A stretch of 64,000 nt of DNA from the IMG/VR virus record IMGVR_UViG_3300045988_112440. One strand, 5' to 3'. This stretch comes from a virus. The notes beneath the pieces are model-generated. The model saw nothing but the letters and a program-made list of their open reading frames with translations, did no database searches and was not told where the DNA came from. Both the position numbers and the translations under genes were made by a program. Each line of letters starts with the position of its first letter. Within the stretch, counting starts at the first letter, position 1. Below, piece by piece: positions 1-64,000 of this stretch.

Positions 1-541
1 CAAGTTTACCAAGTTTGTCCTCATCCAGAGTTCCTTGCTCCTTGGCAAGATCAAGAATCTCTGCCTGAATGTCTTTTGCTTGGTCAAAGTCCTCGGTGTC
101 CCAACCAGACTTGTCGCCAAGTTCTTCATAAGCACTGACCAAATCCTTTAAAGAGGAAGTGGTGCTCTGCGCAGCATCGGCGGCTTCCTTAGATTTCGTG
201 GCCGCAGTGTCAATACGCTGAGAATATTCAACAAATTTCTTTGTTATCCACGACAATGCAAAACCAATGCCAGCGCTTAATGCGGCATTAAGTAAAATAG
301 CTCGTGCCCGAAGCAACAACATACTGAGTGACAACTTGTTTGTTGCACCCTCGGCTCCCTCTGCTTGAACTTTACTTTGGATTAAAGCTGTGGTAAGATT
401 ACTAAGAGAAGGCCTTGCTCCGTTTGCCGCTTCTTTACACTGATTGTAAACTGCAACTAAACGCAAAAATTTCTTGATTATTGTGTCCCAAATGCTAGAT
501 GTCGTATCTGTTCCATTAGTAGAAAAGAAAGTTAATACCAA
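1..541 (-). CDS. membrane-anchored coiled-coil protein, possibly a second tape-measure segment (N-terminal part; ORF runs off window start)
   Basis: Frame open on - strand from TTG 539-541 to base 1; absent from ORF track because no stop lies in the window. Hydrophobic LLLRARAILLNAALSAGIGFALSWI is followed by an Ala/Lys/Glu/Asp-rich helix. RBS weak, so start uncertain. Confidence 0.45.
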   Translation of the reverse strand, partial: MVLTFFSTNGTDTTSSIWDTIIKKFLRLVAVYNQCKEAANGARPSLSNLTTALIQSKVQAEGAEGATNKLSLSMLLLRARAILLNAALSAGIGFALSWITKKFVEYSQRIDTAATKSKEAADAAQSTTSSLKDLVSAYEELGDKSGWDTEDFDQAKDIQAEILDLAKEQGTLDEDKLGKL

Positions 542-564
542 TCTACTTTTATGAGGAGAAAGTT

Positions 565-966
565 ATGAAAAAGATAGGATACTGTCATTGGTGTAACAAA
601 TATGCCGATTTAAATTATGGCTTTTGCCCGTTTTGCTCAAGTCAACTGATATCAATCAGTGCATGGAATAAAATGACCAACAAAGAAAGAGAAGATTGGT
701 TAAATAGAAATCCTAGACACAACCCTCCTAAAAAAATGTGGGGTGTTAATCTTGACTCCGCAGAAAAGGAAAACAAGCAAGCCCGTGCTCAACTTGAAGA
801 GGAAGCTCGTCTCGCTCAGTACAAGCCCACTTGTCCAGTGTGTCATTGCCCTGACTTAGAGAAAATCTCCGGCTTTGACAAGACTGTGGATATAGCTGTT
901 TGGGGCGTATGGTCGAGAAAGGCACATAAGCAGTTTAAATGCAAAGCGTGTGGATATGAATTCTAA
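565..966 (+). CDS. zinc-ribbon protein (CxxC pairs at both ends)
   Basis: 133-aa ORF with AGGAGA RBS; CHWC..CPFC at N-terminus and CPVC..CKAC at C-terminus; opposite strand to surrounding late genes (moron-like). Confidence 0.7.
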   Translation: MKKIGYCHWCNKYADLNYGFCPFCSSQLISISAWNKMTNKEREDWLNRNPRHNPPKKMWGVNLDSAEKENKQARAQLEEEARLAQYKPTCPVCHCPDLEKISGFDKTVDIAVWGVWSRKAHKQFKCKACGYEF

Positions 967-1058
967 CATTCTCCGTCAAATGTGAACTCCTGTTCATTTA
1001 CTTCTTTGTCTTTTTATGGTAGACTTAAATAAAGACTATAAGAAAGGAGGAGGTCACA

Positions 1059-1265
1059 ATGACTAGAGAAGAGTTTAATAAGATTCTTCAAGACGAGATC
1101 GAGAAGAATCGGAATAATTTTGCCAACGCTCTGTCGGCAAGAGAAGACAAGAAGATGACAGTTGAGCAAATGGTTGCCGCTGCGTACAATATGGCAGTCA
1201 CAGACGCAACCGCATCTCTTGTTGCTACTCTCGAAAAAATTGGTGTACTCAAGTACGAAGATTGA
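1059..1265 (+). CDS. hypothetical small protein
   Basis: 68-aa ORF preceded by GGAGGAGG RBS. Confidence 0.6.
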   Translation: MTREEFNKILQDEIEKNRNNFANALSAREDKKMTVEQMVAAAYNMAVTDATASLVATLEKIGVLKYED

Positions 1266-1401
1266 GTTGTGAAGTGATTTTTTGAGGCAGTCCTTTAACA
1301 ACTTCCTCAGCTAATACTTGAGTGTTACCAATAGGTTCTCGCTGCCCCTTGATATAGTCAAGAAAGGCAGTGAGTTCTTTTGTTTCAATTTCAATTTTCA
1401 T
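1249..1401 (-). CDS. hypothetical small protein (50 aa, internal Met of the 71-aa track ORF)
   Basis: ATG 1399-1401 has a GAGGT RBS about 10 nt upstream; MKIEIETKELTAFLDY... Confidence 0.3.
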   Translation of the reverse strand: MKIEIETKELTAFLDYIKGQREPIGNTQVLAEEVVKGLPQKITSQLNLRT

Positions 1402-1433
1402 ATACGAATTTACCTCGATTAAAAAATGCAAAG

Positions 1434-1517
1434 TTGGTTGATGTAGCAATATGGGGCTGGGCAAGCAGAAAGCCCGGCAAACAGTTCAAGTGTAAGAACT
1501 GTGGATACGAGTGGTAA
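1434..1517 (+). pseudogene. relic of the C-terminus of a second zinc-ribbon gene
   Basis: Translates LVDVAIWGWASRKPGKQFKCKNCGYEW*, matching TVDIAVWGVWSRKAHKQFKCKACGYEF* at the end of 565-966. No start codon and no N-terminal half. Confidence 0.5.
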
Positions 1518-1549
1518 AAGAAAAGCCCTGCCACACAAAGTAGCAGGGT
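1512..1549 (-). terminator. rho-independent terminator after 1568-2188
   Basis: Hairpin GCCCTGC/GCAGGGT (1525-1549), followed on the - strand by TTTTCTTTT. Confidence 0.6.
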
Positions 1550-1567
1550 AGTTGGTCGTATTTAGAT

Positions 1568-2188
1568 TTAGCGAAAAACGTATTTTGCCATTGCGGAATT
1601 TCTATCGCAATACAAAAACTCAAAACTCTTAACGCGACTCATTGGGATACAGAGGACAGAACCGGTATTTGCATTCTTTGCGGCATCATCCATATCCTTA
1701 CCAGACTTTGATTTTGCAGAGCAATGATATGTTAATGTAATATACTCATCATCTGCTGTTTCTAGTTTTCCTAAAATATGAGACCCATCATCCATGTTTA
1801 GCATCATCAAATTACCATGAGAATCGATATGCCTAGTCCAAATATTGTCACTCGGCTCAACTCCAAGAATGTTGACCATTATTTTTCGAGCCCAAACAGA
1901 GTTCTTGACTTTGTAAAATGCGGAAGCGGCAAGCAGCCCTAAAAGAACGTATGCCAGTACGATAGGAAAATCAACTACAACAAAAGGAAGGATTCTATCT
2001 AAGTAATCAACCGTATACTTTAATACAAAACCAACTGCGATACTTAAAATAAGATATCCCTGATATTCAATTTTCTTTAAAGACAGCTTCATATAAAACC
2101 AGACACAGATTGCGCCTGGAACAAATACATTAAACAGCGTATCAATGCTGTTGATTAGTTTTACTATTTCCGTCATCAGCGCCTCCAT
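1568..2188 (-). CDS. integral membrane protein (3 predicted TM helices plus soluble C-terminal domain)
   Basis: 206-aa ORF; hydrophobic N-terminal about 95 aa; own terminator. Candidate superinfection-exclusion or abortive-infection moron (speculative). Confidence 0.65.
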   Translation of the reverse strand: MEALMTEIVKLINSIDTLFNVFVPGAICVWFYMKLSLKKIEYQGYLILSIAVGFVLKYTVDYLDRILPFVVVDFPIVLAYVLLGLLAASAFYKVKNSVWARKIMVNILGVEPSDNIWTRHIDSHGNLMMLNMDDGSHILGKLETADDEYITLTYHCSAKSKSGKDMDDAAKNANTGSVLCIPMSRVKSFEFLYCDRNSAMAKYVFR

Positions 2189-2348
2189 CTTTGCTTTTCA
2201 ATCTATTATCACTATAATCTCTGAAATAAGCATTCAGCTGATTCTCTGTGGTTTCGTCCTTGCCGCCATGATACGTGTAGTCCGTAATAGAACGACCGCC
2301 AAAATTAGAAATTTCCATATTCGGCACATACTTTTTATTATTCTCCAT
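2142..2348 (-). CDS. hypothetical small acidic protein
   Basis: 68-aa ORF with AAGGAG RBS; overlaps the start of 1568-2188. Confidence 0.5.
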   Translation of the reverse strand: MENNKKYVPNMEISNFGGRSITDYTYHGGKDETTENQLNAYFRDYSDNRLKSKDGGADDGNSKTNQQH

Positions 2349-2400
2349 GATTCAACACTCCTTTTGTAAGAGTGTATCACAGACTGTCGCAAAAAGCAAC

Positions 2401-2443
2401 GCAAATTAAAACGCCCGGCCTCCCAGCAGTAGGGAAGTCGGGC
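2401..2443 (-). terminator. rho-independent terminator after 2464-2796
   Basis: 12-bp GC-rich hairpin 2413-2443, then GTTTTAATTT on the - strand. Confidence 0.6.
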
Positions 2444-2463
2444 TTGTTCATTATGATGATACC

Positions 2464-2796
2464 TTATTTTAGAAGTTCAGCGATCTCTTCAGCAGTCATG
2501 CCGCTGGCCAGTGCGTTGGCAACAATGTCTTCTGCCTTTTTGCGATTCAGCTCTGCTGCAATCTTTTCATCGGCATCAGCCTTTTTCTTTTCGAGCTTTA
2601 CAATCTCTTTGTTGATTTTTTTCAGCTCTGCTTCTTTTGCTTTTCTTTCAGCATTCAGCGCGGCAATATTCGTGCCGAGTGCTGCGATTTCTTCAGCGAT
2701 AGATTCTGCGGCAGTATTCTTTTCAGCAATCTGTGCCGCATAATCGATACCGTCAAGAACTTTTACTTTGTTCTTGCTTCCTTTAGGTCTAGCCAT
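2464..2796 (-). CDS. small protein with basic AT-hook-like N-terminus (ARPKGSKNK) and coiled coil
   Basis: Start moved to ATG 2794-2796 behind a GGAGGTG RBS; 110 aa. Confidence 0.6.
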   Translation of the reverse strand: MARPKGSKNKVKVLDGIDYAAQIAEKNTAAESIAEEIAALGTNIAALNAERKAKEAELKKINKEIVKLEKKKADADEKIAAELNRKKAEDIVANALASGMTAEEIAELLK

Positions 2797-3046
2797 AATA
2801 AAACACCTCCGTATATTTTGGATACGCAATTGTACTTTTATTATAGCCAGAATATCGTATGTAGTCAACGAATATTTTGTTTTCTCCTATTTGTATCGCG
2901 CCAGAGAATAGCGCGTCTCCTCGTTTCCACCTACTTCTTTAAGTCGTCTGATTACGTCTGAGGTGGACTTCTGAACTTTCGTCCAGAACTGACTATCTTT
3001 CCAGTGGTTGCTCACTGACCCTTTTTAGTCGATGAACCTTCCACCC

Positions 3047-3061
3047 TCCTACATTATATAA
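3047..3061. repeat. 15-mer TCCTACATTATATAA, copy 1
   Basis: Identical 15-mer recurs 152 nt away inside a 425-nt non-coding stretch downstream of the tape-measure gene. Confidence 0.7.
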
Positions 3062-3198
3062 TAGGGGAATGGATCGGCTGCTGACCGCCCATTATAAACG
3101 CTACTTAGCACTCGATTGTTGCCATATTTTGACAATACGATAAAAACGAGCTTTTATCTCAGCATATAGCATCCATATCCTTATTTCTATCTTTCGAT

Positions 3199-3213
3199 TC
3201 CTACATTATATAA
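3199..3213. repeat. 15-mer TCCTACATTATATAA, copy 2
   Basis: See copy 1. On the - strand it reads TTATATAATGTAGGA, which shares TATAATGTAG with the 20-nt element at 61716. Confidence 0.7.
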
Positions 3214-3293
3214 ATATAGGTGATATGGCTCTTAGGGTTTCCCAGCACTCTAGGGGCTATTTTATTTTTACATGGTGCCGCATCCTATATTTT

Positions 3294-6200
3294 TTATACG
3301 CAACAAACATAAGAGGGCATATTAACTTTACCCGCACCATTTTTGAGCTTTCCGCTCATCTGCATTACGGACAGCACACCGGAGATGGCGGCTGTCAAAG
3401 TGGGTAATGCACCAGCAAATTTTACAGCGTTATCTGCACCGTCAACAAAAACCGTTGCAAGATCTACGAAAAACTTCGGGATATCTGACTTCATCAAGTC
3501 CGTACTAAACTTCTGGAATGCAGAATCAAGCTGATTAAGCTTTGCCTGCAAGGAATCCATGTACGTCTGGTTCTCACGCATTGCGCTGCCGCTAGAATTA
3601 AGCGCTTGCTTCATAGCATCTTCAGCAACGCTAAAATTATTCAGCAGGGCAGATGTACTCTGACCTCCTCTCTTACCAGAGATCAGCTCAGTAATATTTG
3701 CCTGTGTTGTGTCAGACAGATTTTTCCAAACCTCAGAAAGTTCCTTCATAATCTGATATGTTGATTTGAAGGTATTATTATCCTTCATAATATCAACACC
3801 AGCAAGTTGCTTCAACTCAGATCGAAGTTCGGATACAGAATCTGCCATCCCATCTGTTGCGATACCGGCATTTTCAGCATCTGTTTTTGAAGCACGAAGG
3901 TACATACTCAAAGTTTTTAGGTAAGTGCCACTCGTATCGGCGTCCTGAAGTACACCATTCACAGCAGCCGCCAAACTAAGCGTCTCCTGATATGTATTTC
4001 CGGCGGCAGACATCGCAGCTGAACTTTTCTGCATGATAATTCCAAGGTCGTTCATACTGACTGGTTCGGTATTAGCGATTTGGTTCATGCAGTCCAGAAG
4101 ACGCTCTGCATCATCAGCAACCAACCCAAAACCTTGCATTGCAGAAATCAGGTAAGAAGAAGCAGTTGTTGCATTATCTATTTGGTCTCCAACGTTAGCC
4201 ATAAGAGCAGACACACGAGCAAGCTCTTCTGAATCTTTATCAGTGTATCCAAGGCGTTTCCAATCGGCTGTGCTACTCACAAGATCAGAGATATTCGCAC
4301 CAAGTTCACGAGCGTTTGTTGCAGTTCTATCGAGATATTCATTCATCTCGTCGCCAGTCATTTTACTGACTTTTTTAAGCTCTGTTACAGCCGTGTCCAG
4401 TTCCAGAACATTATCATAAACCTCTCGCAGACCTTGTTTGACCATTGCAACGCCAGCCATAGCGATGGCGGTCTGGAAGTGCTCCTTAAACAAACGAGAC
4501 AGTTTTTGACCAAGCGTTTCAGTTTCGAGACCAGCTTGGTGGCAAGCATTTTGGAATTTGCTGACTTTCATTTGAGCTTCTTCAAAAGAATAACTGTTAT
4601 TCTTAATCGCATCGAAAAGCTCGTTATATTCTGCTTCAAACTTTGAGCCTTCAAATCCATGAAGTGTTTCTTTATACTGATATAGAGTACGCATAAGATT
4701 TTCTATCTTATCTGTATCAGTATTTGCTGTCTTTGTCTGACGGCTTTGCCCCAAAGCATCGTCAATATGTTTTCTCACCTGAACAAGTAAATCGTCAACT
4801 TGACTAAGTGTTGCTTTAAACTCTGTTGGACCTTTATTTTCATCCAACTGTTTCATAGCAGCATCTAGCTCTGCCAATACTTGTTGCCCAGTTTTGCCAT
4901 CATCCAACACGCCTGTGTTAAATTGCCCTAAAGCAACACTATTTTTTCTTGTGAATTCCGTACTACTTAATCTATTTTGAATAGTGTTATAGGCAGCTTG
5001 CTTTGAACGGACTTGACCGTGCTTCTGTTCGGCTTCTTTCTGCAAATCCTCTTCTGATTTCAAAGCTTGCTCAATTTGAATTTTTACCTTTAGCCACTCG
5101 TCAACAATATCACTTACTCGTTGTTTGTACGTAGCAGATTGAGTGTTCATTCCCTTTAAAGAATTAAGTTGGCTTTCAAGACTACCATCAAGAGAATTCG
5201 TCTTACTATCGCCAATAAGAACACTGTCAAAACTGTGGTTTCCGGCCTGCTCTAATTCTAATTCTTTTTTACGGATTTCAGTTAATGTTCTTCTCGCAGT
5301 GGATTCAAGGTCTTTGTATCCATCCGTGTAAACAGACATGGACGCTTTTGCACTAATAAAAGCATCATCTAAGTCTTTTACGCCTTTCTTGTATGCATCT
5401 GAACTATGGTCTGAATCCAACTTTTTAGACGCATCAATAATACCGTCAATGGAATCTCTCAATTCTTGCGAAGCAGTGTCGCTGTCCTTAATGGATTCCT
5501 TCCATTTCAGCGCCTGTTCCGTCATGCTCTTGACATGATTTTCAGCTTTCTTCTGAGCTTCATCAAAAGTACTCATCTGGCGAGTGGCGTCAGCCCATGT
5601 ATCAGCGACAACCTTTAATTGATTAACATAATCTTGCGTTCCGGTTTCAAGCGTGTTAAGAATATCAATCTGCTTTTGAACATCCGCAAGAGAAGATTTT
5701 ACATCAGAAGCTCCAGAAAAATTCTTATATTTATTATTGGCGTCAGCAAGATTATTTAAGTACGTATTAGTTTGATCGCTTTGTGATTTTTTTAAAGCCT
5801 TTAACGCTCCATCATTCGCGGCATTCTTTAACCCTTGAAGCCGAGCCTCAAGCCTAGAAATACTATTAGTTGTTGCTCGTTCAATTTCGGAAATTTTGCT
5901 AAACTCTTCCGTCGGAAGAATGTTTACAAGTTCTGTACGCAGCCGACCAGCTTCATTTCTAACAGCTTGAAGTTGACGTAAAACCTCTTCTAACTCTGGC
6001 TGATTCTTACCAGACGATTCAAGTTTGAGAGCATCCTTATAAAGAGAACCTTTTTCTTGAACCCTTCGGTAAAAAGCATCTAGTTTTTGTTTCGCTTCAT
6101 TAGTGTTTAAGTTTACTTTGACTTCGGCTTTCGCATTTTTCGCGCCAGACTGTGCTTTATCAACAGCCTTTTTTACAGCAGCATCAATATTAGATTCATC

Positions 6201-6461
6201 TATTTTCAAAGTGAGTTTTGGAGACTCTACCTTTTTAATGATTCGCTTCAATGCGGCATTAACATTGCCGATGGTTGCGCCTTCGTTTACACCAAAAGCA
6301 ATCTCCACAGGAGCCTTTTTAAAACTGTTTTGAACTCCTTTAAATTGATTTTTTAACTCCTCGGTAGTAGTATCAAGAACGACCTTGACCTTTATGGCCG
6401 TTACAGAGGAAGTATCAGCACTACTTGCGTTGTTTGTATTATCCGCCATACCGTTGGTCAC
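3294..6461 (-). CDS. tail tape measure protein (TP901-type core region near C-terminus)
   Basis: 1055 aa. Long coiled-coil N-terminal part, then ...ELGANISDLVSSTADWKRLGY...SSYLISAMQGFGL...MNQIANTEPVSMNDLGIIMQKSSAAMSAAGNTYQETLSLAAAVNGVLQDADTSGTYLKTL, typical of the TMP core; hydrophobic C-terminus. Confidence 0.85.
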   Translation of the reverse strand: MTNGMADNTNNASSADTSSVTAIKVKVVLDTTTEELKNQFKGVQNSFKKAPVEIAFGVNEGATIGNVNAALKRIIKKVESPKLTLKIDESNIDAAVKKAVDKAQSGAKNAKAEVKVNLNTNEAKQKLDAFYRRVQEKGSLYKDALKLESSGKNQPELEEVLRQLQAVRNEAGRLRTELVNILPTEEFSKISEIERATTNSISRLEARLQGLKNAANDGALKALKKSQSDQTNTYLNNLADANNKYKNFSGASDVKSSLADVQKQIDILNTLETGTQDYVNQLKVVADTWADATRQMSTFDEAQKKAENHVKSMTEQALKWKESIKDSDTASQELRDSIDGIIDASKKLDSDHSSDAYKKGVKDLDDAFISAKASMSVYTDGYKDLESTARRTLTEIRKKELELEQAGNHSFDSVLIGDSKTNSLDGSLESQLNSLKGMNTQSATYKQRVSDIVDEWLKVKIQIEQALKSEEDLQKEAEQKHGQVRSKQAAYNTIQNRLSSTEFTRKNSVALGQFNTGVLDDGKTGQQVLAELDAAMKQLDENKGPTEFKATLSQVDDLLVQVRKHIDDALGQSRQTKTANTDTDKIENLMRTLYQYKETLHGFEGSKFEAEYNELFDAIKNNSYSFEEAQMKVSKFQNACHQAGLETETLGQKLSRLFKEHFQTAIAMAGVAMVKQGLREVYDNVLELDTAVTELKKVSKMTGDEMNEYLDRTATNARELGANISDLVSSTADWKRLGYTDKDSEELARVSALMANVGDQIDNATTASSYLISAMQGFGLVADDAERLLDCMNQIANTEPVSMNDLGIIMQKSSAAMSAAGNTYQETLSLAAAVNGVLQDADTSGTYLKTLSMYLRASKTDAENAGIATDGMADSVSELRSELKQLAGVDIMKDNNTFKSTYQIMKELSEVWKNLSDTTQANITELISGKRGGQSTSALLNNFSVAEDAMKQALNSSGSAMRENQTYMDSLQAKLNQLDSAFQKFSTDLMKSDIPKFFVDLATVFVDGADNAVKFAGALPTLTAAISGVLSVMQMSGKLKNGAGKVNMPSYVCCV

Positions 6462-6489
6462 CTCTCTTTTCCATTTTCAACATTCCTTT

Positions 6490-6538
6490 CAAAACAAAAA
6501 AGAGAAGCGGCCAGCTCCTTAAAGCCGGCCCTCCTCTC
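6490..6538 (-). terminator. rho-independent terminator between 6580-7137 and the tape-measure gene
   Basis: GC-rich imperfect hairpin 6501-6537, followed on the - strand by TTTTTTGTTTT. Confidence 0.5.
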
Positions 6539-6579
6539 ATTGAATTTTATTCCAAATAAATCCTCATAAAAGATGGCTT

Positions 6580-7137
6580 TTACAATCCATGTAAAGCCGT
6601 CTTAACAATCATTGCCGCCTCGACTTGCGCAGGAGCAATAAACGGACGTGCAGGGCGATATTCTTTCTGCCCGCCAGACCGAAGATAATAACTCAGATCC
6701 ATCCAAAGACCATTTTCAATCCAGTTCGCAAACATAGTTCCACCAACAGCCGCGTTCTCACGCTCATCAAATAGAATATTTGCTCCACCATATTCGTTCC
6801 AAACAATCGGTGAGTCACCAAAATGATATTCTCTGTACAGTAAAGTATCTGCTACACGTTGAGAATCGAGCTTTTTCCCACCAAGAAAATAAGACGGTTG
6901 CGGTTTTGCAATATCTTTTACAATCATCGTAACAGTATTCCCATCACGAGTCACACTACTTACAATATTACTTGCATCTTCGATTCCAGCAGAGCGAGCG
7001 GACTGTGATTTAATATTTCTCCTTGCACTTGTCTGTAAAACGGATTCAATTTGCGGAGCTACGTCCTGCATAATCTGCTCCACACCATCTGCTACATCAC
7101 TCAATAGATCATCGAAGTTTGTGTATGACTGTTTCAT
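6580..7137 (-). CDS. structural protein, possibly HK97 gp10-like tail/neck component
   Basis: 185 aa; C-terminal RPARPFIAPAQ resembles the gp10-family motif as I recall it; lies next to the TMP gene. Confidence 0.4.
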   Translation of the reverse strand: MKQSYTNFDDLLSDVADGVEQIMQDVAPQIESVLQTSARRNIKSQSARSAGIEDASNIVSSVTRDGNTVTMIVKDIAKPQPSYFLGGKKLDSQRVADTLLYREYHFGDSPIVWNEYGGANILFDERENAAVGGTMFANWIENGLWMDLSYYLRSGGQKEYRPARPFIAPAQVEAAMIVKTALHGL

Positions 7138-7147
7138 TCACTCCACC

Positions 7148-8137
7148 TCAAATCTCAAACCGATCCTTTGCGGACTGAATCTTGGTCGTATCCTTCTTGA
7201 TGTAATACTTGTTGGTCACATCCGTACCAGCATGGTTAAGCAGGGAAGATACGTCTTCCAGACTCATACCGGCATTCTTCAACAGAGTAGCACCACTGTG
7301 CCGGAAATCATGCGGATGCAGCGTTGGCTCATCAATCATCTCGCCAATCTTCTTACACCAGTCACCGGCAGTGCTTGAGGTAATCGGCATCCATGCACCA
7401 TTGATTTTCGTACCAACGAACACATAGCCACCATCCTCAATATCATGCTCAGTGCGATACTCTTTCAGTTCTTTCAAAAGCTCAGAAACTTCCTTACTAA
7501 ACATCAAATCTACGATTTTACCTTCTTTTTCCAGAACGTCATGCACCATGCGGTTCTCATAGTCGATAGACTTCCAAAGCGTATTCCGCACAGCATTGAC
7601 ACGAGCCATCGTTGATAGCGAGAACAGTGCATACAGACGCAGCGTCATCGCATTATCCTTCATGTGAACGGTGGTCGCAGATTCAACCAGAGCGTTCAGC
7701 TTCTCTCGCATCAACTTAACCTCATCAGGCGTAAGGTATGTCTGCTTCACAACAGCCACATCCTTGGTCGGTCGGTCAATGAACTCCATCGGATTTTCTT
7801 TGATGATTTTCTTCTTGCGAAGATACCGGTACAGCGCAGAAATCGTACTCATACGTCGCTTCATACGAGCAGAGTTATTTCCATGCTTCTTACAATAGAA
7901 CAGAAATTCCTCAATATCCTCTTCCTCAAGTTCCGTCACAGGAGCATTACCCTGATTGTCCAGAACATAAATCATCCACTGCTTGAAATCCGATTCATAA
8001 TTGTAAACAGTAGACGGGCTGAGATCACGGATGCCCATATCAGTCTCATATCTATCCCAGTATTTCAAAGACACTGGGTTTACGTTTTTGAACTTCTCAG
8101 CATCCCATAACTTCAGCGGTTTACTTCTTGTAGCCAT
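7148..8137 (-). CDS. tyrosine recombinase (XerC/D or phage-integrase type, catalytic residues present)
   Basis: 329 aa; SAM-like N-terminal domain; ARVNAV (Arg I), HPHDFRHSGAT (HxxR), LLNHAGTDVTNKYY (His..Tyr). Confidence 0.85.
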   Translation of the reverse strand: MATRSKPLKLWDAEKFKNVNPVSLKYWDRYETDMGIRDLSPSTVYNYESDFKQWMIYVLDNQGNAPVTELEEEDIEEFLFYCKKHGNNSARMKRRMSTISALYRYLRKKKIIKENPMEFIDRPTKDVAVVKQTYLTPDEVKLMREKLNALVESATTVHMKDNAMTLRLYALFSLSTMARVNAVRNTLWKSIDYENRMVHDVLEKEGKIVDLMFSKEVSELLKELKEYRTEHDIEDGGYVFVGTKINGAWMPITSSTAGDWCKKIGEMIDEPTLHPHDFRHSGATLLKNAGMSLEDVSSLLNHAGTDVTNKYYIKKDTTKIQSAKDRFEI

Positions 8138-8171
8138 ATTAAAATTCCCTCCAACCCACCTCTAAAAGTGT

Positions 8172-8681
8172 TTATTCCTTTTTATCTTTTGCCAGCACAG
8201 CAGAGATCTCCTGCTTATTGTCCAGCAGGGCAGAAGTCACTTCAGAAAACTTCTCAACATCAAAGTCATTCAAGTTGCCCTTCACATCATTCAAATAGTT
8301 CTCCATAAAGTCAACGAAATCAGAAATAGGGTCAGGCTTCTCAATAATCTCGTTGAGCTTGCCACAGAGACCAAGAACAAGCCATTCCTTATGAGAACGG
8401 TCAATCTGCTCGTGGACAGCCTTCTCCAGAGAATCGTACTGATCCCAGAATGCAGAAGTATCACAACCAGCCTTGTTAATCTTGAAGTTAAAAGACTCGT
8501 AAGCAATACGCGGCCACTCACTCTGCGGCTCACTACGATAATCATAATCCGCAAAATACTTTAGAACGGTTAGCCGAAACATCACATCAAGCAGTGCGGG
8601 CTGATAATCACCGTCAATAGTACATGCCTTAACTACTTCATCAAGAAACTCATTTCGCTCCTGAAAATTTAAAACCTTCAT
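8172..8681 (-). CDS. acidic hypothetical protein (possible tail assembly chaperone)
   Basis: 169-aa acidic ORF located between the tail tube and TMP genes. Confidence 0.5.
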   Translation of the reverse strand: MKVLNFQERNEFLDEVVKACTIDGDYQPALLDVMFRLTVLKYFADYDYRSEPQSEWPRIAYESFNFKINKAGCDTSAFWDQYDSLEKAVHEQIDRSHKEWLVLGLCGKLNEIIEKPDPISDFVDFMENYLNDVKGNLNDFDVEKFSEVTSALLDNKQEISAVLAKDKKE

Positions 8682-8682
8682 T

Positions 8683-9156
8683 TTATCTCCCTTTCGTCTG
8701 TGCTTGCTTTAATTTCTTTCGCTCTTTTCGAGCTTTTTTTAGGTCGTCGTAATCGACCCAACCTCCATCAATTTTGGAGTATGTGATCCAGCGGTAATCT
8801 ACATCAGGATACTTGAACCAGAACATCTTGCGCTTCATCAGCGCAACACTATCAGCGAATCCTTTCGTATCAATCACTTGTTTGCTGCCATCTCGATATG
8901 TAATTTCATAGTCCGCCACATAATCAATCTTCCGAACCGCTACGTCCTTTCCGTCCTTATCGACCCGGCGGAACGCTTCCTGCAGAAGGAAGGGGACTTG
9001 CTTACGACACTCTACAATTTCGCCGCTTGCCAGCCTTGGCAATACAATATCTCGATAAAACAACATTTCTGCCTTACTATCATAAACTACGCCGTCATAT
9101 GTTCTATCTGCTGGATTCTTACTGACATTAAACTTTGTCCTGTTCTTTTTCTCCAT
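8683..9156 (-). CDS. DUF1064-like PD-(D/E)xK nuclease-fold protein
   Basis: 157 aa; YDSKAEMLFYRD...IDYVADYEITYRDGSKQVIDTKG pattern plus a basic tail; GGTGG RBS. Confidence 0.5.
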   Translation of the reverse strand: MEKKNRTKFNVSKNPADRTYDGVVYDSKAEMLFYRDIVLPRLASGEIVECRKQVPFLLQEAFRRVDKDGKDVAVRKIDYVADYEITYRDGSKQVIDTKGFADSVALMKRKMFWFKYPDVDYRWITYSKIDGGWVDYDDLKKARKERKKLKQAQTKGR

Positions 9157-9184
9157 AAAACCACCACGAAAAACAAAGGGGCGG

Positions 9185-9568
9185 TTATGCCCGCCCCTTA
9201 CGATTTGATGTTCTCTTAACTACCGGCTTCACGGGCGTCTCATCCTTTACATCACTAGATGACTCATTCTCAGCCTTTGCAGGCTTATCCATGATCTCAT
9301 GGAAAACATCACGAACAGCTGGGATAAAAGTCTCTACCTCGGCTTTCGTAACATTCTTGTACTTGCGCATCAAAAGAGTAGTCAGATCTGCTTTTGCCGT
9401 CTCTTTTGAAATAATTCCCTGACGATACTGGTTTACGGCAGTCCACACAAGAAAGTGCGGCTCAGTGTCGCAAATCATTCGCCAAGGATTAAGACGCGCA
9501 TCCTGCTCGCAATGCGGGCAAACCGGATATTCTTTTCCGCAAGTACGGCACCAATTCAGATTTGCCAT
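9185..9568 (-). CDS. zinc-finger protein (CRTC..CPHC)
   Basis: 127 aa; start overlaps the stop of the upstream gene (TAATG). Confidence 0.6.
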   Translation of the reverse strand: MANLNWCRTCGKEYPVCPHCEQDARLNPWRMICDTEPHFLVWTAVNQYRQGIISKETAKADLTTLLMRKYKNVTKAEVETFIPAVRDVFHEIMDKPAKAENESSSDVKDETPVKPVVKRTSNRKGRA

Positions 9569-10368
9569 TAGGCAGCAGCAGTCTCAATACGGAACAGGCG
9601 CTTGTCTTCAGAGCAGTATTCCTGAGTAGCGCTAATCTTGACCGGATGAGCCAGCTCATTAGTGAAAGTCATATCGATAGCATTATCCATCTTGGCATTC
9701 GGGAAGATGATACGCATCAGCTTCTTATTTGCCTTATCGCAGGGATTGTAGCAGAATGCCTCAATCACGAACTCGCCCTCGGTAGAGAACTTATCGGCGC
9801 TATCATTGATAGCAATACCCTCCTCGCTCTCGTACTTATACTTCACAACAAAGCGGTCGCCAGCCTTCAGATCTGCACCAGTGGGCAGAGTGACCTCAGT
9901 ACCAGTAACAGAGAACTGAGACTCTGCGGTCTCACCCAGCTCAAAGGTCTTCAGTGCATTACCCTGACCATCGACCAGATCGATGTACTTAAAGGGGGCA
10001 TTTGCAACAGCAGTCTTGGGGGTATGGGTCAGAGTCAGCTTCTTGCCGTCAGCAGAAGTCAGGTACTCAACAGTGGTAAAGACCTGCTTTGCCTCAGAGG
10101 AAGCAACCTCCTTCTTGGAGCCCATCTGCTCTGCCAGAGCACCCAGATGCATCAGAGCATTAGACCAATCTGCCTCTGCAGTCTTACTCTTATCGAATGC
10201 CATGATGTTAACGCCCTGTGCATCCTGAGCGTAAACAGTCTCGCCGCCCAGAGTCAGCTTGAAATCCTTAACCTGATTCATGGTCCACAGACGCTTGCCG
10301 TTCAGATCATACTCGTGAATGCGATGAACGCGGTCAATAACGACCTCATTAAAATTAAAATCGCTCAT
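9568..10368 (-). CDS. putative major tail (tube) protein
   Basis: 266 aa; GC-richer, strongly biased codons; strong RBS; preceded by a terminator as for the capsid gene; position upstream of the chaperone/TMP region. Confidence 0.55.
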   Translation of the reverse strand: MSDFNFNEVVIDRVHRIHEYDLNGKRLWTMNQVKDFKLTLGGETVYAQDAQGVNIMAFDKSKTAEADWSNALMHLGALAEQMGSKKEVASSEAKQVFTTVEYLTSADGKKLTLTHTPKTAVANAPFKYIDLVDGQGNALKTFELGETAESQFSVTGTEVTLPTGADLKAGDRFVVKYKYESEEGIAINDSADKFSTEGEFVIEAFCYNPCDKANKKLMRIIFPNAKMDNAIDMTFTNELAHPVKISATQEYCSEDKRLFRIETAAA

Positions 10369-10395
10369 AATATTCTTCCTTTCAATTTATTTGGA

Positions 10396-10430
10396 TAAAA
10401 ATAAAAGAGCAAGGTCAATCAACCTTGCTC
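10396..10430 (-). terminator. rho-independent terminator overlapping the stop of 10415-11161
   Basis: 9-bp hairpin GAGCAAGGT/ACCTTGCTC, then TTTTATTTTT on the - strand. Confidence 0.6.
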
Positions 10431-11161
10431 GTCCAATCCAGTTGTGCTTTTGGAATCTTTCCAAATTCCACGGTGCCAGCGTAAACGCCATGCATCGTAT
10501 TGTCGTAACTTTTTATTTGCTGAATCTTTCTTACATGATTCATGAATACACTCATAGGGTAATCCATAGCCTTGAAGTAATCCGCTTTAAAGCCAGACGA
10601 ACACGCCATCGAGAGCACAAGCTCCGCAAGGTGTGGTTCATAACGCTTAATTTTTTGATACTCCAAGTTATCTCTGGCTTCCTCTATCATTGCAATTCTT
10701 GTCGGTTCGTCGGCAGCAAACTCGGAATGCTTTTCAATTCCATTCGCAGCACATAGGTACTGAGAAATCGTTTCATACACCACATGGTCAATACGAGTGT
10801 CCGTAAGCCTGTTGTGTAATACGATTTCACCACTTATGTTATCTTTCGCCATCATAAACCCAGAAGTGTCCATATCGCCAAGCAAAATAGACATATCTTG
10901 ATCTTTATTGCCTATAAAAAGTTGCCGGAACATTTCAAAGTCCGAAATCTTCTGCCAATCAATTCCAACAGAGTCAAGCTGTGCCTTGTAATCGCTCGAT
11001 GTAGAACAGAATAAATAAACTAACTGAAAATACTTTTGCTCACCATAATCGATGATGTCACCGACAGAAGGCATGTGAATCGTAATTTTGTCGTTGATTT
11101 TAAAGTCTCTTCCGCGCATCAAGCTTGGCTCGTACATTTCCCGAAGTTCCATCAGCCACAC
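10415..11161 (-). CDS. hypothetical morphogenesis protein
   Basis: 248-aa ORF in the head-tail joining region; overlaps its neighbours. Confidence 0.6.
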   Translation of the reverse strand: MWLMELREMYEPSLMRGRDFKINDKITIHMPSVGDIIDYGEQKYFQLVYLFCSTSSDYKAQLDSVGIDWQKISDFEMFRQLFIGNKDQDMSILLGDMDTSGFMMAKDNISGEIVLHNRLTDTRIDHVVYETISQYLCAANGIEKHSEFAADEPTRIAMIEEARDNLEYQKIKRYEPHLAELVLSMACSSGFKADYFKAMDYPMSVFMNHVRKIQQIKSYDNTMHGVYAGTVEFGKIPKAQLDWTSKVD

Positions 11162-11631
11162 CCCACAAGGTCATCCAGATCCTGCGTCTTGAACGTCATA
11201 ATTCGCACACGATGGTGTAAATCCATATTGTCCTCGATATTGGATGTGATTTTAAGCTGTTTGATTCCAAAAATTGTACTGCCGTGTAGTTCTTTTTCCA
11301 CAAGACCACTCAGATAGTCAACTCGTGTTGCACCACCATGGCCCTTCATTTTCATCAGCGCCTGGTTCACAATAACCCATACAGTAAGTGTGAAGTTTTC
11401 ATACCAGTCGTTGACGTTGCTTCGGTCAGTCATATTTACCTTAAAACAAATATAGCTGTGCGCTGCCTCAATCGTGTCAGGAATATGGAAGTATGGGAAG
11501 ATGTATGTATAAATCGCCTCGTCAGGCTCTTCAATGTCATCATTGCCCATCGCTTCAACAAGCCCATCAGTATTAACCAGCTTCAAGGCCAATTTGTTTT
11601 TATAATCAGTAATCAATTCACTCGTTGTCAC
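11152..11631 (-). CDS. hypothetical head-tail joining protein
   Basis: 159-aa ORF, translationally coupled on both sides. Confidence 0.6.
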   Translation of the reverse strand: MTTSELITDYKNKLALKLVNTDGLVEAMGNDDIEEPDEAIYTYIFPYFHIPDTIEAAHSYICFKVNMTDRSNVNDWYENFTLTVWVIVNQALMKMKGHGGATRVDYLSGLVEKELHGSTIFGIKQLKITSNIEDNMDLHHRVRIMTFKTQDLDDLVGCG

Positions 11632-12653
11632 AGCAAACTCACCACCTTACATTCAATGGATGCATTTGCTGTACCATCTGCATTCGTCAAAGAAATCCTA
11701 ACAGTTGCGCCGTCCATAATACTATTATTCAAAATACGAATTTTAAAAGTACCATCGTCGGCAGTCTGCGTTTCTACAAATTCCTTGAATTCCTCAAGGC
11801 AAACGAACTTCCACTTAGCAATTTCAGTAATTTCCTCGCCAGCAACACTTGTGAACATAGGAGAGAATTTTTTCCAAGAACCACCAATACGAACCTCTGG
11901 TTTTCCTACATACTTTATAGTAGCTGTCACACGAGAATCTATTTCTGATTCGTCGATTTTGTTTGGCTCAAAATAATCACAAATCATCTTCTCAGCATTA
12001 TCCGTCTTACTGTTATACTGATCCTGCCGGATGTTCAACACAAGGAACCCCTGTGTCCTACCATGCAGTTCGTAACGCTCTGTACTCTGGTCAACAGAAG
12101 TCGTAACATACGTTTTCGGCTCGCCATTGATAATTTCCAACATAAAGCGCTTATCAAGGTCAATCAGTGCGGTCTCGTCATCAAAAGGCATCTGTACTTT
12201 ATATTCACGTTGACTCAATGAAGTCATGATAATCTCCTTATTATTTGCGTAATAAGGCTTACTCAGTGTTGCCCAACGAGAGACTATCTCACCAGTAATC
12301 GGATTTTGCCATTGGATTTGACGGTTACACAGCTCCATTTTTCCACGAAGAAAAATTTCATCGTTTGGTTCAATCTCAGTTACCAGCTATTTACAATTGT
12401 AGCAGTCAACAATGTCGCCAAGATTCAAAGAATCACCAGGATAAGCCCAGATTTTCTTTTCCTTAGCAATACTATTACTGCGACTAACAACCAGCTTCTG
12501 AGGTAAACCATTCACAAGAGCATTATCCTCGTAATCAACGCTATCTTTAAAATGTGCAGCAAAATCTCGCTTTGCAAAAGCAATTTTGACATCCTTTTTG
12601 TTAGACATTTTTGCGGCACCACCAACAGCTCGTGCCCTTGTATAAAAGTCCAT
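11628..12653 (-). CDS. structural protein with one in-frame TAG (12387-12389); C-terminal Ig-like segment
   Basis: The 88-aa ORF (12387-12653) and the 236-aa ORF (11628-12338) share one frame. A single TAG plus 16 open codons separates them: ...DIVDCYNCK-TAG-LVTEIEPNDEIFLRGKMELCNRQ... No convincing RBS before the internal ATG. Confidence 0.6.
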
Positions 12654-12665
12654 CGGTACACCTCC

Positions 12666-13166
12666 TTACTCAGAGTAGGAAGCGTATGTATCATAGTCGA
12701 TGGTCTTACGCTTACGGGTCGAGCGGTCTTTTGCCATATAGTTGTCTAACATCGTCATATTCTCCTCGTGAATGTCTTTCACAAGAGCACGAATACTCGT
12801 GCGCTCATTAGCAGGGGAGAATACTTGTAAACTCGTAGGAAGGTCCTGTGCGCTAAATGCTTTCAACTTCCCAAACTCACGCTTAAAATGTTGCTCCAAC
12901 ATCAAATGCGCTAACATATCAATCTCATCGAATGTGAGATCTGAATTAAACTCTTCTAGTTCTGAATCGTAATCATCGAAACTAAAATCCTCTTCCGGTT
13001 CAATGTTTCTGGTAATCACAGAAAGTGACTCCATCAAATAACTTTTTGCACGGTCATGTACAAGATCTCGCACTTCATTCTCGCTCAGGTCAAAATACTG
13101 AAAGAAATTACTATCAGTTTCGACCAGCTCGTAGAACTTGTCGTATATTTCCGAAAATGCGGTCAC
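12666..13166 (-). CDS. acidic hypothetical head/neck protein
   Basis: 166-aa ORF in the morphogenesis operon. Confidence 0.6.
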   Translation of the reverse strand: MTAFSEIYDKFYELVETDSNFFQYFDLSENEVRDLVHDRAKSYLMESLSVITRNIEPEEDFSFDDYDSELEEFNSDLTFDEIDMLAHLMLEQHFKREFGKLKAFSAQDLPTSLQVFSPANERTSIRALVKDIHEENMTMLDNYMAKDRSTRKRKTIDYDTYASYSE

Positions 13167-13181
13167 ATTATCCCTCCAATC

Positions 13182-13883
13182 TTACTCGGCGGGAACAACC
13201 TCCGCCTTTTCTGCCTCTGCCTTCTTACGGCCACGCTTGACAGTAGTCTTTTCTACAGAATTATCCGGTGCAACAGTCTGTGCGCCTGCCATCATAGCCT
13301 GCATCTGTGCCATCATAGCCTGCATCTGCTTCTGCATTTCAGCCATCTGATTCTTTGCAGTTTCAAGTTCGGCCTGAACATTATCAGCAGACTTGGTCGC
13401 AGGTACGACAGACAGCTCACTGTTACGCTTTCCAGCACGGAGCTCCTTATAACGCTCGTCAATCAGGCGCTTGACCTTGGTAGACAGATCTTCACCGGCA
13501 TTGGTCATACGATAAAAGCGACCACGAATACGCTCAAACTGAGCACCATCCTTAATGTCAATCATACGCTGAAGATTCTCGACAGTGGGATTCAGAATCG
13601 CATTGTCGATATCTTCAATGAATAGAACATCGTCGCCCTTAATGCCAATAGCCTTAAAGATTTCATTCTGCTCTTCAGGGCGAAAACGCAGAACACCATT
13701 CTTGAACGCAGAACAAGTGCTATTCATATACATAATCTCCTCCGGCGGAATAGGAATCACACAAGGATCTTCCACACTACCGGGCTCGAAAGTATAACCC
13801 TTACCGTTCAGTGACGAAATGGTAACCACGTTATCGTCGCAGTTCAGAACGTCAATAAACTTCTTTTCCATCACGGAACTCAT
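13182..13883 (-). CDS. hypothetical protein with Met/Gln/Ala-rich repeat and basic tail
   Basis: 233 aa, immediately downstream of the capsid gene; QMAEMQKQMQAMMAQMQAMMAGAQ. Confidence 0.6.
   Translation of the reverse strand: MSSVMEKKFIDVLNCDDNVVTISSLNGKGYTFEPGSVEDPCVIPIPPEEIMYMNSTCSAFKNGVLRFRPEEQNEIFKAIGIKGDDVLFIEDIDNAILNPTVENLQRMIDIKDGAQFERIRGRFYRMTNAGEDLSTKVKRLIDERYKELRAGKRNSELSVVPATKSADNVQAELETAKNQMAEMQKQMQAMMAQMQAMMAGAQTVAPDNSVEKTTVKRGRKKAEAEKAEVVPAE
13288..13329. repeat. 21-nt tandem duplication (20/21 identical)
   Basis: GCCATCATAGCCTGCATCTGT followed by GCCATCATAGCCTGCATCTGC; encodes the MQAMMAQ/MQAMMAG repeat on the - strand. Confidence 0.8.
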
Positions 13884-13899
13884 AATTTGTCTCCTTTTC

Positions 13900-13930
13900 T
13901 ATAAAAGCGGAGACCGCAAAATCCCCGCTC
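13900..13930 (-). terminator. terminator after the capsid gene
   Basis: 8-bp hairpin AGCGGGGA/TCTCCGCT on the - strand, followed by TTTAT. Confidence 0.45.
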
Positions 13931-13950
13931 AAATTTGCCTTTGGTAAAAA

Positions 13951-14946
13951 TTACTGCAGAACAATCTTAGCAACGCGCTCGATATGATCAATGCTATAGC
14001 CGAAGGTAAAGTCCTTGACCATCAGATGGATCTTTTCGTTGTTATTGTCGTGATCCTCGTAAGTATGAGTCTCACCCTTCATGTCAAGGCGACCAATCTT
14101 GCCTGCGATGCCATAGATACGCTTATCCGGGATCAGCAGGGAACCATCACCCAGCTTCTTAGCAGAGCTAATACCAGTGATAGCAACACCATCATAAGTC
14201 TTAACCAGACCATAACGGTTGAACTCGTCCTTAGCTGCGTCAGACAGATACTCAGCGTAACCGGTCATACGACGCATCTTGGCACAATACTTCATCAGGC
14301 TGACAGTGAAGGGATTACCACCATCGGCGTACTCATTCAGATACAGAGCCAGAGCGTCCATGTCCTGCATAGTGGGCTCCTTGCCCTGTGCATCGATCTT
14401 CTGCTCACCACCAGTGATAGCGTCATCAACCATGCTGAAAATGTCATAGAACATCTGGTTCTTCAGAGCCTCAGTCATAAAGGTGGTCAGAGTTGCCACA
14501 CTCTTCCAAGCATTACGTCTTACTTCCACAAAGCTAAGATCAGCCTCAATCTGCTTATTACGCCAGACGGGTTTAATGGTCTCGTAGTGCAGGTAAGACT
14601 TCGGCACATTGCCACCCTTAGCTGCATCATAAGCCTTCAGAGTATTCTTAACAGTACGACCTGCCTCGTAGTCATCAAACTCACCAACATTACCACGTTC
14701 AAACATGGAGTCCAGAAGCTCGTCAGGTGCACCATACAGCTCATCAGTCACGGTGCGGTTAACAAACTGAGCAATCTCCTTATTGGGATCGCCCTTGTCA
14801 ATCAGCTCCTCAACATGAGCGCCAACAACCTCTGCAATTTCCTTGTCCTCGGCATCCATAGCGCGATTGTACTGAGTCTTCTCAGCAACTTCATAAACAC
14901 GACCAGGCTGCTTCATCAGCTCGGCCACTTCAATATTCAGTGCCAT
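13951..14946 (-). CDS. major capsid protein
   Basis: 331 aa; strongly biased GC-rich codons; strong RBS; flanked by terminators; lies downstream of the portal and scaffold genes. Confidence 0.7.
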   Translation of the reverse strand: MALNIEVAELMKQPGRVYEVAEKTQYNRAMDAEDKEIAEVVGAHVEELIDKGDPNKEIAQFVNRTVTDELYGAPDELLDSMFERGNVGEFDDYEAGRTVKNTLKAYDAAKGGNVPKSYLHYETIKPVWRNKQIEADLSFVEVRRNAWKSVATLTTFMTEALKNQMFYDIFSMVDDAITGGEQKIDAQGKEPTMQDMDALALYLNEYADGGNPFTVSLMKYCAKMRRMTGYAEYLSDAAKDEFNRYGLVKTYDGVAITGISSAKKLGDGSLLIPDKRIYGIAGKIGRLDMKGETHTYEDHDNNNEKIHLMVKDFTFGYSIDHIERVAKIVLQ

Positions 14947-14968
14947 AATTCATTTCCTTTCTCTTCGC

Positions 14969-15004
14969 GCAAAATAAAAGAGCTACCGTCCAAAGACGAT
15001 AGCC
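14969..15004 (-). terminator. terminator/attenuator upstream of the capsid gene
   Basis: Hairpin AGCTACCGTC/GACGATAGC with one mismatch, then TCTTTTATTTTG on the - strand. Confidence 0.5.
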
Positions 15005-15042
15005 TTAAATTTCACGTATCATATTCAAGATTTTTCTCTCAA

Positions 15043-15519
15043 TCAAGCAACAGTCTTTGCCTCGGGCAGCACACTGATCATAATCAGCTTGTGGCCGTTG
15101 TCGTCCATCACACCAGCAAACTCAAAACGAGAAGTACCAGTAGTAGCAACCTGCCACTTACCGTCAATATTGACCTCCAGCAGCTTGCCGATATTGGTAT
15201 CCTGTGCATCGCCATCCTTGTACTGGTCAGTGCCGTACAGCTCGCCAGCATACAGAGGAACACGCTTCACCAGCACACCTGCCTTAATCTCGGTTGCCAT
15301 CTTATCATAGTCATCAAAATTAGTCTGGCTTGCATAGATGCCCTCCGGGATAAACTCATGGGCAACCATCTCGATACCCTCAGCGGTAGCTGCGTCAGGG
15401 AACTTAACCTGACCAGCCTTGTGGTCAACCTGGACACCCATGCCGGTGACCATATCGACCTTTGCGGCATAGTTAGCGGGAATATTCTTCGCGCCGTTTA
15501 CCATCAGTTCACGAATCAT
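15043..15519 (-). CDS. capsid accessory/decoration-like protein
   Basis: 158-aa ORF between the scaffold and capsid genes, with the same codon bias. Confidence 0.5.
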   Translation of the reverse strand: MIRELMVNGAKNIPANYAAKVDMVTGMGVQVDHKAGQVKFPDAATAEGIEMVAHEFIPEGIYASQTNFDDYDKMATEIKAGVLVKRVPLYAGELYGTDQYKDGDAQDTNIGKLLEVNIDGKWQVATTGTSRFEFAGVMDDNGHKLIMISVLPEAKTVA

Positions 15520-15546
15520 AATATTTTTCCTTTCTCTTAAATGTTA

Positions 15547-17121
15547 TTACTTACCCAAATATTCCCGCCATGCATCACGCTTGTTAGCGTTAGTGGTGTT
15601 ATACTTGGTTTCATTCAAATTCAGCTTGATGCTCTCAGACTTATGTACCTCAGAGGTCTCAATCTTCTTTTCAGCAGGCGCCTTCTTGGCAGCTTCAACG
15701 CAACGCTCGGCAATCACATTCTTGATGCCGGTCTCGTCCAGATTCTCAATCAAACTTGCGTAATTGCCACCCTCGGAAACTTCAGCTTCAGTAATCATCT
15801 TGCTGGAGAGTGCGTACTGACGCAGATCCTCCTTCTTCTGTGCAAGCTCTGCAGCCGCTTTTTCTGCCTCTGCCTTCTCTGCCTGATCCTTATATGGAGC
15901 CAGAGAAGCAACCTCTTCCTTTGCACTCTGCAGCTCAGTGTTCAGACTTGCAATAGTGTTATTCAACTCCGCAATCTTGGTGTTAACATCAGAAATAGAA
16001 ACAGTCAGAGTAATACGCTGCGGCTCGCCAAGAGAAACCTCGTTGCCCTCAACGGTGTAAGAGAACATAATGTAATCCAAATCGTTCATACAACGACCGA
16101 ATTTCTTACACCAGATAGTGTGATCTTCGGGGAACACTTCGGCTAGATACATATCTGAATTAAACTTCACAACAGCTTCATTCAGCTTCTCGTACAGGTC
16201 ATGACCGGTCAAACTGGAAGTCTCAGTGGTAGACTCCGGCTCTGGCTCACCAGCAGGTTCAGTGCCGGTTTCAGGCTCAGTCGGGGGAGGGGTTTCACCG
16301 CCTTCCTCGGAAGTCTGAACATCAGGCTCTGCCGGAGTGGTGGGCTCGGTGGTAGACTCAGTAGCGATCTGCTCTGCCTGCTCAGTCTCGGTTGGATTCT
16401 CGACCTGCGCGGTCTGAGTCTCCTTATCCTTATTCAGTTCCAATTTTTTTGCCTCCTTTTCATTAGATTCTGTATTTGAAATCTCTTTTGTATCCTCGAT
16501 ATAGGCATTCGCTAATTCAAGGCCAAAATCGGTTTCAGCGACTTCAAGCAGCTTAGAGCACTTGTATGCCGGTTCAACATTTGCACCAAGCAAACAATGT
16601 GCAGTAAACACACCATCGTCAATAATTTTTGCCATGCGTCCACCCACGATACCCTTATGAGCTTTCAGCACATCAATTTCCCAACTGGTATTTAACGTGC
16701 CACTCTCAATACGGCGCAAAATCGTTGCACAAGCTTTTGGATATCGCTTCCAGATCTTACAAGAGGCAACAATAAAGTCGGTATCGTCAATTTTCTCGAT
16801 ACCGACTGACTGAAAACTACCGAATGCATCAGTGTCAAATTCAGCAGTTTTGTATTCATTGCCATCATCGTCTTTTCTGGTGACGACTTTCATATTGTGA
16901 CCGGAAAAATCCAGTTCACCCTTTGGAGCTACAACCAACTTACCAACAAGCGGGTTGCCAACCAGTGTACTCATCCAACTTTCAATGGTGTCACGGTTTA
17001 AAGCAACCTGATTCCCATTTACTGAGAAATCACAGATGACAAACTTGGCAAGATAGTGGTCTGGATGCTCCGTAATCTCAGAGCAACAGATGTTTCTACT
17101 ATAGAAATACTCCTTACTCAT
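15547..17121 (-). CDS. putative prohead protease/scaffold fusion
   Basis: 524 aa. Globular N-terminal about 200 aa, then an acidic Pro/Thr/Glu-rich linker (ETPPPTEPETGTEPAGEPEPE), then a C-terminal coiled coil typical of scaffolds. Confidence 0.5.
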   Translation of the reverse strand: MSKEYFYSRNICCSEITEHPDHYLAKFVICDFSVNGNQVALNRDTIESWMSTLVGNPLVGKLVVAPKGELDFSGHNMKVVTRKDDDGNEYKTAEFDTDAFGSFQSVGIEKIDDTDFIVASCKIWKRYPKACATILRRIESGTLNTSWEIDVLKAHKGIVGGRMAKIIDDGVFTAHCLLGANVEPAYKCSKLLEVAETDFGLELANAYIEDTKEISNTESNEKEAKKLELNKDKETQTAQVENPTETEQAEQIATESTTEPTTPAEPDVQTSEEGGETPPPTEPETGTEPAGEPEPESTTETSSLTGHDLYEKLNEAVVKFNSDMYLAEVFPEDHTIWCKKFGRCMNDLDYIMFSYTVEGNEVSLGEPQRITLTVSISDVNTKIAELNNTIASLNTELQSAKEEVASLAPYKDQAEKAEAEKAAAELAQKKEDLRQYALSSKMITEAEVSEGGNYASLIENLDETGIKNVIAERCVEAAKKAPAEKKIETSEVHKSESIKLNLNETKYNTTNANKRDAWREYLGK

Positions 17122-17132
17122 CGTTCATCACC

Positions 17133-18785
17133 TCACTTACTATCTTCATTTCTCTGCTGGTCATAAATTTGTTTTTCAGTTTCCTCGCCCTTTGGACGGC
17201 CTGTCTTTTTATCACTGTCACCATCACCGCCGGAACTACCGGTCGATGTATAAGAGGTCTGGCGAGCCACAAACACATCGTCATAACCTTCCTCGGTTTC
17301 AGCCTGCCGCTTACGTAGTTCGTCCTCAGCATGAAGTCCCATATATTCGTAAGCAGTCTTGTAAGAACAGTTCAAAGTGGTGAACAGGAACTGAGCAATC
17401 GCCTTCTTCATCTCCATACCCATCATTTCAGTAGTAGAGACCTTCACATCAGGGCAGTACATCGGGTCTACACCTGCATCTTCAAGGCGAATACGATACC
17501 ATCGTTTTAATACATCTTCAATCTGTTCTGCAATCTTACCGATATTTTTCATCAGCTGGTCAAGAGACACCTTTGCAGTTGAAACAGTCTGCTGACCATC
17601 AGTATTCAAGAAACTAATACCCAAAGCAGCCATTTCTCGATTGCGATACTGTTTGACAGTCTCGATATTTGTCATCTCAACTTTTGGCTCAACATACTTG
17701 ATATCCTTTACATAAGGAGCGGTAGTCACAAGCACGGTATTTTGCTTCCATGCACGCAGCAGGTTATCGTGCGCCGTCACTTGTTCAGAGAAGCCCTTTT
17801 TATCTTTGTTTGGCCCCATCAACTCAGGGTCAAGCTGTTGCCAGATGATTTTCTTTGCCTTAGCCTTAGCATTTACACGGTCTGAAGTATCAAAGGTCTC
17901 AAGCATCAATGCCGGACGTAAGGCGCGAAACAGGGGAGAGACACCATATTTTTGTCCCATATTGCCAATACGAATCACGCCACAATGGTCAACATCCAAT
18001 TTTGCGTATGTATCACCATTCTTAAATGCCTGATACACCTCATCTGGATAGTTGTTCTGAATCTCAGTCTCCTGATTTTCAAAGAACAGTGCTTTATTCT
18101 TCTTATCCTTCAGCATAGATTTGCTCAAAGCAGATTTCAGTTTAGACATGTTAATAAGCACAACAGGCTGTCCATTTGATAAGTAATCACTTATCTCAGC
18201 AATACCAAGAGGGTAATAGTCTACAATGTAGTTCTCATCCTTCTGACGCAGATATGTAATATAAGTGCCCTCTGCGTAAGTCATCGGAATGGCGGCACGT
18301 AGCAGACTTCGCACATTGATTTGTGCGTTGAAGTCATCAATCACTTCACGGGCGTAATTTACCTGTTTTGTCTTATTACGCTGTTCAGGGAACTGAGCGA
18401 AACTGCATTTGAACTCAGTATTAACATTCGCCTCAATCGCATCATAAGTAATGCCAATCAGGTCATCCTTGTTGATGTAATTACGGATGATTCCATTGAC
18501 CGTCTGCACATTCGTCAGACTTGACTGTAGCCCTTGTGCAAGCTCATCAATTCGGTCAACGGTCAGTGTCTCAGAGGAGGCTGAAATTTTCAGATATGTA
18601 CTATACTGCTTATTTTCAGGGTCATAAGACGCAACTGCATTTCGGATGACGTTATTCATCCTCTCTTCTGAAAGTTCATTCAAAGAGGTAATAACTACAG
18701 TACCGTCGTCTGTCTGTGAAGCAGTCACGACATCAAAATCTCCTTTATATTCTTTAGGAATAACTTCCTTTTTCTTTCTTGCCAC
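17133..18785 (-). CDS. portal protein
   Basis: 550 aa, directly downstream of the terminase large subunit; size and acidic/basic C-terminal tail fit a portal. Confidence 0.7.
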   Translation of the reverse strand: MARKKKEVIPKEYKGDFDVVTASQTDDGTVVITSLNELSEERMNNVIRNAVASYDPENKQYSTYLKISASSETLTVDRIDELAQGLQSSLTNVQTVNGIIRNYINKDDLIGITYDAIEANVNTEFKCSFAQFPEQRNKTKQVNYAREVIDDFNAQINVRSLLRAAIPMTYAEGTYITYLRQKDENYIVDYYPLGIAEISDYLSNGQPVVLINMSKLKSALSKSMLKDKKNKALFFENQETEIQNNYPDEVYQAFKNGDTYAKLDVDHCGVIRIGNMGQKYGVSPLFRALRPALMLETFDTSDRVNAKAKAKKIIWQQLDPELMGPNKDKKGFSEQVTAHDNLLRAWKQNTVLVTTAPYVKDIKYVEPKVEMTNIETVKQYRNREMAALGISFLNTDGQQTVSTAKVSLDQLMKNIGKIAEQIEDVLKRWYRIRLEDAGVDPMYCPDVKVSTTEMMGMEMKKAIAQFLFTTLNCSYKTAYEYMGLHAEDELRKRQAETEEGYDDVFVARQTSYTSTGSSGGDGDSDKKTGRPKGEETEKQIYDQQRNEDSK

Positions 18786-18802
18786 ATTTTCACCTCCTCT
18801 GC

Positions 18803-20653
18803 TTAGAAGTCAATGTTAGAAATACAAATCGGCGGAGCAGTCATTGTCTCCACCGCAGACTGGCGCACTTTATCCTTACGACGTAATTCGTATAGACGAT
18901 GAGCAAGTAAAATTGCAACATAGAACCTATCATCGTGAATTTTGTTGGCAACATCGGGTGCCAAAGCATATGTTACGGTCGTATTTTCAGAGTTTGTCGT
19001 TTTCTGAATACTTGTGATCTCGTTCTTCATCAAGTCGATGTTAACCCACGCAGTCTGTTCCTCTAAGGAAAGTTCATGCGTCTTCAAAATTTCTTGACCA
19101 GTTGATTTATCCACACCGTCTACTACCTGAACATAATCTCCGCCGTTGTATTCAAGAGGGAAATGAATGACACCAAGATTCATCAGCTCAATAAATTCCT
19201 CAACCATTGCAGTGCGGAATTTACGAGGACTAATTAGACGTAGCTTATCAACAGCATCTGGGTAACGGGTATCATATCCTTCATATAATTCATGATTTGC
19301 GTCGATAAAACCACGATGTTCTGCACCTGTTTTATCAGTCCAATTGTTAAGTAAACCGTCCGCATATGTGGAAGTACCACCGCCACCAGCGCCTTGGTCA
19401 ATCATCAATCTATCAATGTACTCATAATCAGGATTTTGACCATTGTAATGTAGAATCAACTCATGTAACTGCTCAAGCTGACGATTAGAATCGAGCTTGA
19501 ATTTTTTCTCGTTCGCAAGATCAACCATGTTCACGCAATTTATAATGTCGCCACACATGCCGTTTTCTGGATCGTTATAAATGCGCATAACGCCAACAAT
19601 AGAGTTATCCATTGTGCGGGCAGGATCAAACGCAAGAATATACTGATAGTTCCTATCCCAATAAAGCTGTGGGATATACTTTCGCTCATTGCGACGAACC
19701 GTACCCCATTTGATAATCTGGTTTACGCCACCATCACGGCTTGGTCGATTATAATACTCACGCAATGCCTTCATTTTATTTGACTTTAGAGCTGCATCTA
19801 CCTTGTCTTGTGTCAATAGTGCTTTGTATGGCTTACCCTTCATATAAACTTTGATTGCAACGTCACAAATCATATCACAAACAAAATAATCTCGATCTCC
19901 TGCAATCATGCGCTTTGCAAATTGCTTGTAGTATTTATAAAAAAGCTTGTCCATCGTGTCCTGACTTGAAGCATAAACTAGCTGAGTAGGAACCTGACGA
20001 GGCTGCATTTCAGGATTATAGTCACTGTCAGTGTCAGTGACGAAATCCGTATTCTGTGTTGCAAAAGCTTCACAGACAACAATCAGTTCGTCGGAGCAGA
20101 ATGCCGCCTCATCAAAGAAAATAAGACTAGCTCGCTTGCCACGCACACCATCTGGGTTGGAGTTCAAAGTGTTAATAGAACTACCGTTATAAAACTCAAC
20201 AACATACCCGGCGGGATTATGACTAAAACCACTTTTGTTGGTTGCAGACTTTTTCGTTTCTTTCTCTGCAATATCTTGCAGACTACGGATAGACGCAGCC
20301 GTCTTACCAACACGAGTAACAATTTCCTCGATCTTATTAAATGTCTCTTTTGCCTGATCACCTACATTACTTACAATGTAAATAGACTGGTTCTCATATA
20401 ATATTGCCTTTAGGATAATGAAAACAGAACCTACAAAAGACTTGCCAAAGTTTCGACTACACGCCTAAAGAACATGACTTGCATTCCAGCTTTGTTCCAG
20501 CATATATGCCTGAGCGTCAAATAATTGGATACCCAATAAATCTCTAGCCGCAATAACAGGATTGCGCCGATAGAATGCAATCGTTGCCGCATCACACTCA
20601 TAAATCTTACGTTTTGCGGCTGTAATAATAGGCGCTCTTTGTTTCATCCTCAT
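18803..20653 (-). CDS. terL: terminase large subunit with one in-frame TAG (20465-20467)
   Basis: N-terminal ORF ends ...QSWNASHVL-TAG. The same frame continues ACSRNFGKSF (Walker A) for 100 open codons into the 454-aa ORF (LIFFDEAAF Walker B, nuclease half). No independent start for the downstream part. Confidence 0.8.
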
Positions 20654-21777
20654 ACGGCATCACCATCCGTATCTTTTACACTTGCGTCAACACCGGCATC
20701 TTCCAACAGCTCCTTGAGCCGCTGATTCTCAATCAAAGACAGCCTGTATTTTTCTTTCGCGTCATCACTTTCTTTCTGAAACTTATCAATCAGTTCTCTT
20801 TGTATATCGAAAATTTCCTGCTGGTCATTTTCGTCAAAGAAAGCGTTTTCCTTGATTGCCTTAGAGCTCATATCTGCCGCCCATTGAGTGCCAGGAGACC
20901 GTAACTGATCGTAGAAGTTTGCTTCTGCGCCAGCAATATCCTTTTCACGCATATCCTTCATTAAGAATGTAAGCGTATTACGTCCTGCATCCTTGTTGGA
21001 ACGGTTCTTGACAGAAATCTCATTTTCCTTTGCAATCTTGTCGTTATTAGAAACTAGCTTAACCTTAATGTCATTCAGACTTTTGATTGCCTCAGCCGAG
21101 TTCATCGGGTTTAAGCGGGCAATCTGCAAGTCGATTTGTCGAATCTGATTATTATTGTTCACGACTTGAACAATCTGAGATAGCTTGAATGGGTCGTCCT
21201 CAATACCATCCTCAAAATACTTAATGAGTTCGCTAAATAGATATCGGCGGTCGCTTTCGTTATAACCATCAAATGGATCGTATCCAATAACAGAAATACA
21301 ATCATCCTTGGCTTGAATCTCTGCTTTCGACCACTTTTGTTCCTTCTCTTCCTGTAGATCAAGAGCATTCTTGTTCAGTTCTCCATTTACAAGAGTATTA
21401 GAGAAGGTTTGAAATTGATACTGTCTGCCGTTTAAAACAAGGCGGTTATACGCGCCGGGACGACAAGTTCCAGAATTTGCAACAACCGAATCATAAAGAC
21501 TGTTATAAAACGGAACATCCAAAATGTGGCAAAGCAACATACAAGCCGTTCTATCACTACCAAATCGTCTTGAGAAATCATCAAACATTTCATTTACACA
21601 TTCCTTGCAAACAGGAACGTAATTGTCGTTTGCTTTCCAAAAGCCATATGTATTTTTATAGAAGTGACCAACTGCCACATCATATTCTTTACCACAACGC
21701 AGGCATTTGAATGTCTTCTTGTTCTCGGTTCCTTCAAGAATAACGCCATCCTCAACAACCTTTTTCTTTCTAGGCAA
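20650..21777 (-). CDS. putative terminase small subunit/DNA-packaging protein with N-terminal zinc ribbon
   Basis: Start moved to TTG 21775-21777, 7 nt after a GGAGG RBS; CLRC..CKEC; overlaps the terL start. Confidence 0.45.
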   Translation of the reverse strand: MPRKKKVVEDGVILEGTENKKTFKCLRCGKEYDVAVGHFYKNTYGFWKANDNYVPVCKECVNEMFDDFSRRFGSDRTACMLLCHILDVPFYNSLYDSVVANSGTCRPGAYNRLVLNGRQYQFQTFSNTLVNGELNKNALDLQEEKEQKWSKAEIQAKDDCISVIGYDPFDGYNESDRRYLFSELIKYFEDGIEDDPFKLSQIVQVVNNNNQIRQIDLQIARLNPMNSAEAIKSLNDIKVKLVSNNDKIAKENEISVKNRSNKDAGRNTLTFLMKDMREKDIAGAEANFYDQLRSPGTQWAADMSSKAIKENAFFDENDQQEIFDIQRELIDKFQKESDDAKEKYRLSLIENQRLKELLEDAGVDASVKDTDGDAV

Positions 21778-22166
21778 ACAAACACCTCCATTCAAAATCA
21801 AAATAAAAGCCGTAGAACGTGCGCACATCCTACGGCAAACAAAAGATCCACCCTCATGAGCACCAATAATCTGGGAGGCCGGGTGGATTTAATTCTATAA
21901 AAGACCTGCTATGATACGCATCGTTGAGAGGCTGAACAGGTTCTGTTCAAAATTCGACCTCAGCATTTTGACACCGTAGTGAGCTAAGGTCTTTATCATC
22001 TATTTGGGCTTACGCCCTGCCGACGAATCGGCTGAATTTTGTATTTACGGCCAGCTTTACGCCGACCGTGCCACCTGAAATACACAGGCAGGACTGTTCA
22101 TAAAAGGACCTACCGCCAGAGGGAGTAGAAAACTGGCGATAGGCTTGCGAAAGGGGAGATGTTGGG

Positions 22167-22239
22167 TGCAGGTGCGGGAGTCAGACCCGCCCAAGGCACA
22201 GCTTATGAGGCTGGCTAGTACATCGGCACTATCACCTGC
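22167..22239 (-). other. degenerate tRNA-like element (anticodon-loop CUCAUAA, CAU)
   Basis: 6-7 bp acceptor-like stem GCAGGTG/CACCTGC and a GCGGG/CCCGC arm. T loop is TCTGACT, D loop lacks GG, and spacing is non-canonical. Confidence 0.25.
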
Positions 22240-22345
22240 GACATATGATGCCTAAGTGTCATCTACTACCAAATCGTGTGCACATCACAGGTTTGCCATA
22301 GATCGACTTCGGACTTGCCTCCAACCGCGAATTGGAAGCCATTTT

Positions 22346-22422
22346 TGGCACGCCCAGAGAGACTTCAACTCCCAAGAGGCAGATTTAGAGTCTGCTGTTT
22401 TAAGCAATTAAACTATAGGCGC
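22346..22422 (-). tRNA. suppressor tRNA, anticodon CUA (reads UAG)
   Basis: Hand-folded cloverleaf: acceptor GCGCCUA/UGGGCGU, D stem GUUU/AAAC, anticodon stem GCAGA/UCUGC, loop CU-CUA-AA, 5-nt variable loop, T stem GGGAG/CUCUC, G73, encoded CCA. Confidence 0.85.
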
Positions 22423-22451
22423 ATAAAACCTACCTTTTAGCCGGTGGTAGG
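22423..22451 (-). terminator. hairpin plus U-tract abutting the 5' end of the suppressor tRNA
   Basis: On the - strand: CCTACC-N11-GGTAGG, then TTTTAT, immediately before tRNA position 1. Confidence 0.4.
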
Positions 22452-22486
22452 GAACCGGTATAATATAGGCCCTCCGGGAGAAGGAC

Positions 22487-22578
22487 TGGCGCGGTCTCAG
22501 AGATTCGAACTCTGGCATCGGGTTTACCGACCTAACGGTGTTCAGGACCGTTCTCTTCAACCACTTGAGTAAGACCGC
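22487..22578 (-). tRNA. tRNA-Ser(UGA), type II with long variable arm; unusual C at position 33
   Basis: Acceptor GCGGUCU/AGACCGC, 3-bp D stem, anticodon stem ACGGU/ACCGU, loop CCUGAAC, variable arm with UCGG/CCGA stem, T arm CAGAG-UUCGAAU-CUCUG, G73, CCA encoded. Confidence 0.75.
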
Positions 22579-22773
22579 ACAATAAAACAAGCACTTATCA
22601 AACCATCCGAGCTAGTTGAATTGTTCTCGTGTCGATAAAACGCTTGTTTTAGACTTTTAAAGCTTCGCATTAACGTAGCGAAACACGATTGGCTTGGCAT
22701 TTTGCTTCTCAAAGCTACTCTGCGTCTGACTTTACAGCTTATACACGGTTGCAACCAATGACCGCTTTTGCCA

Positions 22774-22844
22774 TGCCACCTACAGGAATCGAACCCGTAT
22801 GTGAAAAATACAAATTTCCCATTCTACCATTAAATTAAGGCGGC
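22774..22844 (-). tRNA. tRNA-Thr(UGU)
   Basis: Acceptor GCCGCCU/AGGUGGC, D arm AUUU-AAUGGUA-GAAU, anticodon stem GGAAA/UUUUC, loop UU-UGU-AU, T arm ACGGG-UUCGAUU-CCUGU, A73, no encoded CCA. Confidence 0.85.
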
Positions 22845-22966
22845 ACGATAAGCTGGAGCAATCACCCCAGCCCATAGAAAAGGAGACAACAAATGATGTC
22901 CCAAGCAGACCTTGCGGTCGTACTTCTTTTTTAATTACCCACTTAAATTGGTAGGGTTTCACCGTT

Positions 22967-23971
22967 TTAATTCAAACGCACAATATGCGTTTTACTCTCG
23001 ATCAACTTTCCATCCCTGTCCTGATAGACAATAATGAAGCCTTCTCGCTGAGAAGTGGTCAACTTGCCCTCTGCATACTGCATCTTAGAAGACTCACAGC
23101 AACAACCCTGCTCATATACAACAGCTCCGTCACCAATATCGTAATGACCGCACTTGTGAGTGTGAGCGAGAACCACTGCATTGATGTCCTTAAATCCGTT
23201 ATCGCGGAAGTATCTGAATGCCTTCTCAGCAGTCTTCAGTAACCCAGATGAGTAAGTCAGCGGATGCACAAAGACGGTATCACCAATCTGACTAAAATAA
23301 GTATCGTTATAAACAATCTCGATACCAGTACCATTGAACACCTCAATCAAAGGGTCATAATGGACCTTTGTATGAAGTTCCTTGTTATAATGGTTGAAAC
23401 CATCAACAAAAATAAGCTCCAAAGATGTCTTCGGCATCAGTTCAAGTAGGTCGGTGTCCAGATTCTTAGCAAGGTAATTCTGAAAACGCAAGTCATGATT
23501 GCCATAATTGATAACAACCTTCTTGGGCTGAAGCATTTCAATCAGATCAATCATATACTGACGAGCAATCAGGATTTCCTCCATTGGACTTTTACGATAT
23601 ACTTTTAGGAAGCGAGAAATGGAGCTGCAGTCTACCAAATCTCCGTTTACCTGAAGGATATCAATCTTTCCAGCATACTCACTAAAAGTCTCGATGGGCT
23701 TCTGGAATGGAATATGTAGGTCGGAAATAGACAGAATGCCGGTTCCTACATCTCTATTAGATAAGGACTCCTGATACTGCATACCCGCACGGAATGCTTT
23801 AAAACGCTTGCGATATGTGCACTCACCAAAATTCTTACCCAACTCATCATTGAGCACCTTGGATGCGCCATCCCAAGTCAACTCTCTAGCCAGAACAGCA
23901 TTCCCGATTCTTACAAAGAAGTCATCGCTCGTTTCTTCTGGCCGTTTATTATAGCAACCCATTGGCATCAA
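22967..23971 (-). CDS. calcineurin-like metallophosphoesterase
   Basis: 334 aa; ISDLHIPF, VNGDLVD, NYGNHD and VLAHTHKCGH motifs after an N-terminal domain of about 70 aa. Confidence 0.8.
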   Translation of the reverse strand: MMPMGCYNKRPEETSDDFFVRIGNAVLARELTWDGASKVLNDELGKNFGECTYRKRFKAFRAGMQYQESLSNRDVGTGILSISDLHIPFQKPIETFSEYAGKIDILQVNGDLVDCSSISRFLKVYRKSPMEEILIARQYMIDLIEMLQPKKVVINYGNHDLRFQNYLAKNLDTDLLELMPKTSLELIFVDGFNHYNKELHTKVHYDPLIEVFNGTGIEIVYNDTYFSQIGDTVFVHPLTYSSGLLKTAEKAFRYFRDNGFKDINAVVLAHTHKCGHYDIGDGAVVYEQGCCCESSKMQYAEGKLTTSQREGFIIVYQDRDGKLIESKTHIVRLN

Positions 23972-24156
23972 GCTGGGTCGCCCAGCAGCTCATCAGAAGT
24001 GGAAATATTGATGGTGACACCCTCAATACCATCCCACTTTGCCAGAGCTTCCGTCAGATTGAAGACGTTCTCGCCATCCTTGGTGATCTCGGTGATAGTG
24101 CCCTCTGCAGTATCAATAATAGCGTTCTTAAAAACAACACTCTTCTTAGCAACCAT
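23968..24156 (-). CDS. small hypothetical protein (possibly YonK-like)
   Basis: 62 aa, AAGGGAG RBS. The family guess comes from memory of small SPbeta-type proteins only. Confidence 0.55.
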   Translation of the reverse strand: MVAKKSVVFKNAIIDTAEGTITEITKDGENVFNLTEALAKWDGIEGVTINISTSDELLGDPA

Positions 24157-24197
24157 AATTCTATTCTCCCTTATATTTTATTTCAAAATTGAAATAT

Positions 24198-24917
24198 TTA
24201 ACGATTAAACTGAATCATATCAGCCCACGTACTGATCCAGCCACGATGGTTGGTATGCAACTCACAAATTGCAGTTCGGTCATGTCCCCTAAAGTGTTCA
24301 AGATATGGGAGGAAACCACTATTCTGTGGATTCTTATACAAATCGCACTGACCAGTATGTCCGATTACGACAAGCTTGCACGAATCCTTCAGCCTAGTAA
24401 TGACCTTTAAAAGATCACTAAGATAGAAATTCTGCGTTTCATCGAGCAAAATTACCTTTTTATCAAAGGTGATGCCGCGCATATATGTGTGAGTTGCACA
24501 CTGAATATACGCACCATATTTCTGACTTTCAGGATTGTCATCAACAATCATCGCAACATTTGGATTAACGCCAATAGTCTCAAGTGCCTGATAAAGTGGT
24601 TCCATATACGGAGCACTCTTCTGTTCCTGCGTGCCGGGAAGATAGCCTTGCTTCTCTTCCTGTGTAGGAGAAACAATATATGCGATACCATTATATAGTC
24701 CATACTGAACTAACAAATTCGCCACACCGACAGCAATCGTAGTTTTACCAGTACCAGCACGGGCGTTACAGAACACAACATCAATATCGGGATTCCAGAT
24801 TGCGTCCCTAAAGATTTTCTGTTCCGGATCGAGCGTCATTCCATAAAAAGTAGGATATTCATCCAGATTCTGCGGGACATCCTTCTTCTTACGCATTTCA
24901 GTCTTATCAGAAGCCAT
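24198..24917 (-). CDS. phoH: PhoH-like ATPase
   Basis: 239 aa; Walker A ARAGTGKTT; LLDETQN Walker B; typical PhoH length and order. Confidence 0.85.
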   Translation of the reverse strand: MASDKTEMRKKKDVPQNLDEYPTFYGMTLDPEQKIFRDAIWNPDIDVVFCNARAGTGKTTIAVGVANLLVQYGLYNGIAYIVSPTQEEKQGYLPGTQEQKSAPYMEPLYQALETIGVNPNVAMIVDDNPESQKYGAYIQCATHTYMRGITFDKKVILLDETQNFYLSDLLKVITRLKDSCKLVVIGHTGQCDLYKNPQNSGFLPYLEHFRGHDRTAICELHTNHRGWISTWADMIQFNR

Positions 24918-24933
24918 ATATTATAACTCTCCC

Positions 24934-25557
24934 TTAATTGAATTCATCCACATCATCGCAAATCTTATCTACAATGCCAAAGTTGACCTGCTCATTAGCG
25001 TCCAGATACCAATCCTTCGCTTTATTCTTGGTCATAGTCTTCTTATCAATGGTAGAGTGAGCCATAATATACTCACGCATCTTTGCAACCTGCTTCTCGT
25101 AGTAGTCCATAGCCATCTTAGACTGCTCAAAAGTACCCTGCGTACCGCCAGAGCCACTATGAATCAATGCAGTAGAATGAGGCAGAGCAAAGCGCTTCTG
25201 ACCAGACAGCAGCATCACAAGAACAGCGCTCATTGCAATACCTGCGTTGATCGTCCAAACAGGAGTCTTACTCAGCGCAACAACATCAATAAAGCTAAAC
25301 ATCGCATCCAACTCGCCACCATAGCTGTAAATAAACAGCTTAATAGGTTTGCGCTGCTCAATAGGAGTATTCTTGTCGATACGGTTGTATTGAAGAATCT
25401 TTCGCTCAATTTCAATCAGAGACTGGTCAATCTCAAAATCAATAAAAAAGATGCGATCCTTCTCGTCAACGTAGAAGTTCATCATCTCAGGAGAGGGGAG
25501 ACCACCACCATTCATCAGGTTTGTAATCTCCTCGGGCAGCTGAATTTCAAAATCCAA
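24934..25557 (-). CDS. clpP: ClpP-family serine protease
   Basis: 207 aa; GIAMSAV (Ser), ALIHSGSGG (His) and a downstream Asp in ClpP-like spacing. Confidence 0.75.
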   Translation of the reverse strand: MDFEIQLPEEITNLMNGGGLPSPEMMNFYVDEKDRIFFIDFEIDQSLIEIERKILQYNRIDKNTPIEQRKPIKLFIYSYGGELDAMFSFIDVVALSKTPVWTINAGIAMSAVLVMLLSGQKRFALPHSTALIHSGSGGTQGTFEQSKMAMDYYEKQVAKMREYIMAHSTIDKKTMTKNKAKDWYLDANEQVNFGIVDKICDDVDEFN

Positions 25558-25582
25558 AGTCTGTACCTCGTTCTTTCATAAA

Positions 25583-25762
25583 TTAGTCTCGAATGCCGCG
25601 TTTGGCACGCTCAACAATTTCACGAGCTTCAATATTAAACGGAATCAGCTCCAGATAACGAACAGATTCCTCAATAAATCGCTTGTGTCGAGTTTTTGCA
25701 ATGAAAACCTTCGGATAAACCTTACGAATTTCCTTTGCTTCTGCTTTGGTAATCTCAATCAT
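25583..25762 (-). CDS. hypothetical small basic protein (59 aa, below track cutoff)
   Basis: ATG 25760-25762 with an AAGGGTG RBS; MIEITKAEAKEIRKVYPK... Confidence 0.45.
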   Translation of the reverse strand: MIEITKAEAKEIRKVYPKVFIAKTRHKRFIEESVRYLELIPFNIEAREIVERAKRGIRD

Positions 25763-25780
25763 TTAGGTAAAACACCCTTT

Positions 25781-25834
25781 CAAAATAAAATAGGTAGGAA
25801 GAAAACAAGCGTTCTCGCTCGCTCTCTCCCTACC
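25781..25834 (-). terminator. rho-independent terminator after 25915-26670
   Basis: On the - strand: GGTAGGGA...TTCCTACC stem with an inner AGCG-AGAA-CGCT, then TATTTTATTTTG. Confidence 0.55.
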
Positions 25835-25914
25835 ATAACTTTCCGCACTATGTTTTGCTCTATATATGTAAAATTATAACGTATCTACGTTAAAATACTA
25901 CACTTTTTCGCATT

Positions 25915-26670
25915 TCATAAATCAAACATTTTTCTATTTTGTGCGGTTTTCTCAATATTTACGTTTTTAGCGCACTTACGACAGTATTTTTGTCTGCGTC
26001 CGGTGCGAGCAACCATCTTTCCGCAACAATCACACTTGATGTACTCTTTCCCACAATACTGACTCCACAGAATACCAGCATTCTCAAAATCGTCCACAAA
26101 AATCTCATGAGGAGAATCCGGCTCTGCAATCAAAATATGGATGTTCAAGTTGTCAATCTTTTTCAAGCTGGCAAACCCAATAAAGCCAAGATTATGTAAC
26201 TCACAGATCATCTCGTTCTGTTTTTTCTCATTTGCAGATACGTTTGCCATCCTGAAAATATCAGCCGTATCTTCCGTAATCCAGTAGTTGCATTTTTCAT
26301 TAACGGCAATATGGTATTTTGCCAGACACAGCATTGTGAACATCAGGCGTTGCATCTGCTTGCTTTCAAGTGCTTGAATCTTCTCTACCTCAGCCTTTGT
26401 AATGCACACACCATCAAGTTCCACCATAGGACGACCCTTTGCAGAAGCAATTGCTTTATCAATCAGCTCTCTATCTAGAACCTTGTTATACCCTTCAAAA
26501 TGACGCAGCATATACTCGTTAAGCTTTTCTCTTACGTCATCCTTTGAGTATCCCTTATAGAAATAATACTTCGCAATATAATGCAAAACATGCCCCGCTT
26601 TCTTCCAAGGCACATCCTTCTCTAGCCATTCTTCAGCGTAAAGAACTTCATTCAATACAATCATCCGCAT
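25915..26670 (-). CDS. hypothetical protein with C-terminal zinc ribbon (possible RNAP accessory/regulator)
   Basis: 251 aa; CDCCGK..CRKC; overlaps the RNAP-like gene end by 23 nt. Confidence 0.6.
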   Translation of the reverse strand: MRMIVLNEVLYAEEWLEKDVPWKKAGHVLHYIAKYYFYKGYSKDDVREKLNEYMLRHFEGYNKVLDRELIDKAIASAKGRPMVELDGVCITKAEVEKIQALESKQMQRLMFTMLCLAKYHIAVNEKCNYWITEDTADIFRMANVSANEKKQNEMICELHNLGFIGFASLKKIDNLNIHILIAEPDSPHEIFVDDFENAGILWSQYCGKEYIKCDCCGKMVARTGRRQKYCRKCAKNVNIEKTAQNRKMFDL

Positions 26671-29431
26671 CCTCCTTGCTATTCATGTCAACCAACACAT
26701 CCTTGAAACGCTTGCCGTCATATTCAATATCGCCATTCTCATCCTGCACAAGAGAATGCACCATACCATTATGGCGTTCCAATAAACGTTTAATCAAAGT
26801 ATCATGGAACAACTCCCAGACGATTGCAATACTGGACGCATTCTTTTTACAAAGATCAAGCAGAATGTCGCAAAGCACATCGTCATTAGAACACTTATCG
26901 TGAAGATTGCGGAACATACTTTCCTGATACAGCGCAATTCGCTCCTTGCGGTCTGCGCCGGTTTCCTTATTATTATTTCCGTTACCAGAATGGATTGCGT
27001 TGCCACGAGCAAATCTCAAATAGTCCTTAAAGATAGAGCGGATGCCATAGTATTGAGAATTAGTGTATTCAACGCCATACTTGAGCGAATCATAATCAAA
27101 CTTGCGCTTTATCTTGAGTTCTTCCTCAAAATCCTCCAATTCATCCTCAACGGTCCAGCATAGGCGGTTCATAGTACAAGAGTTGATTCCGACCGGCATC
27201 CGATAAATGTAATACTGGATAACCATTTCATCCACGTCGTCCTTGACGGTCTTTTGCATAATCTCATCCAGACCGGCAAACCCATCCCACTTGATGCGCT
27301 TGCGAGCTGCGGCCACATACTGCTTATAATCACGCATCTGAGCAGGGTAGATGTAGCTCATAAAGTACGGCTTACGCCATGCGCAAATACTACTCCAAAA
27401 CTTCTTATCCTCGATAGTATCAGGATTATCATCGTCTTTAGCAGCACAAGCTTTGTTGTCATACCAATACTGCGGCATAGGTACGCAAGAAATTCCCTTT
27501 ATGCGATCAATTGTATCTTGTTGATATTTCTGGCCAGAAATAATACGATATGTAAGCTCTTTATATTCTCTACTTTCTGGCTCAAATTTACTCTGTACAT
27601 CAAACATTGTGGTGATACGATTGGTTACCTTGCCGATATCGTCACCAAATCCATTGATGTTAGATTCAATGAAATCCTGCTCGGTTGGAACTTTCTTTTC
27701 ACCTTTTTTCTGAGCGCAAAGAATTACAGTCTCGTTTCTCCATTTATCAAGGAGAATTCTATTGTCTGTACTGAAAATAAGATCGCCATCCCAATCCATT
27801 CCATCTAGTGCAGCACACGTATTATCAAACGCACTTACGATAGCCACCGTTTTAATGTAGCGATACCAATTCTTGCATTCATCACTCGAATTTAAATCTA
27901 AACACCGAATGTTTGCCATTTGACTCATCGGTGCTCTAAAGCAGGCTACCCGCTTAACATCGCGGTCGTTCCAGAATCGGCTGTAAACCTCTCCAGCTTT
28001 TAACAGTCCAGTAACTTCCATTCCAAAGATAGATTGACAAAGCGCATAAGGGTCTCCACTTGCCACTTGGAAATTCCCTCGTACTTTCACAACACCCGTT
28101 TTTGCTTGCGAAATTCGCTTTTTAATAAAGTACCGAATCCGATTCTGCACATAAGGGTCGTTAATCATTTCCGGCTCAATCATAAGAGCCTTAATATAGT
28201 CGTTTTCCAGACTGTTTATGTAATTCGGGTCATCACGCATTCCACTACCACGCAAATACAGCAACGCATCACGCCAGTCACCGCCCATGACGCCCTTGAT
28301 CTCATCCAAAGTTGGCTTCACGAGCTCATGTATCTCTTCGTTCGTAAGCTGATAGCTTTGAATAAACTGATAATTCAAGTTACGCTCTTCATCAAGCTCC
28401 AACTCACAAGTCTTTGTTACAGAGAAATGGTAGTGATTTTCCTGGCAATTCTCAAAGTAGTCCTCGCAACTATGATAACTATCCCACAACTTGAGCATCG
28501 ACCCTGTGAGAATCACCTGTACGCGATTAACATCCTTGTAGTTCCCCCAAATATCGCGTACCATGTTCTGTTTCGCTACCTTCTTAGCAAACTCGCGAAA
28601 AGGGAAAGGGAATAACATGCCTTTACAAAATGCGTTGCGTACACAAAAGCCAGATGCGGTGGATGGTAGCTTCAAATCCTCACTCCATTGCTGTGCGAGA
28701 TCGTAACTGATGAGTCCAAAACCGTCGCTTGCACAAAGCTCACAGTCCTGCTCAGGATTCTCCACCATTGTAGGTTCACCAGACACTCCGTCATCCAGAA
28801 CGATTACATGGTCTTTAAAATGCGTGAAACAATCATCTACAACAAGCACACCGTCAGGGTCAGTAACAGGAATAGATGCGGAGCAGGCGAGAGCCCTGTA
28901 GGCTTCTAGCTTTGCCGGAATGAACTCCATTCCTTTGTTACGGCCATTATCGATTCGCTTGCGGATCTCATCAATAAGACAGTCACTTACAAACACAATC
29001 GTGCTGTTCTTAACACCACCGGTAGTCCCAACCAAGCGGCGATATGTGATTCCATTGATTTTAAACCCCTTTGGAGAGCAAGCCCGGCGGTAATCATTCT
29101 TCTTATCTACTACCAGGCACATATAATCCGGCTTGAATTGAACTGCGTCCAGCTCAGTATACAGCCTCCGAATCTCCCGTCGGTTCTCTAAACAAGATGG
29201 CTCATTCCGCAACATTTTAATTCTACGCTTGATGCTCCGTGCCTTAGCCTCTGCGTCCGTAACACCATTCAACTCATCAATCCATCGTAGAACAGTGCTA
29301 TCAGCAAGCGAGATGATTTCGTGATTTCGTCTGGCTTCATCCAATGGTAGAGTTAAATCCCATTTTGTTTCAACTAGACGCTTCGTATGGATCTTAAAAA
29401 CAAACTTTTGGCAAGTTTGCTGCTTTGCCAT
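26648..29431 (-). CDS. single-subunit double-psi-beta-barrel RNA polymerase-like protein (YonO / cellular-RdRP-like)
   Basis: 927 aa; ...VACFRAPMSQMANIRCL..., then about 45-50 residues on, AALDGMDWDGDLIFS (DxDGD metal-binding loop). Confidence 0.6.
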   Translation of the reverse strand: MAKQQTCQKFVFKIHTKRLVETKWDLTLPLDEARRNHEIISLADSTVLRWIDELNGVTDAEAKARSIKRRIKMLRNEPSCLENRREIRRLYTELDAVQFKPDYMCLVVDKKNDYRRACSPKGFKINGITYRRLVGTTGGVKNSTIVFVSDCLIDEIRKRIDNGRNKGMEFIPAKLEAYRALACSASIPVTDPDGVLVVDDCFTHFKDHVIVLDDGVSGEPTMVENPEQDCELCASDGFGLISYDLAQQWSEDLKLPSTASGFCVRNAFCKGMLFPFPFREFAKKVAKQNMVRDIWGNYKDVNRVQVILTGSMLKLWDSYHSCEDYFENCQENHYHFSVTKTCELELDEERNLNYQFIQSYQLTNEEIHELVKPTLDEIKGVMGGDWRDALLYLRGSGMRDDPNYINSLENDYIKALMIEPEMINDPYVQNRIRYFIKKRISQAKTGVVKVRGNFQVASGDPYALCQSIFGMEVTGLLKAGEVYSRFWNDRDVKRVACFRAPMSQMANIRCLDLNSSDECKNWYRYIKTVAIVSAFDNTCAALDGMDWDGDLIFSTDNRILLDKWRNETVILCAQKKGEKKVPTEQDFIESNINGFGDDIGKVTNRITTMFDVQSKFEPESREYKELTYRIISGQKYQQDTIDRIKGISCVPMPQYWYDNKACAAKDDDNPDTIEDKKFWSSICAWRKPYFMSYIYPAQMRDYKQYVAAARKRIKWDGFAGLDEIMQKTVKDDVDEMVIQYYIYRMPVGINSCTMNRLCWTVEDELEDFEEELKIKRKFDYDSLKYGVEYTNSQYYGIRSIFKDYLRFARGNAIHSGNGNNNKETGADRKERIALYQESMFRNLHDKCSNDDVLCDILLDLCKKNASSIAIVWELFHDTLIKRLLERHNGMVHSLVQDENGDIEYDGKRFKDVLVDMNSKEDADDCIE

Positions 29432-29462
29432 TCGGCAGTCACCTCCATGTTCTTTTTGAACG

Positions 29463-29482
29463 TATCCTGTATTTTATAGCTA
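29463..29482 (+). promoter_or_regulatory. 20-nt conserved element copy 1 (TATCCTGTATTTTATAGCTA)
   Basis: One of 7 copies; sits about 15 nt upstream (gene sense) of the RBS of the RNAP-like gene. Confidence 0.6.
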
Positions 29483-29507
29483 CAAAGAAAAATATAAAAT
29501 TAGGCTT

Positions 29508-29684
29508 TTACAGATAGCAACTCTCGCCATCTTCCATAGCCTTTAGCCAAAGTCGTTCACGCTCCTGATAGAGCTCATCCAGCATATCATCAGCAGCTTC
29601 GTACTCGTTGCGTGTCAGGCTATTGCTATTCATGTCACGCACAAGCTGCATGATTTCCGCATCAACATCCTCGTAAGTACGCAT
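29508..29684 (-). CDS. hypothetical small acidic protein (58 aa, below track cutoff)
   Basis: ATG 29682-29684, 1 codon after the upstream TGA; MRTYEDVDAEIMQLVRDM... Confidence 0.45.
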   Translation of the reverse strand: MRTYEDVDAEIMQLVRDMNSNSLTRNEYEAADDMLDELYQERERLWLKAMEDGESCYL

Positions 29685-29687
29685 TAC

Positions 29688-30083
29688 TCACCCCTCAACT
29701 TCCATTGTAACCATACTGATTTTACGATATGGGCACAAGACTTGCATACACCGGTCAATATCATCAAATACGACATTTTTTCTTCGACCACGTTCTGTCT
29801 TTTCGTGTTCGAAATATTGACAAATATCGTATAGACGAATTTCAATCGCTTCTACCACACCATTGAACTTGTGGTGGTTTATGATTATGGAATAAACATA
29901 ATCAGAACAAGTAATCCTGTCTATTTCTAACGAATCAAAATCTTTACAGATATCTTTGATAATATATTCCAAAGCTATCACACCGGCTCTATCTGGTGCT
30001 ACAATATCGCAGTCGTGTTCAATTGCGTGTTTACAAGCATCATATGAACGTCCATACCCACGAGGTAAAAGAACTTTCTCCAT
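29688..30083 (-). CDS. hypothetical protein
   Basis: 131-aa ORF coupled to its neighbours. Confidence 0.6.
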   Translation of the reverse strand: MEKVLLPRGYGRSYDACKHAIEHDCDIVAPDRAGVIALEYIIKDICKDFDSLEIDRITCSDYVYSIIINHHKFNGVVEAIEIRLYDICQYFEHEKTERGRRKNVVFDDIDRCMQVLCPYRKISMVTMEVEG

Positions 30084-30412
30084 TACTTGGCCTCCTCATC
30101 CATAATAGCTCCGCAGTAAGGGCAAAACATTACTTTTCTATCATTTCTCCAATAGTTCTCATCAACTTCAATGCATTCACATCCACATTCAGAACAAGCA
30201 CTATTACCATAATCGTCAATCCAATGAGCGTGAACTACAGGACGAAACTCACGATGCTGAACCTCATCTTGAATCATATTTTTGACTACGCCGAGCGTAA
30301 CAAAATTCGTAAGAAATCTCTCTGATTTACCATTCGCACGAGGCGGAACTGCTTTCAACGCAGCGTCAATACTGTCTAAAATTTTTGTTGCATTTACAAA
30401 CTTATCCATCAC
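30083..30412 (-). CDS. zinc-ribbon protein, paralogue of 30687-31004
   Basis: Shares EFRxVVHAHWI...C..C...FCPxCGAxMDEExK with its paralogue. Confidence 0.65.
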   Translation of the reverse strand: MMDKFVNATKILDSIDAALKAVPPRANGKSERFLTNFVTLGVVKNMIQDEVQHREFRPVVHAHWIDDYGNSACSECGCECIEVDENYWRNDRKVMFCPYCGAIMDEEAK

Positions 30413-30690
30413 TTAACCTCCTCAACAACCCGGCGGATTGTCTCATCAATCTGTTCAAGCTGCGTCAGCAAAACATCCACGGTATCAGCATCACTTTCGG
30501 AAATATTTAAATCCTTAATCTTATGTAAAGCCCATTCAAGGTTCGGGTAATAGCCGACCGTAACCTCCTTTACGCCGGTGCCCATCTCACCAGTCTTTGG
30601 ATTCTTGCCAGCAGGTCGCTGCTCAACGATTACGAGATTCCTCTCATCACAGTTCTTTATAATGTACTTTCCAATCTGAATACGCATCAC
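30409..30690 (-). CDS. hypothetical protein
   Basis: 93-aa ORF, 4-nt overlaps on both sides. Confidence 0.6.
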   Translation of the reverse strand: MMRIQIGKYIIKNCDERNLVIVEQRPAGKNPKTGEMGTGVKEVTVGYYPNLEWALHKIKDLNISESDADTVDVLLTQLEQIDETIRRVVEEVK

Positions 30691-31004
30691 TTAACCTCCT
30701 CGTCCATGACAGCTCCACAGTCAGGACAAAACTTTGATTCATCAATGTTTTTGCTAGAATGACAAGCCGAGCATTCGACAAAGAAACTTTCTCCAAAATC
30801 TTCAAAATGCTCAATCCAATGAGCATGGACTACTTGACGGAACTCGCCGCCTGCGGCCATCTCTTCTTGCATGTATTGAATTGCCCCTTCTAAAGTCATC
30901 TTACACACGGTTTTCTGAAAAGCAGAAACAGAACTATTATCGATCAATGGCTTTGTATCTTCCAATGTCTGAATCAAGTGTGTCGCGTTAATAAACTTCT
31001 CCAT
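30687..31004 (-). CDS. zinc-ribbon protein, paralogue of 30083-30412
   Basis: 105 aa; same C-terminal motif set. Confidence 0.65.
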   Translation of the reverse strand: MEKFINATHLIQTLEDTKPLIDNSSVSAFQKTVCKMTLEGAIQYMQEEMAAGGEFRQVVHAHWIEHFEDFGESFFVECSACHSSKNIDESKFCPDCGAVMDEEVK

Positions 31005-31060
31005 CGAATTTCTCTCCCTTTTATGTAAATGTATCTAAGAATACCTAAAGCTCTTATTTT

Positions 31061-31333
31061 TTATTCTTTTTTGCGGCCAGCCTTAAATGCGGCCACATCA
31101 TTCATGAAATCATTGATATCTAGGTACTTGTCAGCCTTCTGCACAGTCTTTGGCTTGAACTCTCGACACTTGCATCGCACCTCATCACAAGTGGTGAAAC
31201 ACGGGATCTCATACTGGCATTTTGTGCAGACATATTTCTTGTGAAACTCCGGAAAGCGTCCAGATGTTTGGTAGAACTCATAAGTTACCTTTAAATCAAT
31301 CCAATAGGGGTTATCAAAATTCATTGTACTCAA
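31061..31333 (-). CDS. Cys-rich hypothetical protein
   Basis: 90-aa ORF; CTKC..C..C..C pattern. Confidence 0.55.
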   Translation of the reverse strand: MSTMNFDNPYWIDLKVTYEFYQTSGRFPEFHKKYVCTKCQYEIPCFTTCDEVRCKCREFKPKTVQKADKYLDINDFMNDVAAFKAGRKKE

Positions 31334-31342
31334 CCTTCTTCC

Positions 31343-32512
31343 TTATCTTTTATAAGAACCATACCATTTAAATCCAGCACGAGGGATTCCAGAATTTGCA
31401 GGAATACGAATCATTCCATCTATAAAGAGCTGAAGAACCTCATCACTCAACTGCCTGTGCACAAAACGAAATGGTGGTTGAGAAATATCATTGTAATATT
31501 CTGGATTTTCCTCCAATACCGCTCTACCTCTTCTGACTGCAGAAAGTGTTGGGATATTCTCACACATCGCATCATTCATCTCGTGAAAGCATTGCTGTTG
31601 CAATTTATATTCTGTCCGTGCAGCAGATCGCTTCAACGAGTTTGGCTCAATCGTAATATGGTACATCGGTCGTGCTAGGTCATATGTAAAAATTTCCTTG
31701 AACCTATTATCTAATTCTTCATAGAACTCATGAAGCCGTCCAGTCAGAAATACGTCTTGTTCACTCTGGCACACTCGACCAGATGACGTATAGAACTCAT
31801 GAAGTACATTCGTATACATCTTCATATAAATGGCCTTTTGGTCTTCAGAAGGAATATGGTACTCTTCTGGATTATGGTTTATAAACACAGCTGGACAGTC
31901 TTCAAAAAATAGTTCCTTGTTTTTCGCCATAGATCTAAGCGCAGACTCAATGTACCCAACCATTGTAGATTTAGTACATTGTTGAAATGTCTCAGCATCC
32001 GCTGCTAAATTCTCTCTAAACTCATCCATTTGATCACGAGCAATACTTTCTAATGGTGTACCAACTATTTCAGCCCAGAAGGTATCATCGCCATGTAAAT
32101 CTTCTGGATATTGATAAAAATTTTTGTTAGTCATTCCACATGCTCGTAATATTGCAGCTGGTGTCCAAAAGAACTCCATCCAACTACTGCCGTCACATTC
32201 TTTAAGTAAGTGGTAAGCAATCTGGTTCTGCAAACGCAAAGAGAATTTCCCTTTATTTCTTGTCGGCAGAGGAGGAAGCACCTCATTGTCTGGACGAATC
32301 TTTACAATAATAAAGCGCTTTCCTTCCTTTTTAAATTCAACAAAACGATTCAAATCTTCAAGGAAATGTTTTTTACTATTCCCACCCAACGGTTTTCCGT
32401 TTTTATTAAGGATGTTGAGATAAGTAGATAGCTCCAAGAAGTTTGAGAACTTTTGTCCATCACTTAATTTGTTTACCATATCCTGCGTAACATTATAATT
32501 ATTTTGCTCCAT
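31343..32512 (-). CDS. hypothetical protein, first gene of the leftward operon
   Basis: 389 aa, GGAGG RBS, preceded by a structured leader of about 260 nt. Confidence 0.65.
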   Translation of the reverse strand: MEQNNYNVTQDMVNKLSDGQKFSNFLELSTYLNILNKNGKPLGGNSKKHFLEDLNRFVEFKKEGKRFIIVKIRPDNEVLPPLPTRNKGKFSLRLQNQIAYHLLKECDGSSWMEFFWTPAAILRACGMTNKNFYQYPEDLHGDDTFWAEIVGTPLESIARDQMDEFRENLAADAETFQQCTKSTMVGYIESALRSMAKNKELFFEDCPAVFINHNPEEYHIPSEDQKAIYMKMYTNVLHEFYTSSGRVCQSEQDVFLTGRLHEFYEELDNRFKEIFTYDLARPMYHITIEPNSLKRSAARTEYKLQQQCFHEMNDAMCENIPTLSAVRRGRAVLEENPEYYNDISQPPFRFVHRQLSDEVLQLFIDGMIRIPANSGIPRAGFKWYGSYKR

Positions 32513-32534
32513 ATTGCCTCCAGTTCTAATTTAG

Positions 32535-32740
32535 TTGTACTGACGAGTCTGTATTATATATATGTATGAAGATACATAGTCGTCAGTACAAGTACAACTA
32601 TCACAAAATATCTAATAATGGTTTACTCGACTTGAAGCTATGACGCGTAAGCGGCATAGATTCAATTTGAGTAAACCTACGAGCGTCCGCAGACGCGAGA
32701 TCCCTCTCCACCGTCGTAACGGTCCCTGTCCGGGAGGACT
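32535..32740. other. highly structured untranslated region (several stable hairpins with tetraloops)
   Basis: 12-bp stem TTGTACTGACGA/TCGTCAGTACAA (32535-32591). Nested hairpin GGTTTACTC..CTATG..CGC-GTAA-GCG..CATAG..GAGTAAACC (32620-32677). GCGTC-CGCA-GACGC (32683-32696). ACCGT-CGTA-ACGGT (32710-32723). Confidence 0.4.
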
Positions 32741-32773
32741 ACTATAAACATCCTCTTGCTATCTTCTTTACAG

Positions 32774-32793
32774 TATCCTGTATTGTATAGCTA
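32774..32793 (+). promoter_or_regulatory. 20-nt conserved element copy 2 (TATCCTGTATTGTATAGCTA)
   Basis: In the divergent control region; inverted relative to copy 3, which lies 38 nt away. Confidence 0.6.
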
Positions 32794-32831
32794 TCTACAC
32801 TCATTATACCATGAGATTGCCAAAAGTTCAA

Positions 32832-32851
32832 TAGCTACATAATACAGGATG
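32832..32851 (-). promoter_or_regulatory. 20-nt conserved element copy 3 (reverse complement CATCCTGTATTATGTAGCTA)
   Basis: Inverted partner of copy 2. Confidence 0.6.
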
Positions 32852-33782
32852 CGAGTATTTCTAGTGCCTATTATAATAAGGTATATTTTGGAGAGTATTG
32901 TTCTCTATAAATGACATTTAGATACTTTGTGTGTTCTGTGTAAGCTGCCAGAGGCTACAATTATGCTTATTAAATGTGTCTGGAGTCTCTAAGGGTGCTG
33001 CTCAGATGCCAGATCAGTCTATTTATGGCGATAGGGGAGTATGGATGAGCATAAATAGGTACTTTATACTCCGAAGAATGGTCATTTTCGGTACATTTTG
33101 GGTACACATCGGGAAAACCTGCATGAATCCTAGCTTTTTCGGATTTTATTGAGCTAAAAAGGAACAAAATAAGTGGTAAAAAGATACAAATAAAAAGAAA
33201 AACTAGCCAAAATATAACGAAAATACGTTAAATTCTAGCTAGTTACCGAATGAGCTACCGATTGAAAAATAGCGATTTTAAGCCATTTTTATGTATTTTG
33301 AGTGGAAAAATGAGTGATTTGTGAGTATGTGCAGGAGAGGGTATAGGGGTGTATTTTAGGATGATTTTGTCAGGGAAATGTACCCGGGTAGGAACAGGTT
33401 AAATAGTTAGATTGAGTTGATAGGATAGATAGAGGTTGTTGTGATTGAAAGAGAATGGTATTTTTGTGGAAATTGTTGTGCAGAATGTATAGAGAGCAAG
33501 AGAAGATGAAATTCATAATTGGTAATTATGAACAAGAAAGATGTACTGGGATCTCAGCCTGCTGCCTGGAATGTCTCAAAAATGAAAAGTATCCCCCATG
33601 GGGAAAAGCCGCTTTTGTGCAAAAAGCGGTATTTGCTTTAATTGAATAAAGTGCCTGTTTTGGCACTTTCCAGGCCGGGAATTATTCCTACTTTTCCGGT
33701 ATGTTTATAGCATTGATTTTTGCCAGGAATTGAATTTGCAAATTAGTTGCATTTTCGTCGTGTTCGATATCAAAATGATATC

Positions 33783-33826
33783 AAATGTTGCGTGTGCAAC
33801 ATTTTGTAAAGTATTTTTACTTTACA
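33783..33826. repeat. two adjacent perfect 9-bp hairpins
   Basis: AAATGTTGC-gtgt-GCAACATTT and TGTAAAGTA-tttt-TACTTTACA, back to back in AT-rich DNA. Confidence 0.7.
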
Positions 33827-33870
33827 TCAATTATGCTATTCTCTATATCTTGTATTCAATTCACAAAAAA

Positions 33871-33963
33871 CCACAATATCTAGTATCTATCTATATTGTT
33901 CAATATCGCACTATCCACAATATCTAGTATTCAACCATTCGTTCAAACCACAATATATAGTAT
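33871..33963 (+). repeat. three direct 16-nt iterons CCACAATAT(C/A)TAGTAT
   Basis: Copies at 33871, 33915 and 33948, so spacing is 44 and 33 bp (multiples of 11). Palindrome ATATTGTTCAATAT lies between copies 1 and 2. Confidence 0.7.
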
Positions 33964-34975
33964 TGCCGGGTACTGTTGTACCTATTAGAGTTTTGCCTGC
34001 CTAGGCGCACGCACGCGCGTGAACACGTTTCCGCGTGTTTCTTAAAATTCTTTAACTATTCGATCACAGCCTTGCCAAAATATAATTTTTAACGATATAT
34101 CGCTATTTTATAAAATCCTGGAATTCTTGCGTGTTTTGTCCATGCGTTTGCAACAAAAGTATATGTTCAACCATGGTAGAACGTGGTAAAGTATAGCCAC
34201 CGGAAGGCCGGAAGGCTTGAAGGGACGCACGGTCGGAAGGTGCGGAAAAGTTCCCCGATAAATCGTTTAAAAGCAAGCGGTCGTTCCCCGAACGGAAGGA
34301 GATGCAAAAGCAAATAGTACGGAACGGCGCTCATGCAAAATACCACGCCTAACAGGCGGGAGAGAGGATAGAACGGTTTTAGACGTGCACACAAAATAGC
34401 CCTTCAATCAATCGAACGGCTAAACAAATGGCACGGCGGGCAAGGCGGTCGGAATCCGTACTTGTTCAAATGGTTCACCTTGCAAAACAGGCCGGAACCG
34501 ATTCCAGATTGACAAAATGCGCTGGAAGGATAAAAACAATATAACCGTTTTGAAAGAATCCAAAACGCAAGTTTTGGCAACGTTTCAAACGCAAGCTATC
34601 AGTTTGTTACTTTTAGGCGGTACAATGCAATCTTGTATGATTGAGAAAACAGAATATTTTTGCAAAGATATGCAATTAGACGGCGCTGGACCTCAAAAGT
34701 TTGGCGCTTTTTGTTTGGACTTCAAAAGTTTGGACTTGTCGCAGATAATAGCAAAAATAGACAGTTTTCCGTGACAATTGAATAATAGCAAGCATGGTTG
34801 AAGGGCTGTTTTTGGCAGACAGAGGGTAAACCATGCTTTACAGTATACATATTTGCCCATCGTGGGCGAACCATAGGCTACAGGCAGAACCTGGAATTTT
34901 GTCTGTAGCACTTGGCTTGCTCATAATAGCAAGAAGTCCATACACACATTATAACACATAAAGGAGAAAAATACT

Positions 34976-35785
34976 ATGTCTACTACTACCATTCTGTCCG
35001 CTATCAACTTCAACGCTACCGCAGCCGCAGAGAAGAACCGCACCACCGGTGCAGCCGTTGCCCTTTTCAAGAAGGGCGGCAAGGAAGTCAACACCTCTGA
35101 GAAGGCCCTGGGCAGAGACTGCCTGAAGGGTATCACAGCAGAGCAGTACGAGACCTATTGCAAGGCCGTCCGTGCTGTCTATCTGGATGCTGATTTGCTG
35201 GCACGCTATGCCGCAGACGCGGACTCTGTTCAGAAGATTAAGACCTTCTACTTCAACGATCTGGCAAACCTTACCACCGCTATCATGGGCGATACCTTCA
35301 AAGTCAATGATGTCTTTGCAACCTTCACTGTTGAGCAGTTCATTGAGCAGAGCGTGGGCAAGGTGCGTGCATTCACCGCTACCACAGCAGGCCACGGCTA
35401 CGACACGGAAGCAGAATCTCAGACTAAGTTTGTCAAGTGGGTCGAAGCATGGTTTAGCGCCAACGCAAGCGGTGTTGCTATGCTCTCTATGGCAGAGCGT
35501 GACCGCCGTGCAAGTGTCCGCAAGCTGTCCTCTAAGGTTGTGCGCCTTACTAAGAGTGTCGAGAATGCAGAAGAAGTACTGTCCAGTGCTAAGAAGGAGC
35601 TGGACTCTCTCAAGAACAAGAAGGACACCAACGCAAAAACTCTGGAAAAGAAGATGAAGGCTGTTCAGGGCATGGAAAAGGATCTGGCAGACGTTAAGAA
35701 GAGCCTGGAATCTGCTCAGACTAAACTGGCAGACCTTCAGAGCAAGGACTTCACCAACGACTTCAGCGCAGAAGAAACCCTGTAA
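34976..35785 (+). CDS. hypothetical protein, first rightward gene; C-terminal Lys/Glu coiled coil
   Basis: 269 aa, AAGGAGA RBS; GC-richer, strongly biased codons like the capsid gene, suggesting high expression. Confidence 0.7.
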   Translation: MSTTTILSAINFNATAAAEKNRTTGAAVALFKKGGKEVNTSEKALGRDCLKGITAEQYETYCKAVRAVYLDADLLARYAADADSVQKIKTFYFNDLANLTTAIMGDTFKVNDVFATFTVEQFIEQSVGKVRAFTATTAGHGYDTEAESQTKFVKWVEAWFSANASGVAMLSMAERDRRASVRKLSSKVVRLTKSVENAEEVLSSAKKELDSLKNKKDTNAKTLEKKMKAVQGMEKDLADVKKSLESAQTKLADLQSKDFTNDFSAEETL

Positions 35786-35828
35786 TTAAACCACGCAACC
35801 ATCGTGAACACGCAAGAGCTCTACATAA

Positions 35829-35872
35829 ATGCTAGGCGATTAGTGGTACTAGGGAAGACGTAACCACTACCA
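35829..35872 (+). promoter_or_regulatory. 44-nt conserved intergenic hairpin element, copy 1
   Basis: ATGCTAGGCGATTAGTGGTACTAGGGAAGACGTAACCACTACCA; stem TAGTGGT/ACCACTA; 37/44 identical to copy 2, with compensatory changes. Confidence 0.6.
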
Positions 35873-35916
35873 ACACGGCAGTAATGCCGTCACTATCAAT
35901 CGAAAGAAGGGATACT

Positions 35917-36495
35917 ATGCAAAAGTTTCTGTGTAAGAACCATGCAGACCGTCAGATTAAGTTTGACGGTCATTCTGTGCCGTCTGGTGCATACTATGGT
36001 CAAACCGCAGAGGGATTGCGTTTTATCGCAATCGTCAGAGTGAATCAGATCGGTATGGTTTGGCGTTCTGGTAAAGGTTTGGTTCCGTGGGAGAAGTCTT
36101 ATAATCAGACTGTCGTTGACTTCATTAGAAGTGAACCTATCGGCGTAAATCCTGAGACTGTGCATTTTGATATGGCAGTGAAATCAGAACGCAAGAAGGC
36201 TGGACGTTATGCAGCACGTTTTGCTGGCACTGGGTCTGCTAGTGCAAATCGCAAGAGCAAGAAGGCAGCGAAACACACTAAGGCTTTCCGTACTCGCAAT
36301 GACTCCTTTACAGAAGAGTACAATAATGCCTCTAGCCTGATTTATGGGAAGACTGTCGAGATGAACGGACGACCTCAAAAGGTCTATGGTAAGATTGCAG
36401 AGTACATGGACGGCAGCGGGGTTGGAAAAATCCGTGGTGATATGCGTCCTCTTGAGCCTGTTTTTCCTGTACCTTCTGGCAGAAAGGCAAGGTGA
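35917..36495 (+). CDS. hypothetical protein with basic C-terminal half
   Basis: Start moved to ATG 35917 (AAGGGA RBS); 192 aa. Confidence 0.6.
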   Translation: MQKFLCKNHADRQIKFDGHSVPSGAYYGQTAEGLRFIAIVRVNQIGMVWRSGKGLVPWEKSYNQTVVDFIRSEPIGVNPETVHFDMAVKSERKKAGRYAARFAGTGSASANRKSKKAAKHTKAFRTRNDSFTEEYNNASSLIYGKTVEMNGRPQKVYGKIAEYMDGSGVGKIRGDMRPLEPVFPVPSGRKAR

Positions 36496-36498
36496 ATC

Positions 36499-36801
36499 AT
36501 GTCAGCAACTGTTTTGAGTGGTCAGAACTTGCGCAAGAGTGAAAAATTTGCTATAATTGCATCAAAAGGTGGTGCGACTATGGCAAGTAAGTACGACAAC
36601 ATGAGCAAAGAAGAGCTTGTTGCCGCTATGAAAGCGCGAAATAAATCTTATAAGTGGCAAAAGGCTTGTGTTCTTACTCCGGCAGAGGGTGAAAAGTTGG
36701 AAACTGAAATTCTTCCTCTTTATGGATGTATAAACGTGTCTCAGCTTGTTAAAAAAATTGTCAATGGTGAATTGATTGTTTCCTCGTCAGAATCCAACTA
36801 A
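36499..36801 (+). CDS. hypothetical protein
   Basis: 100-aa ORF; alternative start at 36580 behind an AAGGTGG RBS. Confidence 0.55.
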   Translation: MSATVLSGQNLRKSEKFAIIASKGGATMASKYDNMSKEELVAAMKARNKSYKWQKACVLTPAEGEKLETEILPLYGCINVSQLVKKIVNGELIVSSSESN

Positions 36802-36823
36802 TAAACCCCATAACCCTGGCAAC

Positions 36824-36858
36824 AACGTCTTGTGAATTTATCGCAAGGCGTTTTCTTT
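36824..36858 (+). terminator. rho-independent terminator
   Basis: 9-bp stem AACGTCTTG/CAAGGCGTT, then TTTTCTTT. Confidence 0.6.
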
Positions 36859-36929
36859 ATGCCTTGTTTTGTATAATTATGCAAATAATTTGCAGAATAT
36901 GTAAAATGAAAACAAAAAAGGAGAACACA

Positions 36930-37106
36930 ATGAAAGAATACGCAATCTTTGTTGCCTGTGAAGAGGATAAGGACCCCAATTTTGGTGGCCGTTACGTCCT
37001 CTACACGGAAGAGGAAGTGAATACCCTGGGTGGTCTGGACGCTGTTCTTGCCAAATTGAAGGCAGAAGGCGAGATCATCACCGGTATTCAGACTGGTGAA
37101 CAGTGA
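36930..37106 (+). CDS. hypothetical small protein
   Basis: Start moved to ATG 36930 behind an AAGGAGAA RBS; 58 aa. Confidence 0.55.
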   Translation: MKEYAIFVACEEDKDPNFGGRYVLYTEEEVNTLGGLDAVLAKLKAEGEIITGIQTGEQ

Positions 37107-37149
37107 AATCAAACACGTCAGAAAATCACATAAAAGAGGACTTTTAACA

Positions 37150-37407
37150 ATGAAAAACGATATCAATTTCGTTTCTATGATTCATCTGGCAGATACAGAT
37201 GGAAATCGGTTTGTAGCAATCTATAAGCCGATGTCAGAAGAAGAGCGTCAAGCGTTGCTTGAACGTTATTGGCAAGAGAATCGTTGGGGCACACGATTTG
37301 GAGCCCCTGATATTCTCGATGTGTTTCCGCTTGATGACTCATGTTTTCCGAATCAGTGGTTTGAAAACATGAGTGAATGCGAAAGAAACTCAAAATGCAG
37401 CTACTGA
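37150..37407 (+). CDS. hypothetical protein
   Basis: Start moved to ATG 37150 (AGAGGA RBS); 85 aa. Confidence 0.55.
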   Translation: MKNDINFVSMIHLADTDGNRFVAIYKPMSEEERQALLERYWQENRWGTRFGAPDILDVFPLDDSCFPNQWFENMSECERNSKCSY

Positions 37408-37538
37408 ATGAAAAATGCCGTGAAGTTAGTGGGCACGGGGAAGAAAGATCCCACTACCAGCCCAATAGGGTACGCAATAGCGTTGTAAAAAATGAATTTG
37501 CAAAGCCTGGTTTATCCTGGCAGAAAGGAAGTCTTGTT

Positions 37539-37661
37539 ATGAAATCGCTTCTCATGTTCTTTGGCTATTCTGCTTATCATGCAGAGTGCGTTGCACCTAT
37601 GATGTGGGCCTTTGTGATTTGTGCCATCGCTATTGGCGTGGCAGAGTGGAAAGGGTGGTGA
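37539..37661 (+). CDS. small hydrophobic peptide (40 aa)
   Basis: Internal Met of the track ORF 37377-37661, behind an AAGGAAG RBS; one TM helix. Confidence 0.35.
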   Translation: MKSLLMFFGYSAYHAECVAPMMWAFVICAIAIGVAEWKGW

Positions 37662-37665
37662 ACTA

Positions 37666-37875
37666 ATGTTTCGTAATGTAAAGAGCTTACGATTCATTGG
37701 AACGGATGACTTTCACCGTGAAGTATTTATCGATAAGTTCGGCACAGTATGGAAATACACAGAACCCGGTGAAATGCCGCAAGAACGGCATGACAAACTT
37801 TACACTTCATCCAGCAACAGCATGGATGGAGAACCAGAAGAACCGATGGCAGATGACCTCGATTACAAGATCTAA
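37666..37875 (+). CDS. hypothetical small protein
   Basis: Start moved to ATG 37666 (AGGGTGGTG RBS); 69 aa. Confidence 0.55.
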   Translation: MFRNVKSLRFIGTDDFHREVFIDKFGTVWKYTEPGEMPQERHDKLYTSSSNSMDGEPEEPMADDLDYKI

Positions 37876-37888
37876 AAGGAGAACTGTA

Positions 37889-38185
37889 ATGAACAGAGAA
37901 GATATTGATATCCTGGAAGTGGGCAATGCTTACACGGCACTGTTTTACAAGAAGAATCACTATCAGCCATACATTGTGGCGTGGCATTTTGACCCGGATT
38001 CCTACACATGGGATCAGGGTCATTATTTTTGTGACCTGAAATCCGCAAAGAAATTCTTTGCAGAGCAGGAGCGCAATAATGCAAATTGCAAGTATTGCGA
38101 AAAGCTTGATTGCCCTCACAGGGATTGCGTCAGACGATTACCCTATGAAAATGGTGGAATCCTTGCTTGTGAGAATCTTTGGTAA
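37889..38185 (+). CDS. hypothetical Cys-containing protein
   Basis: Start moved to ATG 37889 (AAGGAGAA RBS); 98 aa. Confidence 0.6.
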   Translation: MNREDIDILEVGNAYTALFYKKNHYQPYIVAWHFDPDSYTWDQGHYFCDLKSAKKFFAEQERNNANCKYCEKLDCPHRDCVRRLPYENGGILACENLW

Positions 38186-38191
38186 AGGAGA

Positions 38192-38383
38192 ATGAAAAGC
38201 ATGAAAAAGTATGTCATGTACGAATCGCTTGGAATGTGGTATATCACCACGGCAGAAAATCACAATCGTTATATTACGGATGCAAACAAAATCATCAAGT
38301 TGAGCCGTGACTTTGAGGAAGCGAAGGCCATTGTTGATTACAATTGGCACGGCTTTGATGATGTTGAGATCATTCAGAAATAA
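38192..38383 (+). CDS. hypothetical small protein
   Basis: 63 aa, AAGGAGA RBS. Confidence 0.55.
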   Translation: MKSMKKYVMYESLGMWYITTAENHNRYITDANKIIKLSRDFEEAKAIVDYNWHGFDDVEIIQK

Positions 38384-38409
38384 AAGATATGTTTTAAGGA
38401 GGGTTTGAT

Positions 38410-38667
38410 ATGACCGCAAGAGAATATTGCAAGAGCCATCCTGTAACTGCTTATGATAGCAGCTATGGCCGTTGTGGTGGTTTTCAGATTCATGGCGACG
38501 TTCAGTATGGCATTGATGATTATATCTATGCTCAGTCTGGCGTACTCATTGAAGATGAAAAGTATCACAGTTACCATCACTTGAAGATTATCTATGCACC
38601 GTCTGGCAGAGCATACGTCAAGTGTTTCGGTAAACGAATCTATCTTGATGAGTGCATGAGAGTGTAA
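38410..38667 (+). CDS. hypothetical small protein
   Basis: 85 aa, AAGGAGGG RBS. Confidence 0.6.
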   Translation: MTAREYCKSHPVTAYDSSYGRCGGFQIHGDVQYGIDDYIYAQSGVLIEDEKYHSYHHLKIIYAPSGRAYVKCFGKRIYLDECMRV

Positions 38668-38680
38668 AGGAGAACGCAAG

Positions 38681-38821
38681 ATGAAAAAGGGTCAGTGGTT
38701 TATGAACGATGAAACAGGTGTTATCACTAATATTCATCGTGAAGCTGTCGAGTGGTATCGGCAGGGTGCAAACATTTCCATCTGGATCAACGGCGTTATT
38801 GTTTGCCGTTGGGGTCATTGA
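38681..38821 (+). CDS. hypothetical small protein (46 aa, below track cutoff)
   Basis: ATG 38681 behind AAAGGAGAACGCAAG; the same RBS cassette precedes the next gene. Confidence 0.45.
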   Translation: MKKGQWFMNDETGVITNIHREAVEWYRQGANISIWINGVIVCRWGH

Positions 38822-38841
38822 TAAGAAAGGAGAACGCAAGA

Positions 38842-39171
38842 ATGCGTGCTACTGTTGAGGTTTACGAGAATAATGCAGGCGGTATCTTTGTTGCCGTCTT
38901 TGGTAAAAATGGCTTGAAAAAGCTGTTTGTTGTTACTCCTGATAATAATGAAACAAGAATGACGAGGGCATTCTATCAGGAAGCATTGTACGGATTCTCT
39001 GGTGTGGATGACTATAACGCAGCAGATTTTTCTGGTCTGTCTATGGATGATGCTTATATGGATATCTGCAGTGGCAACCTGATTGCAGAATTTTACGACA
39101 ATTGTGTTGTGAATCTGTATCCGGCAGACATGGGATCTGCTGGTATGAAATTATTTGGTTTGAAAGACTGA
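38842..39171 (+). CDS. hypothetical protein
   Basis: Start moved to ATG 38842 behind AAAGGAGAACGCAAGA; 109 aa. Confidence 0.6.
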   Translation: MRATVEVYENNAGGIFVAVFGKNGLKKLFVVTPDNNETRMTRAFYQEALYGFSGVDDYNAADFSGLSMDDAYMDICSGNLIAEFYDNCVVNLYPADMGSAGMKLFGLKD

Positions 39172-39187
39172 AAAGGAGATACATAAA

Positions 39188-39547
39188 ATGAAACTTACTC
39201 AGAATAAGCTGTCCGTCATCCTGGCTACTGTTGTGGCTGGTGTTTCCATTCTGGCAAACTGTATGACTGCAAACGCAGCAGAGCCTATGAAAACTCGCCT
39301 GAATAATCGTTATGTCCTGGCCGGTAGCGTGGATGAAATCGAAGTATTCCGCAACGGAATTAAGACCATCCATGTTATTGATGAGAACGGCGAGGAATGG
39401 CTGTATTCTTATGCAAGCATGGAAGAAACCCCGGCAGATGGTCAGAATGTGACCATGATTATGAACAGCAATGGAACAGAAACCATCTACGATGATACCA
39501 TCGAGGATGTTCTGTGGACACGGCCTGATGAAGTGGATGTTGATTGA
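39188..39547 (+). CDS. secreted protein (N-terminal signal peptide)
   Basis: 119 aa; MKLTQNKLSVILATVVAGVSILANCMTANA-AEP. Confidence 0.6.
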   Translation: MKLTQNKLSVILATVVAGVSILANCMTANAAEPMKTRLNNRYVLAGSVDEIEVFRNGIKTIHVIDENGEEWLYSYASMEETPADGQNVTMIMNSNGTETIYDDTIEDVLWTRPDEVDVD

Positions 39548-39624
39548 TATTCACAGAATGGTCACGAAAATAAAACGTATTAACGCATTAAAATGTGACG
39601 TTAATAAAATCTACATTTTAGTGC

Positions 39625-39653
39625 TTGACAAAATCGGCAGTATCCTGTATTCT
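39625..39653 (+). promoter_or_regulatory. sigma-70/sigma-A-type promoter TTGACA-17-TATTCT
   Basis: -35 at 39625-39630 and -10 at 39648-39653; the -10 and spacer overlap copy 4 of the 20-nt element. Confidence 0.55.
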
Positions 39654-39660
39654 ATAGCTA
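39641..39660 (+). promoter_or_regulatory. 20-nt conserved element copy 4 (TATCCTGTATTCTATAGCTA)
   Basis: Inverted relative to copy 5, which lies 39 nt downstream. Confidence 0.6.
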
Positions 39661-39699
39661 GAAAGGGCAGTCCGTCATAGGGCTTTTATTTTTACCATA

Positions 39700-39719
39700 T
39701 AGATATATAACACAGGATA
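39700..39719 (-). promoter_or_regulatory. 20-nt conserved element copy 5 (reverse complement TATCCTGTGTTATATATCTA)
   Basis: Ends about 10 nt before the RBS of 39742-40290. Confidence 0.6.
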
Positions 39720-39741
39720 CGCAAGAAAAGGAGATTTGACT

Positions 39742-40290
39742 ATGGCTATGTACAAAACTAAGAAGGATGCAGCTTACGCATGGGTTCATGAGTTTAATGC
39801 GATTCCTCAGAGCGTTATTGAAAAGCTCGCCAAGGTCGATTTGGAAGAGGATGGCGAAGGTATTACTGAAATCACGCCGCCGTCTTGTTGTGATCGTGTC
39901 TATATCTTTAGCGGTGACCACTATGGCGAAGATGGTGAGATTCAGAGCTACAACGAAGATGACAACACTTACAAAATTTGTCTCGATGGCACTGGCGAGG
40001 AAGTTGATGTTAGAGAAGATGATTTTGAAGTCGAGCGTGACGGCTTCCTTCCGATGTGGGGAACGATGTGGCAGTTTAATGACCCGTGTGATAACTGGTG
40101 GCTCGAAAATCATCTTCAGGAAATGGCAGATTGCGGATTCCGCATCTACGAGCAAGAAGATTACGGTTACATTTTTGGCATTGATGGTTGTGGCTACGAT
40201 TTTTACGAGGCTCATTGGATTCCGCTTTATGAAAAGCGTGGGTTCCATTGGGACGATGAGACTGTAAAGGAGATGGAAGAAAATGCGTAA
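39742..40290 (+). CDS. acidic hypothetical protein (LPMWGTMWQF motif)
   Basis: Start moved to ATG 39742 (AAGGAGA RBS); 182 aa. Confidence 0.6.
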   Translation: MAMYKTKKDAAYAWVHEFNAIPQSVIEKLAKVDLEEDGEGITEITPPSCCDRVYIFSGDHYGEDGEIQSYNEDDNTYKICLDGTGEEVDVREDDFEVERDGFLPMWGTMWQFNDPCDNWWLENHLQEMADCGFRIYEQEDYGYIFGIDGCGYDFYEAHWIPLYEKRGFHWDDETVKEMEENA

Positions 40291-40519
40291 GTACACTCAG
40301 AAAGAATTGAAGAATATGGTTACTCTTGGAATGGCAGAGGATGTTACACGTGCAAACGACGAAGATTATGAAAGAATCATCAAAAAAGAAGGGTTTCTTT
40401 CTCAAGTTGGATATTCTTCCGGTGTTTATGGTTGTAACGGAATGTTGTTAAGAGGTCATGAAACCGGTGTTTATTATGCTGTGACTTCAAGAACGTCTGC
40501 AATTTATCTTTTTGGTTAA
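40283..40519 (+). CDS. hypothetical protein
   Basis: 78 aa, AAGGAGA RBS, overlaps the upstream gene. Confidence 0.6.
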   Translation: MRKYTQKELKNMVTLGMAEDVTRANDEDYERIIKKEGFLSQVGYSSGVYGCNGMLLRGHETGVYYAVTSRTSAIYLFG

Positions 40520-40522
40520 GAG

Positions 40523-40771
40523 GTGAATATTTTGATTATTGATAGCATTCTTGATCGCCGGGATGGCAGACACTACAGCGCACATGACTTTTATCTTGAA
40601 GTTAGAAAGTATGAACGCCTGGGTGTTGGAACTCACGGTGAAGATATTTCGTTAGCGATGGATTACGGTGATAACCGTGATGTGCAGCGTGTCCTGTGTC
40701 AATACATTGACCGTAATGAATACAATCCATCTATTAAGGATTATATAAGAAGTCAGGAGTGGGTGTCATAA
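40523..40771 (+). CDS. hypothetical protein
   Basis: 82-aa ORF from a GTG start; TTG at 40532 behind GAGGTG is an alternative start. Confidence 0.5.
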   Translation: MNILIIDSILDRRDGRHYSAHDFYLEVRKYERLGVGTHGEDISLAMDYGDNRDVQRVLCQYIDRNEYNPSIKDYIRSQEWVS

Positions 40772-41085
40772 TGCCTTATAAATCTGAAAAAATAAAACTT
40801 TCAGAACAACAAGATAGAAGAGTAAAGATTACATCTGTAATGAAAGAAGAAATCCGAAAAAAATATTCTACTGGATTATTTAGCTTAATGGATTTGGCGA
40901 AAGAATATAACGTGAGTAAGAAATCTATTTTGCTTATAGTTAATCCAGAATCCAAAAAGAAAAACGATGATCACATCAAGAGTCACTGGAAAGATTATAA
41001 ACCGTCATTAGAAGAACGAAACAAAATCATGAAAGAACATAGGCATTATAAGCAGGAGCTATATTTGAAAGGAAAATTAAAATAA
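40771..41085 (+). CDS. small basic protein with helix-turn-helix-like segment
   Basis: Start ATG 40771; LMDLAKEYNVSKKSILLIV; markedly AT-richer than its neighbours. Confidence 0.5.
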   Translation: MPYKSEKIKLSEQQDRRVKITSVMKEEIRKKYSTGLFSLMDLAKEYNVSKKSILLIVNPESKKKNDDHIKSHWKDYKPSLEERNKIMKEHRHYKQELYLKGKLK

Positions 41086-41094
41086 TACGTTATT

Positions 41095-41138
41095 ATGCTA
41101 GATGATTGGCGGTACTAGGGCAGACATAACCGCTACCA
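41095..41138 (+). promoter_or_regulatory. 44-nt conserved intergenic hairpin element, copy 2
   Basis: ATGCTAGATGATTGGCGGTACTAGGGCAGACATAACCGCTACCA; stem TGGCGGT/ACCGCTA. Confidence 0.6.
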
Positions 41139-41177
41139 GAATGCGAAAACACAAAAATATTAAAAGGAGTGTTAAGT

Positions 41178-41558
41178 ATGGCTTATATCGGTAAAAAGGA
41201 CTTTCAGATGCTTGGAAAGATGTGGACGCAGATGCGAGATCACAATGGATATGTACCTGAAAGTATGTTTCTTGAGTTTTCTGATGTGATGCACAGAGTT
41301 TCGATAAATAACGATAAGGTTACTGAAAGAACTGTTAAAAAGATATATGAAGCTAGAGAGAAGGATAAGAATTATGGTCGCCGTCAGCAGAGATTTGTAA
41401 AGGCTTATCGGTGGGCATACGATTGTAAAGCAAAAGAGGCAGTGGAGATGTATAAGAAATATAGAGAAGAATCTCCTGAGAAGATTAACGAAGTTATTGA
41501 TTATTACGACAAGTGCCAGGAACAGTGTCGTCTTAAAAACGAAGAGAGTGACATCTAA
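41178..41558 (+). CDS. hypothetical protein
   Basis: Start ATG 41178 (AAGGAG RBS); 126 aa. Confidence 0.6.
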   Translation: MAYIGKKDFQMLGKMWTQMRDHNGYVPESMFLEFSDVMHRVSINNDKVTERTVKKIYEAREKDKNYGRRQQRFVKAYRWAYDCKAKEAVEMYKKYREESPEKINEVIDYYDKCQEQCRLKNEESDI

Positions 41559-41572
41559 AAGGAGCGATTGAT

Positions 41573-41788
41573 ATGGAAACAATGTACGACCGCATTAAGC
41601 GAATGGATAAACATGAACTTGCTGAGTTTATCTATATTGTTTATCAAGTTGGTGTTAAAGATGGTGAACAGAATCTTTGTGATTCTCCTATGGGATTTTT
41701 TGGTTGCTGTTACTTCCTTAATGATAATGCAAAAGTATGGATGCCGAATGATAAGTCCAAAGATCTTTGTGATGCTTGGAATATCTAA
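41573..41788 (+). CDS. hypothetical small protein
   Basis: 71 aa, AAGGAG RBS. Confidence 0.55.
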   Translation: METMYDRIKRMDKHELAEFIYIVYQVGVKDGEQNLCDSPMGFFGCCYFLNDNAKVWMPNDKSKDLCDAWNI

Positions 41789-41809
41789 TATTAAAAGGAG
41801 TGTTTGTTT

Positions 41810-42004
41810 ATGAAATATCGCGTAACCGTTACTCGCACTGGATTTGTTTATGTTGATGCTAAAAACAAAGAAGCGGCAGAAAAATATGCAGAGGAAACCG
41901 CATGGGATAATGACGTATGGTGGGATGACGGTTGGGATGCAACGGATTGTCAGGAAGATGAAAACAATGATTGCGTTGATGACGAAGATTATATCATTGT
42001 CTAA
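41810..42004 (+). CDS. small acidic protein, DpnD/PcfM-like (paralogue family A)
   Basis: MKYRVTVTRTGFVYVDAKNKEAAEKYAEE... pattern; paralogues at 44170 and 47351. Confidence 0.5.
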   Translation: MKYRVTVTRTGFVYVDAKNKEAAEKYAEETAWDNDVWWDDGWDATDCQEDENNDCVDDEDYIIV

Positions 42005-42031
42005 AATCATGCTTTTATAGGAGATGAAAAT

Positions 42032-42334
42032 ATGAAAACTGTATATGTTATTGCCGTAAAGCATTTATTCTACTACAAAGGAAACACTCTTAATCGTTGG
42101 GAGTATGTTCAATTTGATGAGTATGGGTACACATTTTTTACTGAATCCGTTGATGGTGCGCGGCACTTTTATTCTGTTGATGAGGCTCAAAAATGGTTTG
42201 ATAAAATCGGCCATGAACTTATCTTTTACGGAAAACGTAAAGGTCAGTATGATTTAGAGTCTCTTTGTATTAAGAGCGTTGTTTTCCGAGACCCTATTGT
42301 AAATTTTGTAAGAGATTTGGATTTCAAAAACTGA
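42032..42334 (+). CDS. hypothetical protein
   Basis: 100 aa, AGGAGA RBS. Confidence 0.6.
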   Translation: MKTVYVIAVKHLFYYKGNTLNRWEYVQFDEYGYTFFTESVDGARHFYSVDEAQKWFDKIGHELIFYGKRKGQYDLESLCIKSVVFRDPIVNFVRDLDFKN

Positions 42335-42371
42335 TAAAACAGATATTTTACAATGATTGACGAGGGGAAAT

Positions 42372-42554
42372 ATGAAAGTACAAAGAGATAATCCTATCGA
42401 AGAAGGAATAGATGATTTCTTTGAAGAAAAACAAAGACTCGAAAATGAAATTCGAGATTATGAACAGAAATATTTAGATCAATATTATGATCAATTATAT
42501 GAACAAGAACTTTCCGAACGCTTGGAGTTTTATCGTGAGTTTTATGAAGATTGA
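42372..42554 (+). CDS. hypothetical small acidic protein
   Basis: Start ATG 42372 (GAGGGG RBS); 60 aa. Confidence 0.5.
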   Translation: MKVQRDNPIEEGIDDFFEEKQRLENEIRDYEQKYLDQYYDQLYEQELSERLEFYREFYED

Positions 42555-42565
42555 TGGAGGAGATT

Positions 42566-42799
42566 ATGGTTTCTTATTACGAACTTGATTTTGATGATAA
42601 TTATGGAATGGTTATTAAAGGAACCGAATGCCCGACTATTTATGAAGCAGAGGAGTTTGTGAGAAAAGATTTAATGGGTAGACATATTACTGGTGTGTTT
42701 CCAATTGACGAGAATGAGGCAAGATGTTTTTATGATTTTTCCAATGAGGAAAAATGGCCTGTTTTTGAAAAACCACATAAAACCGATTCGCGATTATAA
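42566..42799 (+). CDS. hypothetical small protein
   Basis: Start ATG 42566 behind a GGAGGAG RBS; the track start 42551 is an alternative. Confidence 0.5.
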   Translation: MVSYYELDFDDNYGMVIKGTECPTIYEAEEFVRKDLMGRHITGVFPIDENEARCFYDFSNEEKWPVFEKPHKTDSRL

Positions 42800-42842
42800 G
42801 AACCAAAACAATAAAGCATTTTACGAAGATTGAGGTGAGAAA

Positions 42843-43076
42843 ATGACTGAAAAAGATAAGCGTATTTTGAAATACGCAATTGATAACTTGGTTGCAAGAG
42901 AGAATAGTTTGTGTGAAGGATTTTGTAAAAATAATCCTACGCATAGAGCAGAACGTGAGCGTGACCGGGATTTGATTATCTTTGGTATTCGTGATGTTTT
43001 GTGTGAAGTTGAGCGTCTTGAAGAACAAGAGAAAGAGATGCTGGAGAAAGTCAAACATGAAGTGGTTCAGTTTTGA
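42843..43076 (+). CDS. hypothetical small protein
   Basis: 77 aa, GAGGTGAG RBS. Confidence 0.55.
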   Translation: MTEKDKRILKYAIDNLVARENSLCEGFCKNNPTHRAERERDRDLIIFGIRDVLCEVERLEEQEKEMLEKVKHEVVQF

Positions 43077-43090
43077 TTGGGGTGATAAAA

Positions 43091-43432
43091 ATGAGTAGTT
43101 ACAAACCGGAAGAAGTCTGGACTGCATTTGATGTTTTATCAAGCAGAATTGCCGATTCTGATGAAATCGGGCAGAAGCGTTTAAGACAAATCAAGATCAC
43201 TCTTACAGAATACTTTGAAATGATTAGGCATCTAAAGAAAACTCCTTTATGGGATATTTTTGAGTATGAAAAGAAGCTAGAACAGCCGCTTGACCTTTTG
43301 GTTTATGAAAATAATCATCTCAAAGAAGAAATCAATAAACTTCATAAAAAGCTTGGTATTAAAGAAAAATATAAAACAAATCCATACGATTATATGTTCC
43401 AAGATGAAGCTGGATTTAGAGACAAGGAGTGA
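43091..43432 (+). CDS. hypothetical protein
   Basis: Start ATG 43091 (GGGGTGA RBS); 113 aa. Confidence 0.55.
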   Translation: MSSYKPEEVWTAFDVLSSRIADSDEIGQKRLRQIKITLTEYFEMIRHLKKTPLWDIFEYEKKLEQPLDLLVYENNHLKEEINKLHKKLGIKEKYKTNPYDYMFQDEAGFRDKE

Positions 43433-43436
43433 TTCT

Positions 43437-43622
43437 ATGACCAACACTGAAAAGAATATTGTTCTCGCAGCTCTTTCTTCTTACCGGCGTAAGCTGATGG
43501 ATCAGAGTGTTTCGTTCCTTAGAGCAGGGAATCATGAGGATGCAAAACAATCAACGATGGAAGCAGCCAACGTGAATGCGCTGGTGATTAAGTTCACAAG
43601 AGAAAAGGAGCTTGCAATATGA
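43437..43622 (+). CDS. hypothetical small protein
   Basis: Internal Met of track ORF 43290-43622, behind an AAGGAG RBS; 61 aa. Confidence 0.5.
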   Translation: MTNTEKNIVLAALSSYRRKLMDQSVSFLRAGNHEDAKQSTMEAANVNALVIKFTREKELAI

Positions 43623-43939
43623 ATAGCGAAAATAAGATTGTTGTGACCAGCTGGAATGGGAAGTCTTGGGAGATGACACCTGAACAGATTGAGGCGGCAT
43701 ACCGCTACAAAGAGCATCAGTATCGTATTGAAGATGCAGAGAATCAGCTTGATGGCAATGCTGATTGGATTGAGGAAGAATACGGTTATTCTCACGATGA
43801 GATTATGGACTTTGCTGACGAGTTAGCAGAACGATTCGAGGACAAATTTGATTGTAATGTATCAGAAAATGATGATTGGGTAGCACGTATCATAGAGATG
43901 TTTGACGTCGCAGGTAGAAAGGAGAGCAACGATGACTGA
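43619..43939 (+). CDS. acidic hypothetical protein
   Basis: 106 aa, AAGGAG RBS, ATGA overlap. Confidence 0.6.
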   Translation: MNSENKIVVTSWNGKSWEMTPEQIEAAYRYKEHQYRIEDAENQLDGNADWIEEEYGYSHDEIMDFADELAERFEDKFDCNVSENDDWVARIIEMFDVAGRKESNDD

Positions 43940-44168
43940 TCCTTGCCGTTATTGTGTAGCACCGGATCGTTATCCTGGTTGCCACGACCATTGCGAAAAG
44001 TTAAAAGCCCATCGTGAAAGTGATGAGTATAAAAAGCTGTGCGAATATAAGAATACATACCTAAAAAGCCATTCGACAGCAAGTTCTTCCCAGATTAACA
44101 AAGCGATGCGGTACTTCAAATGTAAAGGTTATAGCCTTTATGGATTCAAGAATGTTGGGAGTGTGTAA
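43932..44168 (+). CDS. Cys/His-rich small protein
   Basis: Start ATG 43932 (AAGGAGAG RBS); CRYC..CHDHC. Confidence 0.55.
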   Translation: MTDPCRYCVAPDRYPGCHDHCEKLKAHRESDEYKKLCEYKNTYLKSHSTASSSQINKAMRYFKCKGYSLYGFKNVGSV

Positions 44169-44169
44169 A

Positions 44170-44349
44170 ATGAACGGCTATTACGTTACTATTGAAACAA
44201 GCGTTACTTACACAACGTTTGTTGAAGCAGACAACAAAGATGACGCTTGTGAGATTGCAAAAGATAGATTTATTGCCGGAGAAATTGAACCTGACAATCC
44301 GAATTCGACAGATATCGATTGTGTTACGGTAAAGAATGCGGAGGAGTGA
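44170..44349 (+). CDS. small acidic protein, DpnD/PcfM-like (paralogue family A)
   Basis: MNGYYVTIETSVTYTTFVEADNKDDACEIAKDRF...; 59 aa. Confidence 0.5.
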   Translation: MNGYYVTIETSVTYTTFVEADNKDDACEIAKDRFIAGEIEPDNPNSTDIDCVTVKNAEE

Positions 44350-44353
44350 TAAA

Positions 44354-44866
44354 ATGAGAGAATTTGAAGGTTTTATTTTTCCTAACGGAAGAATTGTAGC
44401 GATTCCTGAAGAGGAATATATGGCAGCTATCGAAGCAGGAAAAGAAATTCTTGTTTTTTGTGGTGGATGGGCTGGTGGATACGCTAGAGCGTTTGGTGCA
44501 GATAAGGAACAGGATATTTATGAGCCTGATAAAACTTGTTACATGGTCTATTCGTATGATGTCATGGATAAGACCTTTACGCCAGAAGATATGAAGCGGT
44601 TCGCTAAAGTGATTGTCACAGATGGTATCCGTGTGTACATGAAAACAGGTGAATCGGCCAGTGATTATTATTCTGGAACCTTCTGTGACTGTGGTACGAA
44701 AGACAGGCTCGAAGAACATTACCCTGACACTTGTAGCAACGATATTGAACAATACGATTTCAGTGATTGTCAGACGGTTGATTTTGATATGACGGTTCGT
44801 ATGCTTGGTGCAGATGATAAAGATTACGAAGGTATGGTAAAGATGCTCAAGGAGATTTTGAGGTGA
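44354..44866 (+). CDS. hypothetical protein
   Basis: Start ATG 44354 (GGAGGAG RBS); 170 aa. Confidence 0.6.
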   Translation: MREFEGFIFPNGRIVAIPEEEYMAAIEAGKEILVFCGGWAGGYARAFGADKEQDIYEPDKTCYMVYSYDVMDKTFTPEDMKRFAKVIVTDGIRVYMKTGESASDYYSGTFCDCGTKDRLEEHYPDTCSNDIEQYDFSDCQTVDFDMTVRMLGADDKDYEGMVKMLKEILR

Positions 44867-44870
44867 CAAA

Positions 44871-45077
44871 ATGATAAAACGTGACTTTGAAAAGTATGGA
44901 GTCAAGTTTCACTTAAATGATTTCGGTCGTAATGAATTTGATGCTCGTTACACACTACTTTATTTTAATGAGGCTATGGGATGCTGGGACGAGTGTTGTC
45001 ACGTGTCCACTAAAAAAGAAGCAATTGACGCAGTTGACTATATGAAAAGATGGAAGATAAACGCATTCAGAGAATAA
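44871..45077 (+). CDS. hypothetical small protein
   Basis: 68 aa, GAGGTGA RBS. Confidence 0.55.
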   Translation: MIKRDFEKYGVKFHLNDFGRNEFDARYTLLYFNEAMGCWDECCHVSTKKEAIDAVDYMKRWKINAFRE

Positions 45078-45093
45078 CAAGAGGAGTGATAAA

Positions 45094-45315
45094 ATGTGGG
45101 ATTTAATTGAAAATGAATATTCTAAAAAATATGGAATTGGGTGCGCAACCTTTTTTCGTGACAAACAATTAAAAACAGCAATGGTTATGTATAAATATAA
45201 TGGCCGTAGCGTTATGTTTTGCTATTCCGAGTACGATAATAAGATTCTATCTGATGGTGATAAAGACGAAATTGAGATGACAATCAAAAAGAAACTCAAC
45301 TTTTGGAAGGATTAA
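45094..45315 (+). CDS. MWDL-family small protein, tandem copy 1
   Basis: MWDLIENEYSKKYGIGCA...VMYKY...; GAGGAG RBS. Confidence 0.6.
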   Translation: MWDLIENEYSKKYGIGCATFFRDKQLKTAMVMYKYNGRSVMFCYSEYDNKILSDGDKDEIEMTIKKKLNFWKD

Positions 45316-45317
45316 CT

Positions 45318-45554
45318 ATGTGGGATTTAATGGGTAACAATTATTCAGAAGTATACGGTATTGGATATGCTTTACTGAATGGAATTTCAGCTGGGTTTTA
45401 TGTGAGTGTCATGTACAAGGACCTTGGAGATGAAATTCACTTCTATTATCTTGATAATGCTCCTTACGGAGAACTTGATGATAATACCAAAAATAAAATT
45501 GAGGATATTATCCGTGATGACCTCAATAAGCGTCATATTTTTGGGGAGGACTGA
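45318..45554 (+). CDS. MWDL-family small protein, tandem copy 2
   Basis: MWDLMGNNYSEVYGIGYA...VMYKD... Confidence 0.6.
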   Translation: MWDLMGNNYSEVYGIGYALLNGISAGFYVSVMYKDLGDEIHFYYLDNAPYGELDDNTKNKIEDIIRDDLNKRHIFGED

Positions 45555-45556
45555 TT

Positions 45557-45820
45557 ATGTGGGATTTAATAATAAATAATTACCACGAAGAAGATGGAAC
45601 AGGTTGCGCCTTGATGTTCAACACAAGTGATAGGTGTTATCTTGATGTTATGTACAAGTGTAGGCCGTTACACAATTCAATTCGTGTTTTTTATTCTCTT
45701 AATATTTCAGAGAATGAAAAAGAGAATATCGAAGAAGCACTTGTAAAAGAACTGAGAAACAATGGAGTTTTAAGGAGCGATGATTATGTGGGACCTGAGG
45801 GAAGTTCACGCTTGTTTTGA
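45557..45820 (+). CDS. MWDL-family small protein, tandem copy 3
   Basis: MWDLIINNYHEEDGTGCA...VMYKC...; its 3' end overlaps copy 4 by about 35 nt. Confidence 0.6.
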   Translation: MWDLIINNYHEEDGTGCALMFNTSDRCYLDVMYKCRPLHNSIRVFYSLNISENEKENIEEALVKELRNNGVLRSDDYVGPEGSSRLF

Positions 45821-46034
45821 TGGTGAAGGTTGGATTTGGAATGAATCTTTCCATCACAAGAATGTGTTCGTAGGTGAGAATGAAGATCCGAAAGAAATCT
45901 TCTGGCAGGAATGTCAGATGTTCTTCCTTCAGGATTATCTAAGCAAGTGTGAAATCGTGGATAATGGTGATATTCTTGAACTTCAGTTGAAGGATTCCGG
46001 TGAGCCGGTTCTTGCTATGATGATTGCAGAGTAA
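45786..46034 (+). CDS. MWDL-start small protein, divergent copy 4
   Basis: MWDLREVHACFDGEGW...; AAGGAG RBS. Only the N-terminal MWDL is clearly shared. Confidence 0.5.
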   Translation: MWDLREVHACFDGEGWIWNESFHHKNVFVGENEDPKEIFWQECQMFFLQDYLSKCEIVDNGDILELQLKDSGEPVLAMMIAE

Positions 46035-46046
46035 AGGAGAATGAGT

Positions 46047-46223
46047 TATGCAGCAATACGAAATTGTATTTTACCGCAATGATATTCTCGATGAATTGAT
46101 TCCGTTTAAGAAAATGCATAAGGAATTTAATTCATATCAGGAAGCAAGAGTGTGGGCGCAAAATGAATTGTGTGACTTGCCTACGGCAGTCGCAATGAAT
46201 GTGTTTATGGACATTTGAGGTGA
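46047..46223 (+). CDS. hypothetical small protein (58 aa, below track cutoff)
   Basis: ATG 46047 behind an AAGGAGAA RBS; MQQYEIVFYRNDILDE... Confidence 0.45.
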
Positions 46224-46227
46224 CAAT

Positions 46228-46473
46228 ATGGACGCCTTACATACGATTATAAAAGAGCTGAGGGCAGGTAAGGTTTATGGTAAAACCTATGAGGGGCGAA
46301 TCGAACCGTATTTCTGGTTTGTTATGTATAAAGATGGCAACTTTATCCGTTGGAGACATTTTGGTGAAAGTTCAAACCGTTGCAATTTGAAAGACCTCAA
46401 ATGGATAATAAAGGTCATCTTCAAGACAACGCCAGAGAAGTTTATTGAAGAGTACGAATGTAAATACTGGTGA
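46228..46473 (+). CDS. hypothetical small protein
   Basis: 81 aa, GAGGTGA RBS. Confidence 0.55.
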   Translation: MDALHTIIKELRAGKVYGKTYEGRIEPYFWFVMYKDGNFIRWRHFGESSNRCNLKDLKWIIKVIFKTTPEKFIEEYECKYW

Positions 46474-46492
46474 TAAAAGGGAGATTTTAGAT

Positions 46493-47347
46493 ATGAAATA
46501 TCTGTATTGCTACGATAATGAAATCATAAAATGGACTTACGGCGATAACCTGTATTGCTTGCATATTCAGCACGACGACGTTGCAGACAATAACCCTCGT
46601 TGGTGGGATGACCACGATTCCGTGATGGCTTGTTTCCATCCTCGTTACCGTCTTGGTGATAAGGTCGATGCAAGCACACCGGAAGAGTTTTGGAACAATC
46701 TTGTTTACGAGATGTGCGAGCCAGAAGAAATTCTGGATGCACTTTTTAACATGAAACTGGAAGAATCCTGTGTGGTTATTGACAACGATAACAGTAGTAT
46801 TGAAGAAACTCGTTATGCGATTTGTTGTCGTGAAGATCAAGCCAATCCTTGGTATACCAATTTGAAATACAATGAAATTGCGACGTATGCTCGTGGTGAT
46901 TTTTCTATTCGTGATTGTCAGATTCTTCTTGATAAACACATTGTATGGCTTCCACTCTGGTTACATGACCACTCTGGCCTGTCTATGGATTATGATACAC
47001 GATTCAGAGGTTCGTGGGACGATAGTAATGTTGGTTGGATTGTTACAAAAGTTCCTAGCGGTTCTGATGTTTACAAAACAGAAGCAGAACGAATCATGCG
47101 TGATGAGGTAAAGACTTATAGCGATTATCTTTCCGGTGAGAATTACGGCTATACGCTTTATCAAGAAGATCACGGAGAATGGAAGGAGATTGACAGAGCA
47201 TTTGGATTTATCGGTTCTGATGTGCTTGAAAACGGTATCACATACAGTGCTGGTTGTGGTCTTGAAAAGGCATTAAAGGAAGATCGGTGTCATATCGGTG
47301 AAGCAGAGAAAGTTGTTACTGTTACTTACAATTTTGATAAGGTATAA
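46493..47347 (+). CDS. conserved-looking hypothetical protein (LWLHDHSGLSM, SNVGWIV, GENYGYTLY motifs)
   Basis: Start ATG 46493 (AAGGGAG RBS); 284 aa. The motif set resembles a widespread phage family whose name I cannot recall. Confidence 0.6.
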   Translation: MKYLYCYDNEIIKWTYGDNLYCLHIQHDDVADNNPRWWDDHDSVMACFHPRYRLGDKVDASTPEEFWNNLVYEMCEPEEILDALFNMKLEESCVVIDNDNSSIEETRYAICCREDQANPWYTNLKYNEIATYARGDFSIRDCQILLDKHIVWLPLWLHDHSGLSMDYDTRFRGSWDDSNVGWIVTKVPSGSDVYKTEAERIMRDEVKTYSDYLSGENYGYTLYQEDHGEWKEIDRAFGFIGSDVLENGITYSAGCGLEKALKEDRCHIGEAEKVVTVTYNFDKV

Positions 47348-47350
47348 ATT

Positions 47351-47512
47351 ATGAAGTACTTTGTTACAGTATCTTGTCCTGGTTATGTGATTGTTGATGC
47401 AGAGGATGAAAGAGAAGCAATGGAAATGGCCGAAGTTGTTGATCTAAAAGAGATAAATTGAGACACAGATGATATTCGTGCTGGAGATTGCTTGGTTCAA
47501 AAACAATTTTGA
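47351..47512 (+). CDS. DpnD/PcfM-like paralogue interrupted by in-frame TGA (47459-47461)
   Basis: MKYFVTVSCPGYVIVDAEDEREAMEMAEVVDLKEIN-TGA-DTDDIRAGDCLVQKQF. Either readthrough or a pseudogene. Confidence 0.35.
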
Positions 47513-47525
47513 TGAGGTGTGAATT

Positions 47526-47744
47526 ATGACATACATTAGAGAGATTGATGGAAAATGGTATGCTTTTGCAGCAAATCCTGATAACGGTCAGGTCTATTCT
47601 ATTGGAAGAGATAATCCGAAAGATGGACAGTGGTTTGCAGGTTTAACTGATAGTGGAATCAAGTACGTTGCTTCTCCTTGTCCTTCTCGTAAGGCAGCAT
47701 ATATGAGAGCGATGAGAAACGGATCTTATGGCGGAGTTCTGTAA
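47526..47744 (+). CDS. hypothetical small protein
   Basis: 72 aa, GAGGTG RBS. Confidence 0.55.
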   Translation: MTYIREIDGKWYAFAANPDNGQVYSIGRDNPKDGQWFAGLTDSGIKYVASPCPSRKAAYMRAMRNGSYGGVL

Positions 47745-47771
47745 AAGTTGAATTTTATTGGAGACAACAAA

Positions 47772-47936
47772 ATGAAATATATTATTGAAGATTGGTTGAC
47801 GGAAGAAATAATTAAAGTTTTTTCAAGTGAAGAAGAAAGAAATGAATGGATTGAGGACAATTGTACATGGTTTAGTGATGGATGCTTTATCACGGACACA
47901 GAAACAAAAATTTCAATTTATGAATCAAAACAATAG
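47772..47936 (+). CDS. hypothetical small acidic protein; the only gene here ending in TAG
   Basis: Start ATG 47772 (TGGAGA RBS); 54 aa; stop TAG 47934-47936. Confidence 0.45.
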   Translation: MKYIIEDWLTEEIIKVFSSEEERNEWIEDNCTWFSDGCFITDTETKISIYESKQ

Positions 47937-47972
47937 ATCGGATATTTTAAGCGATTAAAAGGAGAAAATTTC

Positions 47973-48251
47973 ATGAGTAAATTTAAAAATTTTCAGATTG
48001 GAGTAAAAGAAATTAGCAAAACATGGAATAGCGAAAATGTATTTTTTACGCAAATGCGTGACGGATATAGTGCTTCGTATAGACCAAAATATCCAGAATA
48101 TTGTAATGACGACATGATAATTCAGACATTAGAAGGGACAGGAGCAGTAAACCGTGGAGATTATGAATTGATAATTTTTGATGATGGAAAATTTACAAGC
48201 AAATATTTTAATGATACAGAAGAAATAAAAACGTATTTTGAAAACAGATAA
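47973..48251 (+). CDS. hypothetical protein
   Basis: 92 aa, AAGGAGAA RBS. Confidence 0.6.
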   Translation: MSKFKNFQIGVKEISKTWNSENVFFTQMRDGYSASYRPKYPEYCNDDMIIQTLEGTGAVNRGDYELIIFDDGKFTSKYFNDTEEIKTYFENR

Positions 48252-48277
48252 AAGAACGGTTTTAGGAGGAAAATAAA

Positions 48278-48481
48278 ATGGATAATAATATGATGGAAAG
48301 AATCAAGTATCTGAAGCGTGAGCTTTTTATGGATGGATTTGATACAATTGAAAACTTTGTTGGTTATAAACTGAACGAAGATGAGGATGATGATGTTATT
48401 GAACGACGAGTGGATATTGCAATCGATTCGATGTCGGAAGATGAGTTGAATATTTGGTTTGAAAAATATGATATTATTTGA
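48278..48481 (+). CDS. hypothetical small acidic protein
   Basis: 67 aa, AGGAGGA RBS. Confidence 0.55.
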   Translation: MDNNMMERIKYLKRELFMDGFDTIENFVGYKLNEDEDDDVIERRVDIAIDSMSEDELNIWFEKYDII

Positions 48482-48519
48482 ATCTTCGGACGAAAATATC
48501 TTTTATGAGGTGCGAATGT

Positions 48520-48690
48520 ATGAAAATGAATATTGACATTGATATTGAACGTGTTGGAAAGGGTTTATTTAACGTCTATATCAGTGATAATGGAAATTCT
48601 GGTGCGGAATACAAAAATGTAAATTGTGATCAGATTGGTGAGTATGTAGCAGATTTGATTGATTGTTTGGAAGAAAGCTATGAGGCGTAA
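48520..48690 (+). CDS. hypothetical small protein
   Basis: Start ATG 48520 (GAGGTG RBS); 56 aa. Confidence 0.5.
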   Translation: MKMNIDIDIERVGKGLFNVYISDNGNSGAEYKNVNCDQIGEYVADLIDCLEESYEA

Positions 48691-48693
48691 AGT

Positions 48694-49029
48694 ATGAGCT
48701 ATAACGGTGGGCCTTGTTGGTCATGTATTGAGAAGTCTTGTAAAAACTGTCCATGTGCTGTCGCAGAGTCTTTTGATAGTACATATCTTACTGCACAATG
48801 GATGTTAAAACTAAGAGAAAATAAAGATGATTGCGACAAATTTGTTGAACGTCTTTGGAAGGAGAACACGGATTTTGCATGGGTTGAAAACGAACGTGGA
48901 GAATTAGTTCTTGATCAGAAGTGGAGAGGCTTTCCCGTTGGCAATTTTACACAGGATGAATGGTTTCATTGGGTAGATGAGTTCCATAGTAAAGGCGTTG
49001 GCTGGGTTTACGAGAATGTGAGTGTGTAA
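48694..49029 (+). CDS. hypothetical Cys-containing protein
   Basis: 111-aa ORF; CWSC..CKNCPC. Confidence 0.55.
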   Translation: MSYNGGPCWSCIEKSCKNCPCAVAESFDSTYLTAQWMLKLRENKDDCDKFVERLWKENTDFAWVENERGELVLDQKWRGFPVGNFTQDEWFHWVDEFHSKGVGWVYENVSV

Positions 49030-49049
49030 AATTTAAGAGGAAAAATATC

Positions 49050-49607
49050 ATGAAAACTTACACAAAAGACGAACTTTATAATCTCCTGAAGAACGGCGCT
49101 ATTCTTGATGAATTGCTTGATATGAGTGATGGGCAAGAGTGTACGATATTTAAAGCGGATTGCTTTCCTGAAGAGGACTGTTATAACAGCGTTATTTATA
49201 TTCCTGATCTCGATATGAATGGTGTTGCCTATGACCATAAAATGACTTTGCAAGAACTTGCAGACGCATATACGAACTTTTACACTGCACAGGATATTAT
49301 TGATATCTGTGAAGGTGATGAAAAGAAGGCAAAACGAGTGTTTTACAATTGTGATTGGCAGCATCCATCCACTGAATTTACAGAGATGGAAGCATTTGAC
49401 GAAGAAGATGATTGCGATGCTCAATATTATTATGCTGAAACTCGTTGGTGTATCGATGACGTTATTGATGCAGCGAAAAGAAAAGGCATTGTATTAAATC
49501 CGCAACAAGCTGAACAGTGGTGGCAGAAGAACGAAAAGTGGTTTAAGGATACTCTTACTGAATATGGTAACGAGATCCTTTTCAATGTGGATTTTAGTGA
49601 GGTATAA
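49050..49607 (+). CDS. acidic hypothetical protein
   Basis: 185 aa, AGAGGAAA RBS. Confidence 0.6.
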   Translation: MKTYTKDELYNLLKNGAILDELLDMSDGQECTIFKADCFPEEDCYNSVIYIPDLDMNGVAYDHKMTLQELADAYTNFYTAQDIIDICEGDEKKAKRVFYNCDWQHPSTEFTEMEAFDEEDDCDAQYYYAETRWCIDDVIDAAKRKGIVLNPQQAEQWWQKNEKWFKDTLTEYGNEILFNVDFSEV

Positions 49608-49622
49608 AAGGAGAGTTTTATT

Positions 49623-49808
49623 ATGAAATATGACACTCAAGCGATGGCCGAGGTCCTTTGTAAAACAGCAGGCGTTGAATATAGCTCTGATTTGGAAAAT
49701 TTGCTGTACCATTTAGATGTTCAAGCACAAAATCCTTACAATGCAGATTTTCGGCGTACAGGTTTGGCTATCATTGCAAAAGTGTGTGAGGAGTTGAAAA
49801 AACGATAA
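49623..49808 (+). CDS. hypothetical small protein
   Basis: 61 aa, AAGGAGAG RBS. Confidence 0.55.
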   Translation: MKYDTQAMAEVLCKTAGVEYSSDLENLLYHLDVQAQNPYNADFRRTGLAIIAKVCEELKKR

Positions 49809-50002
49809 TGTATTACCATCTTGAATACTCTGTCAGACACTTTATGTACGGCGATACATATAGAGGGCATGAAGTCTATCCCACAAAAGAGCTGCGTGAT
49901 GCAGAACTTGACTGGATGAAAACGTGTTACAGCAAGCCGACAGAGCTTGTCTATGCAACGTATGAAACCGAAACACTTAATGAAGATAAGATAATAATAT
50001 AA
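49808..50002 (+). CDS. hypothetical small protein
   Basis: 64 aa, TAATG coupling. Confidence 0.5.
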   Translation: MYYHLEYSVRHFMYGDTYRGHEVYPTKELRDAELDWMKTCYSKPTELVYATYETETLNEDKIII

Positions 50003-50026
50003 TGAGGAATTAAGGGAGTGAGAGTT

Positions 50027-50212
50027 ATGATTATCCAAAATTGCGGATGGGATCATTCAGTGGATGAAGTTAAGGAAGCTCTTGATACACTTTCATATTG
50101 GTTAAGAGAAGGTGTGAGAGTTGGGATTTTTAATAAAGAAACCAACAAATATGAGTTACTAAAACCTTTTGATTCAGAAAAAACTTTTATTTTGGAGGAC
50201 ATTAACTTATGA
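50027..50212 (+). CDS. hypothetical small protein
   Basis: Start ATG 50027 behind an AAGGGAG RBS (the track GTG at 50018 is less likely). Confidence 0.5.
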   Translation: MIIQNCGWDHSVDEVKEALDTLSYWLREGVRVGIFNKETNKYELLKPFDSEKTFILEDINL

Positions 50213-50520
50213 CGGCACGTGAGATTGCAGAAAATTTCGTCAGTACAATGAACCCGTCAGGTTGGGACGGTGTTGGGAAGAAACCTGATGATTTTAATGA
50301 TAAGCAGCAGGTTACATATTATGTGGGTAAATATCCCGATATCGATGTTGATATCCATTACGAATATGACGACAACAAATGGTGGCACGTTTGCGAAGCA
50401 TACGACAAAGAACTTAATGAAAGACTTTGTGGTGGTGCATGGGGCGATACCGTGAACAATATTGATGATATGATTAGAACTATTAAATGTCTTTTCGATA
50501 TGTTAGGCATTAAACTTTAA
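50209..50520 (+). CDS. hypothetical protein
   Basis: 103 aa, GGAGGA RBS, ATGA overlap. Confidence 0.6.
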   Translation: MTAREIAENFVSTMNPSGWDGVGKKPDDFNDKQQVTYYVGKYPDIDVDIHYEYDDNKWWHVCEAYDKELNERLCGGAWGDTVNNIDDMIRTIKCLFDMLGIKL

Positions 50521-50539
50521 TAAAATCGAGGTTTTAAAA

Positions 50540-50785
50540 ATGTGGACTTTTAATAGGATTTATCTTCGGGAAAGTTGTATTTTGCTTATTGAGGAGGACG
50601 GAGAAAAGAGTGCAATCACAACAAGTGCATATGACTTAATAAGAGTGTACAATAACGGCGAGAGTGAATGTCCTTGTGATAACGCAAAGGTTATTTATTG
50701 CTCGATTTTTAATGTAAAAATGAAATGTAAAACGTTCAAAGAACTTATGGATATGCTTGAGAAAATTGTAGCTGATTGTTGTTGA
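50540..50785 (+). CDS. hypothetical small protein
   Basis: 81 aa, GAGGT RBS. Confidence 0.55.
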   Translation: MWTFNRIYLRESCILLIEEDGEKSAITTSAYDLIRVYNNGESECPCDNAKVIYCSIFNVKMKCKTFKELMDMLEKIVADCC

Positions 50786-50795
50786 GGTTTTAGAT

Positions 50796-51029
50796 ATGAA
50801 AAATAAAGCAGTGGTTGTTGTTTATGACGATACGATGTGTAATGGTCCTTACCGTGTAGAGTACAAAACAATTGAAGATGCGGTAGAGGCTGTTAATAAT
50901 GATTTTGAAAGTCTGATGAAAGAACTGCGAGATGAAGGCTATGAACCTGAATGGATTCGTGATGGCTACCATATGCTTGAGGTTTATGTTCCGAATACGT
51001 CTATTAACGCATGGTGGGATTTTAAGTAA
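50796..51029 (+). CDS. hypothetical small protein
   Basis: 77 aa, GAGGT RBS. Confidence 0.55.
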   Translation: MKNKAVVVVYDDTMCNGPYRVEYKTIEDAVEAVNNDFESLMKELRDEGYEPEWIRDGYHMLEVYVPNTSINAWWDFK

Positions 51030-51041
51030 GGAGAATTAAAA

Positions 51042-51248
51042 GTGGATATCAATGATATTAAGATGTTTGAGCAGATGATGGTTGATAGCGCATTTATTGA
51101 TGCCGTTGATTTTGATTCAAAGGTTGCTGCCCCGGCAGTGGAAGTACGCAAGATGAAAATGAAGGGTGTGTGCTCCTTCAATGAATACATTAACTACTTA
51201 CAGACAATTACAGGCAATGCAAAGTTGTTCTGGAAGTATCAGTTTTGA
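51042..51248 (+). CDS. hypothetical small protein
   Basis: 68 aa, GTG start 7 nt after an AAGGAGA RBS. Confidence 0.5.
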   Translation: MDINDIKMFEQMMVDSAFIDAVDFDSKVAAPAVEVRKMKMKGVCSFNEYINYLQTITGNAKLFWKYQF

Positions 51249-51258
51249 GGTGACGATT

Positions 51259-51522
51259 ATGAGTGAATTTGAAAATCATGTTTTCGATGTTTGGAATCGT
51301 TTTGTAAGAAATATGCCTTGTTGTCCAGAAGATGGTTGTGATCGTTGGTGTGATGGTGAGAATATTCTATGCAAAACATATGAAGATGCACAGAAGGTCG
51401 CTGATTATATTGATGAAAAGGCTGGACGAGCAATATCTGCTACCGGTTTTTATGATCCAGAAGAAGATAAGAGAATGGGATATGTAGATAAGTATACTGG
51501 ATGGTATTATGTCACAATCTGA
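51259..51522 (+). CDS. hypothetical Cys-rich protein
   Basis: Start ATG 51259 (GAGGTGA RBS); 87 aa. Confidence 0.55.
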   Translation: MSEFENHVFDVWNRFVRNMPCCPEDGCDRWCDGENILCKTYEDAQKVADYIDEKAGRAISATGFYDPEEDKRMGYVDKYTGWYYVTI

Positions 51523-51568
51523 TAAAACAGTTCTTCTAAAAAAATGAAATACAAAGGAGTAAAACAAA

Positions 51569-52888
51569 ATGATTACCAATAATCCTATGACCGTAATAAC
51601 CTCAAAGTCCTTTGGTGCACTGAATGTGGATGTGTACCAGAATGACAAGCACCAGTATTACATGACCCGTGAACAGATTGGTGCTGCGCTAGAGTACAAT
51701 AATCCTAATAAGGCAATTCAAAACATCCATGTTAAGAATACGGATCGTCTTGACCCTCTTTCAACATTCCTCAAACTGAGGAAAGTTGAAGGCGGAATCA
51801 CGAAAGAGCGTGAAATTATTTGTTACAGTTTGCGTGGCGTTATGGAGATCTGTCGTCTGTCCCGTCAGCCGAAGGCTGATGCGTTTATGGATTTCTGCTG
51901 GGACATTATGGAATCTTTGATGCGTGGCGATACCGTTTTAGCTACTCCTAAGATGGATGCTGCACTGAGCAAAGAATTCATTGACGTAAGACTTCATGCT
52001 CTGTTTGATAGTATGAAGAATCTTCAGAGTGAACTTGATTCCACTCGCAAAGATCTCAGTGAACAGATTGAGGAAGCTCGCGCCACCAGCAATGAAGCAC
52101 TGAATGTGATTAGCAGCGTATCTCAGTGTGTCCATCAGATTAAGGACAAGCAGATGGATGATGCGATTCGTTCTACCAGAAACTTTACTCCTCGTAAGGA
52201 TGTAACGAGTGACTGGCGTAAGAAGATGTATGAACGCATCAATGTGATTGCGGCAATCAATGAGATGAAGGTTCAGGATGTGTTCCGTGATGTTTACGAA
52301 TACATGAATCGTGTTTATACCTTTGTCATCGAGGAAGAGCGTAAAAAGTATTGTGTAAAAACTGGTCGTACTGGTCACATTCCTACGATTGATGTGGTTG
52401 AAGCAAGTACGATGTACAAGTCTATCTTTGGTGCTCTGGTTGAGGATCTGTATACCGAAGCGGTCAGCAAGAAGAAGGAAGAAGTTACTGAACGGAAAGC
52501 TTTGCCTGAAGCAAAAACTATTGAAGCAGCTCCTGAAGTGGCTGTCTGTGATGCTCCTGTGATTGAGGTGGAAGTTAATGAAGTTGAGTCTGAGCCGGTT
52601 GCGAAAGAAAAGCCCAAGAAGCAGAGCGAAACGGCGAAGATTCTTATTCCGATTCTGTTACCTTTGGCAGAAAAGCTTAATGATAAGCCGCAATACAAGC
52701 ACACTTACACTCTGATTTACGAGCGGATTGGCTATAAGAAAATGAATAATTTATTTATTGCTTATGAAAAAGCTCACGGTAAAGCACCAAATCCGAAGAC
52801 TAAGGTGTTTATTGAAAATGAAAAGAACCTGGCACTGTTTAAGAAAACTGTAAAGCAGTTGATGAAGGAGCAATTTGAAAAGAATTGA
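51569..52888 (+). CDS. antirepressor-like protein (Bro-N/ORF6N-type N-terminal domain)
   Basis: 439 aa. N-terminus FGALNVDVYQNDKHQYYMTREQIGAALEYNNPNKAIQNIHVKN resembles the Bro-N/KilA-N-type DNA-binding module. Confidence 0.55.
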   Translation: MITNNPMTVITSKSFGALNVDVYQNDKHQYYMTREQIGAALEYNNPNKAIQNIHVKNTDRLDPLSTFLKLRKVEGGITKEREIICYSLRGVMEICRLSRQPKADAFMDFCWDIMESLMRGDTVLATPKMDAALSKEFIDVRLHALFDSMKNLQSELDSTRKDLSEQIEEARATSNEALNVISSVSQCVHQIKDKQMDDAIRSTRNFTPRKDVTSDWRKKMYERINVIAAINEMKVQDVFRDVYEYMNRVYTFVIEEERKKYCVKTGRTGHIPTIDVVEASTMYKSIFGALVEDLYTEAVSKKKEEVTERKALPEAKTIEAAPEVAVCDAPVIEVEVNEVESEPVAKEKPKKQSETAKILIPILLPLAEKLNDKPQYKHTYTLIYERIGYKKMNNLFIAYEKAHGKAPNPKTKVFIENEKNLALFKKTVKQLMKEQFEKN

Positions 52889-52898
52889 GGTACATATT

Positions 52899-53150
52899 AT
52901 GAAGGTTTATGTTCTGCACGAGTGTGTTGATTATAGCGATTTCTACGCAGAAGATTCTGTAATCACGGTTACAACGGATAAGCTCAAGGCGCTTGATAAA
53001 ATGGTTCATTTCTTTAATGACTGTAAAGATAGCAATCAGCCGGTAAGCGATGACGAGACGTGGTGCGTTGCTACTGAAGCATCCGTTGTTAGTGGGGATT
53101 CTGGAAATTATTATCGCCATCACTGGAAAATTGATGAGTTTGAGGTATAA
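52899..53150 (+). CDS. hypothetical small protein
   Basis: Start ATG 52899 (GAGGT RBS); 83 aa. Confidence 0.55.
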   Translation: MKVYVLHECVDYSDFYAEDSVITVTTDKLKALDKMVHFFNDCKDSNQPVSDDETWCVATEASVVSGDSGNYYRHHWKIDEFEV

Positions 53151-53154
53151 GAAA

Positions 53155-53379
53155 ATGATGAAATATGGAAACATAACGTGTAAACGATGTGGGGCTACGT
53201 GGTATGGGCCAAAGTGTGGAAAGCTTTATTGTGATAATTGCAGAAGGATTGTGGATAGAGAAAAAGATATTAGATGTAAAAATAAAAAGAAACACAAACC
53301 GACATTTGTTGAAATTACAAGAATGGCAGATGCAGAGGGACTGTCCTATGGCAAGTATTGTTTAAAATATGGAATCTAA
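53155..53379 (+). CDS. zinc-ribbon small basic protein
   Basis: Start ATG 53155; CKRC..CDNC; 74 aa. Confidence 0.55.
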   Translation: MMKYGNITCKRCGATWYGPKCGKLYCDNCRRIVDREKDIRCKNKKKHKPTFVEITRMADAEGLSYGKYCLKYGI

Positions 53380-53392
53380 AGGAGACGCAAAT

Positions 53393-54238
53393 ATGAACGC
53401 AGTATCTGAAAAGAACGAAAATAACGCAGTTGAGTTTAATCCGCCAAAGGTTGATCCTGCTCCCAAAGTGAAACATAACCAGGCGAAGAACTATAGTATC
53501 AAACGCAAGGAAGCTTGTAATGGAACGGTGCAGCCTATTAAAGATGTAGAGGATATTAAACGAATTTCGGAATATTTTTGGAATCGTGGGATGTACCGTG
53601 ATTGGTGTTTGTTTAATGTTGGTGTATGTACTGGTTTTCGTGCAAGCGATTTGCTTCGTTTTAAGGTTTCAGATGTTACAACGCAGAGGGTAAATGGAAA
53701 GTTGCAAGTAAATGCAAATGCAAAAATACGAATGAAGGAAAAGAAGACTGGAAAATACCGTATTGTTTTTCTTCCAGAATCTGCTTTGGAAGTGATTTCT
53801 ACTTATATCAATAAAGTTAAGCTCCATTATGACGATTGGCTTTTCCCGTCATGTAAAGGCAGCTCTCGCAATTCACTGAGGAGCACAGGTGGGACATCAA
53901 TTAGTAAAAAGACTGGAATTATGTATACACACGAGGCAAATCCAAAGGTATCCGGGGAGCCGCTTGATGTGGATAGTTTTGGACGAATTATGAAAAAGGT
54001 TCAAAAGGATATGGCTCTTCCATATAATCTTGGAACACATAGTTGCCGTAAGACATTCGGCTATCAGTTTATGGTACAGCACCGTGATGATGTTATGGCT
54101 CTGGCCTGGCTTCAGCACGCTTTGAATCATAGTAGTCAGGCAATCACTCTTCATTATATTGGTCTTGATTCAGAAGTGGATGAGAGATATTACTCTGGAA
54201 TCAATTATGGTGTGAATACTCATAGTGAAAACTCTTGA
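53393..54238 (+). CDS. tyrosine recombinase (catalytic residues present)
   Basis: Start ATG 53393 (AAGGAGA RBS). TGFRASDL (Arg), HSCRKTF (HxxR), LNHSSQAITLHY (His..Tyr). Confidence 0.8.
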   Translation: MNAVSEKNENNAVEFNPPKVDPAPKVKHNQAKNYSIKRKEACNGTVQPIKDVEDIKRISEYFWNRGMYRDWCLFNVGVCTGFRASDLLRFKVSDVTTQRVNGKLQVNANAKIRMKEKKTGKYRIVFLPESALEVISTYINKVKLHYDDWLFPSCKGSSRNSLRSTGGTSISKKTGIMYTHEANPKVSGEPLDVDSFGRIMKKVQKDMALPYNLGTHSCRKTFGYQFMVQHRDDVMALAWLQHALNHSSQAITLHYIGLDSEVDERYYSGINYGVNTHSENS

Positions 54239-54246
54239 GGTGTGTT

Positions 54247-54927
54247 ATGGCTGATACTTATATTAAAATCTGGGATACTTATGAGAGCTACTTTGAACCA
54301 CTTAGTGCTGCTGAGGTGGGGCGTCTGGTATTGGCGATGATGAAATATAAATCGTCTGGAACGGAGCCTGAACTCAACGGAAATGAGCGGTATGTGTGGC
54401 CTGCTATTAAGAGAGATTTAATTAAAGATGCCGAATACATCGAAGGTAAGCGCATTTCTGGAAAAGCTGGAGGTGAAAGCAAGCGTAAGCAAAACAAAGC
54501 AAATGCAAGCAAAACAAAGCTAGAAAAAGAAAAAGAGAAAGAAAAAGATAAGATATCGTCTTCGTCTAGTGATAAGACGACAACGACGAAATCTATCGAG
54601 GATGTCTTTCGAGATGATATTGGGAAGCTTGGTGCTACTGGTCAAAAGGCTTTAGCAAAATATGTTGAGCGCATGGGTGACGAACTTGTGCTTGCTGTGA
54701 TTGGTAAGTGTTCTGATCTCGGCGGTAGCACATGGGCTTATGTGCGAAAAGCTCTGGACGAAGCAGAATCTCTTGGTTGTAAAACTGCTGATGATTATCG
54801 CCGGGCTTGTCCGATAGGGAATGGTCGTAATCTTAGAGTGAGTAGGGATACTCAATGCGGAACCGATTGGCTAAAAAACGCAACCTTGGATAAAAATCTT
54901 CGCAGAATGAAAATGATAAAAGAGTGA
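54247..54927 (+). CDS. DnaD-like replication/replisome-organiser protein
   Basis: Start ATG 54247. The N-terminal domain (WDTYESYFEPLSAAEVGRLVLAMMKY) and the C-terminal WAYVRKALDEAESLGCKTADDY resemble DnaD-domain phage replication proteins; a low-complexity linker lies between them. Confidence 0.55.
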   Translation: MADTYIKIWDTYESYFEPLSAAEVGRLVLAMMKYKSSGTEPELNGNERYVWPAIKRDLIKDAEYIEGKRISGKAGGESKRKQNKANASKTKLEKEKEKEKDKISSSSSDKTTTTKSIEDVFRDDIGKLGATGQKALAKYVERMGDELVLAVIGKCSDLGGSTWAYVRKALDEAESLGCKTADDYRRACPIGNGRNLRVSRDTQCGTDWLKNATLDKNLRRMKMIKE

Positions 54928-54943
54928 TTTTAGGAGCGTGATT

Positions 54944-55132
54944 ATGATGAATGAAGATATCGTTTTGCGAGGTGATGAAGCAAAGCAATTTGTGTATAAT
55001 CTGCATCATCCTAATGTTGCTAAAATAGTGAAAGAGAATAGACGACGTGATAAGGCACTTGACGAAGTGAACTATCAAAAAACAGAGGATGGTTTTACGT
55101 TTGACGTTGATAAAAGTAAATTGGAGGTTTGA
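54944..55132 (+). CDS. small protein, paralogue of 56144-56344
   Basis: ...AKQFVYNLHHPNVA...KSKLEV versus ...LKQLLYDIRHPSME...DIRLEV. Confidence 0.55.
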   Translation: MMNEDIVLRGDEAKQFVYNLHHPNVAKIVKENRRRDKALDEVNYQKTEDGFTFDVDKSKLEV

Positions 55133-55135
55133 ATT

Positions 55136-55537
55136 ATGGGACTGTTACTTGGTTTGGGTCTGCTTGGCGCAGCGTTTGGTATTGACACAGTAAAGCAAGC
55201 GCCGTTTGATAGAGCGCATCGCCGTCTCGAAAACGAATGGGGCACTTGTACATCAGAGGAGAATAAGCGGTGTAACGCTCTTGAATACGCAGTCAAGAAT
55301 GGTTTGTGTTTCGAGGATGAGAGGGAACCGGTTATTACATGGCAGAAGCTGAGAGATCTTCAGTGGAAGTATCAGTTAGCTGGTATTTCATGGCCGAGAG
55401 AATCTGCAATTCGAGATGTGTGTCGTTTGGCAGCTCGTGACCGTGGATTTGAGTACAAGGGATATCTTCGTAATACATTGACATTTGGCTACATCACTGA
55501 TCCGAAAAACATTTGCAAGCTTGGCATCGTAGATTAA
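55136..55537 (+). CDS. membrane-anchored hypothetical protein
   Basis: 133 aa; N-terminal MGLLLGLGLLGAAFG hydrophobic segment. Confidence 0.6.
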   Translation: MGLLLGLGLLGAAFGIDTVKQAPFDRAHRRLENEWGTCTSEENKRCNALEYAVKNGLCFEDEREPVITWQKLRDLQWKYQLAGISWPRESAIRDVCRLAARDRGFEYKGYLRNTLTFGYITDPKNICKLGIVD

Positions 55538-55551
55538 AAGGAGATTTGAAA

Positions 55552-55857
55552 ATGAATAACACTCGTAGAAAAGCTATCAAGCAGACCATTAACCGTTTTG
55601 ATTTTATCCGTGAGAAACTGGATGAGCTTGTGTCAGAGGTCGAATGTGTAAAATCAGATGTCGAGAGCATTCAGTGGGAAGAAGAAGAGTATCGTGATAA
55701 CATGCCGGAGAATCTGCAGGGGAGTGAGCGGTATGATAAAGCAGATAATGCTTGCACGAATCTGTCTGATGCTGTGGATGCTCTGGATGATATGATTGAT
55801 GCTCTGGATTTTAATTTTGGTGATGTGACTACCTATCTGGAGGAAGCGATGGAATGA
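55552..55857 (+). CDS. acidic hypothetical protein
   Basis: Start ATG 55552 (AAGGAGA RBS); 101 aa. Confidence 0.6.
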   Translation: MNNTRRKAIKQTINRFDFIREKLDELVSEVECVKSDVESIQWEEEEYRDNMPENLQGSERYDKADNACTNLSDAVDALDDMIDALDFNFGDVTTYLEEAME

Positions 55858-56042
55858 TTAACGCAACAAACCCATTGAGGAGAAATGCATGGGCTGTGTT
55901 CTTGTACAGAGGCAGACAAGTCTATTCGTATCTTTTGCGTAATAGCAATCTTGGGGACAAGGAACGCATGGTAGAACTGCTGGCACGAAGGTACATGACA
56001 GCGCCTGAAAACATTGTTGTAGACATTGAATTTAGAGATTGA
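55854..56042 (+). CDS. hypothetical small protein
   Basis: 62 aa, ATGA overlap. Confidence 0.5.
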   Translation: MINATNPLRRNAWAVFLYRGRQVYSYLLRNSNLGDKERMVELLARRYMTAPENIVVDIEFRD

Positions 56043-56143
56043 GGTGATAAAGAATGACCGCGTTTATAATGTTTGTTTTGAATGTGGCACTGATAATAAC
56101 GGTGAATAGTAATCCGTTTGTGTTTTGATTGAGAGGTGTGGAT

Positions 56144-56344
56144 ATGAGTATGTTGCAAGAAGAGTATAATTTGACGGATGAAGGACTTAAACAGTTGCTT
56201 TATGATATTCGACATCCGAGCATGGAAGCTGCTATACGTCGTGAAAAGATGTACAAAACATATTTATCGAATGTAGATGTTGAGTATGATGGTGAATCAG
56301 AAGTGGTTGATTTTAAAGACTTAGATATTCGACTGGAGGTGTAA
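56144..56344 (+). CDS. small protein, paralogue of 54944-55132
   Basis: Start ATG 56144 (GAGAGGTG RBS); 66 aa. Confidence 0.55.
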   Translation: MSMLQEEYNLTDEGLKQLLYDIRHPSMEAAIRREKMYKTYLSNVDVEYDGESEVVDFKDLDIRLEV

Positions 56345-56346
56345 CT

Positions 56347-56604
56347 ATGAATATTCTGAGTTTTAATGGAAATGAAAATCCAAAAGGGAGAGATGGTGAT
56401 GTCGTTGTCAAGTTAAGTTATCAGGAACTGTTTAAGTTAAATAATATTTTGTATCACGCTCAAAAAGGCGGTGAGATAAAGGACGTAGTGGACTTTAATA
56501 TTCGAAGGAATTTTTACATGGCGCTTAATTTGGTTCAACATGGTAGTCTGGATTCTATTTCGCTAGAAATCATGTTAAAACTTTATGAAAACAATAAAAC
56601 CTAA
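56347..56604 (+). CDS. hypothetical small protein
   Basis: 85 aa, GGAGGTG RBS. Confidence 0.55.
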   Translation: MNILSFNGNENPKGRDGDVVVKLSYQELFKLNNILYHAQKGGEIKDVVDFNIRRNFYMALNLVQHGSLDSISLEIMLKLYENNKT

Positions 56605-56621
56605 ATTCTGTGGAGTAAAAC

Positions 56622-56885
56622 ATGAAATATACAAAGCGTGAAATCATTAGCGCATATCGAATTCTCACGAAGAATATTCAGCAGAATGATCTCGGCTGGC
56701 GTGGGAAGATGATTTTGAGTGATGTACTTGATGACTATTTCAGTCGTATTGAGGGTGAAAAAGTTGTCGTTGATCCGAAGTATGGAAGTTTTCGTTGTCC
56801 AAAATGCAATACCGTAATTACAAGTGAGTATGACCATTATTGTAGAGATTGTGGTCAGAAGTTTGATTGGAGAGAAATAAGATGA
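56622..56885 (+). CDS. zinc-ribbon protein
   Basis: 87 aa; CPKC..CRDC. Confidence 0.55.
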   Translation: MKYTKREIISAYRILTKNIQQNDLGWRGKMILSDVLDDYFSRIEGEKVVVDPKYGSFRCPKCNTVITSEYDHYCRDCGQKFDWREIR

Positions 56886-57103
56886 AGATTGATTTGACTC
56901 TTAATGAAGCACGAGTGATTCAAGACGCACTTGATGTGACAAGCTTGTGCCGGTCTGGATGCTATATGGGTTATAAGAGCGGAGACAAGGATCTGTGTTT
57001 TAGGCTTGACAAAGATGGTGATTGGCGTTGCAAGCTAATGCGTGAAATTGATTCTATCAATGGCAAGCTTGAAGATGCAATGGATGGAGAGGGCAATGAT
57101 TGA
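56882..57103 (+). CDS. hypothetical Cys-containing small protein
   Basis: Start ATG 56882; 73 aa. Confidence 0.5.
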   Translation: MKIDLTLNEARVIQDALDVTSLCRSGCYMGYKSGDKDLCFRLDKDGDWRCKLMREIDSINGKLEDAMDGEGND

Positions 57104-57326
57104 AAGAAATAACGAGAAAATCAATACATTGCGCAAAGGTATTAAGCGGTTAACAAACGAGCTTGATGAACAATGGAAAGAGTTAGAACACTTTTCTGGA
57201 GATTTGTATGAAATAAAACTTGCTGAATACATGACAAAATTAGAGACCATCAAAACTCTTGGCGGATTTTATTTTCGTTATGATAACGGAAAGCATACAG
57301 TTTCCATTATGGGGTTTGATGGCTAA
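57096..57326 (+). CDS. hypothetical small protein
   Basis: Start ATG 57096; 76 aa. Confidence 0.5.
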   Translation: MIERNNEKINTLRKGIKRLTNELDEQWKELEHFSGDLYEIKLAEYMTKLETIKTLGGFYFRYDNGKHTVSIMGFDG

Positions 57327-57458
57327 TGATGTAAAGTATGCAAGAATTGATAAAATCCGGGTTCTTGTGGATATTTAACAAAAGGATGTGTAGACCGATG
57401 ATATAACTATTGATGACGTAGGATTATTAGTAAAATTTTGGAAAATAAAATTGTTGGA

Positions 57459-57487
57459 TTGAAAATTACATTCATGTGGTGTATGAT
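57459..57487 (+). promoter_or_regulatory. sigma-70/sigma-A-type promoter TTGAAA-17-TATGAT
   Basis: -35 at 57459-57464, 17-nt spacer ending GTG, -10 at 57482-57487. Sits in the 215-nt gap before the small membrane peptide and Lar-like genes. Confidence 0.5.
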
Positions 57488-57541
57488 TTAAGCAACCTCA
57501 GCACAAGATGTTTAAGCTAAAAGAAATGTGAGGTTAATATA

Positions 57542-57697
57542 ATGTGGATTATGATAATATCGTTTATTGCATTTTACTTTGTACTGCTTGTTCCTTTTGG
57601 GATTTTTGTAATGGGACTACTGAAAGTGGCGTCTATTGCTGATGATCAGAGTGAGCGGCTGGAAATGGAACAGGGAAGGGATGGTCAAAATGTATGA
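57542..57697 (+). CDS. small membrane peptide (51 aa, below track cutoff)
   Basis: MWIMIISFIAFYFVLLVPFGIFVMGLL...; its GAGGT RBS can pair with AACCTCA at 57494-57500. Confidence 0.45.
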   Translation: MWIMIISFIAFYFVLLVPFGIFVMGLLKVASIADDQSERLEMEQGRDGQNV

Positions 57698-57884
57698 TTT
57701 GAAATCGTGCCCATGTTGTGGTGGTCCAGCAACGCTTTTTAAATTGAGAGCGCAAGTCATATGTGATTATTGTGGACTGAGAACAAAAGCGTATTATGAT
57801 AATCTTGTTAATTGTGGAATGCCAGATAATAATATGCTTTTGGATGCAGTAAATGCTTGGAATAAACGAGTTGATAAAAGTTAA
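57690..57884 (+). CDS. Lar-family restriction-alleviation-like zinc-ribbon protein
   Basis: Start ATG 57690. LKSCPCCGG...CDYCG...AVNAWNKR matches my recollection of the Lar family pattern. Confidence 0.55.
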   Translation: MYDLKSCPCCGGPATLFKLRAQVICDYCGLRTKAYYDNLVNCGMPDNNMLLDAVNAWNKRVDKS

Positions 57885-57902
57885 GATTTAGGAGGAATGA
57901 AT

Positions 57903-58067
57903 ATGAACAGATATGATCTTTCCGCTTATGCGATTGCAGTGTCAAACTTTTTGAAAGATAATGCTTCTGCTGGCAATGAACGATTTCCAATTACGGTCAA
58001 TGAATGGGAACTCGCAGCGCAACTGGATAAGCTGGCAAAAGAACTGCGTGTCCCAGATAAAAACTGA
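57903..58067 (+). CDS. hypothetical small protein (54 aa, below track cutoff)
   Basis: ATG 57903, 7 nt after a GGAGG RBS. Confidence 0.45.
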   Translation: MNRYDLSAYAIAVSNFLKDNASAGNERFPITVNEWELAAQLDKLAKELRVPDKN

Positions 58068-58086
58068 GTTTTAATGGAGATACATT

Positions 58087-58284
58087 ATGAAAAAGTTCGT
58101 TGTTCTTTTTGAAGGTTGGAATGATAAGCACGACCGTGAATGTATGTGCTATGTTGTTGATGCAGATGATGGCTTTGAAAGTATTTTGAGCGTTGAAGAA
58201 CGGGCGGAAAAGATGGCTCGAAGCAAACATCCTAATCTGAAAAATTTTAAGACGCTTTACATCAAAGAACTGCTTAACAGATAA
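58087..58284 (+). CDS. hypothetical small protein
   Basis: 65 aa, TGGAGA RBS. Confidence 0.55.
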   Translation: MKKFVVLFEGWNDKHDRECMCYVVDADDGFESILSVEERAEKMARSKHPNLKNFKTLYIKELLNR

Positions 58285-58310
58285 GAACTAAGATTTAGGA
58301 GGAAATAGTT

Positions 58311-59087
58311 ATGCCGAGAAGGAAAACAGTAGAAGCACTGCAATTAACGCCGAAAGAAATAGCTCGTAAGTCGCCTACTTTTATGGAGCTTCCTGAGATG
58401 GTAAGCCGTGCTGGTGAGCCTACATACTATTATGATGTGGGAGATGCTGTAGAGATTGGTCATCTTAGCGGATGCAAGATTGATGAAGTCTGCGACGGTG
58501 GTTTATATTACGGTGTTTCTTACGATGATGGATATAGGTACGAAACGTGGTTTAACATTCGTAAAGCAGGTATTGAGAAGAAATCTCAACTGACAGAGAA
58601 TGATGACATTAAGATTTCCTACTCAAATGTGACCATCGAATCCTTGCTCCACAGGTATTACTTCTTTGGCATCAACTGCAATCCGAGTTATCAACGTGGA
58701 TCTGTGTGGACAGATGATGACCGTAAACTGCTTCTTGAAACAATTTTTATGGGTGGTGAAATTGGTCGATTCGTTTTAAAAAATATTGATATGGACGAAT
58801 GGAATGAAAATCAGAATTACCTTTATGAAATCATTGATGGAAAGCAGAGGCTTCTGACGCTGACTGCATTCTACGAAGATCGTTTCCGTTACAAAGGATA
58901 TCTGTATAGTGAACTCTCTAAAAAGGACAAGAGAACATTTGATGAGGCCGTTGTTGCTATTGCAGATTTGCGGAATCTTTCTAAGAAAGATATGTTGCGT
59001 GTATTCTTGTTACTGAATCGTGGCGGCAAGGTTGTTACCAACGACGTACTTAATCATGCAAAAGAGTTACTAGATGAAATGGAGTGA
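58311..59087 (+). CDS. DUF262/ParB-like nuclease-domain protein
   Basis: 258 aa; NPSYQRGSVWTDDDRKLLLETIFMGGEIGRFVL and IIDGKQRLLTL motifs (the N-terminal domain type seen in GmrSD). Confidence 0.65.
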   Translation: MPRRKTVEALQLTPKEIARKSPTFMELPEMVSRAGEPTYYYDVGDAVEIGHLSGCKIDEVCDGGLYYGVSYDDGYRYETWFNIRKAGIEKKSQLTENDDIKISYSNVTIESLLHRYYFFGINCNPSYQRGSVWTDDDRKLLLETIFMGGEIGRFVLKNIDMDEWNENQNYLYEIIDGKQRLLTLTAFYEDRFRYKGYLYSELSKKDKRTFDEAVVAIADLRNLSKKDMLRVFLLLNRGGKVVTNDVLNHAKELLDEME

Positions 59088-59091
59088 GTAA

Positions 59092-59427
59092 ATGATTTAT
59101 ACCGTAACAATGATTGACTCGTTTAAGAACGAGCAGAATGCGAAATTCAGTTCGCCAGTGTCAAATACCAAAGGAATCTATTGGATGCCGGATGATAGTT
59201 GGATCGCTGGATTCTTTACAGATTTGGCAGAGGCTATTCGAGTTGTTAAAGAAAACGTGACTGACATCTTTGAACATTGTTACAACTACGCAGTCGTTGA
59301 AGGATACGAGGAAGGTCTGTATCCAAGACCAGAATTGACGAGGTGGTTTAAATATGATGCTGAGAGTGACACAGCATTCGAGATTGAACCGCCGTTGCAT
59401 AATAAGGTGGCCGGATATGCGTTTTGA
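59092..59427 (+). CDS. hypothetical protein
   Basis: 111 aa, GGAGTGAG RBS. Confidence 0.6.
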   Translation: MIYTVTMIDSFKNEQNAKFSSPVSNTKGIYWMPDDSWIAGFFTDLAEAIRVVKENVTDIFEHCYNYAVVEGYEEGLYPRPELTRWFKYDAESDTAFEIEPPLHNKVAGYAF

Positions 59428-59444
59428 AGAAGGAGAATAAGACT

Positions 59445-59600
59445 ATGAGTAGTGTACTTATTGATCGGAACGCAGCTAAGAAGGTAGAATCCATCTTCGA
59501 GCATCCTGATAAGGTCTATTCGGTGTATTTGAAAGCTGGCGGAGATGTCGTTTGGCTGCAAGGTGAAATTGAGTTGTATGAATTTTTGCGTAGCTTGTAA
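59445..59600 (+). CDS. hypothetical small protein (51 aa, below track cutoff)
   Basis: ATG 59445 behind an AAGGAGAA RBS. Confidence 0.45.
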   Translation: MSSVLIDRNAAKKVESIFEHPDKVYSVYLKAGGDVVWLQGEIELYEFLRSL

Positions 59601-59626
59601 AACTAAGTTTTAATATAGGTGATTTT

Positions 59627-60379
59627 ATGACAAGAAATGAATTGCTTGGAGCATTATGCTTTCCAGAATATAATTTTCTTCGGGAGAATGAGCATCTTGG
59701 CAAGCATATGATGTTCGTAACGGTCGGTGGCAGTCATGCTTATGGAACAAATGTTGAGGGTTCAGATCTCGACATCCGAGGGGTGGCATTAAATTCAAGA
59801 GAAGACCTTCTTGGTCTTGGTGAGTTTGAACATTATGTGGATACTCAAACTGATACTACAATCTACAGCTTTAATAAGGCTGTGAAGCTAATGTGCAGTG
59901 GAAATCCTAATATGCTGGAGCAGCTAGGGAACGCCGATGAACTCGTTATTAGCTATAATCCAATGACAAAGTTACTTATGGATAATAAAAAGCTGTTCCT
60001 GTCGAGGCGTGTAATCTATTCGTTTGGCGGTTTTGCAGGTAAGCTGATTCAGAAGGCTGATACGCTGGACAAAGATCCAATTTATCATGGCTCAAAGAAA
60101 ATGCACAAGACGGTAATGAATGTAGTTCGTGTATACCTGATGCTCTTTGACATCTTAGAAAAAGGTGAAATTAAAACCTATCGAGACAACGATCATAACT
60201 TCCTGACGCAGCTTCGCAACGGTGAATATGATTACAAAGAGATTCGTCAGCAACTGATTCCGGCCTATGAAAGCAGATTGTCAGTGGACAAGAGTGAGAC
60301 TTACCTGCCGGACAATGTTGATTGGAAGCGGGTCAACGAGCTTGTGATGACTGTAAATGAGGAGTCTTTAAAGATTTGA
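59627..60379 (+). CDS. Pol-beta-superfamily nucleotidyltransferase (RlaP/PF10127-like)
   Basis: 250 aa; VTVGGSHAYGTNVEGSDLDIRGV N-terminal nucleotidyltransferase motif. Confidence 0.6.
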   Translation: MTRNELLGALCFPEYNFLRENEHLGKHMMFVTVGGSHAYGTNVEGSDLDIRGVALNSREDLLGLGEFEHYVDTQTDTTIYSFNKAVKLMCSGNPNMLEQLGNADELVISYNPMTKLLMDNKKLFLSRRVIYSFGGFAGKLIQKADTLDKDPIYHGSKKMHKTVMNVVRVYLMLFDILEKGEIKTYRDNDHNFLTQLRNGEYDYKEIRQQLIPAYESRLSVDKSETYLPDNVDWKRVNELVMTVNEESLKI

Positions 60380-60406
60380 TAAAACCAATATTTTAGGAGT
60401 GATATT

Positions 60407-60586
60407 ATGAAAACTTTTGATGTTTTAAAAGTTGGACAGACTATTGTAGCCGAAGACGGGGACACAATGAAAGTTATTGATTATGATTTTTATGGGACAG
60501 GGCAGAATATCATGTGCTTTATGTCGGATCGTTGTGTATATCCATCAACTGAGTTTAATGCAGGCGATTGGGAGATTGAAAGTTGA
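60407..60586 (+). CDS. hypothetical small protein (59 aa, below track cutoff)
   Basis: ATG 60407 behind a TAGGAGTG RBS. Confidence 0.45.
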   Translation: MKTFDVLKVGQTIVAEDGDTMKVIDYDFYGTGQNIMCFMSDRCVYPSTEFNAGDWEIES

Positions 60587-60613
60587 AAGGAGGTTTTATT
60601 TATCACTAATAAG

Positions 60614-61228
60614 TTGTTAACAAATCGTGAGCAAAGCGTTGCTATTGTGTGTATAATGTGCCTGCTGGCAGGGAATTTAGTAATAAAAGCGTTACCGAAT
60701 ACTGAAGTTGGAGGCACATATACATATTATAATGATCAATCGGTTCATAATGTTACACAGGCAACAAAAGAAGATGAGAACGATGAACCTACAATTTTTG
60801 TAAAGAAAATCGTTGAAACGAAGGTGGTGAACTTTAGCCAGGGTAAACATGAACTCACTGATGATGAGCGTGCTCTTGCAGAGCAGATTGTTGCTTGTGA
60901 AGCAGGTGCTGACAGTTTGGAAGGCCAGATGGCCGTTGCTCAATGTCTTTATGATTCCGCTGTACTTGATGATTTAACCATCCAGCAGGTCTTTAAGAAG
61001 TATGGTTATAGTTCCTTATATAATAGGAAGGTTACAGCAGAGAATGAGCTGGCTGTCTCTATGGTGTTTGATTATGGTGCTAAAATTTCAGACAAACCTA
61101 TCCAATGGTTTGTAACCCCGACTGCAGCTCCCGGCAGTTGGCACGAGCGTGGAGCAACCTTTGCTGGACAATTTGGCGCACATAGGTTCTATTATGATTC
61201 GAAGTTGGTTGTGGATGATGCTGAGTGA
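60614..61228 (+). CDS. SleB/cell-wall-hydrolase-like protein with N-terminal membrane anchor
   Basis: 204 aa. LAEQIVACEAGADSLEGQMAVAQCLYD resembles the Hydrolase_2 (SleB) signature. The TTG start lies 20 nt after the GGAGG RBS, so the start is uncertain. Confidence 0.55.
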   Translation: MLTNREQSVAIVCIMCLLAGNLVIKALPNTEVGGTYTYYNDQSVHNVTQATKEDENDEPTIFVKKIVETKVVNFSQGKHELTDDERALAEQIVACEAGADSLEGQMAVAQCLYDSAVLDDLTIQQVFKKYGYSSLYNRKVTAENELAVSMVFDYGAKISDKPIQWFVTPTAAPGSWHERGATFAGQFGAHRFYYDSKLVVDDAE

Positions 61229-61281
61229 ATGGCGTCATCTAAAATTTTGATAAATAATACAACAAAAAGATGTGTAATATA

Positions 61282-61309
61282 TTGACTAAAACAAAAGGCT
61301 GTGTATAAT
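61282..61309 (+). promoter_or_regulatory. sigma-70/sigma-A-type promoter TTGACT-16-TATAAT (TG directly upstream of -10)
   Basis: -35 at 61282-61287 and -10 at 61304-61309. Confidence 0.55.
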
Positions 61310-61353
61310 ATATCTTGAAAGTTGTTTGTGTGAGCGGAAGGCGGTTATTCTTG

Positions 61354-61680
61354 ATGAGCGATAGAAAGGTTTTGAAAGTTATACGGGTTGATGATTTTTT
61401 AAAGTACATAAGAAAAAAGCGAGTGTGGGTCTGCTTTGTTTGTAATGGTGTGGATATTCACATGATCTGCAAAAAGATTGACGACATTGGCGTAGAGACG
61501 GGTGGGATTGTTAATGGCGTGGGGTTCTTCGGAAATGAGAGTCACATCGAGTTGCGACAAAAATGCCATGAAGTAAGGAGAATTGAACTTAGGTCTGGCT
61601 GTGCAGAGAAAGCGTATGAGATGATCTTCGATAATACTAGTGTGTTCGTATCAGAGAATCCTGAGTTGTACGGGCACTAA
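61354..61680 (+). CDS. hypothetical protein
   Basis: Start ATG 61354 preferred over the track TTG at 61315; 108 aa. Confidence 0.5.
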   Translation: MSDRKVLKVIRVDDFLKYIRKKRVWVCFVCNGVDIHMICKKIDDIGVETGGIVNGVGFFGNESHIELRQKCHEVRRIELRSGCAEKAYEMIFDNTSVFVSENPELYGH

Positions 61681-61699
61681 AAATATTTTCAAAAACCTC

Positions 61700-61728
61700 T
61701 TGACTTCTGTGATTGTATCCTGTATAAT
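61700..61728 (+). promoter_or_regulatory. sigma-70/sigma-A-type promoter TTGACT-17-TATAAT
   Basis: -35 at 61700-61705 and -10 at 61723-61728; overlaps copy 6 of the 20-nt element. Confidence 0.6.
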
Positions 61729-61735
61729 GTAGCTA
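61716..61735 (+). promoter_or_regulatory. 20-nt conserved element copy 6 (TATCCTGTATAATGTAGCTA)
   Basis: Overlaps the -10 of the promoter for the MazF-like/recombinase-like gene pair. Confidence 0.6.
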
Positions 61736-61771
61736 TGGAACGGAGCTACATCATTGTAGAGGAGAATGACT

Positions 61772-62191
61772 ATGGATAACAATATTGACCCAAAGGTCGG
61801 AGAGGTTTGGTTGGTTGATCTATCCAATGCGACAGGTCATCAGCAGCGCGGCATTCGACCGTTCGTTGTGACAAGTAACAACAAGCGTAACTTCTTCAGC
61901 CCAACAATCAAAGGGAATCCGTTATCTTCAAGAATATATAAGCGTTCTCCGGTTCATGTTCTACTCTCAAAGGAAGACTGCGAGTTCCTAGAGGTTGATA
62001 GTATCGTTCTCTGCGAAGAGACTGATACACTTAACAAAGGACAGTTCATCAAGAAACTTGGTGTCTTGTCGGAGCGTCAGATGAATATGATTGCAATGGC
62101 AAGATGCAAAGATGAACCATTTTTGCTCGCAGCATTTCTGAGCGGTGTACAACATACTATGGAATTTCAGAATTTTGCCGCATTTGCTTGA
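61772..62191 (+). CDS. MazF/PemK-family toxin-like endoribonuclease
   Basis: Start ATG 61772. KVGEVWLVDLSNATGHQQRGIRPFVVTSNN...PLSS...VDSIVLCEETDTLNKGQFIKKLGVLSERQM fits the PemK fold pattern. No obvious MazE-like partner lies directly upstream. Confidence 0.65.
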   Translation: MDNNIDPKVGEVWLVDLSNATGHQQRGIRPFVVTSNNKRNFFSPTIKGNPLSSRIYKRSPVHVLLSKEDCEFLEVDSIVLCEETDTLNKGQFIKKLGVLSERQMNMIAMARCKDEPFLLAAFLSGVQHTMEFQNFAAFA

Positions 62192-62242
62192 TTTGTTCTC
62201 AGGTTTAATGGTACACTACATAATAAGAAGGAGTGTGCCACT

Positions 62243-63169
62243 ATGCTTACTGAAGAAAAAATCAAATCTTTTGCCGAAAAGTATTCTGATAGAAGCGGTG
62301 AGTTTGTTATATCGACGCTTAACCATGTTATGGATTACGAGGCCGAGCGTGGATATGAGTTGTTTGACTTCACAAAAGATGATTTTGTAAGGATGTTTGC
62401 TAAATACAATTGGGTGAACTCAAGTCGGTCGTTCAGAAATGTAAAGTCGATAATTACAGGGTACATCAAAAGTGATGATCGAGCGAGTATGTATGACTTA
62501 GCTGAATTCTCGGAGAGCGATGTGAGTTCAGACAATATGTACGAGGACAAGTATTTTGCATCAGTTGATGAGTTTGTTGATTTCTTGGACAAGTATGAAG
62601 AACCATATCAGATTCGTATGAACGTGATTGCCGTACTGTACTGGATTGGACTTACTTCTGAAGAGGTTTCTAATCTGACAATCAACAATGTTGATTTTGA
62701 ATCATGTACTGTTCTGAATAGGACCGGTGTTGACGCAAGACTGATGAATATCATTAAGCAGTGTTATGAAATGAAACAATACGATGCTCCAAATATGGGA
62801 GGATACAGAACGTTTTATGTCATAAATGGTGATTACATCCTTCGCAAAACAGAGGATAGAACTGGTGCAGACAGTGATTCAAGAATGTCTACAAACACAA
62901 TTCATAGTTATTTCACGCGCTTGAATGATATTCTCGAAAGAAGATATCATTCAAAGGCTTTAGACCGAAGACATCTGACTAGAAACGGCGAGTATGTCAA
63001 GGTTTATAACTACTGTAAAACTCATCCAGAATTTAATCTTGCAGAACTTAGTTTCGGAAATGGTAAAGATCCTCTTGCGGACATTATCGGAAGAAAGTGC
63101 AGCAAGGTTGCCTACATTAGTTTCCGGCAAGGATACAAGGGCTGGATCGAATACTTCCACAAAAATTAA
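62243..63169 (+). CDS. degenerate tyrosine-recombinase-like protein (Arg I lost); candidate DNA-binding regulator
   Basis: 308 aa; recombinase-like layout, but box I reads WIGLTSEEVSNL (Thr in place of Arg); HLTRN retained; AAGGAG RBS. Confidence 0.5.
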   Translation: MLTEEKIKSFAEKYSDRSGEFVISTLNHVMDYEAERGYELFDFTKDDFVRMFAKYNWVNSSRSFRNVKSIITGYIKSDDRASMYDLAEFSESDVSSDNMYEDKYFASVDEFVDFLDKYEEPYQIRMNVIAVLYWIGLTSEEVSNLTINNVDFESCTVLNRTGVDARLMNIIKQCYEMKQYDAPNMGGYRTFYVINGDYILRKTEDRTGADSDSRMSTNTIHSYFTRLNDILERRYHSKALDRRHLTRNGEYVKVYNYCKTHPEFNLAELSFGNGKDPLADIIGRKCSKVAYISFRQGYKGWIEYFHKN

Positions 63170-63173
63170 AAAC

Positions 63174-63197
63174 AGGGGGCTTCGGCCCCTTGATTTT
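63174..63197 (+). terminator. rho-independent terminator
   Basis: AGGGGGC-TTCG-GCCCCTT hairpin followed by GATTTT. Confidence 0.7.
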
Positions 63198-63204
63198 AAC
63201 ATTG

Positions 63205-63224
63205 TAACTATATAACACAGGATA
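63205..63224 (-). promoter_or_regulatory. 20-nt conserved element copy 7 (reverse complement TATCCTGTGTTATATAGTTA)
   Basis: Ends about 10 nt before the RBS of the Pnkp-like gene. Confidence 0.6.
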
Positions 63225-63246
63225 CTTATTAGAAAGGGAAATGTAG

Positions 63247-64000
63247 ATGAGAACGCTTTTGCTGTTCCGTGGAGCACCAGGTTGTGGGAAGTCCACCTAT
63301 ATTAAAGAGCATAATCTTGAACAGTACGTATTGAGTGCTGATACACTTCGCCTTATGTGCCAGAGCGCACAGGAAACACCTGCCGGGCAGATGGAGATTT
63401 CTCCGCAGAATGATGATGTTGTATGGGAGATGCTTTTCAAACTGCTTGAGGTGCGTATGAGTCATGGCGAGTTTACCGTGATTGATGCAACGAATTCCAA
63501 GACGGTCGAAATGAATCGTTATAAGAATCTGGCAAAACAGTATCGTTATCGGATGTATGTTATTGACATGACTGACCTTCCGATTGAGGAATGCAAACGA
63601 AGAAACGCTCAGAGAGAATGGCTGAAGCGAGTTCCTGAAGCGGCCATTGATAAGATGTACGCTCGGTTTGCTACTCAAAAAGTTCCTTCTGGCGTGACAG
63701 TTCTTCCTTCTACTACAGATGTGATGTCCGATTTGAATTACTGTCCGAATGACTTCAACCAGTGGAAGAAGATCCATGTCATCGGTGATGTTCATGGCTG
63801 TTATACTTGTTTAAGTGAATACCTTGGCGAGATGAAGGACGACGAACTTTATATTTTCGTTGGTGATTATCTCAATCGTGGCATCGAAAACGTTGAGGTA
63901 TTCAAGTTCTTGTGTGATGTTGTAAATAACAACCGCAAGAATGTGATCCTTTTGGAAGGGAATCACGAGCGTTGGCTGAACAAGTGGGGGCATGATGAAC
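63247..64000 (+). CDS. pnkp: polynucleotide kinase-phosphatase (Pnkp-like), 5' part; runs off window end
   Basis: Not in the ORF track (no stop in window). MRTLLLFRGAPGCGKST P-loop kinase domain, then HVIGDVHG, VGDYLNRG and EGNHE calcineurin-type phosphatase motifs. Confidence 0.7.
   Translation, partial: MRTLLLFRGAPGCGKSTYIKEHNLEQYVLSADTLRLMCQSAQETPAGQMEISPQNDDVVWEMLFKLLEVRMSHGEFTVIDATNSKTVEMNRYKNLAKQYRYRMYVIDMTDLPIEECKRRNAQREWLKRVPEAAIDKMYARFATQKVPSGVTVLPSTTDVMSDLNYCPNDFNQWKKIHVIGDVHGCYTCLSEYLGEMKDDELYIFVGDYLNRGIENVEVFKFLCDVVNNNRKNVILLEGNHERWLNKWGHDE

Follow-up and report, generated by a model that had tools for sequence, protein, structure and literature searches.

The gene pair in which mazF is followed by the gene of a 308-aa recombinase-fold protein is read here, with a probability of about 0.6, as a lysogeny-control operon: the downstream gene would encode an MrpR-type repressor, a repeated 21-bp element would serve as its operator, and a phage-encoded MazF would replace an activity that SPbeta and phi3T borrow from their host. 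The pair lies near the end of the window, that is, the whole stretch of 64,000 nucleotides of viral DNA that was analyzed. The pairing itself is the new part of the analysis. A PemK gene is found in the same operon as an MrpR-like gene in 10 of 10 independent lineages, and conservation of such depth suggests that lysis-lysogeny switches of this kind include MazF as an integral component. The features involved are listed in Table 1.

Table 1. Positions of genes, promoters, terminator and element copies in the window
Feature	Position	Strand	Basis or context
YonO-like single-subunit RNA polymerase gene	26648..29431	-	SPbeta YonO, BLASTP E 2e-26; Pfam RdRP E 7.5e-15
Element copy	29462..29482	+	30 nt upstream of the ATG of the minus-strand YonO-type gene
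Element copy	32773..32793	+	Directly downstream of the leftward extended -10 promoter, divergent early-control region
Leftward promoter TTGAAC-17-TATAAT with TG	32831..32803	-	Divergent early-control region
Element copy	32832..32852	-	Abuts the -35 of the leftward promoter; head-to-head with the 32773 copy
Element copy	39640..39660	+	Overlaps the -10 of a TTGACA-17-TATTCT promoter
Element copy	39700..39720	-	5' leader, 21 nt upstream of ATG 39742; head-to-head with the 39640 copy
ORF X, 108 aa	61354..61680	+	Directly upstream of the MazF gene
Sigma-70-type promoter TTGACT-17-TATAAT of the mazF-mrpR operon	61700..61728	+	11/12 consensus matches
Element copy	61715..61735	+	Zero mismatches; overlaps the -10 of the mazF promoter
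MazF/PemK-family endoribonuclease gene	61772..62191	+	Pfam PF02452, PHROG and PDB matches
Conserved motif TGGTACACTACATAATAAG between mazF and mrpR	62209..62227	+	Reads as extended -10 TGnTAnnnT
MrpR/SroF(YopR)-family repressor gene, integrase fold, catalytically degenerate, 308 aa (assignment by profile and model)	62243..63169	+	Profile, fold, residues
Intrinsic terminator ending the mazF-mrpR operon	63174..63190	+	AGGGGGCTTCGGCCCCT then T-rich tail
Element copy, inverted	63205..63225	-	Zero mismatches; 21 nt upstream of the next gene's ATG
Start of polynucleotide kinase/phosphatase/RNA ligase gene	63247..64000, cut by window end	+	Pfam AAA_33 E 2.9e-24, Metallophos E 1e-12

The phage and its relatives

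The window is assigned to an SPbeta-like temperate phage of roughly 110-140 kb. Besides the YonO homologue of the window, YorF and YorH genes are present in its relatives. No AimR or AimP was recognized in the window; a 389-aa protein encoded beside the divergent operator region was considered as a candidate AimR and rejected, as no match to AimR, Pfam or the PDB was found for it.

Sequences closely related to the repressor were found at no fewer than 130 IMG/VR loci and in at least 77 protein clusters, and 80 of 80 IMG/VR relatives keep ORF X, MazF, MrpR and both local copies of the element. Neither the repressor nor the region has a relative among 50,697 GenBank phages searched with tblastn and megablast. 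A search for the locus in GTDB representative genomes gave no confirmed match. The family as it stands comes from uncultured metagenomic phages.

A recombinase-fold protein of the MrpR/SroF family

A profile of 40 sequences matched the MrpR/YopR chains of the PDB over its full length (profile positions 1-319; E 1.2e-15), and the Pfam model MrpR_N_CB matched 30 of the 40 family members, with a best E of 1.9e-17. When the window protein was compared alone, MrpR_N_CB gave E 5.4e-4 and 21 bits, below the curated cut-off of 27; the Pfam models MrpR_C_cat and Phage_integrase did not match it, and a single-sequence search of the PDB returned noise only. A shallow alignment (A1) was not significantly related to YopR (hhalign probability 0.7%), and the first AlphaFold model, made from A1, was poor in its C-terminal half (pLDDT 59). 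Because the single-sequence and A1 comparisons are weak, the case for membership in the MrpR family is made by the deeper profile and the predicted fold, both of which depended on distant relatives retrieved by an exhaustive representative search.

The final model (pLDDT 88.6, pTM 0.71) has the two-domain fold of tyrosine recombinases, with a core-binding and a catalytic-like domain. Its seven best Foldseek matches in the PDB are SroF, YopR and MrpR entries (E 3e-8 to 2e-7, TM up to 0.61), among them 9rd5, 9rgl, 8bj6, 8bpz and 8a0a, which comprise phi3T SroF-DNA, SroF-Sar, YopR and MrpR. Lambda Int and Cre trail these entries by about four orders of magnitude (E about 1e-3). A reading made from the sequence alone had described this protein as tyrosine-recombinase-like with the box-I Arg replaced, and had likened it to the MrpR/YopR repressor. 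The fold model and the residues described below agree with the first statement, and the second gains support from the profile, the fold, the box-I loss and the SPbeta-like character of the phage.

The box-I position, within LYWIGLTSEE, is occupied by Thr138. Arg is found at this column in none of the 40 family members, which carry T, S, A, N, K, E, D or P instead. Gly136, nearly invariant in the family, aligns with G136 of MrpR, and the invariant Tyr298 aligns with Y304; in MrpR, both residues are required for stability and DNA binding (PMC10516654). An H244-x-x-R247 spacing occurs in the close family only, and the status of the second Arg and of the His is ambiguous. The complete R-K-H-R-H/W-Y catalytic set of active tyrosine recombinases is not found. 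By sequence and model, then, the 308-aa protein belongs, as a distant member, to the MrpR/SroF(YopR) family and appears to have lost catalysis.

A MazF with a conserved C-terminal extension

The PemK/MazF pattern seen earlier in the upstream gene was borne out by Pfam (PF02452, PemK_toxin, E 1.7e-19, 70.5 bits against a cut-off of 23.1), by PHROG 1936 ('MazF-like growth inhibitor') and by the solved MazF structures of S. aureus and B. subtilis (E 3.5e-14 to 7.5e-11). There are two possible start codons, at 61766 and 61772; the ATG at 61772 has the better spacing to a GAGGAGA ribosome-binding site, and 139 aa is the length given to close homologues. Psychrobacillus phage Perkons offered the best MazF match in a cultured phage; a 328-aa ORF nearby (ORF41) is not MrpR-like.

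Arg31 is invariant, and where the window protein has Ser54, the other four aligned lineages have Thr. We take these residues to be the equivalents of R25 and T48, the catalytic pair of B. subtilis MazF, and the alignment with S. aureus MazF agrees with this mapping. With the catalytic Arg31 and Ser/Thr54 retained, the window MazF is plausibly active. The protein also extends some 20 residues beyond B. subtilis or S. aureus MazF; this C-terminal extension is conserved, and its motif DEPFLxxAFLxGVxxTxxFxxF is invariant in five lineages.

The 5' leader of mazF does not fold better than shuffled sequence (z = 0.65). The MazF proteins of B. subtilis and S. aureus cleave RNA at UACAU. This motif is not avoided in the mazF-mrpR transcript of the window, which holds 5 sites against about 2 expected, so that the repressor mRNA bears no sign of sparing, provided that the phage MazF cuts at UACAU. 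TACAT is absent from the mazF ORF in five of five lineages, a pattern that is marginally unusual by our own estimate.

Layout of the operon

The gap of 51 nt between mazF and mrpR contains no predicted terminator, and co-transcription of the two genes is plausible. The conserved motif within this gap includes a TACAT (UACAU in the transcript) and varies hardly at all among 21 distinct close relatives. A motif akin to it, TGGTAT(C/T)CT(T)TACATAWWAAG, occurs in the spacer of all eight lineages in which the genes are adjacent, whose repressors are 22-42% identical. From its TGnTAnnnT pattern we infer that the motif may act as an internal promoter for the repressor gene. Upstream of mazF, our own reading of the spacers found a TTGAC-type -35 hexamer at the equivalent place in several other lineages.

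A 21-nt element at promoters and leaders

The element, GTATCCTGTRTWATRTAGYTA, is asymmetric. Seven copies with at most one mismatch are present in the window, against 0.02 expected, and all are intergenic. A weight-matrix scan gave these seven copies 31-33.5 bits, while the next best site reached 10.8 bits. All seven sit at promoters or in 5' leaders, and several overlap or flank promoter-like sites; a good sigma-70 promoter is overlapped by some copies only. The sequence-only reading had spoken of two copies of a 20-nt element bracketing the gene pair. Two copies do flank the pair, but the element has 21 nt, and "bracketed" overstates the link. Observations on individual copies can be listed as follows:

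(i). The copy at 61715..61735 shows at least 98% conservation in 33 distinct sequences of relatives, in contrast to the variable 9 nt that precede it. Its overlap with the -10 of the promoter that serves the repressor operon makes it a predicted site of autoregulation.

(ii). In the copy at 63205..63225, the core ACAGGATAC is conserved and the next 21 nt are variable. This copy lies after the operon terminator and 21 nt before the next ATG, and hence it probably controls the next gene. That gene matches PHROG 8238 ('RNA ligase', E 2.5e-91), and its RNA-repair product is likely to be under operator control. The same fused kinase/phosphatase/RNA ligase gene comes after the mrpR-like gene in lineages L086 and L092.

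(iii). The copy at 29462..29482 overlaps a minus-strand promoter-like site, TTTATA-16-TAAAAT, and the YonO-like polymerase gene is a predicted target of repression.

(iv). The copies at 32773 and 32832 are 59 bp apart, start to start.

Lineages with divergent repressors have their own, different repeat, common to the mazF promoter and to the spacer after mrpR. The two copies agree at 14 of 14 positions in L092, at 13 of 14 in L091, and at 12 of 14 in L084, L086 and L088. By analogy with known repressors of this family, the 21-bp element is probably the operator of the 308-aa protein. In SPbeta, copies of the operator SPBRE lie just upstream of ribosome-binding sites, including those of yonP-yonO and of yopM, the first gene of the repressor operon (PMC10516654). 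The earlier proposal of an SPBRE-like operator thus finds support in the placement of the element at the repressor-operon promoter and at the yonO-type gene.

The element might instead be a phage promoter or transcription-start element for the YonO-type polymerase or for a modified host polymerase, in which case the recombinase-like protein would be employed elsewhere. It does show -10-like hexamers in both directions (TATAAT or TATTCT forward, TAnAAT in reverse), and three copies lie 21-30 nt upstream of a start codon in fixed orientation. However, no copy is found in the long block of leftward genes at 1-26 kb, the expected location of a late promoter dependent on YonO, and one copy precedes the yonO-type gene itself. 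Two copies of opposite orientation coincide with canonical TTGACx-17 sigma-70 promoters, and the head-to-head pairs around one promoter fit an operator better. The different repeats found at the same places in lineages with different repressors also speak against a promoter element, which we regard as improbable.

The inverted copies at 61715 and 63205 could also be viewed as recombination sites of an active site-specific recombinase, with the mazF-recombinase cassette as an invertible switch. Inverted repeats flanking a segment that encodes a recombinase-fold protein would suit such a switch, as would the conservation of Tyr298, equivalent to the nucleophile, and the H244-x-x-R247 of the close family. 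MrpR, however, keeps the same Tyr and does not recombine DNA (PMC10516654), and the five further copies of the element lie elsewhere, at promoters. Relative to X and to the gene downstream, the cassette is oriented alike in 80 of 80 related genomes. Given this fixed orientation and the catalytic residues, with Thr138 in place of the box-I Arg and no Arg there in any relative, an invertible cassette is very improbable, and we reject it.

The conserved pair and a possible antitoxin function of the repressor

The pair of mazF and an mrpR-like gene is restricted to one clade of large phages. In eight lineages the two genes are adjacent; in L095, a gene for a 452-aa YopQ-like protein lies between them.

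A strict pairing of this kind may evoke a type II toxin-antitoxin system in reversed order, in which the recombinase-fold protein would repress the operon and also neutralize MazF by binding, perhaps through the C-terminal tail of the toxin. Prophage addiction, abortive infection or superinfection exclusion would then be the role of the pair, and an antirepressor that strips the repressor off DNA would also set MazF free. Addiction, abortive infection and an antitoxin function of the recombinase-like protein had been put forward as possibilities in the sequence-only reading, to which the comparison of lineages adds the deep conservation of the pair. Apart from the strict retention of the pair in 10 of 10 lineages, the arguments for such a system are that no MazE-like gene is present, that the operator overlaps the operon promoter as in autoregulated toxin-antitoxin operons, and that the conserved C-terminal segment of MazF offers a possible interaction surface. 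The rates of divergence argue otherwise: in the eight adjacent pairs, MazF is 58-82% identical, tail included, while the repressor ranges from 22 to 42%. Furthermore, no conserved MazF-binding surface is evident on the repressor, whose few family-conserved residues match structural or DNA-binding positions of MrpR, and the YopQ-like gene of L095 separates the two genes. In phi3T, AimX binds MazF and not the repressor phi3T_97, and a direct MazF-repressor contact is not among the reported tests (PMC10769878). We therefore consider it rather unlikely that the repressor doubles as an antitoxin.

ORF X

It had been noted from the sequence alone that no MazE-like antitoxin lies directly upstream of mazF, and this holds: ORF X has no match to MazE, AbrB or RHH models in Pfam and PHROGs, and neither its single sequence nor a profile found a relative of solved structure in the PDB. 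More generally, no homologue of MazE, AimX, YosL or YopN was recognized, and no neutralizer of MazF was identified. Still, ORF X is a candidate antitoxin or antirepressor.

One may conceive X as a fast-evolving antitoxin of MazF, or as a small regulator of the AimX/YosL/Sar kind, with X, MazF and the repressor as the functional unit and X timing the activity of MazF. An ORF of 89-127 aa is found directly upstream of MazF, the canonical place of an antitoxin, in 10 of 10 lineages. The similarity among the X proteins of eight lineages is weak but recurrent (pairwise BLASTP E 4e-7 to 0.03), and of the five lineages aligned, four share a C-terminal Y-x-M-x-F pattern. The stretch between X and mazF has no predicted terminator. 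Three lineages have a divergent HTH gene upstream; we presume that it is comparable to yopS, which in SPbeta lies beside the antirepressor gene. On the other hand, no sequence relation of X to MazE, AimX, YosL or Sar is detectable, and X diverges far more than MazF. The X-mazF spacer, of 81-140 nt, holds a promoter-like TTGAC -35 in several lineages, which argues that X and mazF are not a tight operon. On balance, this role of X is doubtful, yet not far-fetched.

A model of the switch

Returning to the lysogeny-control operon as the preferred reading, its operation can be outlined as follows. The box of phi3T SroF is asymmetric, has 26 bp and is bound by a monomer (bioRxiv 10.1101/2025.11.27.690993), and by analogy the window repressor, too, probably closes as a single molecule around a long asymmetric box, the 21-bp element. 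In phi3T and SPbeta, the MazF of the host favors lysogeny and leaves intact the sro operon, to which sroF belongs (PMC10769878; bioRxiv 10.1101/2025.11.27.690993); the phage-encoded MazF would supply the mRNA-interferase activity that these phages take from the host, and so push the decision towards lysogeny.

Upon infection, the strong promoter, still unrepressed, would give a burst of MazF and repressor, and MazF would damp lytic expression during the accumulation of repressor. The repressor would then shut the promoter covered by its operator, so that synthesis of MazF ends, while the weak, conserved extended -10 promoter of the mazF-mrpR spacer would keep the repressor made in lysogens. 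Besides its own promoter, the predicted operator sites cover the leader of the YonO-type gene, the divergent early-control region, another early promoter with its leader, and the leader of the RNA-repair gene.

A more speculative version, to which as a whole we give little credence, combines four propositions. First, a phage MazF with its C-terminal extension would be ancestral and integral to SroF/MrpR switches, and the Bacillus SPbeta group would be derived, having outsourced this function to host MazF. Second, MazF might cut its own bicistronic mRNA at the UACAU before the ribosome-binding site of the repressor gene, thus uncoupling synthesis of repressor from that of toxin. Third, the C-terminal tail of MazF might be a built-in regulatory or antitoxin-like segment. 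Fourth, RNAs cut by MazF end in a 2',3'-cyclic phosphate and a 5'-OH, and the kinase/phosphatase/RNA ligase, whose gene directly follows the operon behind a putative operator copy of its own, could reseal them upon prophage induction. If this were true, RNA cleavage would be a reversible part of the switch.

Comparison with known systems

To our knowledge, integrase-fold repressors of the MrpR/SroF type were not recognized until 2023-2025, and their study has been confined to Bacillus phages of the SPbeta group, where the link to MazF runs through the toxin-antitoxin system of the host, by a mechanism that is, as far as we know, still called uncharacterized. The widespread clade of uncultured SPbeta-like phages described here appears to have the same type of repressor hard-wired to a phage MazF across very deep divergence. 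The pairing may be viewed as independent evolutionary evidence that MazF activity is functional in the switch and is not a trait peculiar to B. subtilis. In addition, it offers a self-contained module of two or three genes (X, MazF and the repressor) with a defined 21-bp putative operator, and adds to the sequence space and the variety of operators known for recombinase-derived transcription factors.

Among characterized proteins, the closest are MrpR/YopR/SroF of SPbeta and phi3T (PDB 8A0A, 8BJ6, 8BPZ, 9RD5, 9RGL; Pfam PF22822, PF22823). Both they and the window family have a two-domain integrase fold with an incomplete catalytic set, and the conserved Gly and Tyr of MrpR (G136, Y304) are kept. 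In both, the repressor gene closes an operon with a copy of the repeated element at its promoter, and a long asymmetric element occurs at many intergenic sites, including one before the gene of a YonO polymerase. The phages themselves are alike, with genomes of about 130 kb and genes of the YonO, YorF and YorH types. In contrast, identity to MrpR/SroF is only about 13-18% in structural alignments, and the putative window operator is unrelated in sequence to SPBRE and to the phi3T box, as well as shorter than the latter (21 against 26 bp, both asymmetric). The operon, too, differs from yopMNOPQR of SPbeta, as it consists of mazF and the repressor gene, preceded by ORF X. Arbitrium genes are not recognized in the window, unlike SPbeta and phi3T, and the source is uncultured metagenomic phages rather than phages of Bacillus.

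The host MazEF of phi3T and SPbeta, with its network of AimX, YosL and phi3T_93, is a second point of comparison: there, too, an endoribonuclease of the MazF family is tied to a SroF-type switch, and the window MazF most resembles the type found in B. subtilis and S. aureus. However, the window MazF is encoded by the phage, within the repressor operon, and has a conserved C-terminal extension. Canonical mazEF and pemIK systems share with it the PemK fold, the catalytic Arg and Ser/Thr, and an operator over the operon promoter, but the partner here is encoded downstream and is a 308-aa putative DNA binder of integrase fold, with further sites across the genome.

Finally, tyrosine recombinases such as lambda Int, Cre, XerA and Tn1549 Int have in common with the window protein the fold of core-binding and catalytic domains and the C-terminal Tyr. 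They differ in that the box-I Arg is missing throughout the window family, and in that the window sites are single asymmetric boxes instead of paired half-sites around a crossover spacer.

A Divergent MrpR/SroF Protein Encoded Downstream of MazF

The profile match, the predicted fold and the alignment of two conserved residues indicate that the 308-aa protein encoded downstream of mazF (Table) genuinely, if distantly, belongs to the MrpR/SroF family. As a single query, the protein had no PDB match, and its Pfam MrpR_N_CB match was below threshold (E 5.4e-4; 21 bits vs. a cut-off of 27). A word-indexed search retrieved only close relatives (77 clusters, 72-92% identity, all metagenomic), some of them on contigs up to 784 kb, and a profile search run exhaustively over 1.84 billion representatives yielded 72 proteins, most of 285-390 aa and 19-38% identical. 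A profile of 40 relatives matched the MrpR/YopR chains 8A0A, 8BJV and 8BJ6 over essentially full length (E 1.2e-15), with XerA-type recombinases as next best (E ~0.01); Pfam MrpR_N_CB was matched by 30 of the 40 relatives (best E 1.9e-17). An AlphaFold model built on the 40-relative alignment (pLDDT 88.6, pTM 0.71) had its best PDB matches in 9RD5 (phi3T SroF with DNA; E 3.2e-8, TM 0.61), 9RGL (SroF-Sar), YopR 8BJ6/8BPZ and MrpR 8A0A, while lambda Int, Cre, Tn1549 Int and XerA ranked after them (E ~1e-3). Hence, the kinship with MrpR/YopR proposed in the sequence-only reading is borne out by both profile and structure comparison; the family, described in 2023-2025, gains a new and very divergent member in this repressor.

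The same reading had noticed a tyrosine-recombinase-like layout with a replaced box-I Arg, and this also holds. The motif LYWIGLTSEE occupies the place where tyrosine recombinases carry the box-I Arg; the position is Thr138 in the window protein, and Arg is found in 0/40 relatives. Judged by these residues, the protein fails the catalytic definition of a recombinase. The missing Arg, together with an unchanging orientation of the mazF-mrpR cassette in 80 genomes, makes it very unlikely that the cassette is invertible. Two residues are conserved family-wide, Gly136 (nearly invariant) and Tyr298 (invariant), and they align with MrpR G136 and Y304. The c2 mutation of MrpR, which is heat-sensitive, is G136E; Y304 is required for stability and DNA binding, not for catalysis (PMC10516654). 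The YopR of the SPbeta record (GenBank SPBc2, AF020713; L002 19281-20258) carries Glu136 (FEEVSGL), which is the c2 heat-sensitive allele according to PMC10516654.

The upstream gene was correctly recognized as PemK/MazF: its product matches Pfam PF02452 (E 1.7e-19), PHROG 1936 ('MazF-like growth inhibitor') and the solved MazF structures of S. aureus and B. subtilis (E 3.5e-14 to 7.5e-11). Arg31 and Ser54 align with the Arg and Thr on which catalysis by B. subtilis MazF depends. Arg31 is invariant among the MazF lineages aligned, and position 54 is Ser in the window and Thr elsewhere. The C-terminus is ~20 residues longer than in the S. aureus and B. subtilis proteins and contains a motif (DEPFLxxAFLxGVxxTxxFxxF) that is invariant in five MazF lineages and still alignable in lineage L095, whose overall identity is 36%. 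In one of 80 related loci (L021 3668-3949) the MazF match spans only 94 of ~140 residues, and mazF may be disrupted there.

Features of the window discussed in the text
Feature	Position	Strand	Details
tRNA genes	22346-22422, 22487-22578, 22773-22845	-	
YonO homologue	26648-29431	-	927 aa
Element copy	29462	+	30 nt before ATG of the 927-aa gene
Element copy	32773	+	with 32832, flanks leftward TTGAAC-17-TATAAT promoter (upstream TG)
Element copy	32832	-	same leftward promoter; divergent region between two gene arms
Element copy	39640	+	overlaps -10 of TTGACA-17-TATTCT promoter
Element copy	39700	-	head-to-head partner of 39640; 21 nt before ATG at 39742
RNA-repair gene	59627-60379	+	RlaP-type nucleotidyltransferase
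204-aa protein gene	60614-61228	+	among early genes, just upstream of ORF X
Direct repeats	~61262-61282, 61291-61313		ACAAAAAGATGTGTAATATAT and ACAAAAGGCTGTGTATAATATAT
ORF X promoter	61282-61309		strong; TTGACT-16-TATAAT
ORF X	61354-61680		
Operon promoter	61700-61728		TTGACT-17-TATAAT
Element copy	61715	+	overlaps -10 of mazF promoter
Complementary segments	61728-61752		operator 3' part TGTAGCT; AGCTACA 9 nt downstream
mazF	61772-62191		same strand as mrpR-like gene; alternative ATG at 61766
Spacer motif	62209-62227		TGGTACACTACATAATAAG
mrpR-like gene	62243-63169		308 aa
Terminator	63174-63190		GC-rich; after mrpR-like gene
Element copy	63205	-	after operon terminator, 21 nt before ATG of next gene
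RNA-repair gene	63247-64000	+	polynucleotide kinase/phosphatase/T4-type RNA ligase fusion

Operon Layout and ORF X

The gap between mazF and the mrpR-like gene is 51 nt, and no terminator is predicted in it. ORF X, the upstream neighbor of mazF, shows no MazE, AbrB or RHH signature in Pfam and PHROGs, in agreement with the earlier remark that no MazE-like gene lies directly upstream; no solved-structure relative was found for it either. In every lineage examined, mazF is preceded by an ORF X of 89-127 aa, a fast-evolving gene whose similarity across lineages is weak yet recurs. ORF X could be an antitoxin or a small regulator. Alternatively, the repressor could itself be the antitoxin of a toxin-antitoxin pair in reversed order. 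Either antitoxin model is compatible with the lysogeny module proposed below.

Direct repeats other than the 21-nt element surround the ORF X promoter and may constitute a site for a second regulator. Three lineages have a small divergent HTH_3 gene upstream of ORF X (L084 6636-6854 (-), L093 2543-2806 (-) and L094 1619-1840 (-)), an arrangement resembling that of yopS beside the antirepressor gene of SPbeta; no HTH_3 gene was found at the corresponding place in the window. The 204-aa protein encoded at 60614-61228 has a weak Hydrolase_2 (cell-wall-hydrolase) signal and matches PHROG 18750.

A 21-bp Element as Candidate Operator

The inverted repeat around the operon defines the 21-nt pattern GTATCCTGTRTWATRTAGYTA, which has 7 matches in the window at one mismatch or less (0.02 expected). 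A weight matrix made from the seven copies scores them at 31-33.5 bits, and the next best site in the 64 kb scores 10.8 bits. All seven are intergenic, and since their flanks are not conserved the repeated unit spans 21 bp; it is asymmetric. The predicted operator is a new sequence. The two local copies had been read as bracketing the operon: they are present, inverted and 21 nt long, but that reading is probably too strong, as one lies at the mazF -10 and the other beyond the terminator, in front of the next gene. Most likely, they serve two different transcription units. An alternative is that the element is part of a promoter rather than an operator. This is disfavored by the lack of copies in the long leftward gene block and by the mixed orientations and head-to-head pairs of the copies.

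Comparison with relatives agrees with an operator role. In 80/80 IMG/VR relatives fetched, ORF X, MazF, the repressor and both local copies occupy unchanged positions, and around half carry a further copy 3-5 kb downstream. In close relatives the mazF-promoter copy shows conservation of 98% or more, in contrast to the variable 9 nt immediately before it; the right-hand copy keeps its ACAGGATAC core, and the next 21 nt vary. Lineages with repressors 22-42% identical have a different sequence of their own in both the mazF promoter region and the post-repressor spacer: TTTGTTATTATATA in L092 (14/14; reached by 0/200 shuffles), TTG(G/T)CTAACAAAAT in L091 (13/14; 0/200), and lineage-specific sequences in L084, L086 and L088 (12/14; 13-20/200). 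L093 has no convincing shared sequence (11/14; 91/200). A third copy of the L086 repeat precedes a YorF gene. L084, L086 and L092 resemble the window in that the copy at the promoter overlaps the -10 and runs opposite to the downstream copy. Such lineage-specific repeats are the pattern expected under repressor-operator co-evolution, and the repressor is the predicted binder of the element.

Near the mazF promoter, the 3' part of the operator is complementary to a downstream segment, and a second small hairpin (CTACA-TCAT-TGTAG), which contains UACAU, adjoins the mazF ribosome-binding site. Folding of the mazF leader was no better than that of shuffled sequence.

MazF-Repressor Pairing and the Spacer Motif

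Neighborhoods of ten independent lineages were reached via distant repressor homologues or diverged MazF homologues. In nine (the window, L084, L086, L088, L089, L091, L092, L093 and L094) a PemK gene of 133-149 aa lies immediately 5' of the MrpR-like gene. In the tenth (L095 804-3596), PemK (133 aa) and, downstream of it, an MrpR_N_CB protein are separated by a 452-aa protein that has a DGQHR motif and weak similarity to SPbeta YopQ (E 2e-4); such an order resembles an intermediate stage linking the mazF-mrpR operon with SPbeta yopQ-yopR. Pairwise identity among eight lineages is 58-82% for MazF and 22-42% for the repressor. No description of an MrpR/SroF repressor with a phage-encoded MazF as its partner was found in the literature searched, and no cultured phage with the pair was found in GenBank. 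We found no earlier description of the hard-wired MazF partner, of the MazF C-terminal tail or of the X-MazF-repressor synteny.

The spacer contains a motif, TGGTAT(C/T)CT(T)TACATAWWAAG, in eight of eight lineages with adjacent genes. It is not the operator, as repressors and operators differ between lineages. It fits a putative extended -10 promoter (TGnTAnnnT), which would permit that the repressor is made without MazF. UACAU, at which MazF of B. subtilis and S. aureus cleaves, lies within the motif as well. A promoter and a UACAU cleavage site are thus two candidate readings. UACAU is mentioned in PMC10769878; the depletion of this motif predicted for the window operon was not seen.

A Proposed Lysogeny Module in an SPbeta-Like Phage

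We infer that the mazF-mrpR operon would act as a phage lysogeny module. The repressor would occupy the 21-bp operators, shutting early promoters, its own strong promoter and the YonO polymerase gene, and hence the genes that YonO transcribes. MazF would be made together with the repressor from the strong promoter early in infection, supplying the mRNA-interferase activity that phi3T and SPbeta take from host MazF. In these phages MazF favors lysogeny, degrading most phage transcripts and sparing the sro operon (PMC10769878; bioRxiv 10.1101/2025.11.27.690993). Once the operon represses itself, MazF synthesis would cease, and the spacer promoter would keep the repressor supplied. Computation supports the family assignment, the fold, the lost catalytic residues, the statistics and placement of the element and the conserved pairing; DNA binding, the activity and specificity of MazF, its role in favor of lysogeny and the internal promoter are predictions. 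The MazF partner, its tail and the X-MazF-repressor synteny bear directly on the arbitrium/SPbeta question of why MazF belongs to that switch.

RNA-repair genes flank the operon, and an element copy lies in front of the downstream one. In three lineages the kinase/phosphatase/ligase fusion comes after the repressor gene, and a fourth has it as two separate genes; RNA-repair genes are found at L086 9063-11309, L092 5091-7355 and L088 2501-3867. The RNA ends produced by MazF are substrates of such enzymes. One of the three phage tRNAs has anticodon CTA and reads the amber codon (tRNA-Pyl according to ARAGORN); the others are tRNA-Ser(TGA) and tRNA-Thr(TGT). Among the 59 larger ORFs of the window, none stops at TAG (31 TAA, 28 TGA), which suggests that TAG is avoided or recoded; read-through of TAG merges a few ORFs (e.g., 18803-20653 and 11628-12653).

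The 927-aa gene encodes a YonO homologue (BLASTP vs. SPbeta YonO, E 2e-26; Pfam RdRP), and YorF, YorH, DnaB and PolIII-alpha genes lie near the operon in relatives. Related IMG/VR contigs are 110-140 kb long, near the 134 kb of SPbeta. SPbeta MrpR binds SPBRE at ten promoters, among them yonP (before yonO), aimR and yopM, the last of which opens the operon that encodes MrpR (PMC10516654). The SPBRE copies found in the SPbeta record read roughly ACAAATACAAAAAATATGTATATAA, several of them directly 5' of a ribosome-binding site and in gene orientation. The phi3T SroF box is a different asymmetric sequence, of 26 bp, which SroF reads almost base by base as a monomer clamping the DNA (bioRxiv 10.1101/2025.11.27.690993). 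The window element has no sequence similarity to SPBRE or the phi3T SroF box, but it is like them in four ways: length, asymmetry, copy number and positions.
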